A DNA stretch of 64,000 nt from contig NW_026262581.1 of the NCBI RefSeq assembly GCF_021869535.1, positions 51,770,001-51,834,000 on the forward strand. The letters are read 5' to 3'. The first letter of the stretch is position 1, and every line of letters starts with the position of its first letter. This DNA comes from Mytilus californianus. Lineage: Eukaryota. Both the position numbers and the translations under genes were made by a program. Of the stretch, positions 1 through 64,000 are shown one piece after another. The notes under the pieces were generated by a model. It worked only from the letters and a program-made list of their open reading frames with translations, did no database searches and was not told the origin of the DNA.

Positions 1-2529
1 AAATTTATCGCCCACTAATATTTTTGCTGATATAGCCTTTAGTTTTCAACAAAAATTTCAATGGGCTAGGGGTGGCGTCACATATGAAATAAGGAAAAAA
101 GGTTGAAAAAATTAACAAATTTCTAGAAAAATGAACGAAAATGAAATATAATAATAATTATTCCTATTTAAGGCTAATGATATTTATAAGCATGAAGCAG
201 ATATACAGTTTTTCGTATCATACTTTCAAATACAAAAAGTTTTACTTTAATAATTGAAGATTAAAAAAACACCTTTACAGGGCAATTTATTGGGGTTCCT
301 GGCTCTTTAAGATCAGAATATCAAAAAATTAAGTGTCGTTAAGTATATTTAAGATTTCAGAAAAAAATCCCTTAAAAATTAAGGGCAGATAATCATATTG
401 AATTTGATAGGAAAATTTGTTTTAGGGGAGATTTTTCAAGAAAATAAGGCCCATGACTTTTTTCTATTTGATATTTCTTAAGTATAAATTTATGAAAAGC
501 AGTTCTCTCATTGAATTTCAATGTATTTTTACGAAGAAAACATAGTCCGTTACCCCCAGTTTTTACATTGAAATTTGAAAATACATTGACCTAGAAGAAT
601 TTAACATGAGTTTAAGAAAAATCAATCGTCGAACATTTAGACACCCTTAGTTCAATACCCCAGTAGAAAAGAAAAAAAACCCAAAACAACATTAGTTTTC
701 AAACTGAATGCAATGGCAAAAAAAAAACGATCAAAAGACAAACAACAGTATACAAAACACAACATAGAAAACTAAAACTGAGCAACACGAATCCCAACGA
801 AAAACTGGGGGTGATCTGAGGTTCTCCGGAAGGGTAAATAGTATAAAAAGGGGTCAATTCATTGTTTCGTTTAAAGTAGCATTTTTCAAGATCTTGTACT
901 GCTGATCATTACTGTTCTCAACTGTCCTTACAGCTTTCAAGTTAGTAAGCTCACTGTCTCATTGCAATCATACTAGTACCACATCTCTTTATTCTAGTAA
1001 ACTAGCTGAAATTGATCAAAAATCTACTTTTAAGGACAATAACACTTAAAAAGAGTCGTTGGGAAATTTTAGTACTAATAGAAAGGAAATAGATTTTGAT
1101 TTTCTAAATATTTGTGCTCATGTCTGTCAGATTTTTTGTATTTGTTATGGTTAGAAGTTATGAGAGTATTGTCTGAAGGTTACCCTTATGTTCTAGGAGC
1201 CATGTTGGTAAATGAGGCAATAACTTTTAATTAAGATACTATTAGATTAATCTTTTAAAGTTTTATTCAAATTGGTTCAGTAGTTCGAAGGAGGAAATCT
1301 CTGAATCTCTCGGACGACGGACGCAATGTGATAGCAAAAGCTCACACTAGCCCATTTCGGATGTGCATTATTACAATGACAAAATAGAAATCGTACTATC
1401 ATAAATATGAGAGGTAGCTGCGCTTATTGATAAATACTTGCCAATAAGCATGAATCGAACCGTGATTAAGTATGAATAAAAATAGATTTTGGGTATAGTT
1501 CAATGGAACAGCTACCCAACGTCACACAATATAAAAAAAATCTTTTAAAAGGAAAAAACTGTCTTTGCCAATGGACAAGGGTAAGTACAATATGTCAAGC
1601 ATATCTCATCTCCTTATTTTTATAACAGTGATAATGCAAGAAAGCTGTGAATGAATTTAACAGAGACTATTAAAGATCTATCAGTCACCAACACCAAATC
1701 CCTACACGAGAAGATTTGTTTTAATACAGTATATATACCTAGAGAATTTTATTTCCGAAAGGTTATATAGTATGTATACTAATAATAAATGTGATGAGTG
1801 CAATAAGTGTTCCTATGATTAACATCATCAGATATGCACAATGTGTTAACGCCAAAAGTTTGGAAAGTCAAATAGTACTTATGCTCAATTTGAATTTAAG
1901 GTTAAAAAAGAAAAGAAAAGAAATCATGATAGAAAAGCTCTGGAATATCGTATCAACTGGAGATCTATACTCCATATGCAGGCGCTGTTCGAATTTTGCT
2001 TCTCAGAAATGGAATATGTTTTGGCGTTAGCACATCATGCATATAACGATGTGAGGATAATAAATCGAATGCAATTATCTATTGTTTTTTTTAGTTTTAC
2101 TATTGATAAAGGCAGTATTTTTTTCTACAAACAATGATGTATAACTAAAATTGCGTTTAGATAGCAATTGTATTTCATATTTTTATTCTTTTTTTTAAGT
2201 TTGATGTCATCTTCTTAAGTGGCAACGGCAGAATATAACAGCTGACATGCATCGTCGTAAATAAAAAAAAATATAAATTTATAAAACTAGATATTATTAC
2301 CATGCTATGTAGAATCCAAATAAATCAACCATAAAATCAATGATTTAGTCATAGACTAATAAAAAATATTCATATCCTTACTAAAATGCTTCATATGAAA
2401 CGCTGGACTTCATGAAAGCTCTAAGCTGAATCGGTAAGGAAAGCAACGATGTTGAAAAGATGGTTGGGTTGATGGATATGTGTCTAACGTCCAGTGGCAA
2501 ATATTACATCCACATGAAGACGAGAACAT

Positions 2530-2790
2530 ATGATATGACTGCTTCTATCCCAACGAACCCATTGAAGTCTATCTTATATTTTGAATTATATCCAGAAATT
2601 GATATTGAGGTTTGGTTTAGAAATAAAATTTTAAATTTCGAAAATCGATATGATTTCAATTTTCTGATTGTGAACTTTCCATTTTTGAGAAGCAAAATTC
2701 CAACAGCGCCTGCATATGGAGTATAGATCTCCAGTTGATACGATATTCCAGGGATTTTCTATCATAATTTCCCTGATATATGCCTATAAC
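2530..2790 (+). mobile_element. Penelope-like retroelement RT C-terminal fragment (degenerate)
   Basis: Translation contains RYDFNFLIVNFPFLRSKIPTAPAYGV followed by a frameshifted SQLIRY-like segment, the conserved C-terminal RT block of invertebrate PLEs. Confidence 0.75.
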
Positions 2791-4189
2791 AACGAGGATA
2801 GTACTATTGCATCCAGCGTTCCAAGTGATTTAGAGGTGGTCATTCCTTCGAAAGTTTTATAAAATGTTGAATTATTCGAAACACTAAAGTTTTCTACCCC
2901 GAGTCATGGATTGCAGTAGTCGTTTAGGTAAACCTTTAAGAAATTTTTAGCTTTTAATACTCTTCAAATCAATGCTCAATCTTTGGTTTTCGGTGAAAAG
3001 CTTTGTTATCTTTGCTTTCGGAGTAGTTATCGTAGTTTTTTTACCACCATGATGTACTTTTTTTTAGTTCAAATTTGTTATGTTATTTTCATGGGCCTTT
3101 TTTCGTACACTTAAATATCGCATAGTCCTTCTGATAGCTGTTCCTACTGACCGATCAATTCTATAAAATCAAATATGATCTCGAATATACCTTACTTCTG
3201 ATGTATTTATGACTGTTCAGTAAAATATTCTTTTTACCGTACGTTGTGAAGAAGCTGTTGAAGTTAAAGTAGAAAAGTCAAAATCTTTATTATGCACTGT
3301 TAGGGTCTTTCCTTTGAATCTTGATTCAAACACAAACTCAGTAAGGTTAGATGTTTCGATTTCGAAGTAGGTGGAAAATTTACCACATAGTTTTGCTACA
3401 GGAAATCCAAAACACAATCTTTCATCAAAATTGGAAAGACTTTATAGCATGGATAGAGCTACATGTGTTAGAAAAAATGAAACACTAAGTGTTTGCGATA
3501 AAAATAGAACACATTCTATTACAAAAGGCATACACAAACATATGTCTAGCGCAATTTTGAGTCATCTCATATGATCTGGAATGGTGACATTTGCATACTA
3601 CACATCAGTCATACATAACTGGATTTGTCTTTCCATATTAGAACCTAGTAAAAAAAAATGGGATGTCAAAGAATTTCAAAATATTCTACGGATGGGAAAA
3701 TGTGGCACTGAAAAAGCATACAAAATGTAAATGCTAATAACCGCGAGGATGGTTTATGCCTGTAGACAAAATATGCTAAAATAAATGCGAAAACAATCGG
3801 TATAATCGAAAATACATCACTTTCGGTTTGGGCCAAGCGTTTTCCTGAAAATTTGTCAAATTAGTTCCTTTCGCCTTATAGAGTAGCATATAAAAACCAA
3901 CTTTAATAAGTTATATACACAAATTATTAAACATAGATTGTTCTAATATATCTACAAGTTTCTGTCGTACTCTCAAAAATGTTCCATTTCAATTATACAT
4001 ATCGACACTCTATAGATCTTTAATTTGTAATGTTAAATTGTGGTGGGTCTTTTTTTACATTTGCGATTGTACAACCCTCCTCCCAACCTGGAAAAGGAAA
4101 ACACAATACAAGAACACACTGTAAAAATCAGTTTGAAAGGTCTTGACTAATTAGATTGGTACTACGTGTATTCACAAAATGATATAACA

Positions 4190-4340
4190 ATAAAACGGAA
4201 GAATGTGTCTGAGGACACGAATGCCCCCGCTTAAGCTTGCTTATAGTATGTGAAAATACTTTTGGGATGGACGGATGGATGGACGGTCAAGGGTAACACT
4301 TAATGCCCCCTTCGACTAGCGCGGTGGCACAACAAGACAA
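4190..4340. mobile_element. Small HINE-like (Helentron-derived) relic
   Basis: gaatgtgtc...atgccccc end, (GGAC/GGAT)n microsatellite and a second atgccccc plus GC-rich end; same layout as the larger HINEs in this window. Confidence 0.45.
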
Positions 4341-6007
4341 GGCACACAAAGTATCAATATAAAAGTCCTCGCAGTTACTTGTAGCTAGATTAAGGCCCAA
4401 CAACAACTAATAAACAAACCATGTTCTCCCAGTCATGAATCAAATCAGTACACATCCAACTGATTTGGTGTACAGACGACATAAGCAGCTTGATAAAAAT
4501 GTTACGTTGTGCGAAATGCTAATGCATGTGAATGAGTATTGAGAGAAAATAAGACCATTAGTGCTTATATCTGGATATCAATGCATGTTTGGTTATGTAT
4601 AAAAAATGTTTAAGATTACTAGTACATCAATAGTATTACCGAAGAACAACTATGTATACTTAACCAAAAAAGTTCATTTCAACTAACATTGTTTCTATGA
4701 AAGTCAGGATTATAAAAAAAAATACCTTCAACAAATGATCCAATATTGAGTATACTATATATCATTTAGAAAGATTAAGATTTCTAGATTCTTCAATTGG
4801 GAACAGATATTCCTTACCAGTGATGCAAGACATAATTGATGGTGTAGAATTTTTGTCTAGTCCCAGTTGTAGTGATATTAACAAATCAGAATTGTTTAAC
4901 ACGTTTGTCTAGCCTGGTATCCTGGCCAAACCGCCTCTTCTCGTCAGTACGGTCATGCGTAATACAATCCACGTGACCACCGTTTTCAGCGCTGAACAGG
5001 ACTTTGTTACTGCGCATGTGCATTTTATATAAACAATGAATATATCGATTGGATCGTTAATTAACTGGCGATTCATGATGTAAATCAAAAATGTTTTAAT
5101 TATAAATGCTATATTTTTGTGGTAATTTCAGTTTTACGAAGTTAAAAACAATTTTAAATAAAATCTTTGCAAATATAAACACCATGTATCAAGAAATGAT
5201 GCTATCCCACGATGCATCCATTAAACGAATACATGTCGCTGCATACCACAAATTAATCCACTTCAATTTAGAACAAAAGTAAAAAACTACTCATTAGGTC
5301 ACTAGCACACTGTGTAACGAATTAATTTTTCCTTACTTACTACCTTACCAGACGTTTTATACCCGACATCTTCTTTTATTCATAACTACATTTATTATGT
5401 TTGATAAGTTTCTTGTTTAAGAAATACCTATATTGTCAACAGAAAAAACAATAATCACAATCATTTTTCCTACAAAACATTGTACGATTGTCTGACTGTT
5501 GTTTGCTTAACGTCCATTGGCAAATACTTCATGCATATTCAGGACAACAGCAAAATATCAAATTACAATTGACACAAAACAATTTTTAGGTTATTCATGG
5601 TAGGTCGAACTTGATGAAAGGGGTCGTAAGAAAAGATATTGTCTAATGTTTTTCTCACATGCTTACGAACCTCTAAAATATATGATAGTCTCCGGTCACA
5701 AGTAATGTATTCTGAAATATATCGTAAAGAGGTTAATATTTGGTTTGGCAACATTTGTCCATTTCTGCCGTACGATATTAGCAGTGTGTTTCGTCTTTCA
5801 AGACATTTAAAATAAATTTTCAGGACAATATCACTCAATTAGAAATACATTGCTTTATTAATTTGTCATTCCTTATTAAAGCAGTCATTAAACATATATA
5901 CAATCAATCTAAAGAAAACGTGAAACACATATTGTCATGTGCAGGCTACAATTTTCTATTAAAGTTCCACAATTTAGTTCTTTTTTATGAAATTCTTATA
6001 TGATAAA

Positions 6008-8053
6008 TTAGATTTCAATGCAGCTTTTCATCGTGTGATCTCTGTAACGCGTTTGCTGATTGAATCCTTTTCCACATCTGTCACACGTGTATGGCTTGTA
6101 ACCGGTGTGTACTCTCTGGTGGATAGTCAGCTCATATCCAGTTAAAAACTTTTTATCACATGTATCACAGCTATACGGTTTAATGCCCGTATGTGTTCCT
6201 TGGTGTCGCTTCAATGCACCAGAATCTTGATAGCTCTTACCACACGTTTCGCACTTGTATGGCCTTTCACCAGTGTGTGTTCTCGTGTGTCTCTGTAACT
6301 GAGCGTTGCTTCCAAATGCTTTATCGCACGAACCACAAGGATAGGGTTTTTCACCATTATGGGTATTTTTAACGTGCCTTTGTAAATTACTAAGATGGGA
6401 AAATTTTCTGTTACATATTTCACATTCGTATGGAGTTTCGCCGGTATGTGTTCTCTTGTGTATTGTTAAAGCCCCATTTTCAGCAAAACTTTTACCACAT
6501 TCAGTACATTTAAAAGGTTTTTCACCAGTGTGTGTTCTCATGTGGCTTACAAAATGGTTTTTTAACCTAAAACGTTTGCCACAAGTTTCACAATCAAAAG
6601 CCTTATAATCAGAATGTATGTCCATGTGAGTAGTCAGGTTTCTTTTCGTAGTAAAGCCTTTACCACATGTGTCACAAGTATAGGGTTTCTCACCAGTATG
6701 TATTCTCATATGAGTAGACAGTTCTCCAGGAGAGTTAAATGTTTTATCGCACATATCGCACTTATGATATTTATTGCCCGTATGTATTTTCAAGTGTGTG
6801 TTTAGGTTACTGTTTTGTCTAAACGCCTTACCACACACCATGCATTTGAAGGGCTTCTCGTCAGTATGGGTCCTCATATGAATTGTGAGACAATTATTCT
6901 TCCTGAATCTTTTACCACATATATCACATTCATGTGGTTTATCATAACCAGTATGTGTTTCCATGTGTTCCTTCAAATTGCTGGAAAGCTTAAAACATCT
7001 ACCGCATATTTCACAACGAATTTTTTTCTCATCATTATGAGTGATCATGTGTTTTGTAAGATTTGCTTTATCTCTAAAGTTTTTACCACATGTAAGACAA
7101 CCATGTGTTTTTTCCTCAGTATGTATTTTCATGTGAGTTGTTAAATAGCTTTTTATCTTAAAACATTTACCACATATTGAACAGCAATATGGGTTCTTGT
7201 CACTATGTATCTTCTGGTGTTTTGCTAACTCACCTTTCGTAATAAATCTGCTAACACAAACAACACATTTATAAGGTCTAGTGGGTACCTCTGAATTGTG
7301 TATTCGCATATGGCTTTTCATGTTTGTATTATACGCAAAGCTTTTTCCACACACATTGCATTTATACGGTTTATCACCAGTATGTATTTTCATGTGATAC
7401 TTTAAACTAACTTTTTCTTTAAAACTTTTACCACATATCTCACAACTATGTGGTCGCTCCTCCGCGTGTGTTCTCATGTGTATTACCAGACAGTTGGGGT
7501 ATTTGAAGTCTTTACCACATGTGTTACAGCTGAATGGTCTCTTGTTACCATGTTTTCTTCTCATATGCTTTGTCAAATCACCTTTGTCTGTGAAACTTGT
7601 ACCACATACATCACAACGATGTTCTTTGATACCTTTATGTCTTTTCATATGAGACGAACGACTACTTGGCAAACTGAATGCTCTGCCGCAAATGTTACAA
7701 CTGTAAGGTTTTTCGCCACTGTGTACTCGTAGATGCTTTTTCAAGTCGCCTTTGTCAATAAAACGCTTATGGCATACTTCACATATGTGAGGCTTAAAAC
7801 CGACATGTCTTTTCATGTGTGTCTTCAGAGATTGTCCGGAATTAAAACTCTTGTTACACTTGACACAAGAGAATGGTTTGTCACTCGAATCAACTATTTT
7901 GGTTTCATTTTGCAGTCCTTTATATTCCGAAAAATCACTGGCCATAACATACTTTGCTTTTTCGTCCACGGCTTTTAGACTTTTTGCTATCGTGTCAATT
8001 TTATAGTTGAAAATGCTTTTCATTGTAATAAAATTTGGTTTCTCTATGTCCAT
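6008..8053 (-). CDS. Multi-C2H2 zinc-finger protein, copy A (intact, 681 aa; 21 C2H2 fingers plus a terminal C2HC-type finger)
   Basis: Uninterrupted ORF with repeated CxxC-x12-HxxxH motifs and TGEKP-type linkers. The ORF-track start at 8074 is TTG; the first ATG is at 8053, with an in-frame stop upstream. Acceptor-like tgtgtttcAG at 8125-8126. Confidence 0.93.
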   Translation of the reverse strand: MDIEKPNFITMKSIFNYKIDTIAKSLKAVDEKAKYVMASDFSEYKGLQNETKIVDSSDKPFSCVKCNKSFNSGQSLKTHMKRHVGFKPHICEVCHKRFIDKGDLKKHLRVHSGEKPYSCNICGRAFSLPSSRSSHMKRHKGIKEHRCDVCGTSFTDKGDLTKHMRRKHGNKRPFSCNTCGKDFKYPNCLVIHMRTHAEERPHSCEICGKSFKEKVSLKYHMKIHTGDKPYKCNVCGKSFAYNTNMKSHMRIHNSEVPTRPYKCVVCVSRFITKGELAKHQKIHSDKNPYCCSICGKCFKIKSYLTTHMKIHTEEKTHGCLTCGKNFRDKANLTKHMITHNDEKKIRCEICGRCFKLSSNLKEHMETHTGYDKPHECDICGKRFRKNNCLTIHMRTHTDEKPFKCMVCGKAFRQNSNLNTHLKIHTGNKYHKCDMCDKTFNSPGELSTHMRIHTGEKPYTCDTCGKGFTTKRNLTTHMDIHSDYKAFDCETCGKRFRLKNHFVSHMRTHTGEKPFKCTECGKSFAENGALTIHKRTHTGETPYECEICNRKFSHLSNLQRHVKNTHNGEKPYPCGSCDKAFGSNAQLQRHTRTHTGERPYKCETCGKSYQDSGALKRHQGTHTGIKPYSCDTCDKKFLTGYELTIHQRVHTGYKPYTCDRCGKGFNQQTRYRDHTMKSCIEI

Positions 8054-8559
8054 TTTCAGTAAAATCTTCTTCAATGCTCTTGTATTTCAATTGTTTAAAT
8101 GTACCTCCCGGTCATTATAATCTCCTGAAACACAGTTCAAAGTTATTCAGTAAAAGGAATATAAGTTTTCATTTCATTATTGGTCTAATGAATTATCAAA
8201 TCAAATTCAATTTCCTCGCAAGGATTTTGAGAAATCCAATTGTAACTAATGATCGATATTTAATATAAAAGCTATTACACAATAATATGATTGCAGAACG
8301 AGTGGGCATTAGTCGAAATTTAACGCATTTGTGGAATCGCTCGTAAGCCGTACAGTGTAAGATACAGATAATAATTATAATAGGTCACAAGAGAATTATT
8401 TATGATAGTCTGGACGTGAAAGTCTGCATTTCTATATTCCTTAATAATTTTAGGTTATATTCTTGTTTCACGTATATCTTAAAACGTTTTCATGATATTC
8501 TGAGATAAACACCCTAGCTATATAACTTACATTGTAAGTAACAATTAAATAGTGTAAAC

Positions 8560-9450
8560 CCGAATAATGTCAATCGTTATTTTTCGGCGGTCTCCGATCG
8601 CTCCATTAACCCGAACGGTTATTATATACCACAAGAAAGCACAGAATTATTCGAGTTTTAAATAAACTTTACTCACATAGTTAATTCAATGGCATAAATC
8701 AGAACCCAGCTGCAATAGTCGAGCGAGACTTATGTTCGGTATCAAATTCGAATGAAACGTCCTTGACCTATTTCAATATTTATACCCATTTATATGAGTA
8801 ATATTGATATTTGACATCTGCCATGGAAAATGACAATAATCCTTTAAAGATATAAAAAAAACATACTTAATGAGTAATTTTACCCTAATTACATTATGAC
8901 GCAGTAATTATCTAATACACATGTATTTGTCTCCGGCAGATCAAACAAGTCCAAATTTCATTAATGAAATTAGGTAATAAACTACAATTTAATTGAGGGG
9001 TGCAATTGCATAAAACTACAGAACATCATTTTTTTTAAATCTAGACTACAAAAATATTAATACTTTACTTGGTTTTAGAACGGAAAATCATAAATTACCT
9101 ATTGAGACTGTTAGATGACAAATTATTGCAAGAGAAAATAGTGAAAAGGTTTACTTTATAATTCTGGAGATATCAGAGATGAATTTCAGTATATTTTAAT
9201 ATTATTCTGTACTTAATGATGACCGTAAACACTTGTCAAACACGGAGAAATAAATATAGAAACCACCACATTCACTGAAATTTAATAAGTTGATGAACAG
9301 TAAAAAATCTATATGATGTAAATTTATCATGAAGGTTAATTAATATTCATGTAGGCTCTCCAACAATAATAACTCTAAATTTTAGTTAGTACCAACCCGT
9401 TTTGTGTCTAGTTCTTATATTTACACTTCTTTGAGTAGCAATTTTTGTTT
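8560..9450 (-). promoter_or_regulatory. Conserved upstream block of ZF copy A, including a putative non-coding first exon ending at donor GTGAGT (exon end about 8677)
   Basis: Aligns by eye with 22840-23900 upstream of copy B (shared ggcataaatc.gaacccagct...gttcggtatcaaattcg...gtccttgacctatttcaatatttatacccatttatatgag and aacccgttt.gtgtctagttct). A GT donor sits at the equivalent position in both copies. Confidence 0.55.
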
Positions 9451-10941
9451 GTTTAAGAGATAATGGTATTTCCCACTTTTTTTCAAATCTAACTCTCGCT
9501 GATCGTGACATGTATAACTAGGCAAATTAAGAAGAGCATTGATGAAAATGAGGTGTCATGAAATAGAAGTCCTTCATAATAAAAGTTCCAAAATGGAAGA
9601 ATTGTTCTGTAATATTATTTCTACTGGAATATTGTTCCTTACGGAATAAAGATTATAGATTTTTTTTTCCAAAAGGAACAGATATGGCATTGTTATAACA
9701 AAGCTTCCATAGGAACTGTTGCCAGGCGGAACAAACAAACGTTCACAGAGGAACATTGTTGAAATCATTTTAGACGATACTATTCAGCGTATCATCATGT
9801 TTATGGTAAAGAATAATTACATCTTAAATAAATTAAACTTGCACAGTACCAAATAAATTTCAATGGCTCTTTTCAATAATCCTGCGGAGTTCCTCTGGAA
9901 CTATCTTAGTCTAAGAAATCGATTTTACTATCGAAATAATATTTTGTGTCAAAGCATATGAAGTGTACATGTGATCTCACTGCAGTCAAGAGTTTTAAAA
10001 TTCAATTCAACTTAATCGCATATGAATTTGAAATTTTGAAATGTATTTAAATTGTTTATCATTCACATAAAGGTACTCACCAAAAGTCTGTATATATTGT
10101 CCTTATGGAATTTCGTAGCTCATATTTATTTGCAAAACATATACTTTCTTGCTTGTTGGATGGGAAATCTTTTCCTAATAGTGCACGGCTTTTTATGCAC
10201 AATGAAATTTTCAATGAAGATTTATTTATTATACTGGTAAAGGAATAACGAAGTGTACAACTGTCACCCTGAAGCAATATACGTATGAAAAATCCCGTCA
10301 AACATAAATTTATGAGTACTTATTGTCTAATTTTTACAATGAAATTGAAAAGAATATGAATTTGATTTATTGACAGATCCTTACACCCATTGGCAAAATT
10401 TTACAGATAATTTATTTTATTAAAGTGTCACCATCCAGTACAGTATCTATGTACACAAAGTCATAAGAACCTAACATTAAATAAAAGGATGCCAGACGAA
10501 AACGACTCATGAGACACTATCATGAAAACAGACATCTAATACATACACAAAAAGACAACAATTTTACATGTGAAAAGTATTTCGTAAATAAAATATATAT
10601 ATATAAAGATATGATTTAGCCCAACAATGTTAGATCTGCAAATTACCATGCCGACACATCAAATTTTAAAATAATTATTTATAAATTCTAGATTACTAAT
10701 AACGTCAATGATCTCTCGGTCGTTTATATCATCCACGTTTTGTATGTAATCTTGCTCACTCCCGCATCATATTCTATTACATGCATATTCATGACGAAAA
10801 ACTAAGTAGTGTCATCTGAATATATTATACTGGAGTGAAATATCTCGGTTAATCCTACAAATTCATTGGTTACCTAAACAGGGGATGTGGGCTCATATCC
10901 ACTGTTTTGGTAGCCAATCAAGAAAGTAAAACAAAGATAAT

Positions 10942-11542
10942 AAACAGCTACGCAATGAGCGCATGATACGCCCGTCGCTTTTTCAAATAATAAAGTTCAA
11001 TAACTTCTCAATGTTATATCAGAAATTTATGAAAAACTAAAGGGAGGTTATCTTAATAGATATAAACCAGTCACCAAAGCACTTTGAAGATATTGTCCGA
11101 AAACTGGAAAATCACCCATTTTTTTATGAATAAAATCCCATAACTCGGAAAGGTAAATTCTAAAATTTATATAAAAATCGAAAGGGAGCTCACATCAATA
11201 GATATAAACAATTCACCAAAGTTCTTGCAAATTGGTGAAAGTGTTTTCGAGTTATTGTCCGAAAACTGGAAAATCCCCCTTTTTAATGAATAAAACCCCA
11301 TAACTCGGAAACGTAAAATCTAAAATTTATAAAGACGAAAGGGAGCTCACGTCAATAGATATAAACACTTCATCAAAGTTTCAAGCAAATTGGTTAAAGC
11401 GTTTTTGAGTTATTATCCGACATGTTGACGACGGACGGACAGACGGAAGGACGGACGGACGGACGGATGAACGGACGGACGGACGGATGGACGGACGGAC
11501 AACGGTATACCATAATACGTCCCGTAAACGGGCGTATGAAAA
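10942..11542 (-). mobile_element. HINE-type non-autonomous Helentron with about 160-bp central repeats and (GACG)n microsatellite
   Basis: Subterminal inverted repeat atacgcccgt (10966-10975) / acgggcgtat (11528-11537), terminal hairpins, about 2.5 central repeats (gtccgaaaactgg recurs about 162 bp apart), microsatellite at about 11425-11500. Confidence 0.8.
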
Positions 11543-13751
11543 TGGTAATTAGTGTTAAAATCAGGATACTCCAGTATAATATAATTGTTACTAGTATTCG
11601 GGCTTCGAAGGGGATATGGGCTCCTATTCATTCTCAGTCACGTCTTCGTCCTTACTGCTTAACGGAAGTGCTGAATCATCAGCTCCCGATTATCCGATTA
11701 TCTACAAACTACAATATGTAGCTGCTGAATAGATGGCTCATCGACATACTACTTTTGATTACAGCAACCAATCCAACGCTGCACTGTCTATATAAACGTC
11801 AGCGTCAGCATCCATTGTGGATGGGGGCGTGTTATGTCGTCTGATTATAAAAAGGAGTAATAAGGGACAATAAAACTGAAAAATCTGCGTCATTTGATCT
11901 CAGGTGGATAGGTGTCTCATTGTAAAGCATACCGCATCAGCTAATTTTCATAGTGAAGTCGGAGAAAAACAGACTCACGTGGCGTGGCCATAAAAAATGA
12001 TAAAACAGACAAACAACAGTCGACGAAACACTTCACAGAACACTATAAATAAAACAACGCGAACCCCCCAAAAAAGCGGATGTGAAGACAGATCTATGCT
12101 CTATGGAAGGCAAGCAATCCTGATCTTCTAGTGTTACCAATTGTATTGATCGTGACTACTAAAAATTCGGATGATGCCATACTAATTGAAAACAGGCCAA
12201 AGAAAGGTTATTATTGACACAAATCTATATTCCATTACGGTTAACCAAAATCATCATATCGTCCTTAAAACTTTCGAAGGTATAACATTAACTTGACCAT
12301 AAAAACCCCGAGTGCAATGGCTAACTTGTTAGAAGCAACCTTTTATCAAGGAATTCATTGTAAGAAACGCAAGCCCTAAAATATGGAATATGTATATACT
12401 CCACATGCAGACGATGTTTAAATTTAAAAGGAAATACATGTAATGTAAAAAATCAACTGCGAGTCACAATTTTGTGGAGTGAGCACAGCAAACGGGTTAA
12501 AAAAACTCATATTATAACGATAAGCTGATATTTTTCAATATCAATATGATAAACATATGATAATCGAATATAGTCTCGGAATGTATATTTGTGTGTTTTT
12601 CACGACAAAAACAATAGGGTTTTCTTTGTTTAACCATGCAGCAAAGCTAAAGAGGATTTGATAACATTGGGTCAAACTTATCTACGTCGGGTCATACATT
12701 ATAAACTTTTAACGTCATAACGCCGTGATATACAATTTTTATGAAGAGATGGACAGAGTGATACAGGCATAAGGAAGATGCATAATACACAAAATTCTTT
12801 ATTATGTTGCCCATTACTTTTATGAACCAAAGTTGGAATAATTCTTCTGTCTGTTTTGAAGTTTGATATGATTGATTGATTGTTGGTTGTTTAACGTCCA
12901 GTGGTTGATATGATGACTATTTGTGTAAAGGACAGAGATCAAATAAAAAATGTGTAAGTTTTCATATCTTATGTACACAACCTTTATAGCAGTGTTTCAG
13001 TTTTCAGGTTTTATCCATAGCCTCGCATCATCTTTGACTGTTTCCTATAATTCTCTATGAGTGAACAGCAGCCACAGTAACGATTTCATTTAATGTTTGT
13101 GGAATCGTTACCGACTGTACGTACATGTCTGCTGATTTCAAAATAAGTTTAATAAATTTCTGACATATCAAGACCACGGAGAACTGTTTAGTTCCAAAAA
13201 CAAACATTCAAACAAGGAATTACAGATTTCCAACTTCTCATTCTTTCTAAACTTCCACCATTTAAACTTAGCGCATATTTAACATTCATTGGGTACAGTT
13301 TTCAACTATAGTAAAGACGGTAACAATGTTAATATGAAGTTCACCTTGGCTTGTACTTTAGGTGGAACGGTAGTATTTCCTGGGCCATAGGGATAGTGAT
13401 AGCCTTTCAGAATTTTCACCACTTTCTAACACAGTTTCAGAACCTGCACACACAGTTACTTTCGTTATAATATTCAGGAATAGATGTAAACATGTATGAT
13501 GACCGTCTTCTTTCTCTACTATTTTTATAAACCTAATGCTACTAGTGCTTTGCAGCCTTTTATCATGTAATGAATATAATTTTTCTTTAATACTCAAAAA
13601 GTCATTTTCACCTGCATGTAAAATTATTTCATAGTTTTCTACACCCGATTTATCCCTCAGCTTACAAAAAATGTTCAGTAGATGCTGAATCTTTTGTCAA
13701 ATCACAATGTTTCTTTATATTGACCTAAGTAGGTAATACAAAAGTACGGTA

Positions 13752-14525
13752 CCCTGTTGGTCTCATACAAATTCAGTGTTGAGGGTTTTAAAGTCTAGCG
13801 CTGGAGATGTAAACTCTAGCGCTGTAGATTTAAATTCAAGCGCTGTAGATTTAAAGTCAAGCGCTGAAGATGCAAAATCTAGCGTTGGGTTAAATATCTC
13901 CAGCGCTGGATATTTCATGCATCTCAAGCAATAGAATTTTAATACTCAGTCTACAGCACTAGACATTTTTATGCACCTGTCCTAAGTCAGGATCCTGTTG
14001 TTCAGTGGTTGTCGTTTGTTGGTGTGGTTCAAAAGTGTTTCTCGTTTCTCGTTTTTTATATAGATTAGACCGTTGGTTTTCCTGTTTGAATTGTTTTACA
14101 CTAGTCATTTTGGGGCCCTTTATAGCTTGATGTTCGGTGTGAGCCAAGGCTCCGTGTTGAAGGCCGTACTTTGACCTATAATTGTTTACTTTTTACACAT
14201 TGTGACTTGGATGGATAGTTGTTTCATTGGCACTCATACCACTTCTTATTCATAATAACATTGGCAGCGCTGGACTTTACATCTTCAGAGCTGGACTTGA
14301 TATCTGAAGCGCTGAACTTTACATCTCCAGCGCTTGACTTTAAATCTACAGCGCTGGACTTGACATCTTTAGAGCTGGACTTGATATCTGAAGCGTTGGA
14401 CTTCACATCTACAGCGCTGAACTTTACATCTCCAACGCTTGACTTTAAATCTACACGCTAGACTTTACATCTTCAGCGCTTGACTTTAAAAATCACAACT
14501 CTTTGTTTATATGAGACCAACAGGG
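13752..14525. mobile_element. Foldback/MITE-like element with 21-bp minisatellite inside both inverted arms
   Basis: Ends CCCTGTTGGTCTCATA / TATGAGACCAACAGGG. The 21-bp agcgctg.agatttaaa.tc units at about 13790-13910 are reverse-complemented at about 14265-14490. No clear TSD. Confidence 0.75.
13970..14245 (+). mobile_element. 3'-end copy of high-copy Penelope-like family (repeat family R2), nested in the foldback
   Basis: Reverse complement of 18553-18757 plus 19658-19745; ends in the ...cactcataccac.tctt motif that also follows the PLE RT at 42815-43100. Confidence 0.7.
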
Positions 14526-15570
14526 CTCCTTACAAAAGAGTAACCTAGTTCCCTGAAAGTAAATATTACCGTTCCATCTTGTCCGACAAGCTCATTTCTC
14601 ACACTAAATTTCTGTATGAGGACGTATCTCAGTAACCGAACACATTACTCTATCTTCATGCCAACTAGTTTTACCTGTTGGAAGAGCAGCATTTGCCAAT
14701 TTGTCATTGATTTTAACCTGGGTAACTTCAGCAGCTTTAATTTCAGCACAGTACCTTTCATTATGTAAAACGTACCCAGTGGCACAAGGTACGTTCTGAT
14801 ATAATACCCAGAGTACAACTTGACGTTCAGCTTCATAAAGCCATAGTTGTAAAAAAAGTTCGGTGAAAAAAAAACATGCGTAAATTGTGTTATATTACCT
14901 TATCGGTGTACTTTTGTTATACTTACAGTGAGGTAACATTAGGGTTAAATCAAAGTACTGAAGTACTGAACATCGGATGATCGCAAGTTCTTGTGGATGG
15001 TCACAAGTACTTGTCTCAGAAAAAAAATCACATCAGTATACCTGAGAGTGAGGTTAATGTACAGATATATATTTTTTCTGAGTTCGTGCGTGGATGATGA
15101 ATAAATGACAGGGAATTCAACGTCACCGTAATAACTATTATATTGTAGTGATACAAATCAGTATAGTATTACTCTGGTTTGTTGTCATGTAATATATTAT
15201 ATTAATGTTTGTATATAACAGTTACATGTATATATAATTTTCATCCATTTGTATATCATTCTATTCTACTATTCTAATAATAGTGCAATAGTGCAGTGCA
15301 AGTGCATGGTGGACACTCTTCCGAGCATGATAATTCGATTTTTCTAATATATTGGATTTGAGTAGGCATTTATATTTTCCCGCAAAAAGTTGAATCATAT
15401 TGGCGCAATTTGTGCTGTGTACATATTATTTTTATTAATATTTTTTAATATTTTAACGCACCAAAGACATTATAAACTCTTGTTTAATTCACCTTAACTA
15501 ATATGATTGCTTCAAAATCTCAGTTCATCCCTCTTATTTTCGGTAATGCCTGAATCTATAAATTAGTTAT

Positions 15571-15574
<4 letters not shown>

Positions 15575-15602
<28 letters not shown>
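15575..15602. repeat. (GATT)n microsatellite
   Basis: ttgattgattgattgattgattgattgattgg. Confidence 0.95.
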
Positions 15603-15605
<3 letters not shown>

Positions 15606-15689
15606 GTTCAACACCACTTTTAGCACTCTTGTACTATTTTTCGTGGCGGTCAATTTCTATTGGTGGGGGAAGCCGGACAGCCCGTCACA

Positions 15690-16143
15690 GTGAAGAGGGA
15701 CGAAAGATACCAGAGTGACAGTCAAACTCATAGATCGAAAACAAACTGACAATGCCATGGCCAAAAATAAAAAGACAAACAGACAAATAATAGTACAGAT
15801 GACACAACATAGAAAACTAAAGACTAAGCAACACGAACCCCACCAAAAACTGGGGGTGATCTCAGGTGCTCCGGAAGGGTAAACATATCCTGCTCCACAT
15901 GTGGCACCCGTCGTGTTGCTTATGTTATTACAAATCCGGTGAATAGTCTAATTCGGTAGGTCACATTCGTGAAAAGGGAAGGGTATTGTAATTACGACAT
16001 AAGGAACATATCCGATATCATCTGTGAAACGGTTATTCCATAACGGTCAACCAACTCGTGATGGCGTCCTTGATATTTACGAAGGGATGATTTCAACTTC
16101 ACCATTTGGAACACTTGGTTTAATAGCTTCCTTGTGAGCAGCA
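15690..16143 (-). mobile_element. 5'-truncated Penelope-like element 3' end (RT C-terminus plus 3' UTR; family R1)
   Basis: Minus strand translates LLTRKLLNQVFQMVKLKSSLRKYQGRHHELVDRYGITVSQMISDMFLMS*. Related 3' UTR copies at about 700-840, about 11960-12420 and about 49900-50110. Confidence 0.8.
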
Positions 16144-18402
16144 CAAGAAATCTCGTCGGCAACAATACATCAGAATGCCCTCACGGTCATCGCGATGTAA
16201 AAACCGCATGTTTTCAAGGGAGACAATTTGTTGACTCACTATATTTTCTGTAATCTCAATATTCAATCAACATTCCAGCTGAATTTATAGATATATTTTT
16301 GTAACTCATTTCAGAATACGTTAATGTTTTAGTTGGTTTTTGATTTACTTTTGAAGCGATGGCCTATATATTTTTTTCTAGAAGCATCTGTCAGTTAAGG
16401 TTATTCCGAAGACCGCTGACTTCATTCAATGCGTTCCGAAAAGTAAATTTCAACCAATCAGCAAAATCATCAGTTTAATTTTGACCATACAGACATTGAT
16501 ATTCGCAGACTCAAATGGAAATTATAGTAAAATAAAATGCTTTTAGTATATATAAAACAGGGATTATTGAACTCCTTTAGCAAAAGAAGGATTGGATCGG
16601 GGTTCTGTGTATTCACATGATTTGTATTTCTCTCCCTACTCTTGAATTTTTGGTGGTATTTTCCGACCCAAATGGTTCACCACATTTATTATATCTATAA
16701 TACATGTATTCTATATGTAATAAATGACATTCAATTTATAACATTTTCTTGTTTTATGTACCCATTCCGTTTGCCAGGGGTGTTGCCAGACAGTGTCTGC
16801 TCCTTACTCACCACAGAGTTGTGACCGTTGAATTTTTTGTAAGACAAGTCGATAAAGCGCTTACTACCGTTTAAACTATATACAATGTGAAGGTATATAA
16901 AACAGCTATTTTAAGATATATAAAAGTATATCCAATAGATTTTTCTCAAAGATTGGTTTTGGTCTTTTAGATTTAAATTTGTCAGACTTTTCACACTGTG
17001 ATATTGTGATACAGTGATACCGTCTAATCTTCATCGTAAACTCAATTCAATTAAATGGTGTAAAACTTCAAGTTCTTTTCTTTTCAAACTAGCATGGTTT
17101 CCCAATGACAAGATTTTTATAGAGGTTGTATTTTCATTTCATTATTTTTTTGTATTCAAAGCCTTATATATTCCATATTATCGCTATTTTACGAAATTTT
17201 CCTTTGATCTTAATGACTGATAATTATGTTCTCAGCACAGTAGAGTGATATGAAAAATTATCGCTAGAAACTATGGGCGCACGTGCCGTTGTCAATAATG
17301 TCTTGTGTCCATTTCAAGCTCCAAAATTAAAAGATCAAATGCGCAATTTTGAGTGGTCAAAATTAAAGGATTTTGCGTAAAAACCTTGGTTAAAAAATTA
17401 AGGACAGTTGATTATTATCTAATTATGGTAGATAGTCACACATTTAGGCCATCGTTTATAAAGATAAGCGGAGAAAGATATCGGCCCTTCACAATGAAAT
17501 ATTTGCACCAATATTACAAAACCTGCTATATTATGTGTTGTAATAATAAGTGGAACGTTTGGCCACATCCATGAAATCGAATTGAAAGCTGTAAAAGCGA
17601 CGAATTCTCAGGGCTGCATGCTTGCAAAGGGAAAAACATTGATCATTACCATCAGCATCCAGAGCGGTGCTGGATAACTCGACATATGACAAAGAAGGAC
17701 TATAACAAACTCCTACTTCAAAAAAACTCGGACTACCATTATTAATTCATATTCATAAATTGAAAGAACTCTGCCTATATTACGCAGATTTTATTTTCTG
17801 CTCAGTTTTCATTGTTTTTAATATTTATTTATTTGTTTTTGTTTTACTTCATTTTTAACAGCTTAATAAACGAATTGACTAAAAATAATAAACATTTTGA
17901 GAAAAAAAATTGAAAATAATCATAAAATTAAAATAAACGTATGCGTATTTGATATAATTATATTTCCCCAAAACGTAATATCGGTGCAAATTAATTCTGG
18001 TACAAACGAAGAATAATATAGATCGCATAAAAATCTTACACCACTAAGATTTATTTTCGTCAGACACTTCGTACTAAATCTTCAAAATACAAGATCATTC
18101 CCTGTACTTTTTAGTACTTATTCTGAAAAGGACATGATAACAAATTTGATGTTGACAACGATTCTATTCCAAACAGTTTGTTTCCCTTTGCGCGATGTAA
18201 ACAATGACAATAAACTTCCTATCTAAATACAATTGATACAAAATATATCTCCAAGGGTAATCAATTAAAAACATCCAGCAATCAATCAATTATTGATAAA
18301 TATCTAACCATAACGAAAAATATGCAGTTAGACTTCATCATAAATATCATAAGTTCATGTTTGATCTTTTCAAATCATAATTTGTGTAATTTAGATCAAA
18401 TT

Positions 18403-18553
18403 TTATTGGAATTTTTTCTGTATGTGATCCCTGTAGCGACTTGATATTTCAAACCCTTTACCACATGTGTCACACATGTATGGCTTTTCACCAGTATGTA
18501 CTCTGTATTGAAAACTTAATTTATATCCCGTTTAAAACTTTTACGGTTTAACA
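18403..18553 (-). pseudogene. ZF copy B, 3'-terminal piece (remnant of finger 21 and finger 22)
   Basis: Translates ...[33 protein letters not shown], paralogous to the copy A C-terminus ([18 protein letters not shown]). Confidence 0.85.
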
Positions 18554-20060
18554 GATATAAGATATAAGATGTGGTATGAGCGCCAATGAGACAACTCTCC
18601 ATCCAAGTCACATTTTTTAAAAGTAAACCATTATAGGTCAAAATACGGCCTTCAACACGGAGCCTTGGCTCACACCGAACATTAAGCTATAAAGGGCCCC
18701 AAAATGAATAGTGTCAAACCATTCAAACAGGAAAACCAACGGTCTAATCTATAAAAAAAAATTCGTAAGGGTTCCGCGGAACCCAGTGTCTCGCCTACTT
18801 TTGCTGTTAATCGCAGGCTCAACAAAAATGAGATGAGGAAAAAATTTAATAAAAATATTCCTCTCGATACAAGTTTTTTTATTGTAAGAAGCTTCTGTCC
18901 AAGTTCGGTAAAAATCCAGGATAGTTTATGAATCTAATAAATGTTTTAAAAACTTTAACTGCAGACTTTATGTAATGTTAACTGGAAGAAAAACTAAGTC
19001 CATTTATAAGTAATATACGGAAAAACAGGAAATTTTTTTTTACAAAATTTCCTTAATCTAGATACTAGCTTTTGATCATAAACAAGCTTCTGACTAAGTT
19101 TGGTACAAATCCAGGATAGTTTAAGAAAGTTATTAAAATTTTAAAAACTTTAACCACAGAGTGAATGTAATGTTTCCTGGCAGAAAAACTAAGTCCATTC
19201 ATAAGTAAAATACGGAAAAACAGGATTTTTTTTTTTAAATTTACTTCTGGATACTATCTTATGATCATCAACAAGCTTCTGTCCAAGTTTGGTAGAAATC
19301 TAGAATAGTTTGAGAAAGTTATTAAAATTTTAAAAACTTTAACCACAGAGTGAATGTAATGTTTCCTGGCAGAAAAACTAAGTCCATTTATAAGTAAAAT
19401 ACGGAAAAACAGGAATTTTTTTTTTACAAAATTTACTTCTGGATACTATCTTATGATCATAAACAAGTTTCTGTCCAAGTTTGGTAGAAATCCAGGATAG
19501 TTTTAAGAAAGTTATTAAAATTTCAAAAACTTTAACCACAGAGTGAATATTTGTGGACGCCGCCGCCGACGACGACGATGACGACGACGCCGACGACGCC
19601 GACGGAATGTAGGATCGCTATGTCTCGCTTTTTCGACAAAAGTCGAAGGCTCGACAATAAACGAGAAACGAGAAACACTTATGAACCACATCAACAAACG
19701 ACAACCACTGAACATCAGGTTCCTGACTTAGGACAGGTGCAAACAAATGCAGCGGGTTTTAACGTTTTAATAGGCGCCAACCTTCACCCTACCTGAAACA
19801 ACAGTGTAACATCACAACATAGAAAGACACACTATAAAATGTCAATTGAAATGGCTTAACTCAATCAAAAGACATACACACACACATGTATTTACAAAAA
19901 CAAGTGAACATACACTGAACGAATAAATTTGGTCTATGACACAATGTAAATACAAAATTAATAAAACAAGGGGGTTAGATGTAAAACAATATCAGAAAGA
20001 CAACTATACCCTTGGACAAAATGCCGCCAAATGAAATAACGTACACAGGTTAATAAGGAT
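18553..20060 (-). mobile_element. Penelope-like family R2 3'-end insertion splitting ZF copy B (itself interrupted by a HINE)
   Basis: agatgtggtatgag.gccaatgagacaact...ctaatctat resumes after the HINE as aaacgagaaacgagaaac..., continuous with the uninterrupted copy at 13970-14245. Confidence 0.7.
18761..19657 (-). mobile_element. HINE-type Helentron with about 190-bp central tandem repeats
   Basis: Perfect palindrome GGGTTCCGCGGAACCC (18769-18784) at one end and hairpin ttcgac-aaaa-gtcgaa at the other. About 3.5 repeats (aaaactaagtcc at about 18990, 19185, 19374) and a (GAC/GCC)n microsatellite at about 19557-19605. Inserted in an A/T run. Confidence 0.8.
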
Positions 20061-20084
20061 AAATGTGTTGTAAGGTATACATTG

Positions 20085-22050
<1,966 letters not shown>

Positions 22051-22057
22051 TTTTTTT

Positions 22058-22201
22058 TCATAAATTGTAATCCTGCCTTTTTTTTTGCAAAGTTGCTCAT
22101 CCTGCCTTTTTTTTACTCAAAACTCCTGTCCTGCCTTTTCACAAATTTCATCCTAGCCCCCCCCCCCCCCCCCCCCCCCTAAAATTAAAATGGTAGCTCC
22201 C
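22058..22201. mobile_element. Half copy of the Harbinger-like MITE at the 5' truncation point of ZF copy B
   Basis: Matches the right part of the 45966-46854 element (tcctgcc repeats, catcctagccccc, aaatggtagctccc|TTA). The left TIR is absent. Confidence 0.7.
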
Positions 22202-22839
22202 TTACGACTAACGTATTGTTGTCCATCGAGGCATTTTTAGTTCCGTTTAGCTGGTCAGTTTCAGTTTTTGAGCTATCAAAAGATCTGTAATTATATTGCT
22301 AAATCCAAAATTAAATATCGAATGTACGTCGTGAAGGTTTTTCCAGAAACACATGCTTTGCGCATGAAAGTCGGTTTATACTGGTTTGAATGTTTCTTTT
22401 TGTAATTTTTTTGGGGCGTAAAAGCGCTTCATTCTAAAAATGTGTGCACAATCAACACTTTTACAACCCTACCAAATTACTAAAATAAGCATTAATTTCT
22501 TATAATAACATTTTTATGACCATGAAAAAAAGTTTTATTACGTTTTTTTCTTTTATTTACCTGTGTCCTTTTTTCGCGGAAGCACGTGTCATCACGAATG
22601 TAACATTTTATTTTAATATGAAGGTTAATTTTTGAATGACTCGCGGTTGTTGTTAGCCAATCAAACTAACGGATTCTCATGAAACATACATGTAATGTAA
22701 TTATGCGATATTAATGTATATTATTGTGTCACTGTAAATCTTAAATGTTGTTTCGGTGTTTTAGGTAGATTTCCGAGAGAGAAAAAAAGCGCCGTAGCGA
22801 AAGTTAATCTATTCATTAAGACAACATAATTTGTAACCT

Positions 22840-23900
22840 GAATATTTTCAGTCGTTTTCGGCCGGTTTCCGACCACTCTACAAGAAGGTACAGCATTGTT
22901 CGATTTTCAATTATAGTGTGCTTACAAAGATAAATTCGCGGCATAAATCCGAACCCAGCTTCAGCAGTCGAGTGAAAGACGTTCGGTATCAAATTCGGCT
23001 GGTTATTCGAATGCATCGTCCTTGACCTATTTCAATATTTATACCCATTTATATGAGAGATATGGATTTGTGATAACTAAAAAGTGATAATAATCCGCTG
23101 AACTAAAAAAAAAATTACTAAATGAGTAATTTTACACCAATTATAACAAGACTAAGTTATGAATGTCTAATATATTGTCTGGCGGTTCAAACAATCAAAT
23201 TAATTTCAAAGAAAAAAATACGGTAATAAACTACAATTCGCTTGGGGTGGAATTACATAAAACTTCCTGTTCCGGAAAACAAAATACCAAGATATGTAAA
23301 TTATTCAGCAATACCTAACACAATATCATCATATTTAAAAATAACATTCCGCAGTGGTTTACCTTTAGAAAAAAATTTAATGACCAAAAGACAATAAATA
23401 TCCAGAGAAAAATTTTGGTTTATCTTTTTTTATTTGTTCATATTTTTATTTTTTATAAATTGACTTCTATTTATTTACAGTTAATATCTAGATACAGTAT
23501 GAGGGTAAAATTTTCAGTCATCAATAACTTTGTCAAATCTTCATGGAATTTTATGTTAATAATGCAGAAGGTTTTCTTTATATCCTGACTAAAAATATTG
23601 AAAATACTTTTATTCCTTTTTCCGTATTTTACTGATAAAAGGTATTTTTGCAGTCATCAGTGCAGCTGTTTTGACTGAAGCAATCTCAGGCAAGATACTG
23701 GGTTTCGTGGAACTCTTTACAAATTTTTATGAAAGTTTACTTTGCTGGTAAAAAAATCATCTCCAAATACAAGTATATCGAATCAGTATTTAACGTATTG
23801 AATGGTATTGAAACTTCTTTAAGGCAGAAAAAACAACCCGTTTCGTGTCTAGTTCTAAAGTTCATCTACTCTCAGAAGCATTTTTATTTTCTTTAAAAGA
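22840..23900 (-). promoter_or_regulatory. Conserved upstream block of ZF copy B with putative first-exon donor GTAAGC (exon end about 22926)
   Basis: Paralogous to 8560-9450. Confidence 0.5.
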
Positions 23901-24555
23901 TTATTTTTTTCTTCCAATTTATCTAAATTTAACTTTTTCTGATATAACGACGCAAATTGAGAAAATAATATCAGCAACAGCTTAATATTTTACAGTGTCA
24001 CTTATTTGATTTGATTGCCATTGCTCACGTTAAATGGTAAGTGGTAAGTTTTGTTGTGGTTTTTATGTACTCCTTGGTATAAATAGAGTAAAAATATCTC
24101 AAGCCATTACATATGAGAGCATGGGTATTTAATGTCCAGTGGGTACTAATTGCAATTATATTCAGAACGAAAACATGTTAAAATGAACTTTGAGCTAGAC
24201 CGACAGGCTGATTATCAAAATACTGATTTCTTATGTAATAGATAGTTTTCCATTGTTTTCATTTATCTCCATGTAAGAAGACAATGAGCACCACAAGATC
24301 CTTTATAAATCAACAGATTCAACTGACCTTTAGACTTCTGTAAAAAGTTGTTCACTGAACAATGTTATATGTTAAATATAAAAATAAGGGGATGATTTCC
24401 AGTGAGACAAATTCCATCAGAGACTATAGGACGAGTGGATAAACAACTGTAAGGCACCGTAAGTCAAAACCCATATAGTATAGTTAGGCTTTAAGAACAC
24501 CAACATGACAAAATGTGAAGCAATTTAAAAAAAAAACCAACAACCTGATGTGTGC

Positions 24556-26140
24556 TAAAACTAGATGATTTAAAGAGCCTGGGTCGCTCAGCTATGTCTA
24601 TAGACATCTTTAACAATGGACACTCTCCAACATTGTGGACTAGAAAAAATTCATTTAAAAAAATAAAGTGTAGATCTTGTATTGGTGATATTTTTTTTCT
24701 GTTACAGTTTCTCTCTATCTTCTTTATTTATTTTCCAAAACACAAAAAGGGTAATAAAAAAATCATCATTTAAGGGCAATCACTCCTATAAAGTGTCCGG
24801 CTACTAAGAATTTCTGGATACTTTGACTTTTATTTGTAGATCTTGTCTTGTTGATATTTTTTGTTTTCAAAGTGTCTACTTATCTTTTACAGTTTTAAGA
24901 TAATAAGTATAAACGCAAAAAAAAATGGAAAAATTGACACTGAAAGGCAAGAACTTTAATAGGTCATCTTTTCTTGCTGATCAGTTTTGTTAATAAATAC
25001 CTATCTATTATTAGTTTTCAAGATAGTAGGCAAAACACTTAACACGGGTAAAATCGTCATTAAAGGGATATCAGCTGTCAAATTCATGGTCACCGATTTG
25101 ACTCAAATTTTAATATTTGATTTATAACATACTAAAACGTATATCCAAATTACAAAAAGGTCTAAAATAAACAATTAACAATGCATTGACTCGATAATAT
25201 GTATCAACATTTAACCACATTGGCTGCTTAAAGCGAATTTATTTCACTATATCAGTTTCATTAATGATTGAACAAAAAAAAAATCATATTTCATTTGTTT
25301 TTATATCTCGTAGCTATAAATGCCCCTTTGAAGAGCAATAACTCCAGTAAGTAGTCAAATGATTTCGACCATTAGACTTGTTCGTAGATCTTGGTTGTTT
25401 GATTAGTTTTGCTTATTGAAGTTTTTATCTATCTAGTATAGTTTTTAAGATATTCTAGGCAAAAACGCAAACAAATGTTAAAATCGTTATTAAAGGACAA
25501 TAATTCCAATAAGGAGTCTTCTGACGATTACGCCTATGTTGACTAATTTGTAGACCTTATCTTATCTTATCATTTTTGCTGTTTAAAGTCTCTCTCTATC
25601 TATCATACTTTTCAAGATAATATGTAAATCCACTAAAAATGGGTAGAAATCGTCAATAAGGGCGAAACTCCAATAAGGAGGATTTCAGCCTAGTTAACTT
25701 ATTTGTAGATCTTGTCTTGATGATCATTATTTGCTATTTAAGTTTATATCTAACTATTACACTTTTGGAGATATTAGGCAAAAACGTAGAAAAAAATCAT
25801 TGGTAAAAATAATAATTATAGGGCAATAACTCCAATAAGGAGTCGACTGACATTTTTTGGCCATATGAATTTATTTGTAGATCTTGTCTTTTTTTTTTGA
25901 AATTTTAAAGTTTTTTCTTTATCTTTTATAGTTTTCAAGATAATTGGCAAAAATGGTCAAAATAAAATGTTAAAATATTCGTCATTTAAGGGCAATAACT
26001 ACTGTAAGAAGTCGTCTTACTGTTTTAATTTAAATAGATAATAGGCAGATCTCAACATTCTCAAATCTTTTGCTCCTGTAAGATTTTCACTATTTATAGC
26101 GGTTTTCTAATAATAGACAAAGCTTGCGTTTTACCCCTAT
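24556..26140. repeat. Degenerate HINE-like element with an array of about 8 diverged units of about 165-175 bp
   Basis: Recurring gggcaataactcc..taagg...tttgtagatcttgtcttg units from about 24770 to 26000; HINE-like end aaactaga...gagcctgggtcgctca. Confidence 0.6.
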
Positions 26141-26196
26141 ATTCTATTTTCATCCATGTCGGCAATGTTGGTTGTTAGGCGGGGTCATCGGTCATA

Positions 26197-27427
26197 TTTT
26201 TGTTTCGCCTGCGACATAATTCGCAGAATGCGAGACAAAGGTATTACAATCCAGCTGCGGCGGCGGAGTTGATGGTGTAAACTATTTGTTTTAAGCTTTT
26301 ATATTTCAGACGGTAGAAGACCTGGATGTTTCATACCATGCATACAGCTACCTTATATTGCGAAGTTTTCGTCTGTCATACGTCCATTGTCCTTGACCTC
26401 ATTTTCATGGTTCAATGACTGCTTGAAAAAAAACCAGTTTTTTTTGTAAAGTGAAACACTCTTTTATTACGAGTAATAGGATAGATATATTTGATATATG
26501 GGTTCCTTGCAGCCTAAATGTCCGTCAAGTAGGGTTCACCTGATCTCGAAACTAATGCCATGGATCAGTGATCAAGGTTAAAGTTACGTGGTCAACTCCG
26601 TTTCTCAAATACTATAAGCATTAGGTCAACTAAAGTAGGTGAATGGATTGATTTTAAGGTGTACATGTTCGACTGGCAGGTTTCATCTGACCTTGAACCC
26701 AATCTCATGCTTCATTGGACAATGTTTAGTTTTTGCGGTTGGTCTTTTTGTCAGATACTATAAGCAATAGGGCCACTATATATGGTACATTGAATGGTTG
26801 CAAGGTGTACATGTCTGTCTTGCAGGTTTCATCTAACCTTGACCCCATTTTCATGGTTCATTGGACAAAGATTAGTTTTTTGTGGTTGGGTCTATTATCA
26901 GATACTATAAGCAATATGTCAACTATATTTGGCGTGTGTAATGATTGTAAGGTGTACATGTTTGTCTGGCACGGTTCATATGATCTTGATATATCATTTT
27001 CATGTTTCTTTGGTCAATATTAATATTTTGTGGTTTAATCTGTTTTTCATGTACAACTAGCAATAGGACCACTATATTTGATTAGTGGAATGATTGCAAG
27101 GTGTACATGTCCATAGGCGGATCCAGGGGGGCCTGGGGGCCCTGGCCCCCCTTTCGTGGCAAAAAATTTGGTTGATTATATAGGGAATCACTGAAGCGTA
27201 ACTGGAGCGGCCCCATTTTAAGTCAGTCAGCGGGCCCCATCTTACAAAAAGTTCTGGATCCGCCACTGATGTCTGTCTGGCATGGTTCATCGGACTGTGA
27301 CCTCATTTTCATAGAACATTGATAATTTTAAGTTTATGTGATACTTGTAGTAAAACCTTCATATAACAGACTTTCAACATGAATTCAATGATAAGTAAGA
27401 CGTCGACAGGAGTGTGCACTCTTGTTT
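26197..27427 (+). mobile_element. HINE-type Helentron with about 147-bp central repeats
   Basis: 5' tcgcctgcgac...cgcag.a.gcgagac and 3' ...gtgtgcactcttgttt ends; tactataagca recurs at about 26610, 26756 and 26903. Confidence 0.7.
27112..27268. mobile_element. 157-bp MITE with 5-bp TSD nested in a HINE repeat unit
   Basis: TIR CATAGGCGGATCCAG / CTGGATCCGCCACTG; ATGTC duplicated at 27107-27111 and 27269-27273; the empty site gtgtacatgtctgtctgg is present in neighbouring units. Confidence 0.85.
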
Positions 27428-28399
27428 AAACTAAATATCCCAATAATGATTGTGGAAAAGTTTGATTACATTTTACCCAGTAGTTTCAGAGAAGATTTTG
27501 TAAAACGTAACGGACGATGACGACAGGCGACAGACGCCAAGTGAGCAAAGCTTTGGGCCATGTGAGATAAAACGATGACAGAAAGCAACCAACGACAACC
27601 ACTGAATAACAACTTACTGACTAGGGATCGACACATTACGAAATTGACGGAGTTAAGCATGTTGTGAGCGCTCAACCCCCACTCGTGGTGTAACACCATA
27701 ACATAAGAACCAACTATAAAAAAAACTTTAAAAAGGCACGATTCATCAGATGGGCACTCAGTAAACAGAATACACCTAACAAAAATAAGAAAAATCAAGG
27801 TGTCGATCTAAGAGTCCTAGCAGCAGTTACTGAAAGCTATTTCAAAGCTAATTCCAACTAGGTCTTGTATAATTCATCACTATAATATCTAGTAAGTCAC
27901 TTGTCCCTGTTCTATTGACTGTTTTAAAAAGGTACCAATCATATTTACCTGAATGTATGATCTAAGTACTTATTCTGTGATGTACCTGCTCAGTGAAGTT
28001 ACCACTTTCTGTTGACCATGGTTCCACTCCATAAAGTTATGGCAGTATGTCTCGCCATTCATGATATACAACAGTGAAGTTACCACTTTCTGTTGACAAC
28101 TATTCCGCTCAAAAATGCTATGACAGTATGTCTAGCCATACACCACATAAATTTGACCAAAAAAATCTGAATACAGTTGAACTCGATTGAAATATAGTTT
28201 ACTTTTATTAAAGTGTCACCAATTATGGACATAAATTTTTTAATATACTTTATTAAGCACAAATTACACGTATAAGAGGGTCAAAGGCATAACAATTACA
28301 TGTATGAACAACAATATTAAGATGACATTTACATTCACACCAAAATAAAACAAAATATTAAACACACAACACAACAAATGACCTCAAGTGCCCCCTGTC

Positions 28400-29115
28400 C
28401 TAAGTTCCATAGACTGTTTAATAAAGGAGCCTAAAGATTTCACTTGCTGACTAGTAGTTGGATTTAGAATATATTTCATTTGTTATCAGAAAAATCTTTG
28501 TATTGGGTTTTTAAATCGTTAAAAAAGACATGTCTTAAATCATTATTTATTTTACATAATAAAATGAAATGGGATTCATCATCCAGAACTTTGCACTTAT
28601 TGCAAAGTCTTTGAGGGCGTGGAATATTTTATTTTTTCCAGTTTCAATAGGGAGGGAACGATCACTAATTCTAAATTTGCATATAAGTTTTCTTGTATCA
28701 AGATTAGGGTATGTCAAATAAAATTCTGGTTTATATTCAGTTTTTATATGCTTAAACAAAAGAGGTTTACTACTTTGGTCAAGAGATGATATCTTATTGT
28801 CATATATTTCTTTATATCTTTACTGAAGTCATTTTTATAGTATTTTTTACTAAGATTCTTGCAGGCTATTTGTTTTTAGTTTCATCTTTGGGTTTGCTAA
28901 TATTATTGTCGGACCTAATATGATTTACATATGAGTACCATGAGTATAAACCTTGATCATAAAGTGACTTTGAGAGAGAGTAACACTCTTTAAGTAAATC
29001 AGATGAGTTTTCACTCAAAAGTCGGTCTTCATACAAAAGTGATTGCGTGCATGGCAATGAAACAATAAAGGGGGAATCTTCCTTATTCAGATCTAGAGGC
29101 AATGTTACTGGCATA
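28400..29115 (-). mobile_element. 5'-truncated LINE (CR1/L2 group) ORF2 C-terminal fragment
   Basis: LLKECYSLSKSLYDQGLYSWYSYV and YKPEFYLTYPNLDTRKLICKFRISDRSLPIETG, followed by a degenerate Cys/His knuckle region; frameshifted. Confidence 0.7.
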
Positions 29116-30692
29116 TTTCTTTATCCCAAGTGTAAATTTACACAACTTATTAATGAAATAGACAAGTATAAATAATAACTGTACATTAAGAGATGCATAT
29201 GCAAGTAGCAGAATTGTTTTACCTTTATTACCCAATCCCTAGACAAGGTCAAGATTTGACTATTTCATTGCATTTATCTTTAAAAAATATTGACCAAAGG
29301 CATACATGTACATTTTTGTACCTGAAAAATGCCCATATAACACAAAACATATTTGGGGTGGGGTGTGGGGGTGGGGTATTGTTTTGATTTTATTAAAGTT
29401 ATCTAAACAAAGACATGATTATTGGCTAATATATAGCTAATAGATAAAGTGTTTTAATTCTACTATTGTTAAAAACTTGTTTTGTAACATTAAGTCTATT
29501 ATATAAAAAGAAATGTATAGTTTTTGTAAGTTCTTGTTTACTGTGTTCTGATTTTTTTTTTAAATAAAAGCAAATATGTACAGCAAGATTTGTATAATCC
29601 TAAAACAGCAGAATACATAAACTATATGTCTTAAATGAGCAATAGCTTTGATATAGATTGGATTCTGAAAAGAGTCCCCATAAAATTTCAATTTAAAATG
29701 TGAATGCAGTTTGTCATTTTTCTGTTTGATATTTTTTACTGGTTAACATTTGTTAACAATATAAAAATTATGACTTTCGAACATATGATGGGAATTAATG
29801 GAAATCAGTGACATTTCTTTTAATTTAATTGTCCATTCAGTACATGCGTATGTTATCTATATTATTTTTTTTTAGCTTTCATTGTCAAGTAAACAATGAA
29901 CATAATAAATTAAATTTGATAAATTTGTTGTTGTTGTCGTTTTACTGTAAACACTATTAGTTTTTGAAAGAAAGAAAAACAGACATAATGGTTTTCTGCA
30001 ATAATTGTAATTTATGTACCAAATGGGAAATAACCCTTATTTCCTTTTAAAAAATGTTGTATTACAGGAAAGAGTAATATTACAGATTTATGTAATATTA
30101 CATTTTAATGTAATATTACAGTTTTCAGTAATTGCCTGGACTGTTTTTTCATGGGGACTCTTATCTATAAAATTGAGTTTATCCAAAGGAGAATTAATTT
30201 TTCTGGCTCTAGCAATTGCATTATAGTATGATCTGTACTTTAATATCTTCAAGTTAAAAAAAACACTTAAAAATGTGTTTGCTTTTTCATGTTTTAATCA
30301 TCATCAACTTCAATACAACCTCTTTAAACACAAGTTGAAGAAAACCTTCTAATTTATAAGCATATGCCATAGTTGTCCGAAACCTCATATGTATACATTT
30401 AAACAGATCATATAAAAAGCAAATAAAGTATGACCCCCCCCCCCCCCCCCCCCTCTACAAATTCGATACTAACATGCTTTTGCCAACAACATGACTATTC
30501 AATCTGGCATCAGAACATAACATTATCCCAATACGAGTGTGACATTTTGTAACGTGTCGTCTTTAAAATTAATTCAGAACACTTTCAATTTTTGTTTCTG
30601 GAGATGTCCAATCCGACGCCGGGGATACACCACTAGTCACCATCAACTTCGTTGAGACGAACTAACGCAAAATCCTGATATAAATCAATTTA

Positions 30693-31904
30693 TCAGATTT
30701 CAATTCAGTTTTTCTTCATGTGATCTCTGTAACGTGTTTGCTGAGTAAACCCTTTTCCACATCTTTCGCACGTGTATGGCTTGTCACCGATGTGTACTCT
30801 CTGGTGGATGGTAAGCTCATACTTAGTTAAAAACTTTTTATCACACACACCACAGCTATACGGTTTAATGCCCGTATGTGTTCACTTCAATCCACCAGAA
30901 TCTGCATATCTCTTACCACACGTATCGCACCCATAGGGCCTTTCACCAGTGTGTGATCTCATGTGTCTTTGTAACTGAGCTTTGTCTCCGAAAGGGCCTA
31001 TCACCATTGTGTGTCTTTTTAATGTGTCTTTGTAAATTACTTAAGACGGAAAACTTTTTGTCACATATATCACATTTGTATGGAGTTTCACCCGTATGTG
31101 TTCTCGTATGTATTGTTAAAGACCCATTTTCAGCAAAGCTTTTACCACATTTGGTACATTTATACGGTTTTTCACCTGTGTGTATTCTCATGTGACTTAC
31201 AAAATTATTTTTTAATCTAAAACTTTTACCACAAGTTTCACAATCAAAAGCCTTATAATCTGGATGTCTGCCCACATGTTTAGTCAGGCGATTTTTATGA
31301 GTAAAACCTTTACCACATGTATCACAAGTATAGGGTTTCTCACCAGTATGTATTCTCATATGAGAAGTCAATTCTCCCGGAGAATTATATGTTTTATCGC
31401 ACACATCGCAATTATGATTTTTATTGCCCGTATGAATTTTCAAGTGTGTGTTCAGGTTACTGCTTTGTCTAAACGCCTTACCACACACCATGTATTTGAA
31501 GGGCTTCTCGTCAGTATGGGTCCTCATATGAATTGTGAGACAATTATTCTTCCTGAATCTTTTACCACATATATCACATTCATGTGCACGTGGTTTATCA
31601 TATAAACCAGTATGTGTTTCCATGTGTTCCTTCAAATTGATGGATATTTCACAACGATATTTTTTCTCAACACTATGAATTCTGTTGTGTTTTGTAAGAT
31701 TTCCTTTATCTATTAAGTTTTTACCACATGTAGGACATCCGTGTGTTTTTTCCTCAGTATGTGTTTTCACGTGAATTGTTAAATTGTTTTTCATCTTAAA
31801 ACATTTACCACATATTGAACAGCAATATTGGTTCTTGTCACTATGAATCTTCATATGTTTAATTAGGTCACCTGCACATCCACTACAACTATGTGGTCTA
31901 GTAT
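30693..31904 (-). pseudogene. ZF copy C, 3' part (fingers about 8-22)
   Basis: Paralogous to copy A. Deletion and frameshift after NGDRP, partial finger deletions, and a premature TGA replacing the terminal Cys ([12 protein letters not shown]). Confidence 0.9.
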
Positions 31905-32421
31905 GGAAAGCGGCAACCGGGGTCAAAATTCTTAATTCGTAAATTGTCAATTTGTAACTTGTAACTGTGAAATTTTCAAAATTCTTAATTCGTAAATGGT
32001 CAACTTGTTACTTGTAACTGTGAAATTTCAAAATTCTTAATTCGTTATATGTCAATTTGTAACTTGTATCTTTGTAATTTAAAATTCTTAATTAATTTCG
32101 TAAATTGTCAATTTGTAACTTGTAACTGTGCAATTTCAAAATTCTTTATTCGTAAATTGTCAATTTGTATATTGATGTTTTGTAACTTGAAACATGTCGA
32201 TTCGTTAAATGTCATCGTTGTATTATGTTAACGATCATTATGACGACGGATGGCGCTCGGTTTCTTTTTCTGTATATAAGCCTCCTGTAAGTAGGAGCAT
32301 CTCCGTATGGAGTATATACCCTTAGTAATTTAAATCAATTATGTACAGCACATACATATAAAAGAAAACAAACAGAAATTTTTTATTTTTATATGGCATG
32401 TATACAGGAACCAGGTTTTAT
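31905..32421 (+). repeat. Left TIR with about 52-bp internal tandem units
   Basis: About 5 copies of aaattcttaattcgtaaattgtcaatttgtaacttgtaactgtgaaatttc, then unique sequence matching the right arm. Confidence 0.85.
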
Positions 32422-33853
32422 TTTGTTTTCTGAAGACGACAGGGGGCGTTTCGTTCGAGAACGGAAACTATTTAAAAATACAGCCCGATTAATTCAGTAC
32501 GTCCCTCCACGTATTAATAATCGATCTCTCCTACTTGCGAAGGTAATGAAGAAGTCATAGATATAACGACTGAATTATTCGGATAAAAAGATATAAGGAG
32601 ATGTGGTAATAAACCGTATGATTGCCAATGAGACAACTATCCACCAAAGTCAAAGTTTAAATTAAGTCGATTTAAATAGGCAACGAACGCGGCCTTAAAC
32701 AATGAGAAAACCCACACCATTTAGTCGGCTATAAGAGGCTACATCATTACTGGAAAACCCAGCCATTTTATTCTGACTGAGGGGGAAGGGCTGACAGATA
32801 TATATATTAATGTACATGCCTACTGAACTTTTTTTGGTCAAAACGGGCTTAGGAATCCCCCCAACCCCAACCCCCGACCCACCCCTTCTTAGCCTGGCAA
32901 CTCATTCTAATACTTCGTCGATCGGATCGTAAATTAACAGTTGATTCACGATGTTAATCAAAAACGTTTGTATTATATAAGATAACTTTTTCGAAATTTG
33001 CATTTCATATGAAATAAAAAATAATTTGCAATGAATTCGTAACAATATAAATATTTCCCGCCATTTGAGAAGAAAAAATGACGCTATCCCACGATGCATC
33101 ATTCTAATATCCAATGGACGAAACCATGTTGTTGTATTCCACCTGGCAATACTGTCGAGCAGTGAGCCAGGATCACAGGCTACCACTCCTCACAGTTTGC
33201 CACCATTTTGCTCTCCAAAATGATCGGCCTGACAGACCCCCCCCCCCCCCCCAAAAAAAAAAACCCCAACCCCAAATCATGTGCAAAGATTTTCATGGAG
33301 AAATAAAATGATTGCGAACAGCTTGGTTTCTGTGGGGTCTTCTCACAGTAGAAGTACTTTTGGAGACAGATTAAAATAAGCAATGTTGCTTGTTTCTGGA
33401 TCCCATTGTTTATACAGTATTATATTATATAGCATGATTTGACTTATCGAATAAAATATTGTTTAAACGAAGTACTTTTCAAAAAATAATTCTCGCCGGC
33501 AGGAATTCTTTTAACACCATTGTTGGCGCCTCTCCTGTCCGAAAAAGTTTTACATAGAATTAGAAGACATAACATCTAACTGATTGCTGATATTTTGCTC
33601 TCTAAAATGAGCTGTCATAATATTATATGAAGATTTTCATGTAGAAATAAAATTAGGGTAAGCAGATTGGCCGCAAGAATTGCTTCTGTCATGCAAATGG
33701 CGAGATGGCGAAATATTCTCTCTGACCAGTTAAAGGGGTAGGGTACGTGTCACTTTGGTTAAAAGTGGGTATAGGTGTGTAATAAAAAAGAAATAGTTTC
33801 ATAGTTTTACGATTATGGTCATTGGCAAAATATCCAGAGGGGACACCACCAGG

Positions 33854-34109
33854 AAATCACACCATTATACTCCTGGTATATGTCATGTCTCGTCGATCCA
33901 GTAATCATTCTAGATCTGTATCTGTATCTGTAGGAATACCTTGTGTATACCAATACTGGATTTAATACAAAAGTAGAGATTGCGCCGTCGATTTATTGAC
34001 TGTTCACGAGAGCAGTTTCTGTGCGCACTACAGTGTCTTCAAGGTGGTTCCACTCGATTACTGTTTTTACGAAAAATGAGTTATAGTATTGCGGTATTTT
34101 TCTGGTTGG
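33854..34109 (+). repeat. 256-bp target duplication, left copy
   Basis: Identical by eye to 39648-39903. Confidence 0.95.
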
Positions 34110-34860
34110 TTTAAACAATCAGTACAAATTTGAAATAGAGAGGCTTAATAAAGAAAACCAATCGCTGCGTGATGGCATGGATGCGTTAGAACAATACAGT
34201 CGACGGGACTTAATTCGTATCAACGGCATTCCTGACGGTGGTATAGATGAATCTTCCATTCAAACAAACGAGTTAGTCAAAGATCTTATCAAAACCATCG
34301 ATGAACAACTAACACCCGAAGACATCATTCGATCTCATAGAATTGGTAAACCACGCACAAGGGAAGGCAATGAAGACGGCCGAGTTAACAACAAGTTTCA
34401 GCCTCCTAGACAAATAATTGTCAAGATTAAGGATCATAATGTTAAAAAGAGGATCCTCAGATGCAGAAAATTCTTAAAAGGGAAAATAGAATACAAGTAC
34501 GTCAGAATGAATGAGGACCTGACCAAGCCGAGAAACGCCATTGCATACAAAGCCAGACAGCTCAGCATTGAGCATCATCTAAGAGACACGTGGACAGTTG
34601 ATGGGAAAATTTATGTAAAGGACAATCAAATGCAAGTCCATGTTGTCAACACAATGCCAGCGTTCCTACGTTTTGTATCGATATACTGCTGTCCTGGTTC
34701 CATGGACTTCCTTGATAGGCTAGAATACAACAACAAACAAAACAGACGCGAGTACACACCACCACAACTCATAACATATGCGGAAGCACGAGCGAAGGAA
34801 TTAGCAGAGAGAGCATCTTCAAATGCATCAGCTGAAAACACGAGTGTCCAAATTTCATGA
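34110..34860 (+). CDS. LINE ORF1 (coiled coil plus RRM/CTD type), N-terminally truncated
   Basis: The frame is open from the junction (LNNQYKFEIERLNKENQSLRDGMDALEQYSRRDLIRINGIPD...RSHRIGK...IIVK...NEDLTK...WTVDGKIYVK), a typical invertebrate CR1/L1-type ORF1. Confidence 0.8.
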
Positions 34861-35742
34861 TTTAACTTTGAATAAAACTGCATATATTGACAACATTTTT
34901 TTTTTGTGTACGTATTTCTACATGTATTCAGACTATTTGACAGTCCTGTTTCAGAATTTTTTGCTTTTTTTTGTATTGTTTATTTATTTGTTTATTTTTC
35001 TATAATTACATGCTACACAATTCTTGTACATAATACATCTAATTTGTAATTCATCCAAATTCCTGTTAATTACACGGGAATACTTACCTTGATCGCTGAT
35101 TTGTCACGTGACAAATTTTAACGTATTGAAGTTCACAACACAAACTCTCATAGTAAAATAAATTACTCATGCGTGAAAAAGGTAAAACTATAACGGTTGT
35201 TTTTACATGATGTTAAAATCCATGGTAAGGAAATTTTCATGGCTAACTTCAAGCTCCTAAAACAACTTTAAAAAAGAAGATATTACTTTCAATTTGTAAA
35301 TTTTATCGTATACAAGCAATCTTTAAACAAAACGTACAGCGATTTGTACTGTTTAAAACGTGCATGCTTACTATAAATGGTAAATTGTATGGACAGATCT
35401 TGTCAATTCAGCGATCAAATAATCAATCAGGCAATATTAAATCGAGTTGATTTGACACGGCTGGTATTAACAGTTGTACTGAATTACTACGTAGATAAAG
35501 TTGTATCATTTATACATGTGTATACTCATTCCTCCAAACTACTTGTTCAATCCATGTACATGTGCATACTTTTTCTTTTGCTTCATGCATATAACATATT
35601 GTTATTCAATTTTTGTTCTCACAATTTTTTCTTATTTTTTACTTACACTTTTTTCACAAAACAAACGAAATGCTATGGATTATTTAACTTTGTATACGGC
35701 CGCTCTCAGTTTGACCAATTTCAGCCAGATGTAACATAACTC

Positions 35743-38700
35743 ATGGGGGTAGGAATCGAGTTATATCGTATGAGAGTTGGCCAATACTCACCAGGCAAAA
35801 ACATCAAACAAAGACTAAATTATATTGATTTTATCTGTATCAACTTATTTCTCGCTTGTAAAAGTGTCTCGCAGGCACTGGTGTTATCAATTTTAATCTT
35901 CACGTTGTCGCATCAACTAGGCGTGTGCCCTAAACCTTCAGAGATGAAACATGTAGACTCAAATGTACAAAAAACAACAAGTGTAAATGTGAATCTTAGA
36001 CTATTTATTATTTCATTTTTACTATTTGTTATACAAATTTTGCTAATCCTAGCAGGAATAGAGGTAAATCCAGGTCCAAGTGACGATATCGATTCTTCTC
36101 AAAGTTCAATTAACTCAACTGACATGTCGGATTTCAGTGAACTTTTCTCAAAATCAGTCTCAATTCTTCACTTAAATGTACAAAGCCTAGCCCCGAAAAT
36201 AGATCTGATTCAAGCTGAATATTCTGATTTCGACATTTTAGCGTTTAGTGAAACCTGGTTAAACAATAATCATACAGACGAATCAATTGAAATCCTAAAT
36301 TACCAGCACCCCTTCCGTCGTGACAGAGGTCAACACAAGGTTGGAGGGGGGATAATTGTTTATGTAAAAAATAATATACATGTTCAACGTCGAAGTGACC
36401 TCGAAAGCGAAAGTTTGGAAGCAATATGGTTAGAACTTAAAAGATAAAAAGGCTTTGCTCGGAACCTTTTATATACCTCCTAATAGTGGATCAGATATCT
36501 GGGAAAAAATTGAATATTGAGTTATTCTCTTGATATGGCGTCTAATGATAATACTATTAATTACATAATGGCCACTGGTGATTTTAACGATAACCAACTA
36601 GCCCCTGTTAATTCAAAAATTACACCTTTGTTAAGCCAATTTAGTCTTACTCAAATGATAGACGAACCTACTCATTTTACTGAATCGTCGTCATCATTGT
36701 TAGACCTTTTTATAACAAACGATGCTCACATAATAACATACTGTGGAGTCGGACCACCTTTATTAGACCAAATACGTTTTCACTGTCCTATTATTAGTCT
36801 TTTGAACTTTCCAAAATGTCGTCAAAAAACTTTTAAGCGAAAAATTTGGCTATATGATCGAGGAGATTATGACAGATATCGTAACATTTTATCTGAAAAA
36901 AATTGGGATTCCGTAATAAACTTAAATAACGTTGAACAATTTACAACCGAAATAACAAAAACTATCATAGAAGCTGCTGAAAAATGTATTCCAAATAAAA
37001 TAATAATTGTTCGTAAAAATGAACCTCCATGGCTAACAAATGATGTTAAAAAAATGATAAGGAAAAAAAATAGAATCCACAGAAAGGCTAAAAAATATAA
37101 TAACCAATCGGATTGGTCAAAATTTAAGAAAATACGAAATGAAGTTACCAGTTTAATAAGAAAATCAAAGGATGATTATAACAACAATTTAATTAAAAAA
37201 ATCATGAACAGTAACCCGTCCACTACTAATTGGTGGAAAACGGTCAAACAAATATCCGGATTAAAAACAAACGACGCAAGTATACCTCCATTAATGGTTA
37301 ATAACAACTTAATATTTGATGAAATCGAAAAGGCAAATGAATTTAATCGATTTTTTTCTTCCCAGTCAAATATTGATGATTCAAGTGCTATGTTACCTGA
37401 AGAACTTCATACTATTAGTGATGACATTAGTTATATAGAACTTACGGTTACTGAAGTTGAAGATATATTGAAAATTGTTAATCCCACAAAAGCTTCTGGC
37501 CCAGACCTCATAAGTCCCAAATTGTTAAAAGAAGCATCTTCTGTTTTGAAGTATCCACTATGTAAGCTATTTAACTTATCGTTAAGTACGTCTACTTTTC
37601 CAGATCAATGGAAAAGAGCAAATGTTACCCCAGTTTATAAAAATAGTAAACCGAATGACGTTAAAAACTATAGACCTATTTCCTTGTTGAGTGTAATTTC
37701 AAAGTGTATGGAACGTTGTGTATATAAACATGTTTACAATCACTTTAAGCGTAATAATATTTTAACGAAAAATCAGTCAGGCTTTACACGGGGGGATTCA
37801 GCGGTTAATCAATTAATTAACATTTCAAATGATTTTGGGAAGGCTTTAGATAGCGGTAAAGAAATAAGGGTAGTATTCTGTGATATAAGTAAAGCGTTTG
37901 ATCGAGTCTGGCATAAGGGACTGCTATTTAAACTTCAACAAGCGGGCATATCGGGTTCTTTACTAAGGTGGTTTGAAAATTATCTTACAAATAGAGTCCA
38001 GCGGGTGGTTATTAACGGTTCAAGTTCCGAATGGTTACCTGTAAATGCAGGCGTCCCACAAGGGTCCATTCTGGGCCCTCTCCTTTTTTTGATATTTATA
38101 AACGATATAATAGAAGACATTCAAGCTCAAATTAAGCTATTCGCAGATGACACTTCATTGTATATTATGGTTGACAATCCAACAGAAACAGCTACAATTT
38201 TAAATAACGATCTAGATAAGATTTATAATTGGTAAAAAAAATGGCTTGTGAATTTTAATGCCCAAAAAACTGAAAGTATGATAATTTCAAAAAAAATAAA
38301 TAGACCCTTTCATCCTCCATTAAATATGAATACCCAAGAGCTACAAACAGTAAGTAAACACAAACATCTAGGTGTCTTTTTTTCTAACAACGGATCCTGG
38401 AACGACCATATTGAATACATAGTTTCTAAATCTTATAAAAGAATAAATATAATGAGAAAAATGAAAAATGTTCTTGATAGGTTTACACTTGAAAAAATTT
38501 ACATATCATTTGTTCGCCCAATTCTTGAATATGCCGATGTCGTTTGGGACTCTCAAAATCAGAATTTGATTGCTAAACTTGAAAATATTCAGCTTGACGC
38601 AGCGCGTATCGTCACGGGGGGTACTAAACTTACCAGTATAAACAATTTATATGTTGAAACTCGATGGGAAAAATTATCTGAAAGACGACGCAATCATAGA

Positions 38701-39300
38701 TTAATTCATTATCACAAAATTTTGAATAATAAAACCCCAGAGTATTTAAGAGACTTATTGCCCGATTCAGTAGGAAGTAGGCATGATCATAATACAAGAC
38801 AAAGAAATAATATTACACAAGTCAATACTCGGACCCGTTTATATTCTGAATATTTCATCCCAGCAACAACAAAACTATGGAACACTCTTAACTTAAACAT
38901 AAGAAAATGTGAATCTCTATCATTATTCAAAAAACAAATTAGTACCCAAAATTGTAAGGTCCCAGCGTATTATTATATAGGACATCGTTTTGGTCAAATT
39001 CTTCATGCTCGCTTAAGAATGGATTCAAGTTCATTGAATTCTCACTTATTCGTTCGTAATTTGGTAGACTCTCCAAATTGTCGTTGTGGTGATGTAGAAA
39101 CAAATTCTCACTTCCTGTTATCTTGTCCCATATACACTGATTTAAGACATGAACTATTAGATTCTGTTTCAGTTCTTCCTGTCCAAGTTAACACAAAAAC
39201 TTTGCTTTTTGGATCAACGGTACTCTCGGATGAGCAAAATAGTCTTTTATTTAGTTTGGTGCAGAAATATATTATTAAAAGTAAACGTTTTAACCCTTGA
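35743..39300 (+). pseudogene. LINE ORF2 (AP endonuclease, reverse transcriptase, CCHC knuckle), disrupted
   Basis: APE motifs HLNVQSL, FSETWL, GDFN; RT motifs YRPISLL, DISKAFD, QGSILGP, LFADD; C-terminal CRCGDVETNSHFLLSC. Two compensating frameshifts at about 36443 and 36513, and an in-frame TAA at 38233-38235. Confidence 0.92.
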
Positions 39301-39647
39301 TGTTAATGCTTCATCATTCAATAGAAACCCAAGCATTTCACACCGTATAGATTACAATAATTCATGTTTATTTATTTTTTTTTATTTTTTTTTTTTTTTT
39401 TTTTTTTTTCTCATTAATTTTTTTTTTTTTTTCTTCATCTTCTTCTTCTTTCACCTTTTTTCATATTGATATATTTATTACAGAGCATGCCAGTATTTAT
39501 ATTTATGTATTGTCCAATAAGTGTATTATTTTTTGTAAAAGGAGACAGATTTGTAAAAGCAAATTGCTTGTTTCTGAATCCTTAATATTATTTCATTTGT
39601 ATAATATCGTTTAATGTTGATTTATCTGAATAAATATTGTTTAAACC

Positions 39648-39903
39648 AAATCACACCATTATACTCCTGGTATATGTCATGTCTCGTCGATCCAGTAATC
39701 ATTCTAGATCTGTATCTGTATCTGTAGGAATACCTTGTGTATACCAATACTGGATTTAATACAAAAGTAGAGATTGCGCCGTCGATTTATTGACTGTTCA
39801 CGAGAGCAGTTTCTGTGCGCACTACAGTGTCTTCAAGGTGGTTCCACTCGATTACTGTTTTTACGAAAAATGAGTTATAGTATTGCGGTATTTTTCTGGT
39901 TGG
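39648..39903 (+). repeat. 256-bp target duplication, right copy
   Basis: Identical by eye to 33854-34109; continues seamlessly into the older LINE. Confidence 0.95.
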
Positions 39904-40410
39904 AATCTCAAAACACTTTGTGTAGTTCTTGACTTGTTTTTCCACAATATTTATTGACTGATATTTGTCAAATCCCTTGGCAGTAATTGTTCTTTTTGGA
40001 CGAGCGTTCTTTTAAATATTTGTCTGATTCTATAGCTGGAACCAGCCCTTCAACCACCTCGTACAGAAATATTAGCTTCTGGCTTGAGCATCTTGTCTGT
40101 ATGTCTTGTAGTTCCAGTTTGGCGAGCGTTTTTGAGACGCAACCATCTTCTCTGGATTTGTAGTCTCCTGTTATAAATCTCGCAGTTTGTCGCTGTATTC
40201 TTTCAAGCTTGTTAATGTTCGTAGATTTGTAGGGGTCCTATACTATTGCTCCATACTCCATTATTGAACTGACCAGTGAAATATATGCGGTTTTCTTGCA
40301 TTCTGGTGTGCAATATCTCAAATTCCTTATCAGGAATCCTAGTGTTGAGTTTGCCTTCTTGGCTACGTTGGAAATATGGATAGTCCATTTTAGGTCCTCG
40401 TTAAGATTTC
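39714..40410 (-). mobile_element. Older 5'-truncated LINE (CR1/L2 group) with (CAGATA)n tail
   Basis: Minus strand NEDLKWTIHISNVAKKANSTLGFLIRNLRYC...KLERIQRQTARFITGDY...YRNSFFVKTVIEWNHL; tail cagatacagatacagat. Its 3' end is duplicated at about 33920-34109. Confidence 0.85.
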
Positions 40411-40974
40411 TAGTTCCTTTAGACTTTATAAAAAACTAGTGCATCTTCAATACAGTTTTAATATATAGTATACATTTACTTAGTGACTCATTTAAAATAA
40501 TACTTCATTTAATTTTTTTTGCTAAGTGCACACATAATATAAAACATTTTTATCTTCATTCCTCAAGAGCCAAATAAATAAAGATTTTTCATCCATTTGC
40601 TTCTTGCATTAAAAAATCATTAGATAATTAAATTCTTTTCCAAAATTTTAACATTGAGATAATAATGTTAAGAATAGTTGGGTGGCAACCTATTTCTCCC
40701 ATCATATATTTAGTCCAAAATTTGCGGCCCAGAACAATATTAGACTGAATTTTCCGGCTCAATCTTACATTTCATGTATTTAGTCTAATTTTGACCCGGT
40801 CAAATATTAAGAAGAAATTTCCTGCCAAGTGTCAGTCATATATTTGCAAAGCTGAAAAGGGAGCCCATTCCAGCGACACATCTGTATATATCTTAATAAA
40901 AGAAGTGACACATCCCCTCCCAGGTGTGGTGACCATTACAGTAGACATACATGTTTATTCTAGGTCACCTCTTC

Positions 40975-41464
40975 ATAAAACCGAGTACCTGTATATATGC
41001 TATATAAAACAAAGTATTTATCTCTTTGTTTTCTTTTATATGTATGTGCTGTACATAATTGATTTAATACTCCATATGGAGGTGCTCCTAATTACAGAAG
41101 GCTTATACACCGAAGACAAAACCGAGCGCCATCTGTCGTCATAATGATCGTTAGCACAAAACAACGATGACATTTAACGAATCGACATGTTTCAAGTTAC
41201 AAAACATCAATATACAAATTGACAATTTACCAAGAAAGAATTTTGAAATTTCACAGTTACAAGCAGAGACATATATACACATGTATGTGTATATATGTCT
41301 CTGTTACAAGTTACAAATCGAAAATTTACGTATTAAGAATTTTGAAATTACAAAGACACAAGTTACAAATTGACAATTTACGAATGAAGAATTTTGAAAT
41401 CTCACAGTTACAAGTTACAAATAGACAATTTACGAATTAAGAATTTTGACCCCGTTGGCTTTCC
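40975..41464 (-). repeat. Right TIR of the foldback element
   Basis: Reverse complement of 31905-32421 with indels. Confidence 0.85.
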
Positions 41465-42052
<588 letters not shown>

Positions 42053-42814
42053 AGTGTTGGCTGCTGGATCCCAATTATTGTCACCTTAACCTATTATGTC
42101 TTGGTTGCTCATTCAATTAAGTTATTATAACGGAACTAACCCCAGTCATACAAATTGAAGGTTTGTCTAGCTATAAAACCAGGTTTAACTCACCATTTTC
42201 TTCGGAAAATGCCTTTACCAAGTCAGGAATATGACAGTCGTTTCCATTCGTTTCGTTGGTTGCTAAAATCGAACGTTTAATTTAGTCAGTTTTTATGGAC
42301 TTACCCTTTTTGAATTTACTTTGGAATTCTGTATTTTTGTTAATACTTTTTTTAGTCTTATTTTTGGTGTAAACTCGTTGATGGAACTTGACAGCAAATT
42401 GAGCACGAAGAGCGGAAGCTCTGCACACTTCAATGGTGTTTGCTTAACGTCCAGTGGCAAGTATTTCATGCATGTTTCTTAAATTCAAGATTATTATTCT
42501 GATTCAAACTTTTAAAAATAAATATAGATCAACTATAAATTGATATTTATAATCCCGTAAGTAAACATATATAGATAACACTTTACAACATAAAGATGCA
42601 ATTACACCTGTTGACCTTTAACATTTTAGATTTGAGTGTTACTGATGAAGGTTAATCCCGAAAACTTTTCGGTAGGCCCAAATTTTTAAAGAGTTATTTT
42701 CATTTTTGAGAATCCTTCAGATCAAGACGCACCGATAAATGACAGGGCTGTAAACCATTGCATATCTTTTAGATACATGTTATAAGACATATAGTTAGGT
42801 GTATGTCTTAATAT

Positions 42815-43800
42815 AAAATAAGGAGATGTGGTATGATTGTCTAGGATACAACTATTCACTAGAGACTAAATGACGTGGAATTACTAGTAAACAACTATAT
42901 GTCACCGTATGGCATTCAACAATGAGCAAAACTCTTACCGTATAGTAACCGATATGACAACATGTGCATGTGTGAAACAATTCAAACGAAAAAAAAAAAC
43001 ATCGTCTGATTTTTGACAAAACAATAAACGAAAAACAAATATGCTAGACTTCAACGTACATCGACCACAGATTATGTTCGTAGAAATCTATAACATCTCT
43101 ATACAGACACTAACATAGTGAACGCTTTGGGATACATATAAGCACCATAAGATGTGGCCAAAGGAAAATCACCGTCAAAAACAGAAAAATTATAAAAAGG
43201 GAACGAAAAATCGTCCCTTGCATGTGCCATTAATCTTTGTATAGAATTGACCGTCCGTGCATTTGAAACTGAAATATCCGTAAATCTAGGATCGAAAGGA
43301 CAGTTATTGCTGTTTGTATTAGATTTATTTAAAGTAAGTTCCCTTGGATATTTTGGCAATATATTTAGAGAATAATGTCGCGTAATTTTATCATCAAGGA
43401 AACAGTAAGTGTTGTTAAATTTTTCAATTGAATGGAGTTTAGACAGATCTTTACTAGGTTTTTGCCATAAAATGTATAACAACACAGGAATAAATCTGCT
43501 ATTAAAGGGGTGCTATTGGCGCCCATAGGAATACCGTAGGCTACAAAATGTTGATCAACTTTATTGCCGAAACGTACATAGATATTGTCAAGGAGAAAAT
43601 ATACAGCTTTAATTAACTCATCATACTTCCTGTAAGTAAATCAGGCATATCAAGTTTTTTTTACAAAGGAGGAGGATCTCGTTTTGCCACATTTCTTCCC
43701 AATTGGAATAAACTACAATCTTTAAAGCCATCACTTAAAAGCTATAATGTTTTCCTAGAATTTGTATTTGAGCTGATAATATACCTTTCTGTTTCATTAA
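42815..43800 (-). mobile_element. Penelope-like (Naiad-type) element fragment: RT plus 3' UTR (family R2 end)
   Basis: Minus strand FLLDNIYVRFGNKV...GIPMGANSTPLIADLFL, then RDDFSFPFYNF...ATSYGAY, followed by the R2 terminal sequence ...caatcataccacatctcctt. Confidence 0.8.
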
Positions 43801-45965
43801 AGTATATTCAAAGTACTAATAATCACAAAGATTTATATATATTAACGATAAACATTGTCCGCGACGATTATACTTTGTCATGAAAATTTCGGTGTGTTGT
43901 TTATTCCACTACCTAGTATTTCTGCTTGTCTGAATATTTCTGCATTTTGGTTGATACTCTGGTCATATTGGCAATGAATGTTTCTATTGAAACAGTAACG
44001 GCATTGAGAGTTCACTATTTTGTCCTTTATAATAAACAGATTGATATGTTAACCCTGCTGCTTTGCCCTAACTGTGTCAATTATAATGTAATACCAATAA
44101 AGATCCTTTACCATTCCATTAATCCTTTTCTGACTACTTTTATTTTCTTTTTAACAGAATGTTTCACTCAACTTTAAACCAGTTTTTCTATTCCATTAAA
44201 ATTATTGTGATGTAACCAAAGGGGCCAGTGAGCCTTTACCTGCAATATCACCTGTACGGAAAATGTGTACTTGAATAAATCTAATGTTTGAAGTAAAGAC
44301 TGAAGGACATGTAAATCTACACACAAGTTTTTATCAGTTAACAGTACATGAATGTCCTAGTTTAAGGTAAGAAAGCATGTGTTTATCCCATCGGTATTTG
44401 CATTTAAACGAAATTAAAATGTTTGTCAAATATTTATATATATTATCATGGTCATCTTTATGATCCAAAAACAACAAATTATTGCATGTAAAAGATGAGG
44501 AAAAATTGCACCGAATAAAGATGCATAAATTATATGAACGTCTCTCTTTATATAGTACCATTAACGTTTCACGGATTTTTTGTGTCAATAAGTGTGATAT
44601 TTTCTTAATCAAGGTTGGAATAGGTATTCATTTGCCTCAAGCGTCCTTTAATACTGGATCTAAAGAATATGGTCACATTTGATGGAGTGAACAGATAAAT
44701 GTAAAGTCCAGTATATTTTAAAAGCAATCGCTTCAAACTATGTTACATATTTGTGTTACTATGTCGTATTCGTTCAAAGTGATCTTTACCATGAGAAAAT
44801 TGTGAAATTTTCTCACAATTTTCTCATTTCTGATGTTAGTTAAATTAGAAAACGACATAAAAACGGAGATTGTTGTTATTACCCATAAGTTAAACATAAT
44901 TTAACAGACACCGAACAAATTAAAAAAAAAAACAAACAATTTATTGGCCTCAATCATTATTAGGGTATCATATATGATTTTAACCTTATCTTACATGATT
45001 TCCAAAACCACAGTAGATACAGGTGAGCGACACAGGCTCTTGAGAGCCTCTAGTTATTTTGAAGTAGCTTCAGTAAATGTGATATGGGTCGGAACCTCTT
45101 CACTAATGTTACTATTAGTTTTATGTTTGTTTTAGTGTTGGAACCGTGAATTATATTGACTTGGAGTTGAGTCCATATCAATTCTTACAGTTTTAAACCG
45201 GTTGCACATTGCTTTATTCAAGGATTTGTATAGTACTATACAAATCCTTGCATTATTTAAAAAAAAAAGTTGCTCCACGTTAGGCCGAGAATATTTTTTA
45301 TTAAACTAAGTTTATTTAATTGTTTCATCCTGATTATATTTTATTTTACTGTTTATTAGTTTCCCGAATGCTTGCGACCTAAAATGACAGGACAAATCTG
45401 GGAATAGTATGCCTGGGACATAATATATTCATTATGCTAACGTCAATATACTATCACGGTCGCAGGACAAATAGAAGACTGTGACAAGAAAAACAGAATG
45501 AAATATTCTAAACTAATTAAAATAACTGAGGCAAAGAGAAATATGTATTGTAATTTTCAGAGTTATCATTATTTATAACCTTGTAATAGACAAATTGCTT
45601 TTAATTTCAGTTGAATCAGAGACATTGATATAACAGTACAAGGGTTTGTACTTTTTGACCATACACCGGAGACACATCGTTTCCACAACCGACTTATTTC
45701 CTCTTATTAGAAATTTGAACAAGACAGGACAGATAACTCTGGATTGAATTTTCGTATCTATGAAAAAAAATGTTGTAACATTTAAAGCGTAAAGAGATAA
45801 GATAATGCTTGACAGTTGTAGCACCATGTGAAATCTTGTTTAAAAAACCTTAGAGCTACTATTTTAATGACACTAATATGGTAATAATAACGCATTCAAT
45901 TCTAAATTTCATTCTTATTATGGCGATCAGGTGAATTCCCTTACTAGGCTCTAGTGAAATAATTA

Positions 45966-46854
45966 GGGAGCTACCATTTGATTTTTATTGGGGGCTATGA
46001 TGAAATTTGAAAAAAAGCAGGAGAGGAGATCTGAGTTAAAAAAAAAAAAAAGAAGGCAGAATGAGCAACTCGGCAAAAAAATAAGACCGATGACAATTTT
46101 AATATATAAAAAAAAGTCAGGATAAACTATTAAAAAAAAGGCAGGACCAAATCGGTTGGTCTTTTCACCACCAAACATCCACCTCACACCGCCAAACACC
46201 ACCTAACACATTAAAATACCATTAAACACATCTAAATATATTGTTTTCATCTTTATTTATATATTTACTTACCTTCTGAACGAGGATGAATATGTTTATA
46301 CATATATATACATAAATTAATAAGAAATAATAACAAGAGAACCAAAAAGGACAGTCTTGCAGGGCTGTTGTCAAGTCTAACATTTTTTTGAATATAATTA
46401 TTGTGATAATTTCACATTAAATGAAATGTTTTTACTTATTTGAACAATTTATATCTAATAATTGAAAAGTAAAGACCATAAGATAATATACAATGAAACA
46501 CAGACAATGTAAATCCGGAAAAAATATTGCTGGATCCGGAAGCTTTTTTTTTTTAATTTTGATTCTCAACTTTAACATCACTAATGCACTTAAAAATGTG
46601 AAAACATGAGATTAGGATGTAATTTAATCAATTTTATTGTTTTATTGTGTAACATTACTGTTTTTTTTAAGGGTTAGTGGTCTTTTTGGGTGTTCGGTGG
46701 TGTTCGGCAGTTTTCGGTGGTGAAAAGAATAACCCGGACCGAATAGAGTGAAAAATAAAAAGGCAGGACAGAGATTACAACTAAAAAAAAATGCAGGACA
46801 AAATTTTTCATCCTAGCCCCCCTCCCCCCCCATAAAAATCAAATGGTAGTTCCC
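45966..46854. mobile_element. PIF/Harbinger-like MITE (TTA TSD) carrying a nested MITE
   Basis: TTA|GGGAGCTACCATTTGATTTTTA ... TAAAAATCAAATGGTAGTTCCC|TTA. Confidence 0.85.
46153..46736. mobile_element. 584-bp MITE with 8-bp TSD nested in the Harbinger-like MITE
   Basis: TIR CGGTTGGTCTTTTCACCACC / GGTGGTGAAAAGAATAACCCG; TSD gaccaaat (46145-46152) / gaccgaat (46737-46744). Confidence 0.75.
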
Positions 46855-47153
46855 TTATGACGTCTTGAAAGGCTATTTTATTTTTTTGCTTTGACGCCTT
46901 CCTGCAACACAAATAAAAAATAAAAAAGCCTTTCAAGACGTCATAATTATTTGGACTAAATTCCCTGATGATAAATTTAGTTACAACATCAACAAAAAAT
47001 AATTCATATTGGTGCTTTATTATCCACACCACTGAATAGAAAACAAGAACTGAACTTTGCTACATCTTTTTTTAAATTTTAAGGATTGGGCACTGCTGCA
47101 CAGCCCAACAATAAGGAATAGTTTCCAAAAGTTTGACATGTTTGTGAAGACTC

Positions 47154-48075
47154 CCTGATATTTCGGCCCATAACAAACTCGGACTATAACAAACTCGGCC
47201 TATAAAAAAATCGGCCTCACAAAATCGGACTAGAACTAACTCGGACTACTAGACGAATATAAGTATGATGATGGATGTTATTTTCTTTATTGGAAATTAA
47301 TTATCAGTACTTTATTGAAATTAATTATGAATTAGAATAATTAAATATTTTATTTTTTAACATTTTACAAGCAAGAAATATAAATTACGTTAACACGATA
47401 TAAAAAGAAAAGTAAGACTAATTTCAGTTAAGTATAATGAAAAGTTACCAATAAAATAACTGTTTGCTTCGGCTTGCCTTTATAAAAACTTTATATCTGT
47501 GACCATTTAATATAATTATTCTTTTAATTGGTGAATCCATTAATAAAGAATTACAGATTAATGAAATTGTTAACAAGCCATTCACTGTCAATCGAATTTA
47601 TCATTGTTTGTATAGCAATTATGAACACCAAGGATTAAACACAATACAAACACACACGCACGCCAATCATTAAAACACCATTTAGCTATAAAAAAAACAT
47701 ACTATTAACATAAAAGTACAAACGAGAAATTCACAATAATTTTTCAAATAGAAGTTAATTATCCTCATTTAAAGTATTCAATTCAAACTTATATTTCACT
47801 TAAACTGTATCTCATAAACACATATTTTATCTGATCGATCTAAGTTTTATTTTATTACATTTCTTTTTTCAAAAATATTTATCATTATCTCATAAATTTG
47901 TATTGAAATTATTTATAAATTAAGTAAATTTAAAAAAAGAAGGAAAAAAAAAACAGTTATGTAACACAATCTACAAATCATAGCCCGAGTTTGTTCACTT
48001 TATTTCTTCATATAAATAATGGTAGGCCGAGTTTGTTATAGTCCGAGTTTGTGATAAGCTGAGTTATCTAGCAGC
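47154..48075. mobile_element. Foldback MITE with repeated acaaactcgg subterminal motifs
   Basis: ataacaaactcgg units at the left, ccgagtttgt units at the right; flanked by direct repeat gtttgtgaagactc (47140-47153, 48076-48089). Confidence 0.7.
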
Positions 48076-48261
48076 GTTTGTGAAGACTCTCATAAATTGG
48101 GATAATATCCAGTTGTGAGAATCTTTCCCAACCTGTATGAGAAATTTTTCAAATTAAAATTTAGAAAAACTAAATAGTTTGTTCCTCAAATTAAATTGAC
48201 ACAAATTTATTTTGAAAATCACTAGTATTTTTTAATGTTGCAATCATTTTAGCATGCACCA

Positions 48262-48435
48262 CAGGGGCTTGCTTAGTGGAAGAGATGAGGTTTTACTGTC
48301 AATGGCGGTCACTATCTATAGATAAGCAACTTGTCAGATAGTGACCTCCATTGGCAGTAAAACCTCATCTGACCCACTAAACTAGTAACCGCCATTGGCA
48401 GTTAAACCTCATCTAACCCATGAAACAAGCTCCTG
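48262..48435. mobile_element. Small hairpin MITE
   Basis: Ends CAGGGGCTTG / CAAGCTCCTG; internal 35-bp arms at 48283-48317 and 48336-48370 with 2 mismatches. Confidence 0.55.
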
Positions 48436-48768
48436 TTCACAGGGTTGGCAAAGTATTACCTGGGCGGGAAAACCCAGGTCCGGGTTTTCCGGGGCTGGAC
48501 AATACTCCCTGAAATGGGTAATACTGGGCATTATGAATTTTTAAGCTTATTTTTAATCAAAATAGTAAATGAATACTGTAGTTTCATAGTATTATTGCTA
48601 TATATATAAAATAATAACAAGTCTAAATTGAAAACAACTTTCAAACCTATGATTGTGTTGGATATAAACCGCAATTTTTATACGTGTGCATGCAAAACAA
48701 ATTTCTTGGTAGAGGGGTCTAAATACAGCACAAATAACATTTTCCAAAAGACCAAAAAAGTGAAAAAG

Positions 48769-49041
48769 TATATTTTAACAAAACGCATTTGACTAGCAGG
48801 TCGAACAATGGATGTTCTTAAACCCTACTGACTGCCATTGGCGATTGCCAAATAAACTGATCACCAGATGTAACAAAATGGATAGTTAAGATCCATTTTG
48901 TTACATCTGGTGATCCGTTAGTTAAGATCCATTTTGTTACATCTGGTGATCCGTTTATTTGGCAATCGCCAATGGCAGTCAGCAGGGTTTACGAACATCC
49001 ACTGTTCAACCTGCTAGTCAAATGCGTTTTGTTAAAATATA
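48769..49041. repeat. Long quasi-palindrome with 36-bp tandem duplication at its centre
   Basis: Arms of about 115 bp with about 5 mismatches; agttaagatccattttgttacatctggtgatccgtt occurs twice (48884-48919, 48920-48955). Confidence 0.9.
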
Positions 49042-50244
49042 TATGATAATAATATACACATAAACATTGAGTCATTTTCAGAGGATAAACAAATTCAAGA
49101 TCTTCCTTTTATTTGATAATTCTATATACATGTAGCATGTATAGGCAGAATACAGTTGAGTTTTGCAAATTTTTGGAAACCTTGTTGATTTCTCAGCTTT
49201 GTTTGGTAGTGTAGTAGTATAGTGAATTTGGAAAATTTAATTGCTTTACAATCATTTTGCTAAATATACACCATAAGGGAACATATCAACCATACTTATA
49301 AAGATGAAAAGGATTATTATTGCAATAACAGTTTGACAAATTAAGAGAGATATTTTTTTTGAATTGTATATGTTTTACTTTTAGCGAAGATTATCTATAA
49401 ATCTTATTGTAAAAAATTTTCACATAAGTCTATGCATGCTCATGTTTGCCTTAAGAGTTGCTGGACCAATACTTTCCCTATTAATTTATACACTTTAAAA
49501 TAAAAATCTCAAACAATGAGATAATAAATTAAAATATTATATTCTGTATATAAATCTTTTATGTATTGCATTTGTAATTGATCACTGAATCCTCTTAAAA
49601 ATTTAAACCAGTATTTCTTGTTACCCAGTTTTGCCCAGTATTACCCAGTAAAACCCAGCTTTTCCCAGTATTTCCCACTGGGCTGGGCAATACTCTTATC
49701 AAATATTATCATGATTATAAAATAGTATATTTTTTATATTTTTGTGAAAATGTTGATAATGATTAATGGTTGTTTATTAATTACTGAGTAAAAGATAAGG
49801 TGTCTCAGTCTGCAGGATTGTCTGAATTTGAACAAGTTTTGTACCCAGAAACAGTAGTAAAAGAGAGACAGAAATACTTAAAGTCAAAAATGAATTTATC
49901 ATGCCATGGCAAAATACGGCCGAAAGACAGTATATAAAACGCAACACCAAAAATCAAAGACTGAGCAACACAAACTTAGTCAAAAACTAGGGTGATCTCA
50001 GGTGCTCTGGAAGTGTAAGCCGATCCTGCCCCACATGTGGCACCTGTTGTGTTGCAAATGTCAATAAAACCCAGTGATAAGTCTAAATCAGTAGGTCACA
50101 TTTGAGGAAAAGTTAAGTCATTTTTAAGTAAGTTTCATGTTAGATGAACAGATATACATTGCATTAATTTAAGCATCCACTAATATGAAAATCAGTTTAT
50201 CTATCCAGGCTATTCATATGACTTTTGTTTTCCAGGCTATTTGT

Positions 50245-50407
50245 ATGACTTTTAGAGCAGCTGGATCCAAAGTTCATTTGTTGATTAATAAGAGTAGCAT
50301 TCCTTGGTATATAAAAATGGCAGCTCCTACCAGTGTAAGATTTCTCCATGAAAAGGCATATGTAAATGGAAAATGGGCAGATGCTGCAAGTGGCAAAACA
50401 TTTGATG
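50245..50407 (+). CDS. ALDH5A1: Succinate-semialdehyde dehydrogenase, first coding exon
   Basis: Acceptor ttttgttttccAG at 50234-50235; ATG 50245 (MTFRAAGSKVHLLINKSSIPWYIK) in frame with ATG 50317 (MAAPTSVRFLHEKAYVNGKWADAASGKTFD); donor GTTGGT at 50408. Confidence 0.85.
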
Positions 50408-50788
50408 GTTGGTAAAATTTAAGTTAGGGCAACACAAATAATAATCCTTTTTTGTATCTTTGTGTTGGAAACTAAGGATTGTTCAACAAAAAGTATTTTG
50501 GTATTAATCATTGTTAAAAGGTACTCATAATTACTTCTGATTCCAACACTTTTTTTTAGTTTCACTTTACTGCATTTCTCTACCCATTATTGTTTGAAAG
50601 AAAATATCCCAAAACTCTTCAAGTTCATTATCATCCCTTTAAAAGACAATTATAACTCCAGCTATGAGTTCTTTCATTTTGATTGCTATAGTTTTTAGTA
50701 GATCTTGACTTACTTAACTGCAACTGTGTCCCATCAGATTTCCACTTATATCAACTACAGTTTTCAGGATTTGTGACAATTATTTGTA

Positions 50789-51654
50789 TTTTTATATTTT
50801 TGCGGTTGTATATTGGTATCACGTCGTTGTAGACGTCAGCGTCGTCTGAAGACATTTGGTTTCCAGACAATAACTTTAGTTTAAGTGTATGGATCTCTAT
50901 GAAATTAAACAAAAGGTTCAATACCACAAAAGGAAGGTTGGGATTGTTTTTGGGGGTGATGGTCCCAACCGTTTAGGAATTAAGGGCCAAAAACAAGCAT
51001 TTTTCTAGTTTCAGGACAATAACTTGTGTATAAGTATTTGGTTGCTCTGAAATTGTACCACAAGGTTCAATACCACAAGAAGAAGGTTGGGATTCATTTT
51101 GGGGGTTAATTGCCCAAACCGTTCAGGAATTAGGGGCCAAAAAGGGTCTAAAACAAGCATTTTTCTAGTTTTCGGACAATAACTTGTGATTAAGCATATG
51201 GATGTCTCTTAATTTGTACCACATTTTACAAAAAGAAAATTTCTTCAAAATTAATATTTTTGGAAGGGGGGGGGGGGGGGGGGGGGCAATTTTTTTTCCT
51301 CAAAAGAAAATTATCTTCAAATATTTTTTTGGAGGGGGGGTAAAAAAAAATTTTTTTGGGAGGGTTATTTTTTTTCCTCAAGATTTAAAAAATTAAAAAA
51401 TTGTCAATTTTCCACTTATTTTGCTAATTCTTTGTATATAGTCTGAAAACAGATTACTAAGTATTGCGCAACAGCACAGTGTATTGCACAACAGCAAGAA
51501 ATCTTCAATTGAATATAAATTCAAATCATACAACTAATTTCAAGTTCTTTGACACATTTATTCTGTGTCAGAAACCTATAAAATATATTTTGCTCCTACT
51601 GTTCAGGGTTGGACCTCTGCAGTCGTATCCAGCTGCGCTCGGCGAAGCAGTTTA
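50789..51654 (+). mobile_element. HINE-type Helentron with central repeats in SSADH intron 1
   Basis: (GTC)-rich 5' part, repeated gacaataact...aaattgtacc...aaggttgggatt units, 3' hairpin-like cagctgcgctcggcgaagca. A truncated relative lies at about 52610-52945. Confidence 0.7.
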
Positions 51655-51869
51655 TTACATTATATGTTCTATTTTTAATCCATGTAGCCATGTCAATAGA
51701 CAGAAAAGAAAATGATTCAAAAACTGAAATCTAGGGAGATACACTATAAGGATCAATTATGTCAATTTTGGTTTAAAGGAGAAGTTATGAAAAGGCCACT
51801 TTTTTTGCACCTTGAAATTCAGAAATCAAAATTATTATTAATTCTGGGCTACTGTTTTACAATTTGCAG

Positions 51870-51991
51870 TGGTCAATCCTTCCAATGGGAAAAAGATTGG
51901 TGTTGTACCAGACATGGATGCTGCAGACACACAGAATGCTATACAATTTGCTCAGACTGCTTTTGAATCATGGAAGGAAACAACAGCCAAG
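51870..51991 (+). CDS. ALDH5A1: SSADH exon 2
   Basis: tttgcAG|...VVNPSNGKKIGVVPDMDAADTQNAIQFAQTAFESWKETTAK|GT; phase consistent with exon 1. Confidence 0.95.
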
Positions 51992-52448
51992 GTATAGATA
52001 ATTGTAAAAAATCTAGTAATTTTGGTTGGGAATCAAAGTTTAAAAATACTACAAAATGAAAACTTTATTCTCAAGTATATGTCTATAAAATGATAAACCA
52101 CGAACATATTTTGACACGTAAAACTGCAAATATTTTTATGCCGCAAATTTTAATACTCATAACACATACTGAGAGTTAATTTCTATTCATAGTGATCTTT
52201 GGCAGTGCCAATAACAGTACATTTCCTTTTCAATATTTCCATACAAGAAAACACTAAAGTTTAAATATAAATAATTGAACAATAGTATGGATAAATGGTA
52301 AAGCCTAAAGACACAATATATATTGTCAGTTATGCAAGTACAAAATAACATTAATGTATACATATTTTTTCTTGTGTAAGTTTTAAAATTTCTGCTCCTC
52401 TATTCATGTCTGACAGATAATTTTATTTCTTTTTTTTCTCAATTTCAG

Positions 52449-52532
52449 GAAAGAAGTGTCATATTGAGAAAATGGAGCGAGCTCTGTATAGAGAATAAAG
52501 ATGAGCTTGCAAAGATACTAACACTTGAAAAT
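52449..52532 (+). CDS. ALDH5A1: SSADH exon 3
   Basis: tttcAG|ERSVILRKWSELCIENKDELAKILTLEN|GTAAGA; 84 bp. Confidence 0.95.
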
Positions 52533-53851
52533 GTAAGATTGAAAATAATGTGATTTTGATCATGAAGTTCACATTCTCATTTCAAAGAAATCTTTTAGAG
52601 AATGGCATGTATTTTTATACGACTGCAATATTTTTGCGTTTGTATAATGTTATGACGTTGTCGTCTTTGTCAGTTTCGTCTTCATCATCGTCGTCCAAAG
52701 ACATTTGGTTTCCAAACAATAACTTGAGTATAAGTGTATGGATCTCTATGAAATTTTACCACAAGTTTCCATACCTCAAAAGGAAGGTTGGGATTTCTTT
52801 TTGGGGCCATGGACCAAACTGTTTAGGGACCAAAAAGGGGCAAAAAAATAAGGATTTTCTGGTTTCCAGACAATAACTTGAGTAAAAGTCTATGGATCTC
52901 CATTGTACCACAAGGTTCCATACCAAAAAAGGAAGATTGATATTGATATTTTGACTTTAATAAATACAGATACTAGCATGAGTCAAATATCTTTTTAGTT
53001 AAGTCTGTTTCTCTTTTTATATTTAACGAAATGCTTTATGCAAAATTACCATTATCATATTTTGGTAAAATATGGATGATGTTAATTGGGTTGAAGACAT
53101 CACTTAAACTTTACAGTTGTATTTTCTGCAATGAAAAGGCTTTTCATTTATTGCTACATGTATTAAGTAAACTTTTTGTAAGGGGTTTATTTAAACTAAT
53201 TTCACAATTAAGATAAAATCCCCTAGCCTAAATGTGATCAGAAGTTTTAGAAAATTTGGAATCAGGGACAAGAAAACTGAAAATAAAACTTTAAAAAAAA
53301 CAAAACGTTAACAACAACACATTACATCAATACAGTTAACATTATTATTTAAGGATTGAAGATTCTAGCTATTTTGATGCAATTTGGAAAAAATGCAGCA
53401 CACTTTGAAAAAAAACATACAAGAAATTTTCACTTATGTCTAGATAAATCAGACTGTTGCTTTTCTTGTTGTATTTTGTCATGCCTAGGCCTTTAATAGG
53501 TTACTTGCATGCGTTTTGCTCATTGTTGAAGGCCATTAAGTGGCCTCTAGTTGTTAACGTCCTTGTCCTTTGGTCTCAGGGGAATAGTGTGGCACTGATA
53601 CCACATCTCCCTATTTTTATATACAGTGGCAGAAGCTGGTAAAAGACATAATACTTCAGGGAAATTTGATATTCTAAGATATCTGATGAAAGGCTTCAAA
53701 ACGAGACCCAAGTTTAAATCCTTTTCAATTTTGTTTGTTTTTTTTTTTATATTCAATTTTTGAAATGAAATTTAATAACATTACCTTAGGACTGGTCTTC
53801 TTGTTGTTGTCATGCTTTTACAAAGTTTTTGGATATTGAATGAAGCTTTAA

Positions 53852-56800
53852 AGGGATACTTCGCAAAAAAATGAAAAATTGATATTATGTTGATAATGTA
53901 TAAAAAACCACAAATTCATAAATATTAAAGTTTAATTCTGCTAGATAAGAGATCACCATCGATTTTAAATTTAGAGTATCACTTCTCCGCGTGCGGCCAT
54001 TTTGACATCATCCCTGAATAGAAACCACGATATATCTATAAACCACAAAGGACCAAAACAAGCAGTAACCTAACGTAGCCGTAATTGAGTGTCGATATCT
54101 TGTCAAGCGTACGGTTGTTTTACCCGACAAGGAAAGCCTAAACAGTTTCCCGGGTCACAAAAAAAGATTATAATAGACATAGTTGTGCATGCAACCTTTC
54201 CTAACTAACTTGATAGGCGGAAAATGTAATTATATATAATTTTTTTTGAATAACTAGTACTATATGGTCTGTCGTTTTAAAACTGTTTTTTTACTACGTT
54301 TTTGAAACAAGAAATTTTAATGGAAATTAGTTAAAAAGTTCAAAGTGATAAATTAAGTGTTACGTGTAAAAATGTTTTCGAAAATCTAGTGTGTTCATAA
54401 TTCATTTATGTAATAATCTTATTTAAATAAATTCGGACCTTCCCTTATCTGATCACCAGTATGGCTAAAGGAATTGTTCCCAGAGGTATTGTGAGTTGAC
54501 ACGTCCAGGTATTCAAGCGATTTCCTGTCGGGCTTTAACACTCTTATTACACAATTACATAAAGCAAGTTCGTGCATCACTTCACCTCTGAGGGTATTGA
54601 GAAGTGTACACGGCCGATTACTTGTAACTTTCCATTTTGAAACTATCAGGTAAATATACATCTTTGTCTTGCGTGTCCGATAGTGATATGCTAGTCTTTA
54701 CTAAACCATAGATATAATAGCCATTATATATATGACTAAACTCATACGCTTGTTTATAAATATCATTTATGGTGTAAAGAATATTTATGAAAATCTAAAT
54801 AATTCCAAAAAAAGATTTGATAAAATAAAAATATATTTACATATTTCCCAAACGTTAATTGGGGAAAATGTAAGTAATTACTCGTTGTAAATAATTATGG
54901 ACATTTTTAAACGTACAAATATTGATTTAACAAAATGTTCGCACTTGTCGATCATTGGATTATACGCCTAGATAGAAGGTTACGGAACTATAGATAGTCG
55001 CAATTTAGAATATATACATGTATATTGAATATACGAGAGAAACATCCAAAACCAATCTGATTTAAATACAGGTCGATATCTAACTTGCTTTGGTTCATCG
55101 AAGTTATGCACATAGTAAAATCACAGATTTTTATTTCAATTAGATTATTTTGAACAGTTTAAGAAAGTCGTCATCATCACAATGGTTGTGTATTATGTAT
55201 AATAATGTAATAATGTGAACATGGTTCTATTATACCGGTAGTACCTCATGTCAATTTTCCTGTTCCGACTTGCATGTAATATATATGCCACTGGACGTAC
55301 ACTAATGATCCCCAAAAAGCTTATTTGAAGAAATAAAGAAACTTCACTCCCAATAGACTGATAGTAGATGTATTAACGTCTGGTCAGCTAGAGGGTTGAT
55401 TAATTTATTTAGTTAGCTGAAAAGGGAGGGGGGATAAACCATTCCTAATATTGCACTTATGCATAAAATATTAATGAGAGTAATATAAGAGAAAATATAA
55501 ATACGAAAAGTCGCATATCTGGCAACTATAGAATTTCACGTACAATTGTCATTCTTAATCGAAATAACGGACAGTCATTAAAATACATGCATGTACACTT
55601 TGATAAAAAGGGGTGCTTCAGTTACATATATTATTCATCATAAATCTATTTCAAGTATATACTTTCCTGTCATTCTTATAAGTTAACGCAGAGACATGTA
55701 ACTATACATCTCTAGTTAACGACAATCAACCATATAAATATTTGAATCTGATGTGACTTACCGTTCTGACATCTCTTTCTTTTTTCTTCTTTTTTTTTTT
55801 TATTTGGGCAGGTACACAAACATTGTAATGTTAGATATACTGTTCCCAGGTTGGGAGGGGGCGGTGGTTGGAGTTGAAGTATATCGAAAGTTACAAAATA
55901 AGAACGTTGTATTTATGAATTTAAATGAAGAACTCTGATCTTGGGCGTAGGTTTCTTTTTTTTTAAGTTCAGTGATTTAAATTGAGAGAAAAAATTCTGT
56001 CAGAATTTAAATAGTACCGGCAATTTTCACCTAAGACTCCTCTAAAATCATGAATGGTCATGCTTCACAATCATCAGAATTTTCTTTGCATTGGTACATT
56101 CTGTATCGGTAGTGATTTACCTTGACATTTCCGGGTATAACAGAGCTACTTGTATATTACATGTATGTGGTTAGGTGACGTCCCATGAGGTCTTACGTAT
56201 ACAGGTTCACATTTATAATGGTTTCTGATAAAACAAGGTTTTATGACATTCACACTCCTGCATGTTCTGTATACCAAATTCTTATCTTATTTTCAGACCA
56301 AACGAGGATGTGAATATTTTCCAGGAAAAATATTGAGTATCAAAGTATCAAATTAATTTCAGGGATTTTTTTCTTTCTTGGTATTAAATCACAGAAACTT
56401 AAAGAATATACTACTTGTCCGCTTTAGGTGTATTCTTGTCGGTAAACGGACAGAAAGTCACAGGGCAAAAAGTCACAGGATATAAAGTCACAAATTTGAT
56501 ATGACAAAAAGTCACAAATAATTTGTTGACAATTGTTTGAATATATAAGAGAAAGATCTTGAAATATTTTCTTTTTATTACATATATCCATTTTTAGGTT
56601 TAGGAAATTGTTCATAAGCCTTGATAAATGAAAATTTATTAAATTTTAATCATGCAAAGTATAATTTCTTGGCACCATGAAGCCATTTAAGTACTAATCC
56701 ACTTTGACATTTTGTTTCCATAACAATTATTTGATCATTATTGATATTTATTGAATAAATGTTAATAACAAAGTTGCTTTATATATAATAGTTCAAGAAA

Positions 56801-58192
56801 AAAACAAAAAAAAAATTTTTTTAAATTAGTGTTTTCTTGTTCCAAGAAAAATAAATTTAAAACTGAATTGTGACTTTTTGTCCTGTGACTTTTTGTCCTG
56901 TGACTTTCTGTCCTACATTCTTCTTGTCAGTTAAGACTGACATATACGTCTCTGGTATATAGTGGGTTTATGAATGAATGATAAGTCTTGCAAAGGTACA
57001 AGATAAAAGCACATTGAAAATTGATTCCGCCGGTCTGTCTCCATTTAAAAAAGGAAATTTGACCTTAGATTGATTCTGTTATTTTTTTAAACATTGTTGG
57101 TCAAATAGCTAAAGTATGTATACGTTGTGAGATTTTAAATATTTTAATAAGGGCATTCCCGATTAGGTAAATGTAGATCGCTGTGGACGGACCAAGCTAT
57201 ATTAATCATGTAACCGCGATAATTTTCTCTAAACATTGAAATATTCAAGGTTAATACCCATGATAATTTGAAAAAGTAAGTACAGTGTATGGTTTATACG
57301 CTCGTTTTCGTGGGCCATTTTATTTATAAAATTATTTAATTGAAAGTAATTCAGAATTTCGATGTTACAACAAATACTCACCTATCTATTTTAAAATTAA
57401 GCTTACGCAAAATATAAAAGATATACATGTATATAACGGCGATTCAGGTATTTTGCCACCATATTCCTCCCCAAATAATTAATGTTTTTATCATTCATAC
57501 GAAATGTTGTTCACACCTGTAACGGTGAACCGTGTTGGCTAAAATTCACTGAGTGAGGATCAAAAGAATAGAATTACAGAATGCTAATCTTTTAATTACC
57601 TTGAATTTAACCACGCATTCAACAGGTAGTCACTAAGTGTCACAGTACAATACACATTGTATTTTCACAGTACTAGTGGGAAATGTTTGCTAGACTGAAG
57701 TAAAAGCCTTCAGGTGAGAATACAAACATGCACTTGTAAAACAATATCAGTTATATATGTTTGTTCAAAATATCCGTCGGAAAAAAAATTCATAAAAATA
57801 TATTCTATTGTATGATTTACTTTTATTACTGTAATCATATCAGAAATCCTTTAAATATAAATCGTACATTTTAATTTTGAAAGTTGCACGGCTGATCACT
57901 TTACTTTCTTAATTATTAGTTGGTTAATAGCTACGCCAAAAGTCGTCGATGCGCTTTAAATCGTGTTATTAGATTATTAACGAACAAGACTTATAATGAG
58001 ATTTATTCACTCCCGGCATGCAAAAAGACTTAAACTACGTCACATAAGTCAGGAAGTTGGAATAAATTAAATTATTAATTCCCAATTTTCTTCTTTATTA
58101 GTGTTCATATCCAGATAAAACTTTGGTAAATATGTTTTTTATGGTATTATGAACATAATAAGATGAAAAGTAAAAAATTGCGAATTTTCCCT
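53852..58192. mobile_element. About 4.3-kb Kolobok-like non-autonomous element in SSADH intron 3
   Basis: TTAA|AGGGATACTTCGCA ... TGCGAATTTTCCCT|TTAA, with degenerate inverted similarity continuing inward (attatgtt.ataat...ataaaaaa). Confidence 0.55.
56441..56920. mobile_element. 480-bp MITE with repeated ggaca.aaagtcac arms (Mutator-like)
   Basis: Inverted ggacagaaagtcacagg / cctgtgactttctgtcc arrays; TTCTTGTC duplicated at 56433-56440 and 56921-56928. Confidence 0.85.
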
Positions 58193-58303
58193 TTAAATCT
58201 GTATTTACTCTTTAACTGTTTGTTTTAAAGGCTTAAAGTATTTATAATCTTAACTATCATAGCTACTGAGACTTTGTAAAATTATTTTATATCTGTTTAA
58301 CAG

Positions 58304-58474
58304 GGAAAACCTTTAGCTGAAGCTACAGGAGAGGTCATGTATGGTACATCATTTATGGAATGGTTTGCCGAGGAGGCAAGGAGGGTTTATGGGGATATTA
58401 TTCCATCGCCTGCGAAGACAAAGAAGATCCTTGTACTCAAACAACCAATTGGAGTAGCTGGTATGATTACACCT
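58304..58474 (+). CDS. ALDH5A1: SSADH exon 4
   Basis: aacAG|[57 protein letters not shown]|GTGAGT; 171 bp. Confidence 0.97.
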
Positions 58475-58879
58475 GTGAGTCAATAGTCTTAGAAAGAAAA
58501 TCCTATTCTGTTCAGAATTCAGTAAATATTTTATTGAAAAAAATCTTTAAAAAAACGTGCAAAGTATAAATTGTTAGCAATGGGATAAGATAAATTTATG
58601 AACCCAATTTGAAATTAAGGTGAATAACCCTAAAAGCAATCAAACAGTATCCTCACTATTATGAAAAATAATATAATGGGACTAAGAGTATAACACAAGC
58701 AGTTGTCCTATAATCTACTTAGAAATGACTGTTCAAAGAATTCATGATCCACTTGCTACAAGTCATACAACCCCACTTGTCTTCTAAAGGGAGGAAAAGG
58801 GATCATAACTCTAGAAAAGGGAATATTTCTATAGAGTTTTTTTTTAATCAAGACTATTTAAAACATTATACTTTTGCAG

Positions 58880-58996
58880 TGGAATTTTCCTAATGCCATG
58901 ATTACCAGGAAAGCTTGTGCAGCTATAGCTGCAGGATGTACTGTTGTTCTCAAACCAGCTGAAGATACACCATATTCTGCTTTGGCATTGTGTGAG
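58880..58996 (+). CDS. ALDH5A1: SSADH exon 5
   Basis: ttgcAG|[39 protein letters not shown]|GT; ALDH WNFP and KPAE motifs with the SSADH-typical MITRK. Confidence 0.97.
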
Positions 58997-60129
58997 GTAT
59001 TATATAGAAACTTGATATACTGAGAACTCATTTAATTTCGTAGATACCAATTTTTGTGGATGGAGGGAAAACTACATACCAGTATTCATGAATGTTTGAT
59101 TTTCATGATTTTGCCAGTCTGCATACAGGCCTATAAAAAGTTTCAGCTTCATTGGGACATTTACATTCCTGGTTTACCCATGAATTCCATGAAAAATTGG
59201 TATCTCATGAATATGGTAATAATAAAACCACAGTAAAGAGATAGAAAAAATTACAAAAAGATGAAATATAAGTTAAAAAAGAGGCAGAAGATACCAAAGA
59301 GACAATCAAAACTCATTGGTGGAAGAGAAACAGACAAAACTGATGTAAAGAAGGAAGGAAGAAAGACATCATATAAATTTGACCTCAGTTTTGATACTGA
59401 GATCTGAAAAATTGTGGTCTACCTAGAAGTTTTATTTCATCTTTCATAGGGGAGGGGAAGGGTGTTGTTCTTGAATTACAATGAATGTTTACAAAACAAA
59501 ATATTTTTGTAACTTTAAAGTAATTTGCACATAATCCTCAACATTGTTTCTGGTTACAAGCCTGCCAAGTACTGATTTAATAAGAAGGAGATAATACAAT
59601 GCTATTCAGTTTCAATTTTTCAAAAGTTATTAATATGAACTCATGTACAAGCACAAAAATAAATAACAGAGCTAACATTTGCTAGAGTTGGCCGTACAGT
59701 TGCCTATAATTGCTTACATCCACTTCATTTGAACTTGGGTGGATAGTTGTCTCATTAGCAATCATACCACATCTCTTGTAACTTATGCAGAGTATAAGTG
59801 TTGTTTATTCAGACAGGATGGTTTCCTCCATGAGATGGGGCAGTCGATTCCATTATAAGGTCAAAGGTCATGCCTAATTTGGTCTGTCTGATATCAAGGA
59901 TTAGGTTCTCAGATTACAATTGCAGGCTGCCAGCTTCTCACTTTTGATTTTGCTGTTGAATACAAAGGACCTTTACTCAATAGGAATAAGTTTTCAATTT
60001 CACCCACCATCCACCCCAATCTACCACCTTCAATATTTCACTGAATGTGGGAACAGTTCTCAGCAACCCAGTGGTGTTTTATAAATAAATGACCATTACG
60101 AAATTCACCACTGGTTAATTTCTCTTCTT

Positions 60130-60291
60130 ATCCCCAAGTAATTAACTACTTTTCATCTCTCCACTGTCAATTCAACCCCTTTTCGTAGCACCCTGCTACG
60201 AGATGAAGCATCCCCAAGTAATTAACTACTTTTCATCTCTCCACCATCAATTCAACCCCTTTTCATAGCACCCTGCTACGAGATGAAGCAT
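60130..60291. repeat. 80-bp tandem duplication in SSADH intron 5
   Basis: atccccaagtaattaactac...ctgctacgagatgaagc occurs twice, with about 3 differences. Confidence 0.9.
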
Positions 60292-61504
60292 CGCTTCATC
60301 CCCTTTTGGAACCCTCTGTGTTCCAGTTGATTGGCGGAGTGTCCATGTCCACGGGGCTTGGCTACCCACTATACCAAGTGTCGTCCACAGGGCCTGGAGC
60401 AAAATTTTCCCAGCTGAGATACTGACTCCCAAAGGGCAAACTTATATTAAATGTATATAATAAAAGTAAAACTTTATCAAGCCTTTGTTATCAACAGCCT
60501 TATCAATTTGTCAAAGTACTTGCGTCAGGTTAAGTCATTTGTCTGGTTCTGGTTTTTATATGGTCAGTAATTGTGGTTCTTCATCTTAAAGACAAGTTGA
60601 GAGACTGTAGCGTTTGGTCCCATGTTGTATATACATTTACATGTTTATGTTGAGTATAATTTGGCACCAGCTGTTCCAGGGTTAAAGAGCAACACTTGAA
60701 GAAACTATTATATAAGAGGATCTCCAAATTTAAGTTCCAGGTCTTGAGGTAATCATAAAGCACAGTAGTATCCAGGATCACATACAATTTGTTAGGGGCG
60801 TCACTTGGCATTCGTCGTCTCCTATGTGCTTACATGTCATGTAGGTCTCAAGTCATCACTTGGCATCCGTCTATCAATATTACTTAAGCTGTCATTTTCC
60901 TCCAGGACGAAAGTATAAACTTATTTTTATATCAGTTGAGTTTAATGTGTTGATCTTAAAAAATGTAAAAATGGTAACTATATATTTAAAACATAAAATA
61001 GCTAGAAAAAGTTATTCAACCTTATGTCTTGGAGACTTGTTAATGAAATGAATTGCATTCAAAACCTTATGAGTGAAATAGAAACCTGATGTGAAAATGA
61101 TAAAGAAATTTAAACCAAAAAAGGAATTCACTGAAAGCATTGTGTCCAGCTGTCTTGTTAATGACAGCTCTTTTATGATTTTTTCCAAGTTACACATAAA
61201 GTTCATATTTCATATCATTTAGGTCAAAAATAAAATTTGAATTGTTAAAATGTTACCTATCTACCCACCTAAAAGCAGCCTACCTGAAAAATTTAATGGC
61301 ACAAATCGTTTCAAATTTTTTTTTAAAGATTCTTTCCTGCTCTTACATAGCTTTCTTGTCTAAAACATGTAACTAATGTTGTTGGCCAAAAAAATGAAAT
61401 AAAACCCCTACCTACCTACCCAACCCTACAAGTCATGGGTAGGCAACATCAAACATGGATTTTTTTAAGGGTGGTCTTACTTTTAATATACCAATCCATT
61501 TCAG

Positions 61505-61648
61505 TTAGCTGAGAAGGCTGGCCTTCCTCCAGGAGTGTTGAATATAGTCACATGCTCAAGAGCCAATGCAGGAGTGGTGGGCAAGATGTTATGTGAAAAT
61601 CCAATGGTTAAAAAGATTTCCTTTACTGGTTCTACTGTTGTAGGCAAG
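61505..61648 (+). CDS. ALDH5A1: SSADH exon 6 (gene continues beyond the window)
   Basis: tttcAG|[48 protein letters not shown]|GT; FTGST NAD-binding motif. No ELGG catalytic exon seen before 64000. Confidence 0.97.
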
Positions 61649-62571
61649 GTAGTATCTATATAAATAACATATTCAATTGTATTGATCTCACTGTTCAGGG
61701 AGTCAATACAATGTATTTCTCTAATTTTCATGCTTTTTTTACATTTTTCGATCGATGTGAGACAAATATTTCTCATCTCTAGAGAAAACTTTGTTCTCAG
61801 CAAATGATTGGTCGAAATTCAATTATGACGTCAAATTTTCATGGTTTCTTATGAATTTCATATAGAGTTATGCCCTATAAATAATGAAGAATTTAGATAG
61901 AATTCAATTGAGGTTGGATATTATAAACAAAACAAAAACAAAATTGTTAGTGATATTCAAGCAGATCTATAAAAGAATTTCTTTTAAAAATTTACATTAA
62001 AATACAAGTTATTGACTGTGGATTCATTACTATTTTTGTATAATATATTTTATTTCTTCTAAAAATGTCTTTACCAAAGGATTGTTGATAAACTCTTTCT
62101 TATTTTAAGATATCCATGTAATGTTTTTGGTGGAGAGTATCTATGTGTGAAATTATTGTCATATCTTGTTGATTGTGACCACTTCTGAAACAATAGTCAT
62201 ATTTTTTTTTTTTGCATTTTATATTTTCTTGTTTTCTTGTACATTAAGTATATCTTTTTTTTCTTGTTGATTGTGACCACTTTTGGACCAATAGATATTT
62301 TTATTTTGTTTGTATTTTTATATTTTCTTTAAGTCAAAAAATGAGTAAGAAATAATAGAATTATAATTATTTATTAGCATGTGACATATTAAAAACATCA
62401 ATTTCAGTATAATACATAATAAAACAATTAAAGCAATAAATCTCAAAGCACTTTCAGTTAACAAGTATAAGTTTTTAGCACATAAGACAGACAAATGATA
62501 ATTCATAGCACTTAGTAAACGACAATAGTTCATAGCACTTAGGACAAACAAGTTCATAGTAATGTTGATAT

Positions 62572-62922
62572 TCAGTATGGCTGGTAGTAGGAGTTCCCGT
62601 TGTAGCGTGAAGACATCTTACGAGAGGTGATGACTGTACGTGAGTGGGTGTTCTGTGAACGGCTACGTTTGTTGGCAAACCATTTCTTGACCTGTTCTTC
62701 TCTGATGTTCCCCTGAAGTGCAATAGACTGGATGATGGTTGAGTCTGGGTATGGGTGGTCTATGTTGCAGTGGTACCATTCTTCCATGAGCTGGATGGAC
62801 CTACGTGAGAGCTGTGGACGAGAGCGGACATTACATGGTCTGGTAGTTGGAATCTTGGTAGTAGTATGGGTACTGGTGTGTGTCTGGTCAGTGACTGATT
62901 GTTGGAGGTTCTTGACACTGAG
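62572..62922 (-). CDS. PADRE/SPILE-type TALE homeobox gene, exon 2 (homeodomain)
   Basis: ttttacAG acceptor at 62923-62924; RSRPQLSRRSIQLMEEWYHCNIDHPYPDSTIIQSIALQGNIREEQVKKWFANKRSR has the TALE PYP loop and WFANKR helix 3; TGA at 62572-62574. Confidence 0.92.
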   Translation of the reverse strand, partial: LSVKNLQQSVTDQTHTSTHTTTKIPTTRPCNVRSRPQLSRRSIQLMEEWYHCNIDHPYPDSTIIQSIALQGNIREEQVKKWFANKRSRSQNTHSRTVITSRKMSSRYNGNSYYQPY

Positions 62923-63193
62923 CTGTAAAATAAATAATATAATGAATAAAAACATATATATTCATTTTAACAAAACATAGAAAAAATTACTCCTGTTATT
63001 TGACTCAATTAAATACACATCATAACTCTATTTTTCATTTGAATAAAAAATGTGCACCATTGAAACATTTTTCATTATTTTAAACCAGAATTCATTCCTT
63101 TTTTTTTATTCTATTTCATTATTCAATTCAAATGAAAGAAATCTTTTTTTTTTGTATTTTTAATTGACTCCATAATAATATTGGATGTTTTAC

Positions 63194-63826
63194 CTCAACC
63201 CTATCTATAGCCTTGTGTATTTGCTCATCAAAGTTGTTGTTGATGGAGACTCGTAGATGTGGTTTGGTAGCATTCTGGTGAAGTGACTGGTAACGCTCTG
63301 TCTCGATTACAGCAGACTGGTACTTGAAGAAGCTGGATAACTGAGACACCTGAGTTGGGTAGTTGACTTCAAGTTTGGTAAACTGACATTGAAGTTGTTG
63401 CTCTCTGGTGAATACACTGGTTTTGGGTTTGTGTAGTAGCTTCATCAGAGTCTCTGGTATGGTTTGCTGTTTGAGTTCTGTCTTGAGTAGTGACTGTAGT
63501 TCTAGGACTGCTGAGTTGTTGCTGAGTAGTTGCTCTGGTGGTGGAGATCCAAGAAGATCAAAGAGTGAGTCAGCAAGGCGAGTTTCTGTCTCAGGCTCAA
63601 GAGCTGTTGCTTCTGCAAGGATAGCAGCAGCCAGGGCCTCATCATCATCTTCGGTGGTGTTGGTAAGATCAGCAGTAGAAGTGGTACCAGTTGATTCAGT
63701 AGAGTTAGTGGTGTCTGGTTGAATAGTAGCAGCAATGATGTCCTCTAGTGTGGTAGTAGATGTGATCTCTATGGGTAGTGGTGACTTGGTAGGTGATGAC
63801 ATCAGGAAGTCAAGAAAATCAGCCAT
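63194..63826 (-). CDS. PADRE/SPILE-type TALE homeobox gene, exon 1 (acidic Thr-rich N-terminus plus PADRE-like domain)
   Basis: acaatcATGg start at 63826; 633 bp; QLSSFFKYQSAVIETERYQSLH...NNNFDEQIHKAIDRVE|GTAAAA donor; phase-0 join to LSVKNLQQS gives a 327-aa protein. Confidence 0.88.
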
Positions 63827-63889
63827 GATTGTAGTAATTGATAAGTAATAGTACAATGATTGATCGAGATTGGTAGTTGATAAGTGAAT

Positions 63890-63976
63890 AATGATTTGTC
63901 TCAATAGTGACATGCTTAAATATGGTGTCACATGTGCCATGTTCGGCTTATGGTGTAAACACTGGATTTTCATTGG
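63890..63976 (-). promoter_or_regulatory. Putative core promoter of the TALE homeobox gene
   Basis: On the minus strand: Inr-like TCATT (+1 about 63892), TATA-like TATTTAA at -30 (63916-63922), CCAAT at about -80 (63972-63976). Confidence 0.55.
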
Positions 63977-64000
63977 TTGAAAATAATAGTGAACTTTAAT

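What the first reader, a model, noticed from the sequence alone, without database searches (positions are those of the whole stretch)
34106..39649. The LINE's 5' junction is the exact reverse complement of its 3' junction (14 bp): a fold-back self-priming model
Seen: 5' junction TTGGTTTAAACAAT (34106-34119) and 3' junction ATTGTTTAAACCAA (39636-39649). Ten of these bases are ORF1 coding sequence exactly at the truncation point, and four (TTGG) end the duplicated target. Inference: the nascent cDNA reached an ORF1 site complementary to its own 5' start, looped back, and gained CCAA. It then used that microhomology to join the target 256 bp away. This would explain both the truncation position and the very long TSD, and predicts a truncation hotspot in this family.
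Basis: partly seen in the sequence, partly recalled or inferred. Interest (0 to 1): 0.7.

Follow-up and report, generated by a model that had tools for sequence, protein, structure and literature searches.

The report
Inverted LINE tail at 5' junction
A young, 5'-truncated mussel LINE carries at its 5' junction an 8-base filler that is an inverted copy of the element's own 3' tip, between 250-256-bp target duplications; this is best read as a second, aborted priming event on the opposite DNA strand, a rare variant of a known kind of LINE insertion and not a fold-back at an ORF1 motif.

Summary
The 14-nt perfect inverted match (34106-34119 / 39636-39649) and the perfect 256-nt direct repeat are real and are not chance.

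1. Full-length family copies, and reads from other individuals, read ...CACAATAG|ATCAG at this ORF1 position. Only AT (34118-34119) is therefore LINE sequence. TTTAAACA (34110-34117) is an 8-nt filler.
2. CCAA was not gained. All 15 copies of this subfamily end in the same ...AAACCAA, and 112 sister copies end in ...AAACTAA.

The junction is target TTGG, then a filler copied from the element's own 3' terminus in inverted orientation, then LINE, with 4-nt and 2-nt overlaps. Paralogues of the host repeat show a single-copy 256-bp target that already contained GTTGG|AATC. Ten other copies have 6-12-bp TSDs and no filler.

Best reading (about 0.5): two independent nicks about 250 bp apart on opposite strands each primed on the LINE RNA 3' end. 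The top-strand event aborted after 8-10 nt, and its product annealed to the first cDNA. This is the unique-tail counterpart of the L1 5' poly(T) "twin/dual priming" loci. A cDNA snap-back using only 2 nt of homology gives the same product and is not excluded.

Family 5' ends do cluster here (5 of 9 within 53 nt), but the cause is unexplained. Ordinary-to-moderate interest.

The parts
33854..34109 (+). 5' copy of the target-site duplication. The unambiguous core is 250 nt; the first 2 nt (AA) overlap the LINE terminus and the last 4 nt (TTGG) overlap the inverted terminus.
   Evidence: D1, 256/256 identical to 39648-39903. Paralogues of the host repeat have this stretch once, colinear with the reconstructed empty site.
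34106..34109 (+). TTGG. This is the target-derived 3' end of the nicked top strand and is complementary to the LINE RNA terminal CCAA. The nick may lie anywhere within these 4 nt, for example TT|GG.
   Evidence: Present in all four paralogues at the same place. Also present at the end of the 3' TSD copy, 39900-39903.
34110..34117 (+). 8-nt filler TTTAAACA, an inverted copy of LINE positions 39638-39645. It is absent from the target and from ORF1 of the family.
   Evidence: The 14-nt inverted identity is, pair I16.
34118..34119 (+). AT, a 2-nt overlap shared by the inverted terminus and the first LINE bases.
   Evidence: Family copies read ...AATAG|ATCAG here. Contigs break at 34118.
34118..39649 (+). 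5'-truncated LINE, 5532 nt, lacking about 690 nt of a roughly 6.2-kb full-length element. It is 98-100% identical to its closest siblings over the stretches compared.
34118..34860 (+). Remnant of ORF1. The family ORF1 start codon lies about 320 nt upstream in full-length copies.
   Evidence: No Pfam hit.
35740..39300 (+). ORF2 frame with an endonuclease (weak hit), a reverse transcriptase and a C-terminal Cys/His motif. It is broken by in-frame stops at 36445, 36481, 36484, 36511 and 38233.
   Evidence: (PF00078 E=5.7e-31; PF03372 E=2.9e-4, below the curated cut-off).
39636..39649 (+). Canonical 3' terminus of the family, ...ATTGTTTAAACCAA, with no poly(A). It is the template of the filler, either as RNA or as the 5' start of the cDNA.
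   Evidence: 30 copies; 15 exact copies; 112 copies of the ...AAACTAA sister form.
39648..39903 (+). 3' copy of the target-site duplication.
   Evidence: D1.

Best explanation
What it is (shown, about 0.9): a recent insertion of a 5'-truncated, non-poly(A), endonuclease/RT LINE into a copy of another repeat. It is flanked by a 250-256-bp target duplication. The 5' junction reads target TTGG, then 8 nt copied in inverted orientation from the element's own 3' terminus, then LINE from ATCAG.

How it arose (inferred, about 0.5):
1. The two DNA strands were nicked about 250 bp apart by two independent first-strand-type cuts, not by the usual coupled second cut 6-12 bp away.
2. At the bottom-strand nick (...ATTT|CC), normal target-primed reverse transcription made a 5.5-kb cDNA.
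3. At the top-strand nick (...GGTT|GG or ...TTGG|), the 3' end paired with the terminal AA or CCAA of a LINE RNA, either the same RNA re-used or a second one. The reverse transcriptase copied only 8-10 nt (TTTAAACA[AT]) before aborting.
4. The 3'-terminal AT of this short product annealed to the 3'-terminal AT of the long cDNA. Each strand was then extended on the other, and strand displacement through the 250-bp interval produced the long TSD.

This is the unique-tail equivalent of the 'twin priming variant / dual priming' proposed for L1 copies that carry a 5' poly(T).
For: - The filler with its overlaps equals the last 14 nt of the element and stops exactly at the element's final base. That is what a template ending there, the RNA, would give.
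- The terminus is canonical for the family, so it is the natural initiation site.
- TTGG pre-existed in the target and can pair with the terminal CCAA.
- If the nick is read as TT|GG, it has the same TT-3'/AA pairing as the first-strand sites in the ten other copies with readable TSDs, all of whose TSDs start with AA.
- Those ten copies have 6-12-bp TSDs and no filler. The only filler sits in the only long-TSD copy, as expected if the distant nick was an independent priming site.
- The terminal 14 nt occur once per RNA and are present in both orientations. Classical twin priming, with one RNA primed at two different sites, cannot give this. Sequential re-use or a second RNA is needed.
- There is published precedent: L1 loci with a 5' inverted tail inside TSDs, and the 'dual priming' model (PMC2837659). 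TSDs over 100 bp have been attributed to use of a distal unrelated nick (PMC5223499).
- Second hint: in L044 the target ends in GTTTAAA (shown by its paralogues) and joins the LINE at CAAT. This recreates 11 nt of the inverted terminus, 20 nt from the window's truncation point. In 59 loci that 11-mer occurs only at LINE 3' ends and at these two 5' junctions.
Against: - There is a single unambiguous case.
- The final sequence is identical under a cDNA snap-back model, and sequence alone cannot tell which strand was copied or which polymerase did it.
- The TT| reading of the top-strand nick is one of five possible positions within the 4-nt overlap.
- L044 has no filler and no long TSD, so it supports bridging by the terminus only weakly.
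- No longer inverted tails turned up. Among 115 listed 3' ends, none lie in opposite orientation within 7 kb of each other.
- The junction was not seen in other individuals' data, so it rests on this assembly alone.
Confidence: 0.5

Rival explanations
1. cDNA snap-back. The 3' end of the first-strand cDNA (...GAT-3') folded back on its own 5' start, paired through AT only, and copied 12 nt (TGTTTAAACCAA). Its new CCAA-3' end then annealed to a top-strand end ...TTGG-3' about 250 bp away.
For: It gives exactly the observed sequence, including both overlaps. Self-annealing of 3' overhangs at LINE-generated ends has been proposed for L1-associated inversions (10.1101/2024.12.14.628481).
Against: - The supposed 10-nt complementarity does not exist in the family; only 2 nt are shared.
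- The best complementary site, 36259-36286, was not used here, and no 5' ends pile up there.
- Copying would have had to stop exactly at the cDNA/target boundary, although that template continues into target DNA.
- The model needs the RNA removed from the cDNA 5' start while synthesis is 5.5 kb away.
- It leaves the distant top-strand break and the long TSD unexplained.
Confidence: 0.25
2. Templated insertion by a host end-joining polymerase (polymerase-theta-type microhomology-mediated joining). After a distant top-strand break, a host enzyme extended ...TTGG on the CCAA-ending RNA or cDNA end for a few bases. It then re-annealed at AT and completed the joint.
For: Short templated fillers flanked by 2-4-nt microhomologies are the usual footprint of such joining (general knowledge, not tested here). 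The 8-mer filler also occurs at four other places within 7.5 kb, so short local templates are plentiful.
Against: Only the element's terminus explains all 14 nt. Copying starts at the very last base of the element, which is the natural start site of the element's own reverse transcriptase. No other copy in the family shows fillers.
Confidence: 0.15
3. Coincidence or artefact. Either random filler bases happen to match the terminus, or the 256-bp repeat and the junction are assembly errors, or two separate events occurred (a 10-nt inverted mini-insertion followed by a LINE).
For: The DNA is AT-rich and the core GTTTAAAC is a palindrome. The junction was not found in contigs of other runs.
Against: - The 14-mer has probability about 6.5e-8 per position.
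- The filler is absent from the 3' TSD copy, so it arose with or after the duplication.
- The reconstructed empty site is colinear with paralogues in a single alignment of about 1.24 kb at 91.6% identity.
- The runs laid were low-coverage contigs of other individuals, so absence there proves nothing.
Confidence: 0.04

Closest known systems
L1 insertions with a 5' poly(T): twin-priming variants and 'dual priming' (Meyer et al. 2010, PMC2837659)
   Same: A 5'-truncated LINE inside TSDs carries the reverse complement of its own 3' tail at its 5' end. There is microhomology between the target and the tail on that side. [quoted passage not shown]
   Different: Here the tail is a unique 14-nt sequence, not a homopolymer. 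The inverted piece can therefore be mapped to the very last bases of the element, and one long tail offering two priming sites is excluded. The TSD here is 250-256 bp, and the internal junction has 2 nt of microhomology (the L1 set had none). The clade is a non-poly(A) mollusc LINE, and there is a single locus against 39.
Classical twin priming (5'-inverted L1; Ostertag and Kazazian 2001; from my own knowledge and as summarised in PMC2837659)
   Same: Both nicked strands act as primers, the two cDNAs join by microhomology, and TSDs are retained.
   Different: In twin priming the inverted part comes from a region of the RNA upstream of the sense part, with an internal deletion. Here the inverted part duplicates the terminal bases that the sense part also contains.
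Unusually long L1 TSDs (>100 bp; under 10% of events in HeLa and frequent in repair-deficient cells; PMC5223499, citing Gilbert 2002/2005 and Symer 2002)
   Same: A distal, unrelated second nick is used to complete the insertion, giving a TSD of hundreds of bp.
   Different: Those reports give no evidence that the distal nick itself primed on the LINE RNA. Here the inverted terminus suggests that it did.
Microhomology-mediated 5' end attachment, extra nucleotides at LINE 5' junctions, and template jumping by R2 reverse transcriptase (from my own knowledge; not checked in a paper here)
   Same: Short overlaps of 2-4 nt at the 5' joint; the polymerase switches templates at the ends.
   Different: An end-to-end jump onto a second RNA would give a head-to-tail, not an inverted, arrangement. 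Ordinary extra nucleotides are untemplated, or are not copies of the element's own terminus.

Membership tests
APE-type non-LTR retrotransposon (LINE) | Reverse transcriptase domain | tested here: met
   PF00078, E=5.7e-31, 108 bits against a cut-off of 29.6.
APE-type non-LTR retrotransposon (LINE) | Apurinic-type endonuclease domain N-terminal to the RT | tested here: inconclusive
   PF03372, E=2.9e-4, 21.1 bits, below the 24.5-bit cut-off. Only the first 88 profile positions match, because this copy is broken by stops at 36445-36513.
APE-type non-LTR retrotransposon (LINE) | Many copies share one 3' end, have variable 5' truncation, and are flanked by TSDs | tested here: met
   127 exact 3' termini. 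5' ends are scattered from full length down to 192 nt. Ten copies have 6-12-bp TSDs.
   No poly(A) and a C-x-C...H...C motif are seen. No phylogeny or named homologue search was run.
Classical twin priming | The inverted 5' part comes from RNA upstream of the sense part, with an internal deletion | tested here: not met
   The inverted 8-14 nt duplicate the last bases of the element, and these are also present in the sense part.
5' inverted-tail loci (twin-priming variant / dual priming) | The reverse complement of the element's 3' tail lies directly 5' of a truncated sense copy, inside TSDs | tested here: met
   (I16, D1).
5' inverted-tail loci (twin-priming variant / dual priming) | The target next to the inverted tail looks like a first-strand priming site and pairs with the tail | tested here: inconclusive
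   There is a 4-nt TTGG/CCAA overlap. The nick can be read as TT|GG, like the TT|N sites of ten other copies, but the family's site preference is too weak to test.
   Family copies read CACAATAG where the window reads TTTAAACA; 2 nt are shared. The duplex scan puts the best site at 36259-36286.
   Each junction word is unique in the genome. The predicted ACAAT-annealed junction is absent. No pile-up at 36259-36267. A cluster of plain truncations does exist nearby.

The most novel reading that the evidence does not exclude
The locus is a sequence-resolved footprint of true two-sided ('dual') target-primed reverse transcription. The LINE machinery nicked both strands independently and initiated on an RNA 3' terminus at each nick. 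Because the tail is unique sequence, the same terminal bases must have been copied twice, either from two RNAs (perhaps held together by the self-complementary GUUUAAAC terminus) or from one RNA re-used after an aborted start. In poly(A) LINEs this cannot be separated from twin priming within a long tail.
Probability: 0.3. Interest if true: 0.55.

Novelty: new member of a known kind. Interest (0 to 1): 0.35.

Why it matters
How the 5' end of a LINE is joined, and where the second nick comes from, are the least understood steps of LINE integration. In L1 the homopolymer tail hides what happens at the second strand. Here the tail is unique sequence, so the junction shows that the element's last 8-14 bases were copied a second time, in the opposite direction, at a break about 250 bp from the first nick. 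If this recurs in population data, mussel LINEs would give a natural system for separating dual priming, snap-back synthesis and host end joining. They would also help explain very long TSDs, which duplicate host sequence. As it stands this is one well-resolved locus plus one weaker hint, so the value is mainly as a lead.

Tried and rejected
Later genome-search runs gave no loci either. The survey of 5' junctions therefore stayed at about 25 copies already held.
- My first degenerate pattern was badly designed. It could match neither the window's junction nor L044's, and it only tested the predicted TTTAAACAAT+AGATCAGTAC joint (0 matches; the other hits were at control level).
- L027 first looked like a second long TSD. 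Inspection showed a roughly 95-nt tandem repeat in the target and an ordinary AACCCC(GC) TSD, so it was rejected.
- L044 first looked like a second filler case. Paralogues of its host repeat show that GTTTAAA is target sequence. It was downgraded to a junction whose two sides together recreate 11 nt of the inverted terminus.
- L039's apparent truncation is an internal 42-bp deletion.
- RNA duplex scan of the 3' tail against the element: the hotspot is not a preferred partner.
- Folding of the last 90 nt gave no significant structure (z = +0.66). A sliding fold of the 5' 2.2 kb showed nothing striking 5' of the hotspot.
- Contigs of four public runs confirmed the family sequence at 34118. They showed neither the junction nor a clear empty allele, so they are uninformative on polymorphism.
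- The clade was not determined; no homologue search or tree was run.


Full report
**1. Observation**

The flanking direct repeat is 256 nt and 100% identical, at 33854-34109 and 39648-39903 (D1). The 14-mer has a probability of about 6.5e-8 per position under the window's dinucleotide composition. Allowing one mismatch, 0.29 matches are expected in the whole 64-kb window. Three were found: the two junctions and the tail of an older LINE fragment at 33458-33471. The core GTTTAAAC is a palindrome, but only the inverted reading matches 14 of 14. The identity ends at the element's last base, because the next base outward differs.

**2. What the element is**

- The insert carries an ORF1 remnant. 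Its ORF2 frame has a weak endonuclease hit, a clear reverse transcriptase (PF00078, E=5.7e-31) and a C-terminal Cys/His motif.
- ORF2 is broken by in-frame stops at 36445-36513 and at 38233.
- The genome is 1.65 Gb.
- The family has one fixed 3' end and no poly(A). Fifteen copies end in the same 24-mer ...AAACCAA. 112 copies end in the sister form ...AAACTAA. In 30 aligned 3' ends, flanks diverge immediately after the terminal AA in nearly all.
- CCAA is therefore the canonical terminus, not something gained at this locus.
- Full-length copies start about 690 nt upstream of the window's 5' end, with the ORF1 start codon about 320 nt upstream. The window copy is a 5532-nt truncated copy of an element of about 6.2 kb, and it is 98-100% identical to its siblings.

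**3. The 5' junction**

- Six close full-length copies and seven more diverged ones read ...CAAAGCCACAATAG|ATCAGTAC. The window reads ...CTGGTTGGTTTAAACA|ATCAGTAC.
- Independently, contigs from three other sequencing runs follow the window copy down to 34118 and then continue with ...CACAATAG (table 7).
- LINE homology thus begins at 34118.
- The reconstructed empty site (left flank, one repeat copy, right flank) aligns as a single colinear block of about 1.24 kb with paralogues of the host repeat. All four aligned paralogues read GTTGG|AATC at the right boundary.
- The junction therefore has three parts: target ...TTGG, an 8-nt filler TTTAAACA found in neither the target nor ORF1, and LINE from ATCAG.
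- The filler plus 4 nt of target and 2 nt of LINE equals the inverted terminal 14 nt of the element.

**4. The rest of the family**

- Ten copies with readable junctions have 6-12-bp TSDs that begin with the AA shared with the element's end, and they have no filler: L004, L006, L009, L011, L016, L017, L019, L027, L028 and L038/L007.
- Two copies show no TSD (L008, L040/L002).
- The window's 250-256-bp TSD and its filler are thus both unique in the sample, and they occur together.
- L044, from a subfamily about 85% identical, has GTTTAAACAAT at its 5' junction. However, paralogues of its host repeat show that GTTTAAA belongs to the target. It has no filler and no long TSD.
- Even so, target end plus LINE start recreate 11 nt of the inverted terminus. 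In 59 loci that 11-mer occurs only at LINE 3' ends and at these two 5' junctions. This hints that the terminus can bridge the top-strand end and the cDNA end.

**5. Hotspot prediction**

- Nine family 5' ends were mapped between the full-length start and about 2 kb further in.
- Five of them lie in 53 nt of ORF1: L044, the window, L043, L038 and L040. About 0.24 would be expected if they were uniformly spread.
- Excluding the window copy, which seeded the search, four still lie within 32 nt of it.
- A cluster therefore exists. But three of the five are plain junctions, and both special junction words are unique in the genome. The joint predicted from annealing at ORF1's ACAAT has no match.
- The internal site that truly pairs best with the 3' tail is 36259-36286 (28 nt, 82%). 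It shows no pile-up of 5' ends.
- Local RNA folding gives no obvious block. The cause of the cluster is unexplained.

**6. Mechanism**

The top-strand 3' end left of the insert ends in ...GGTTGG. The element's RNA ends in ...CCAA.

- *Proposed course.* The simplest course is that this end paired with the RNA terminus and a reverse transcriptase copied 8-10 nt. With a nick at TT|GG, the pairing is the same TT/AA pairing as at ordinary first-strand sites of the family. The product's terminal AT then paired with the terminal AT of the 5.5-kb cDNA made from the bottom-strand nick about 250 bp away, and both strands were completed on each other.
- *What this accounts for.* It explains the start of the inverted piece at the element's last base, both overlaps, and the coincidence of the filler with the long TSD. 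The distant nick would be an independent priming site rather than the usual coupled second cut.
- *Exclusion of classical twin priming.* The terminal 14 nt occur once per RNA yet appear in both orientations. Classical twin priming is therefore excluded, and either two RNAs or sequential re-use of one RNA is required.
- *Precedent.* This matches the 'dual priming' or tail-priming variants proposed for 39 primate L1 loci with a 5' poly(T) (PMC2837659). It also matches the idea that very long TSDs come from a distal unrelated nick (PMC5223499).
- *Steps shown:* the anatomy of the junction, the canonical terminus, the single-copy target, and the family norms.
- *Steps inferred:* the order of events, which strand was the template, and which polymerase acted.

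**7. Rivals**

- A snap-back of the first cDNA on its own 5' start, using 2 nt of homology, gives the same sequence and cannot be excluded.
- A host end-joining polymerase could have made the same short copy.
- Chance or artefact is unlikely. However, the junction was not recovered from other individuals' low-coverage contigs, so it rests on this assembly.

**8. Verdict**

The locus is a clean non-poly(A) example of a known but rarely documented type of aberrant LINE integration. It is of moderate interest as a lead for population-scale or biochemical tests.

Noticed in passing
window 36055-36078: A 2A-like ribosome-skipping motif (GIEVNPGP) lies in the ORF2 frame just upstream of the endonuclease, after a hydrophobic stretch. 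Such motifs are described for APE-type non-LTR elements of invertebrates (PMC3708506).
   Followed up: partly
family ORF1, equivalent to window about 34098-34150 (L032-based positions 1481-1533): Five of nine mapped family 5' ends fall in 53 nt of ORF1. There is no obvious RNA structure and no complementarity to the 3' tail. The cause is unknown; RNA 5' ends or RT pausing are possibilities.
   Followed up: partly
L044:1474-1484 (G000:C121:56495197-56495207): The 5' junction of a diverged copy recreates 11 nt of the inverted 3' terminus from 7 nt of target (GTTTAAA, present in the host-repeat paralogues L061-L064) plus CAAT of ORF1. There is no filler and no long TSD.
   Followed up: yes
window 33286-33471: This is an older 3' fragment of a related LINE, about 80% identical over the tail, ending ...ATTGTTTAAACGAA. 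Paralogues of the host repeat begin to align exactly at its end (33469/70). The host repeat's boundary therefore coincides with a LINE tail.
   Followed up: no
window 36445-36513 and 38233-38235: The ORF2 frame of this very young copy (TSD 256/256 identical) already carries five in-frame stops. Contig depth from other individuals dips at 36390-36589. The copy was probably defective when inserted, either mobilised in trans or miscopied.
   Followed up: partly
window 36259-36286 versus 39617-39644: A 28-nt internal stretch in ORF2, beginning TTAAACAAT, is 82% complementary to the 3' tail. It is the best RNA-RNA partner of the tail in the whole element. No 5' ends pile up there.
   Followed up: yes
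window 39365-39435: A long T-rich tract in the 3' UTR has variable length between copies. Many 3' UTR alignments restart just after it, at about 39414.
   Followed up: no
L040 / L002 (G000:C24:10154850 and 10160345) and L008: Two young copies have no detectable TSD. This suggests target deletion or another aberrant 5' joining in the same family.
   Followed up: partly

What the first reader, a model, noticed from the sequence alone, without database searches (positions are those of the whole stretch)
33854..39903. CR1-like LINE flanked by an apparently perfect 256-bp target-site duplication
Seen: 33854-34109 and 39648-39903 look identical. The duplicated block comprises the 3' end of an older minus-strand LINE plus its flank, and the right copy runs on seamlessly into that LINE. 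It is therefore duplicated target DNA, not an LTR. Established: APE-type LINE TSDs are normally short (roughly 5-20 bp), and CR1 TSDs are often very short or absent. Inference: this is a recent, non-canonical integration with a widely staggered second break or template switch.
Basis: partly seen in the sequence, partly recalled or inferred. Interest (0 to 1): 0.75.

Follow-up and report, generated by a model that had tools for sequence, protein, structure and literature searches.

The report
LINE insertion with 256-bp target duplication
A young, 5'-truncated LINE retrotransposon sits between two perfect 256-bp copies of the DNA it landed in; this is a rare but already documented outcome of LINE integration, with a junction that suggests both DNA strands primed on the element's RNA tail.

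Summary
Bases 33854-34109 and 39648-39903 are identical over 256 nt, and they enclose a 5.5-kb APE/RT LINE.

Other copies of this LINE family, 97-100% identical, share its 3' end at 39647 but have unrelated flanks. The block is therefore not part of the element.

Paralogues of the host repeat run colinearly through left flank, block and right flank with the block present once. That is the expected pre-insertion state.

Twelve other copies have TSDs of 5-13 bp. A 108-bp fragment 490 bp upstream has a 10-bp TSD.

- The copy is 5'-truncated by about 691 bp and defective.
- Eight extra bases at its 5' junction are the exact inverted 3' terminus of the LINE. The inverted identity is 14 nt counting microhomologies and fits twin or dual priming.
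- The CR1 clade assignment is untested.

Long TSDs are known for L1 and zebrafish L2 in cultured cells (PMC5223499, PMC2666801). This is therefore a new member of a known kind.

Read-level confirmation failed, because only short contigs were available.

The parts
33854..34109 (.). Left copy of the duplicated target block. It is 256 nt, or 254 if the last GG was copied from the LINE RNA.
   Evidence: 100% identical to 39648-39903. It is colinear with paralogues of the host repeat, continuing leftward into 33469-33853.
34110..34117 (+). Eight extra bases at the 5' junction that are absent from every other copy. They are the reverse complement of the LINE's own 3' terminus.
   Evidence: Other copies align only from 34118 onward. 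34106-34119 is the exact reverse complement of 39636-39649. The chance of this 8-mer at one given position is about 8e-5.
34118..39647 (+). Body of a young APE/RT LINE, 5'-truncated by about 691 bp relative to full-length copies.
- ORF1 lies at 34177-34860.
- ORF2 lies at 35743-39300 and is broken by a paired frameshift (a 5-nt deletion at 36439 and an 8-nt insertion at 36515-36522) and a nonsense codon at 38233-38235.
- A 2A-like NPGP motif lies at 36055-36078.
   Evidence: Pfam gives RVT_1 at 5.7e-31 and Exo_endo_phos at 21.1 bits, below its cut-off. PDB L1 ORF2p and R2 reverse transcriptases match at about 1e-17. The copy is 99.0-99.4% identical to five other copies. Full-length copies extend about 691 bp further 5'. 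The private changes are listed.
39648..39903 (.). Right copy of the duplicated target block.
   Evidence: 100% identical to 33854-34109. It continues seamlessly into 39904-41466, colinear with paralogues.
39686..40436 (-). Older, decayed LINE 3' fragment (post-RT C-terminal coding remnants and 3' UTR). It is part of the target and overlaps the right block. Its 3'-most ~220 nt are what got duplicated.
   Evidence: Minus-strand ORF remnants lie at 39790-40011, 39971-40237 and 40241-40435. tblastn against the young ORF2 C-terminal piece gives E 2e-7. Many genomic copies end at block position 39.
33362..33469 (+). A 108-bp, heavily 5'-truncated 3' end of a related LINE subfamily, flanked by a canonical 10-bp TSD (33352-33361 = 33470-33479). 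It serves as an internal control in the same host repeat.
   Evidence: Read directly from the sequence. The similarity to 39617-39649 is repeat family D5. It appears as an insertion relative to paralogue L004.
31903..41466 (.). Host repeat: a unit of about 3.7 kb (without the LINE and the extra block) with inverted ends that hold 52-bp subrepeats. Both LINE insertions landed in it.
   Evidence: Inverted repeats I1-I10 are. Paralogues L004, L006, L007, L009 and L010 are colinear over both arms.

Best explanation
One retrotransposition event of a currently or recently active APE/RT LINE family inserted a 5'-truncated copy (34118-39647) into an older repeat.

The two DNA strands were opened 254-256 bp apart instead of the family's usual ~10 bp. 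Filling in the long stagger therefore duplicated 256 bp of target (33854-34109 = 39648-39903).

Most likely sequence of events (inferred):
1. The element's endonuclease nicked the bottom strand at ...GATTT^CC. This left a TT 3' end that paired with the AA end of the LINE RNA, and reverse transcription began as in every other copy.
2. A second 3' end on the top strand, ...GGTT(GG), lying 254-256 bp downstream, also paired with the ...CCAA 3' end of a LINE RNA. It was extended for 8-10 nt (TTTAAACA-AT).
3. This short antisense cDNA joined the unfinished first cDNA at a 2-nt AT overlap, which fixed the 5' truncation at 34118.
4. Repair synthesis then copied the 256-bp stagger on both sides.

What is shown: the perfect duplication, the element's termini, the single-copy state of the block in paralogues, the short TSDs of the rest of the family, and the inverted 3'-terminus filler. 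What is inferred: the order of nicks, use of a second RNA, and whether the distant top-strand end came from the element's endonuclease or from a pre-existing nick.

The confidence given is for the single-event long TSD. The priming detail alone I put at about 0.35-0.4.
For: - The 256-nt repeat is perfect.
- The 3' terminus ...GTTTAAACC at 39647 is shared by at least 11 copies at 99-100% identity, each with a different downstream flank. Loose ends at 39646-39650 in three runs also diverge there.
- The 5' body starts at 34118 in all alignments, and full-length copies carry about 691 bp more.
- Paralogues L004, L006, L007 and L009 run 33469-33853 | block | 39904-40670+ with one block.
- Family TSDs are 5-13 bp in 12 copies and undetectable in 4. 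All begin with AA or TAA, as does the 256-bp block.
- A neighbouring 108-bp fragment has a 10-bp TSD.
- 34106-34119 is the exact reverse complement of 39636-39649.
- Variable sites group the window copy with the same sister copies along its whole length, so there is no sign of a mosaic.
- Zero TSD differences fit the copy's 4 private substitutions in 5.5 kb, which predict about 0.4 differences.
- Precedent: TSDs over 100 bp occur in under 10% of L1 events in HeLa cells (PMC5223499). One of 25 ZfL2-2 insertions had a 1228-bp TSD (PMC2666801). Long TSDs go with 5'-truncated L1 (PMC2912911). Twin and dual priming were described for L1 (PMC2837659).
Against: - No read or long-molecule support was obtained for junctions 34109/34110 and 39647/39648. 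Only short Logan contigs could be laid, and they break at the repeats.
- No orthologous empty allele was recovered; the pre-insertion state is inferred from paralogues that are 82-92% identical.
- The priming model rests on a single locus. None of about 17 other copies examined shows an inverted-tail filler.
- Because GTTTAAAC is a palindrome, 7 of the 8 filler bases can also be read as a direct copy of the tail, as in a template jump.
- The top-strand break site has only a weak resemblance (TT^) to the family's nick sites.
Confidence: 0.78

Rival explanations
1. Two independent same-orientation insertions of this LINE family landed 256 bp apart on homologous chromosomes, one left of the block and one right of it. 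An unequal crossover inside the LINE then produced block-LINE-block.
For: The family is abundant (442 first-look candidates for its 3' end). The same host repeat was hit at least twice, with the 108-bp fragment at 33362-33469. The product would look exactly like what is seen.
Against: It needs three rare events instead of one. Variable sites show no mosaic pattern along the copy. Long TSDs from single events occur at about the observed frequency, 1 in ~17 here against 4-10% in cell assays (PMC2666801, PMC5223499). The inverted-tail filler at the top-strand end fits a single coupled event.
Confidence: 0.07
2. Assembly artefact: the second block or one junction was created by a haplotype mis-join or a collapse between LINE copies.
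For: Perfect identity of the two blocks is what a false duplication would give. No read evidence could be obtained, and the window copy's private variants were not seen in contigs, which drop rare variants.
Against: Both junctions join a LINE end to unique target DNA at different target positions, which a mis-join of two haplotypes of one locus does not create. There are no N runs. No third 100% copy or alternative haplotig of the block exists in the assembly. The 5' junction carries a structured 8-nt filler.
Confidence: 0.08
3. The block belongs to the element, as an LTR-like terminal repeat or as 5'/3' transduced flank carried from a source locus.
For: Direct repeats that flank a retroelement are the hallmark of LTR elements and of pseudo-LTRs in tandemly inserted elements.
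Against: No other copy of the family is flanked by the block. No other genomic copy of the block adjoins the LINE. The block is an internal, colinear part of the host repeat.
Confidence: 0.01
4. The host repeat already carried a tandem duplication of the block, and the LINE inserted bluntly at the exact junction between the two copies.
For: Parts of the block (positions 39-117) form short tandem arrays at other loci.
Against: The block is single in all colinear paralogues. It would require a blunt insertion at exactly the repeat junction and perfect identity of an older duplication.
Confidence: 0.02

Closest known systems
Large target-site duplications of human L1 in cultured cells (Gilbert 2002/2005 and Symer 2002, as summarised in PMC5223499 and PMC2912911)
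   Same: An APE-type LINE integrates by TPRT. A minority of events (under 10% in HeLa) have TSDs over 100 bp. These are associated with 5'-truncated copies and explained by a distant second-strand break.
   Different: This is a natural germline copy in an invertebrate genome, from a LINE without a poly(A) tail. The cause of the distant break is unknown; the L1 work links it to NER status.
Zebrafish ZfL2-2 (L2 clade) retrotransposition in chicken DT40 cells (PMC2666801)
   Same: A non-L1, tail-specific LINE with mostly short TSDs. One of 25 wild-type insertions had a long TSD (1228 bp). 5' truncation and 5' joining were attributed to end joining.
   Different: That was a cell-culture assay of a vertebrate element. 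No inverted-tail filler was reported for that event in the passages I read.
Twin priming and the proposed 'dual priming' of L1, giving truncated L1s with a 5' poly(T) (Meyer et al. 2010, PMC2837659)
   Same: A truncated sense-oriented LINE flanked by TSDs, with the reverse complement of the element's 3' tail at its 5' end. The explanation is that the top-strand 3' end primed on the RNA tail and stopped early.
   Different: In L1 the inverted piece is a homopolymer, so its origin is ambiguous. Here the tail is a specific sequence, so the inverted piece (8 nt, or 14 with microhomologies) is recognisable. Here the event is also coupled to a 256-bp TSD. It is a single locus.

Membership tests
APE-type non-LTR retrotransposon (LINE) | Reverse transcriptase domain of the LINE type | tested here: met
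   Pfam RVT_1 at 5.7e-31, above its cut-off. The best PDB matches are L1 ORF2p and R2 proteins at about 1e-17.
APE-type non-LTR retrotransposon (LINE) | N-terminal apurinic/apyrimidinic-type endonuclease domain | tested here: inconclusive
   Exo_endo_phos scores 21.1 bits, below the 24.5 cut-off. It covers only the first 88 profile positions, because this copy's ORF2 is cut by a frameshift at 36439-36522.
APE-type non-LTR retrotransposon (LINE) | Copies share a fixed 3' end, form a 5'-truncation series, lack terminal repeats and have short variable TSDs | tested here: met
   The 3' end is shared at 39647. 5' starts are scattered from full length down to 190 bp. TSDs are 5-13 bp.
CR1 clade of LINEs | RT phylogeny places the element within CR1 | not tested
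The PDB matches do not discriminate clades.
CR1 clade of LINEs | 3' end with a short tandem (microsatellite-like) repeat and no poly(A); this trait is from my own knowledge of CR1/L2 elements | tested here: not met
   There is no poly(A). But the tail is a unique palindrome-bearing sequence...AATATTGTTTAAACC(AA), without tandem units.
CR1 clade of LINEs | ORF1 type | tested here: inconclusive
   ORF1 has no Pfam or PDB match. Atlas features lean towards the L1-type Transposase_22 and Baculo_FP families at scores of 0.90-0.91, which is a lead only.
TPRT insertion with a long target-site duplication | The repeat is target DNA: single-copy and colinear with both flanks in the uninserted state | tested here: met
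   Shown on paralogues of the host repeat, L004, L006, L007 and L009. It was not shown on the orthologous empty allele.
TPRT insertion with a long target-site duplication | The repeat boundaries abut the element's true ends | tested here: met
   The right copy starts right after the family's 3' terminus. The left copy ends 8 nt before the truncated body, and those 8 nt are element-derived filler.
TPRT insertion with a long target-site duplication | Both junctions and an empty allele are seen in reads | tested here: inconclusive
   Only Logan contigs were available. None of the listed pieces bridges either junction, and an empty allele shares all its 31-mers with the filled one.
Twin or dual priming | Inverted element sequence at the 5' side, with microhomology to the top-strand primer and at the internal joint | tested here: met
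   34106-34119 is the reverse complement of 39636-39649. It consists of 2-4 nt of primer overlap (TTGG), 8 nt of filler and a 2-nt AT joint.
Twin or dual priming | Recurrence in other copies of the family | tested here: not met
   No inverted-tail filler was seen at the 5' junctions of about 17 other copies. One copy has an unrelated 8-nt filler.

The most novel reading that the evidence does not exclude
The 256-bp duplication did not come from a sloppy second-strand cut. It came from two first-strand-type initiations on opposite strands, each at a TT^ site and each primed on the ...CCAA 3' end of a LINE RNA. The family's palindromic GTTTAAAC tail could pair two RNAs tail to tail and may favour this. 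Because this LINE has a specific tail rather than poly(A), the locus would be sequence-specific evidence for the 'dual priming' pathway that was only postulated for L1. It would also link that pathway to long TSDs.
Probability: 0.35. Interest if true: 0.5.

Novelty: new member of a known kind. Interest (0 to 1): 0.3.

Why it matters
It is a clean natural example, outside mammals and outside cell culture, of a LINE insertion that duplicated a few hundred bases of host DNA. Such events create small segmental duplications. They also leave long direct repeats that can later delete the element by recombination.

The recognisable inverted tail at the 5' junction gives a rare view of how the second strand was engaged. 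If it recurs in this family, it would make the twin/dual-priming step testable in a LINE whose tail is not a homopolymer. By itself it does not change what is known about LINE integration.

Tried and rejected
- **Read support.** The single run search found only Logan contigs of short-read runs plus one bisulfite raw-read run. Laying four runs on 33800-39799 gave short pieces that break at repeats and pile up from other copies and paralogues.
- **ORF1 identity.** There was no Pfam hit at lenient thresholds and no PDB hit. The atlas gave leads only.
- **Clade assignment.** PDB reverse transcriptases do not discriminate LINE clades. I ran no further search on naming, because the RT family is not in doubt.
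- **Block boundary.** I first suspected that the block's left edge coincided with the older LINE's terminus, because hits started at query position 3. Colinear paralogues showed this was only an alignment edge.
- **Direct reading of the filler.** Reading it as a template jump to a second RNA tail explains 7 of 8 bases. I kept it as a minor variant.
- **Fold-back self-priming** (idea of note s1-342905). Fold-back of the first cDNA would invert 5' sequence, not the 3' terminus, so I did not adopt it.
- **Genome-wide hunt for more inverted-tail junctions.** Not feasible with the pattern tool: I estimate about 500 chance hits for a 13-mer, and at most 30 loci are returned.
Full report
**Observation.** The repeat finder reports a single two-copy family, 33854-34109 and 39648-39903, 256 nt and 100% identical, with a start-to-start spacing of 5794. 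The window has no N runs. In the whole 1.65-Gb assembly only these two places match the block at 100%; the next copy is 88% identical.

**What lies between the repeats.**
- Bases 34110-39647 carry ORF1 (34177-34860) and a broken ORF2 (35743-39300).
- ORF2 has an RVT_1 domain (5.7e-31) and a weak, sub-threshold endonuclease match in the N-terminal piece.
- The nearest solved structures are L1 ORF2p and R2 proteins, at about 1e-17.
- ORF2 starts with a 2A-like ...GIEVNPGP motif at 36055-36078. Such motifs have been described in APE-type LINEs (PMC3708506, title and abstract only).
- ORF1 has no Pfam or PDB match. Atlas features lean towards L1-type ORF1 and Baculo_FP families, which is a lead only.

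**The family and the true ends of the element.**
- Searching the genome with the last 208 bases gave 442 first-look candidates. All 40 scored were at least 95% identical, and 12 of them (one being the window's own copy) were 100% identical.
- Eleven or more copies end at exactly the base that corresponds to 39647 (...GTTTAAACC). Each is followed by different DNA. Contig loose ends at 39646-39650 in three runs diverge there too.
- At the 5' side, every other copy aligns only from 34118. Six copies continue about 691 bp further upstream to a shared start.
- The window copy is therefore 5'-truncated, and 34110-34117 (TTTAAACA) is extra sequence.
- The copy is 99.0-99.4% identical to five sister copies.
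- Its private changes are four substitutions, one single-base insertion in a poly-T run, and a 5-nt deletion with an 8-nt insertion 76 nt apart. One of the substitutions is a nonsense codon at 38233-38235.

**Is the block target DNA?** Yes, on three grounds.
- No other copy of the LINE is flanked by it.
- None of the other genomic copies of the block adjoins the LINE.
- The block is an internal part of a repeated unit. Paralogues L004, L006, L007 and L009 align colinearly with 33469-33853, then the block once, then 39904-40670 and beyond, at 82-92% identity.

That unit runs from about 31900 to 41466 and has inverted ends with 52-bp subrepeats. It contains an older minus-strand LINE 3' fragment. 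The ORF remnants lie at 39790-40435, and tblastn to the young ORF2 C-terminal piece gives E 2e-7. Many free copies of that older LINE stop at block position 39.

**Normal TSDs in this family.**
- Twelve copies have clear TSDs of 5-13 bp with a median of 11. Four have none detectable.
- All TSDs begin with AA or TAA, as does the 256-bp block. This fits a bottom-strand nick after TT(A) and pairing with the RNA's terminal AA.
- A 108-bp 5'-truncated fragment of a related subfamily sits 490 bp upstream in the same host repeat (33362-33469). It has a 10-bp TSD.
- The 254-256-bp duplication is thus about 20 times the norm and occurs once in about 17 copies examined.

**The 5' junction.** A note of this scan (s1-342905) said the 5' junction is the reverse complement of the 3' junction. 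I checked this. Bases 34106-34119, TTGGTTTAAACAAT, are the exact reverse complement of 39636-39649.
- Of these 14 nt, TTGG is the end of the left block, the next 8 are the filler, and AT is the first two bases of the truncated body.
- The chance of that 8-mer at a given place is about 8e-5.
- The simplest reading is that the top-strand 3' end (...GGTT or ...GGTTGG) paired with the ...CCAA 3' end of a LINE RNA and was extended 8-10 nt. It then joined the unfinished first cDNA at an AT overlap.
- This is twin priming, or the 'dual priming' variant proposed for L1 copies with a 5' poly(T) (PMC2837659). The difference is that here the tail is a specific sequence.
- If the break is placed after GGTT, both strands were opened at TT^ sites and both primed the same way. 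The long TSD would then reflect a second initiation 254 bp away on the other strand.
- This part is inference from one locus. Because GTTTAAAC is palindromic, a direct template jump explains 7 of the 8 bases. No other copy examined shows the signature.

**Rivals.**
- Unequal crossover between two independent insertions 256 bp apart would give the same product. It needs three rare events and leaves no mosaic in the copy.
- An assembly error is hard to reconcile with two different LINE-to-unique-DNA junctions, the absence of gaps and the absence of a third copy. It is not excluded, because the only read data were short contigs that break at repeats.
- The LTR or transduction reading and the pre-existing tandem reading are contradicted.

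**Comparison with what is known.**
- L1 TSDs over 100 bp occur in under 10% of HeLa events and become common in NER-deficient cells. There a distant unrelated nick is proposed (PMC5223499).
- Extremely long TSDs go with 5'-truncated L1 (PMC2912911).
- One of 25 zebrafish L2 insertions in DT40 cells had a 1228-bp TSD (PMC2666801).
- The frequency here, about 1 in 17, is in the same range. The finding is a natural, recent, well-resolved example of a known rare outcome.
- The CR1 label was not tested. The tail lacks the tandem units I would expect of CR1/L2 elements (my own knowledge), so I file it only as an APE-type LINE.
I did not test that.

**Verdict.** This is a new member of a known kind, of modest interest. 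The most novel surviving reading is sequence-specific evidence for dual priming coupled to a long TSD.

Noticed in passing
window 33352-33479: A 108-bp 5'-truncated 3' end of a related LINE subfamily (33362-33469, ending GTTTAAACG). It has a canonical 10-bp TSD, AAGTACTTTT, on both sides and lies in the same host repeat.
   Followed up: yes
window 31903-41466: The host is a repeated unit of about 3.7 kb with inverted ends (for example 32119-32315 against 41067-41263, 92% complementary). The ends are built of 52-bp subrepeats. Several paralogues at 75-92% identity lie elsewhere in the genome. It carries an old LINE 3' fragment inside. It was also noted by another reader (s1-342942) as a foldback element.
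   Followed up: partly
window 36055-36078: A 2A-like ...LLILAGIEVNPGP motif about 100 residues into ORF2, upstream of the endonuclease domain. It has G in place of the usual D of the D(V/I)ExNPGP consensus.
   Followed up: no
window 39636-39649 and loci L030-L059: The LINE family ends in an 8-bp palindrome, GTTTAAAC, followed by C or T. Every measurable TSD starts with AA or TAA, which suggests a fixed 2-3-nt pairing between the RNA end and the nicked target.
   Followed up: partly
G000:C143:46583598-46583979, C154:112966008-112966554, C88:21520678-21521056: Block positions 39-117, the older LINE's 3' UTR, occur as several copies spaced by roughly 83-165 bp at other loci. The older LINE family therefore seems to carry a short tandem array near its 3' end in some copies.
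   Followed up: no
window 34177-34860: ORF1 has no Pfam or PDB match. By language-model features it resembles clusters carrying Transposase_22 (L1 ORF1p) and Baculo_FP domains, at scores of 0.90-0.91.
   Followed up: partly
window 36439-36522: The window copy's two private indels (minus 5 and plus 8, 76 nt apart) together restore the reading frame. Only a short stretch of ORF2 is out of frame, and it contains a stop.
   Followed up: partly

Follow-up and report, generated by a model that had tools for sequence, protein, structure and literature searches.

A PADRE-bearing SPILE A/C-clade homeobox gene of Mytilus californianus that very probably lies antisense within an SSADH intron

Few lineage-specific regulators have been linked to the spiral-cleavage programme; SPILE genes belong to them, and their duplication in bivalves has been proposed as the basis of early D-quadrant specification. 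The PADRE domain was defined for the genes of Paps et al. 2015 as a conserved region of ~87-90 aa located N-terminal to the homeodomain, and it is the defining feature of mollusc-specific TALE clades (PMC5322547). Oyster PADRE TALE genes of TALE clades VI/VII (Paps et al. 2015), e.g., K1RAG1 of Crassostrea gigas and LOC134280434 of Saccostrea cucullata, have a common architecture, in which an N-terminal TTLEDII motif, PADRE and a single TALE homeodomain are accommodated in ~320 aa. Among the SPILE clades, the B clade is distinguished by two homeodomains and the E clade by the lack of PADRE (PMC8524836, Table 1). Zygotic expression of A/C-clade genes starts at the 4-16-cell stages, a pattern drawn from genes of the mussel Mytilisepta virgata and of limpet (Phuangphong et al. 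2021; Morino et al. 2017), and two of those in M. virgata, MvSPILE-7 and MvSPILE-8, are specific to the D blastomere from the 4-cell stage (PMC8524836). A survey of the Mytilus coruscus genome in the same study classed Mc_CAC5423385_1 (CAC5423385.1) as a member of the SPILE A/C clade from homeodomain trees that included bilaterian TALE genes.

Here, we analysed a stretch of 64,000 nucleotides of the Mytilus californianus genome (positions 51,770,001 to 51,834,000 of contig NW_026262581.1, assembly GCF_021869535.1), hereafter the window, which carries a two-exon gene on its reverse strand (62572-63826). Its 327-aa product is encoded in a reading frame that is open throughout (Table 1). A first-pass annotation, made from the letters alone, had described this gene with a clean frame and clean splice sites; the coordinates are exact, and the motifs that it quoted (HPYP, WFANKRSR, YQSAVIETER and IDRVE) are all found in the predicted protein. 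The gene had also been called complete, which is true of its coding sequence, of its AATAAA and of the first 174 bp 5' of the ATG, whereas the rest of the promoter extends beyond the window. Searches with exon 1 retrieved Mytilus proteins at 1e-103 to 1e-111 (83-91% identity), oyster PADRE proteins at ~1e-19 to 1e-23 and further mytilid sequences; with E-values from 1e-111 to 1e-19, the homology is far above the chance level. Eleven full-length relatives, ranging from mussels to oysters, can be aligned with the predicted protein end to end, the N-terminal MADFLDFL is common to the mussel homologues and MvSPILE-7, and four annotated Mytilus homologues have the intron at the same position and with the same donor (GTTGAG/GTAA). 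Upstream of the start, two ATGs in frame, at 63973 and 63940, were rejected as start codons, because the homologues start at MADFLDF, none of them using either ATG, and because both ATGs lie inside a conserved promoter-like block. An Rfam scan of positions 61000-64000 gave no match. A search with a 688-aa C2H2 zinc-finger ORF was swamped by vertebrate zinc-finger proteins and proved uninformative.

Table 1. Coordinates of the TALE gene, its candidate regulatory elements and the SSADH exons, in positions of the window
Feature	Position	Strand	Description	Basis
Upstream SSADH exons	50341-50406, 51869-51991, 52446-52529, 58301-58474, 58880-59008	+	extents as matched	tblastn
Last SSADH exon in the window	61505..61648	+	GabD-equivalent residues ~194-239; AG acceptor and GT donor	tblastn, TIGR01780 2e-15
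3' UTR	62350..62571	-	lower end approximate	
Polyadenylation signal AATAAA	62375-62370	-		
Exon 2, coding part	62572..62922	-	116 codons plus TGA (62574-62572); end of PADRE, linker, homeodomain, C-terminal tail	translation, Pfam
TALE homeodomain, 63 aa	62644..62832	-	residues 242-304; HPYP in loop, WFANKR (Ala50)	
PADRE domain	62878..63415	-	residues ~138-226, split by the intron	alignments
Intron	62923..63193	-	271 bp, phase 0, after ...IDRVE; donor GT 63193-63192, acceptor AG 62924-62923	
Exon 1, coding part	63194..63826	-	211 codons from ATG (63826-63824); N-terminal acidic/Ser-Thr-rich region and most of PADRE	translation
Candidate promoter-proximal elements	63915..63976	-	conserved among paralogues	alignment of upstream regions
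Candidate TATA-like TATTTAAG	63922-63915	-		upstream alignment
Candidate CACATGTG	63936-63929	-		upstream alignment
Candidate CCAAT	63976-63972	-		upstream alignment

The homeodomain proposed in the first-pass annotation is a TALE homeodomain. Exon 2 matches the Pfam families Homeobox_KN (4.3e-10, profile positions 1-40 of 40) and Homeodomain (2e-09), the domain aligns without gaps to PBX1 and Exd through the three-residue loop carrying HPYP, and homeodomain residues 48-53, WFANKR, conform to the WFxNxR signature of the recognition helix. The predicted fold matches those of Exd, PKNOX1, MEIS1 and TGIF1 (target-side Foldseek TM 0.75-0.90). The fold and the three-residue loop extension are common to this protein and to the canonical PBX/Extradenticle, MEIS/PKNOX and TGIF proteins, so that the mode of DNA binding is probably alike, with the difference that position 50 of the homeodomain is Ala in the window protein and Gly in PBX1.

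Given that PBX1 and Extradenticle are the best solved-structure matches of the homeodomain, and that UniProt names the oyster K1RAG1 'Pre-B-cell leukemia transcription factor 4', the gene could be taken for a canonical TALE gene (PBX, Meis/Pknox, Irx, TGIF or Mkx) that has diverged, rather than for a SPILE gene. However, the similarity to these structures is weak (E ~1e-6, 31 bits), and where canonical TALE proteins have a PBC or MEINOX domain, the window protein has PADRE, the hallmark of the mollusc-specific clades; neither PBC nor MEINOX (Meis_PKNOX_N) was detected in exon 1 by Pfam at E up to 1. Furthermore, 73 PADRE segments compared with Pfam matched no family above chance, giving only chance-level matches to unrelated families. 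Most directly, the homeodomain is identical over 63/63 residues to that of Mc_CAC5423385_1 (PMC8524836 supplement) and must therefore take the same place in the homeodomain-only trees of that study, i.e., within the SPILE A/C clade. A canonical TALE identity is thus hardly conceivable. The SPILE relationship suggested at first pass is borne out by this homeodomain identity, on which the A/C placement is based; the trees of the present analysis comprise PADRE-TALE relatives only, without canonical TALE outgroups. A single homeodomain preceded by a single PADRE in a protein of 327 aa also fits the architecture of the A/C clade. Judged by these sequence comparisons, the gene is a PADRE-carrying member of the SPILE A/C clade and belongs to the MvSPILE-7/8 subgroup.

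The block upstream of the homeodomain that had been likened to PADRE is indeed PADRE as defined in PMC5322547: residues ~138-226 align with the corresponding region of oyster and other bivalve PADRE proteins, including C. gigas K1RAG1, in which the aligned block begins with the literal letters PADRE. A profile built from the N-terminus and PADRE retrieved 147 clusters among 1.84 billion representatives (E up to 1e-3), and the motif pair of the TALE homeodomain (xPYP and WFxNxR) follows downstream in 106 of the 144 proteins checked, many of the others being short. The named members sampled from these matches come from bivalves without exception (Mytilus, Pinctada, Dreissena and Argopecten). By its profile matches, PADRE is a distinct family. 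AlphaFold2 models the PADRE of the M. coruscus orthologue as an antiparallel three-helix bundle, with a pLDDT of 90 and a pTM of 0.77 for the domain alone and a pLDDT of 94-98 for the same region in the full-length protein. Structure searches with PADRE returned generic helical bundles only (best Z 9.3; Foldseek E above 1); a Z of 9.3 is below the meaningful level for helical folds, and PADRE has no identifiable relative among known folds. Because such bundles are all that the searches yield, an interaction role is something we infer, and PADRE is probably a protein-interaction module.

Comparison with the described genes shows how close the relationships are. Relative to the oyster PADRE TALE genes, identity amounts to 37-39% in exon 1 and to ~52% in the homeodomain; moreover, the Saccostrea gene is intronless and shares the strand of its PXK-like host gene, in contrast to the intron-containing window gene, which is antisense to SSADH. 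The resemblance to MvSPILE-7 is closer, with an N-terminus reading MADFLDFLLSS... and a PADRE block of the form SFFKYQ[SA]AVIETERYQSLHQ...IDRVE, both as in the window gene (PMC8524836). The MvSPILE-7 transcriptome contig is continuous across the DRVE junction, where it reads ...IDRVEVSVDVLQQ. Inspection by eye puts the window homeodomain at ~81% identity with that of MvSPILE-8 and at 74% with that of MvSPILE-7. Nevertheless, M. virgata belongs to a different genus, and MvSPILE-7 finds its better BLAST match not in the window gene but in a paralogue located in an intron of CCDC162 (P0011). MvSPILE-7/8 are the closest relatives with expression data, and one-to-one orthology to the window gene is not implied.

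The host is an ALDH5A1-type SSADH, six exon segments of which were mapped with E. coli GabD (tblastn); an 'exon 6' is therefore a count of detected exons only, and a presequence exon may lie further upstream. For each of the three SSADH exons tested, the best family was TIGR01780 (SSADH), and the 58-aa exon at 58301-58474 has human mitochondrial SSADH (2W8N/2W8P) as its top match among solved structures. As noted at first pass, no catalytic ELGG exon precedes the end of the window: E[LM]GG is absent from all plus frames of 61649-64000, and tblastn with GabD detected no SSADH exon for residues 240 onward. Since the window ends before this exon, the nesting of the TALE gene is not visible within it, and the claim of antisense nesting finds only the upstream SSADH exons there, the flanking of TALE genes by host exons on both sides being provided by M. 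coruscus.

In M. coruscus, the contig with CAC5423385.1 and CAC5423386.1, both of which were classed in the SPILE A/C clade (PMC8524836), is collinear with the window up to the window end, at a DNA identity of 89-95% in the SSADH intron and exons and of ~82% in the TALE gene. Flank identity between the window and M. coruscus amounts to 90%, compared with 76-79% in the comparisons with M. galloprovincialis, as would suit a species nearer to M. coruscus than M. galloprovincialis is. The exon for residues 194-239 is followed in M. coruscus by two antisense TALE genes, then by the ELGG exon (residues 241-287) and three further SSADH exons, so that the remaining four detected exons (residues 241-481) all lie beyond the TALE genes in the correct order and on the correct strand. 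Both M. coruscus genes occupy the equivalent SSADH intron in the same strand relation, likewise consist of two exons separated by an intron after DRVE, and are 83-91% identical to the window gene in exon 1; their intronic location was not given in PMC8524836. As far as the window extends, a single copy is visible, against a tandem pair in M. coruscus, one member of which is frameshifted. The M. coruscus annotation divides SSADH into two models that flank the TALE genes.

These data bear on the alternative that SSADH is truncated or rearranged in M. californianus, the TALE gene being merely downstream of a partial copy. Such an arrangement would be compatible with the presence in the window of the 5' half of SSADH only (to GabD residue 239), without the ELGG exon, but it is at odds with the orthologous M. 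coruscus contig, with the collinearity of the window with that contig to its very end, and with the SSADH exons of the window, which are open and highly conserved. We regard a rearranged host as very improbable and, extrapolating from the M. coruscus synteny, consider it very likely that the TALE gene of M. californianus is nested antisense in the SSADH intron preceding the ELGG exon.

The first-pass annotation had further suggested that the gene brought its own promoter. Consistent with this, ~300 bp 5' of the ATG are conserved (BLAST) between the copies residing in different host genes, namely in the SSADH intron and in an intron of the PXK-like gene. When the upstream region of the window gene is aligned with those of both copies from M. 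coruscus and of the PXK-intron genes from M. californianus and M. galloprovincialis, the aligned block contains two CCAAT boxes, one CACATGTG and one TATA-like element. The transcription start predicted from the TATA-like element is uncertain, because the MvSPILE-7 transcriptome contig extends 5' beyond the homologous element. At the other end of the gene, the 3' UTR contains four (A/T)(A/T)GTGCT motifs, three of which are AAGTGCT. The conserved promoter-proximal sequence and the polyadenylation signal thus appear to be the gene's own, with the promoter elements as candidates only.

Comparison with the positional orthologue CAC5423385.1 (P0002) indicates purifying selection. At a dS of 0.11-0.16, the overall dN/dS is 0.27, with 0.40 for the N-terminus and 0.19 for PADRE, and the homeodomain differs by 4 synonymous changes and by no non-synonymous one. 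Low dN/dS, together with the conserved intron position and promoter-proximal sequence, argues for a functional gene. A different outcome would be that of a duplicate which still looks intact but fell silent after being copied into the SSADH intron and is becoming a pseudogene, neither expressed nor needed. The subfamily does include several redundant paralogues, and the public collection searched with exon 1 yielded neither an identical protein nor a spliced transcript contig of the window copy, so that the gene may be absent from current annotation. In addition, copy A of M. coruscus has a deletion and a frameshift before the homeodomain, which the annotators bypassed via a downstream acceptor, indicating that members of the small SSADH cluster can decay. 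By contrast, the window copy retains an intact reading frame, both splice sites, AATAAA and the upstream elements, its homeodomain has a dN/dS of 0, and expression confined to cleavage stages would account for the missing transcripts in public data. A silent copy is, on this evidence, unlikely, and we retain the reading of a functional gene. Logan fragments P0005-P0013 were rejected as transcript evidence, as their exon-1 reading frames run on into the intron. From the behaviour of MvSPILE-7/8 in the genus Mytilisepta, zygotic transcription of the functional gene would be expected to begin at the 4-cell stage within the D quadrant, where its product may help to specify blastomere fate.

The closest relatives of the window gene, P0003 of M. 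californianus and P0004 of M. galloprovincialis, are located inside a PX-kinase-WH2 (PXK-like) gene and share its strand. Antisense inside CCDC162 lies a more distant pair, P0011 and P0008, the best matches to MvSPILE-7. When a DNA tree is rooted with the CCDC162 copies, the PXK copies of M. californianus and M. galloprovincialis group together (99/97), as do the two M. coruscus copies, McorA and McorB (95/97), the latter pair being joined by the window gene (93/96). This topology places the duplication which separated the SSADH and PXK copies before the split between M. californianus and M. galloprovincialis. The 'recent duplicate' of the first-pass annotation is thus a duplicate, recent in a relative sense only. 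Retention of the intron identifies the SSADH copy as a DNA-level duplicate, and the duplicated unit measures 1.5-3 kb. The tandem pair of M. coruscus is either younger or homogenised.

Saccostrea cucullata has two intronless PADRE-TALE genes in its PXK-like gene, again on the same strand and upstream of the terminal proline-rich/WH2 exon, which can be aligned with the corresponding Mytilus exon. As the oyster, too, has PADRE-TALE genes at this site, the PXK-like intron is probably the older, ancestral home. Collectively, the reading that we consider likely is that of a functional, self-contained and spiralian-specific SPILE A/C PADRE-TALE gene, antisense in an SSADH intron and duplicated, probably from the lineage residing in the PXK-like intron. 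Its protein would begin with a disordered N-terminus that is acidic, rich in Ser/Thr and provided with short conserved motifs, followed by PADRE and by the 63-aa TALE homeodomain as the predicted DNA-binding part.

The gene is genuine, intact and ordinary for the SPILE family, its M. coruscus counterpart having been catalogued in 2021, and adds one further intact SPILE member with a genomic address. What is new are the intronic homes of the MvSPILE-7/8 subgroup, above all the PXK site common to oysters and mussels, which amounts to a modest synteny detail; in the literature searched, we found no earlier report of these homes. Being common to oysters and mussels, the PXK-like location could offer a syntenic landmark for assigning orthology in cases where homeodomain trees are poorly supported. 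All MvSPILE-7/8-type relatives examined lie inside introns of unrelated genes. A bolder and rather doubtful extension is that SPILE genes of this type spread as compact units of 1.5-3 kb (promoter, two exons and UTR) that persist specifically inside the introns of larger genes, the PXK-like home just upstream of the last WH2 exon having been kept since before the oyster/mussel divergence and the SSADH and CCDC162 introns being later landing sites. If true, host-intron synteny would provide an orthology framework beyond the reach of homeodomain trees for this fast-evolving family, and the intronic setting might matter for very early zygotic activation.

One M. edulis protein carries the name 'PXK' although it is a PADRE-TALE protein, and CgTALE12 matches PXK-like models in the 2021 supplement (PMC8524836), which suggests fused gene models.

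PADRE-TALE genes recur inside a PXK-like (PX-kinase-WH2) gene, where they lie on the host strand in M. californianus, M. galloprovincialis and the oyster Saccostrea cucullata, with the terminal proline-rich/WH2 exon of the host located downstream of the resident genes in all three loci (L002, L004 and L008, respectively). The oyster copies lack the intron. For a family that evolves this fast, the PXK-like location may offer an old synteny anchor. We note that the M. edulis protein CAG2221955.1 (P0040, 392 aa), named 'PXK' in public databases, is a PADRE-TALE homeodomain protein; it probably took this name from a gene model that either merges with the PXK host gene or lies next to it.

Another host, CCDC162, carries a nested antisense paralogue (P0011, P0008) resembling MvSPILE-7, a D-blastomere-specific gene of Mytilisepta virgata, in both M. 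coruscus and M. galloprovincialis. In the M. coruscus annotation, CCDC162 is broken into separate models around the nested paralogue, as is SSADH. In copy A of the tandem pair in the M. coruscus SSADH locus (CAC5423386.1; L003 10001-11218), a deletion and a frameshift lie after the point where exon 2 normally begins and before the homeodomain; the annotation splices instead to an acceptor further downstream and thereby loses the homeodomain's N-terminal arm. This copy may be decaying, or the lesion may be an assembly error.

The 3' UTRs of all 7 paralogues examined (window, L002, L003, L004, L006 and L007) contain 2 to 4 copies of an (A/T)(A/T)GTGCT motif, frequently in the form AAGTGCTAT, and the flanking sequence diverges among paralogues. 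Some of the motifs in the window gene belong to a 27-bp tandem repeat (62498-62559). The motifs may constitute a post-transcriptional control element; they were assigned to no known binding factor. At the other end of the gene, residues 1-137 of the window protein (63826-63416) are otherwise disordered but include several short motifs whose conservation extends across oysters and mussels.

Features of the window and of the related loci (L, coordinates within each locus)
Feature	Position	Strand or remark
C2H2 multi-finger ORFs	window 6008-8074; 20203-22100; 30943-31950	minus
3' UTR with (A/T)(A/T)GTGCT motifs, window gene	window 62350-62571	minus
PADRE-TALE gene in PXK-like gene, M. californianus	L002 10001-11228	host strand
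PADRE-TALE gene in PXK-like gene, M. galloprovincialis	L004 10001-11254	host strand
PADRE-TALE genes (n=2) in PXK-like gene, Saccostrea cucullata	L008 about 2290-3170; 10001-10957	host strand
Terminal proline-rich/WH2 exon, PXK-like gene	L002 19265-19529; L004 19766-20023; L008 13936-14202	
MvSPILE-7-like paralogue in CCDC162	L006 10001-11233 (M. coruscus); L007 10001-11268 (M. galloprovincialis)	antisense to host
TTLEDIIAATI	window protein, residues 24-35	predicted helix
DDDEALAAAILAEA	window protein, within residues 1-137	acidic helix; conserved oysters to mussels
RLADSLFDLLGSPPPE	window protein, within residues 1-137	conserved oysters to mussels

Elsewhere in the window, a small cluster of C2H2 zinc-finger genes, comprising several long ORFs with up to 18 fingers, lies upstream of SSADH. 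A short element in an SSADH intron (59699-59775) is 77-89% identical to several unrelated sites in M. galloprovincialis and M. californianus loci and is probably a small interspersed repeat.
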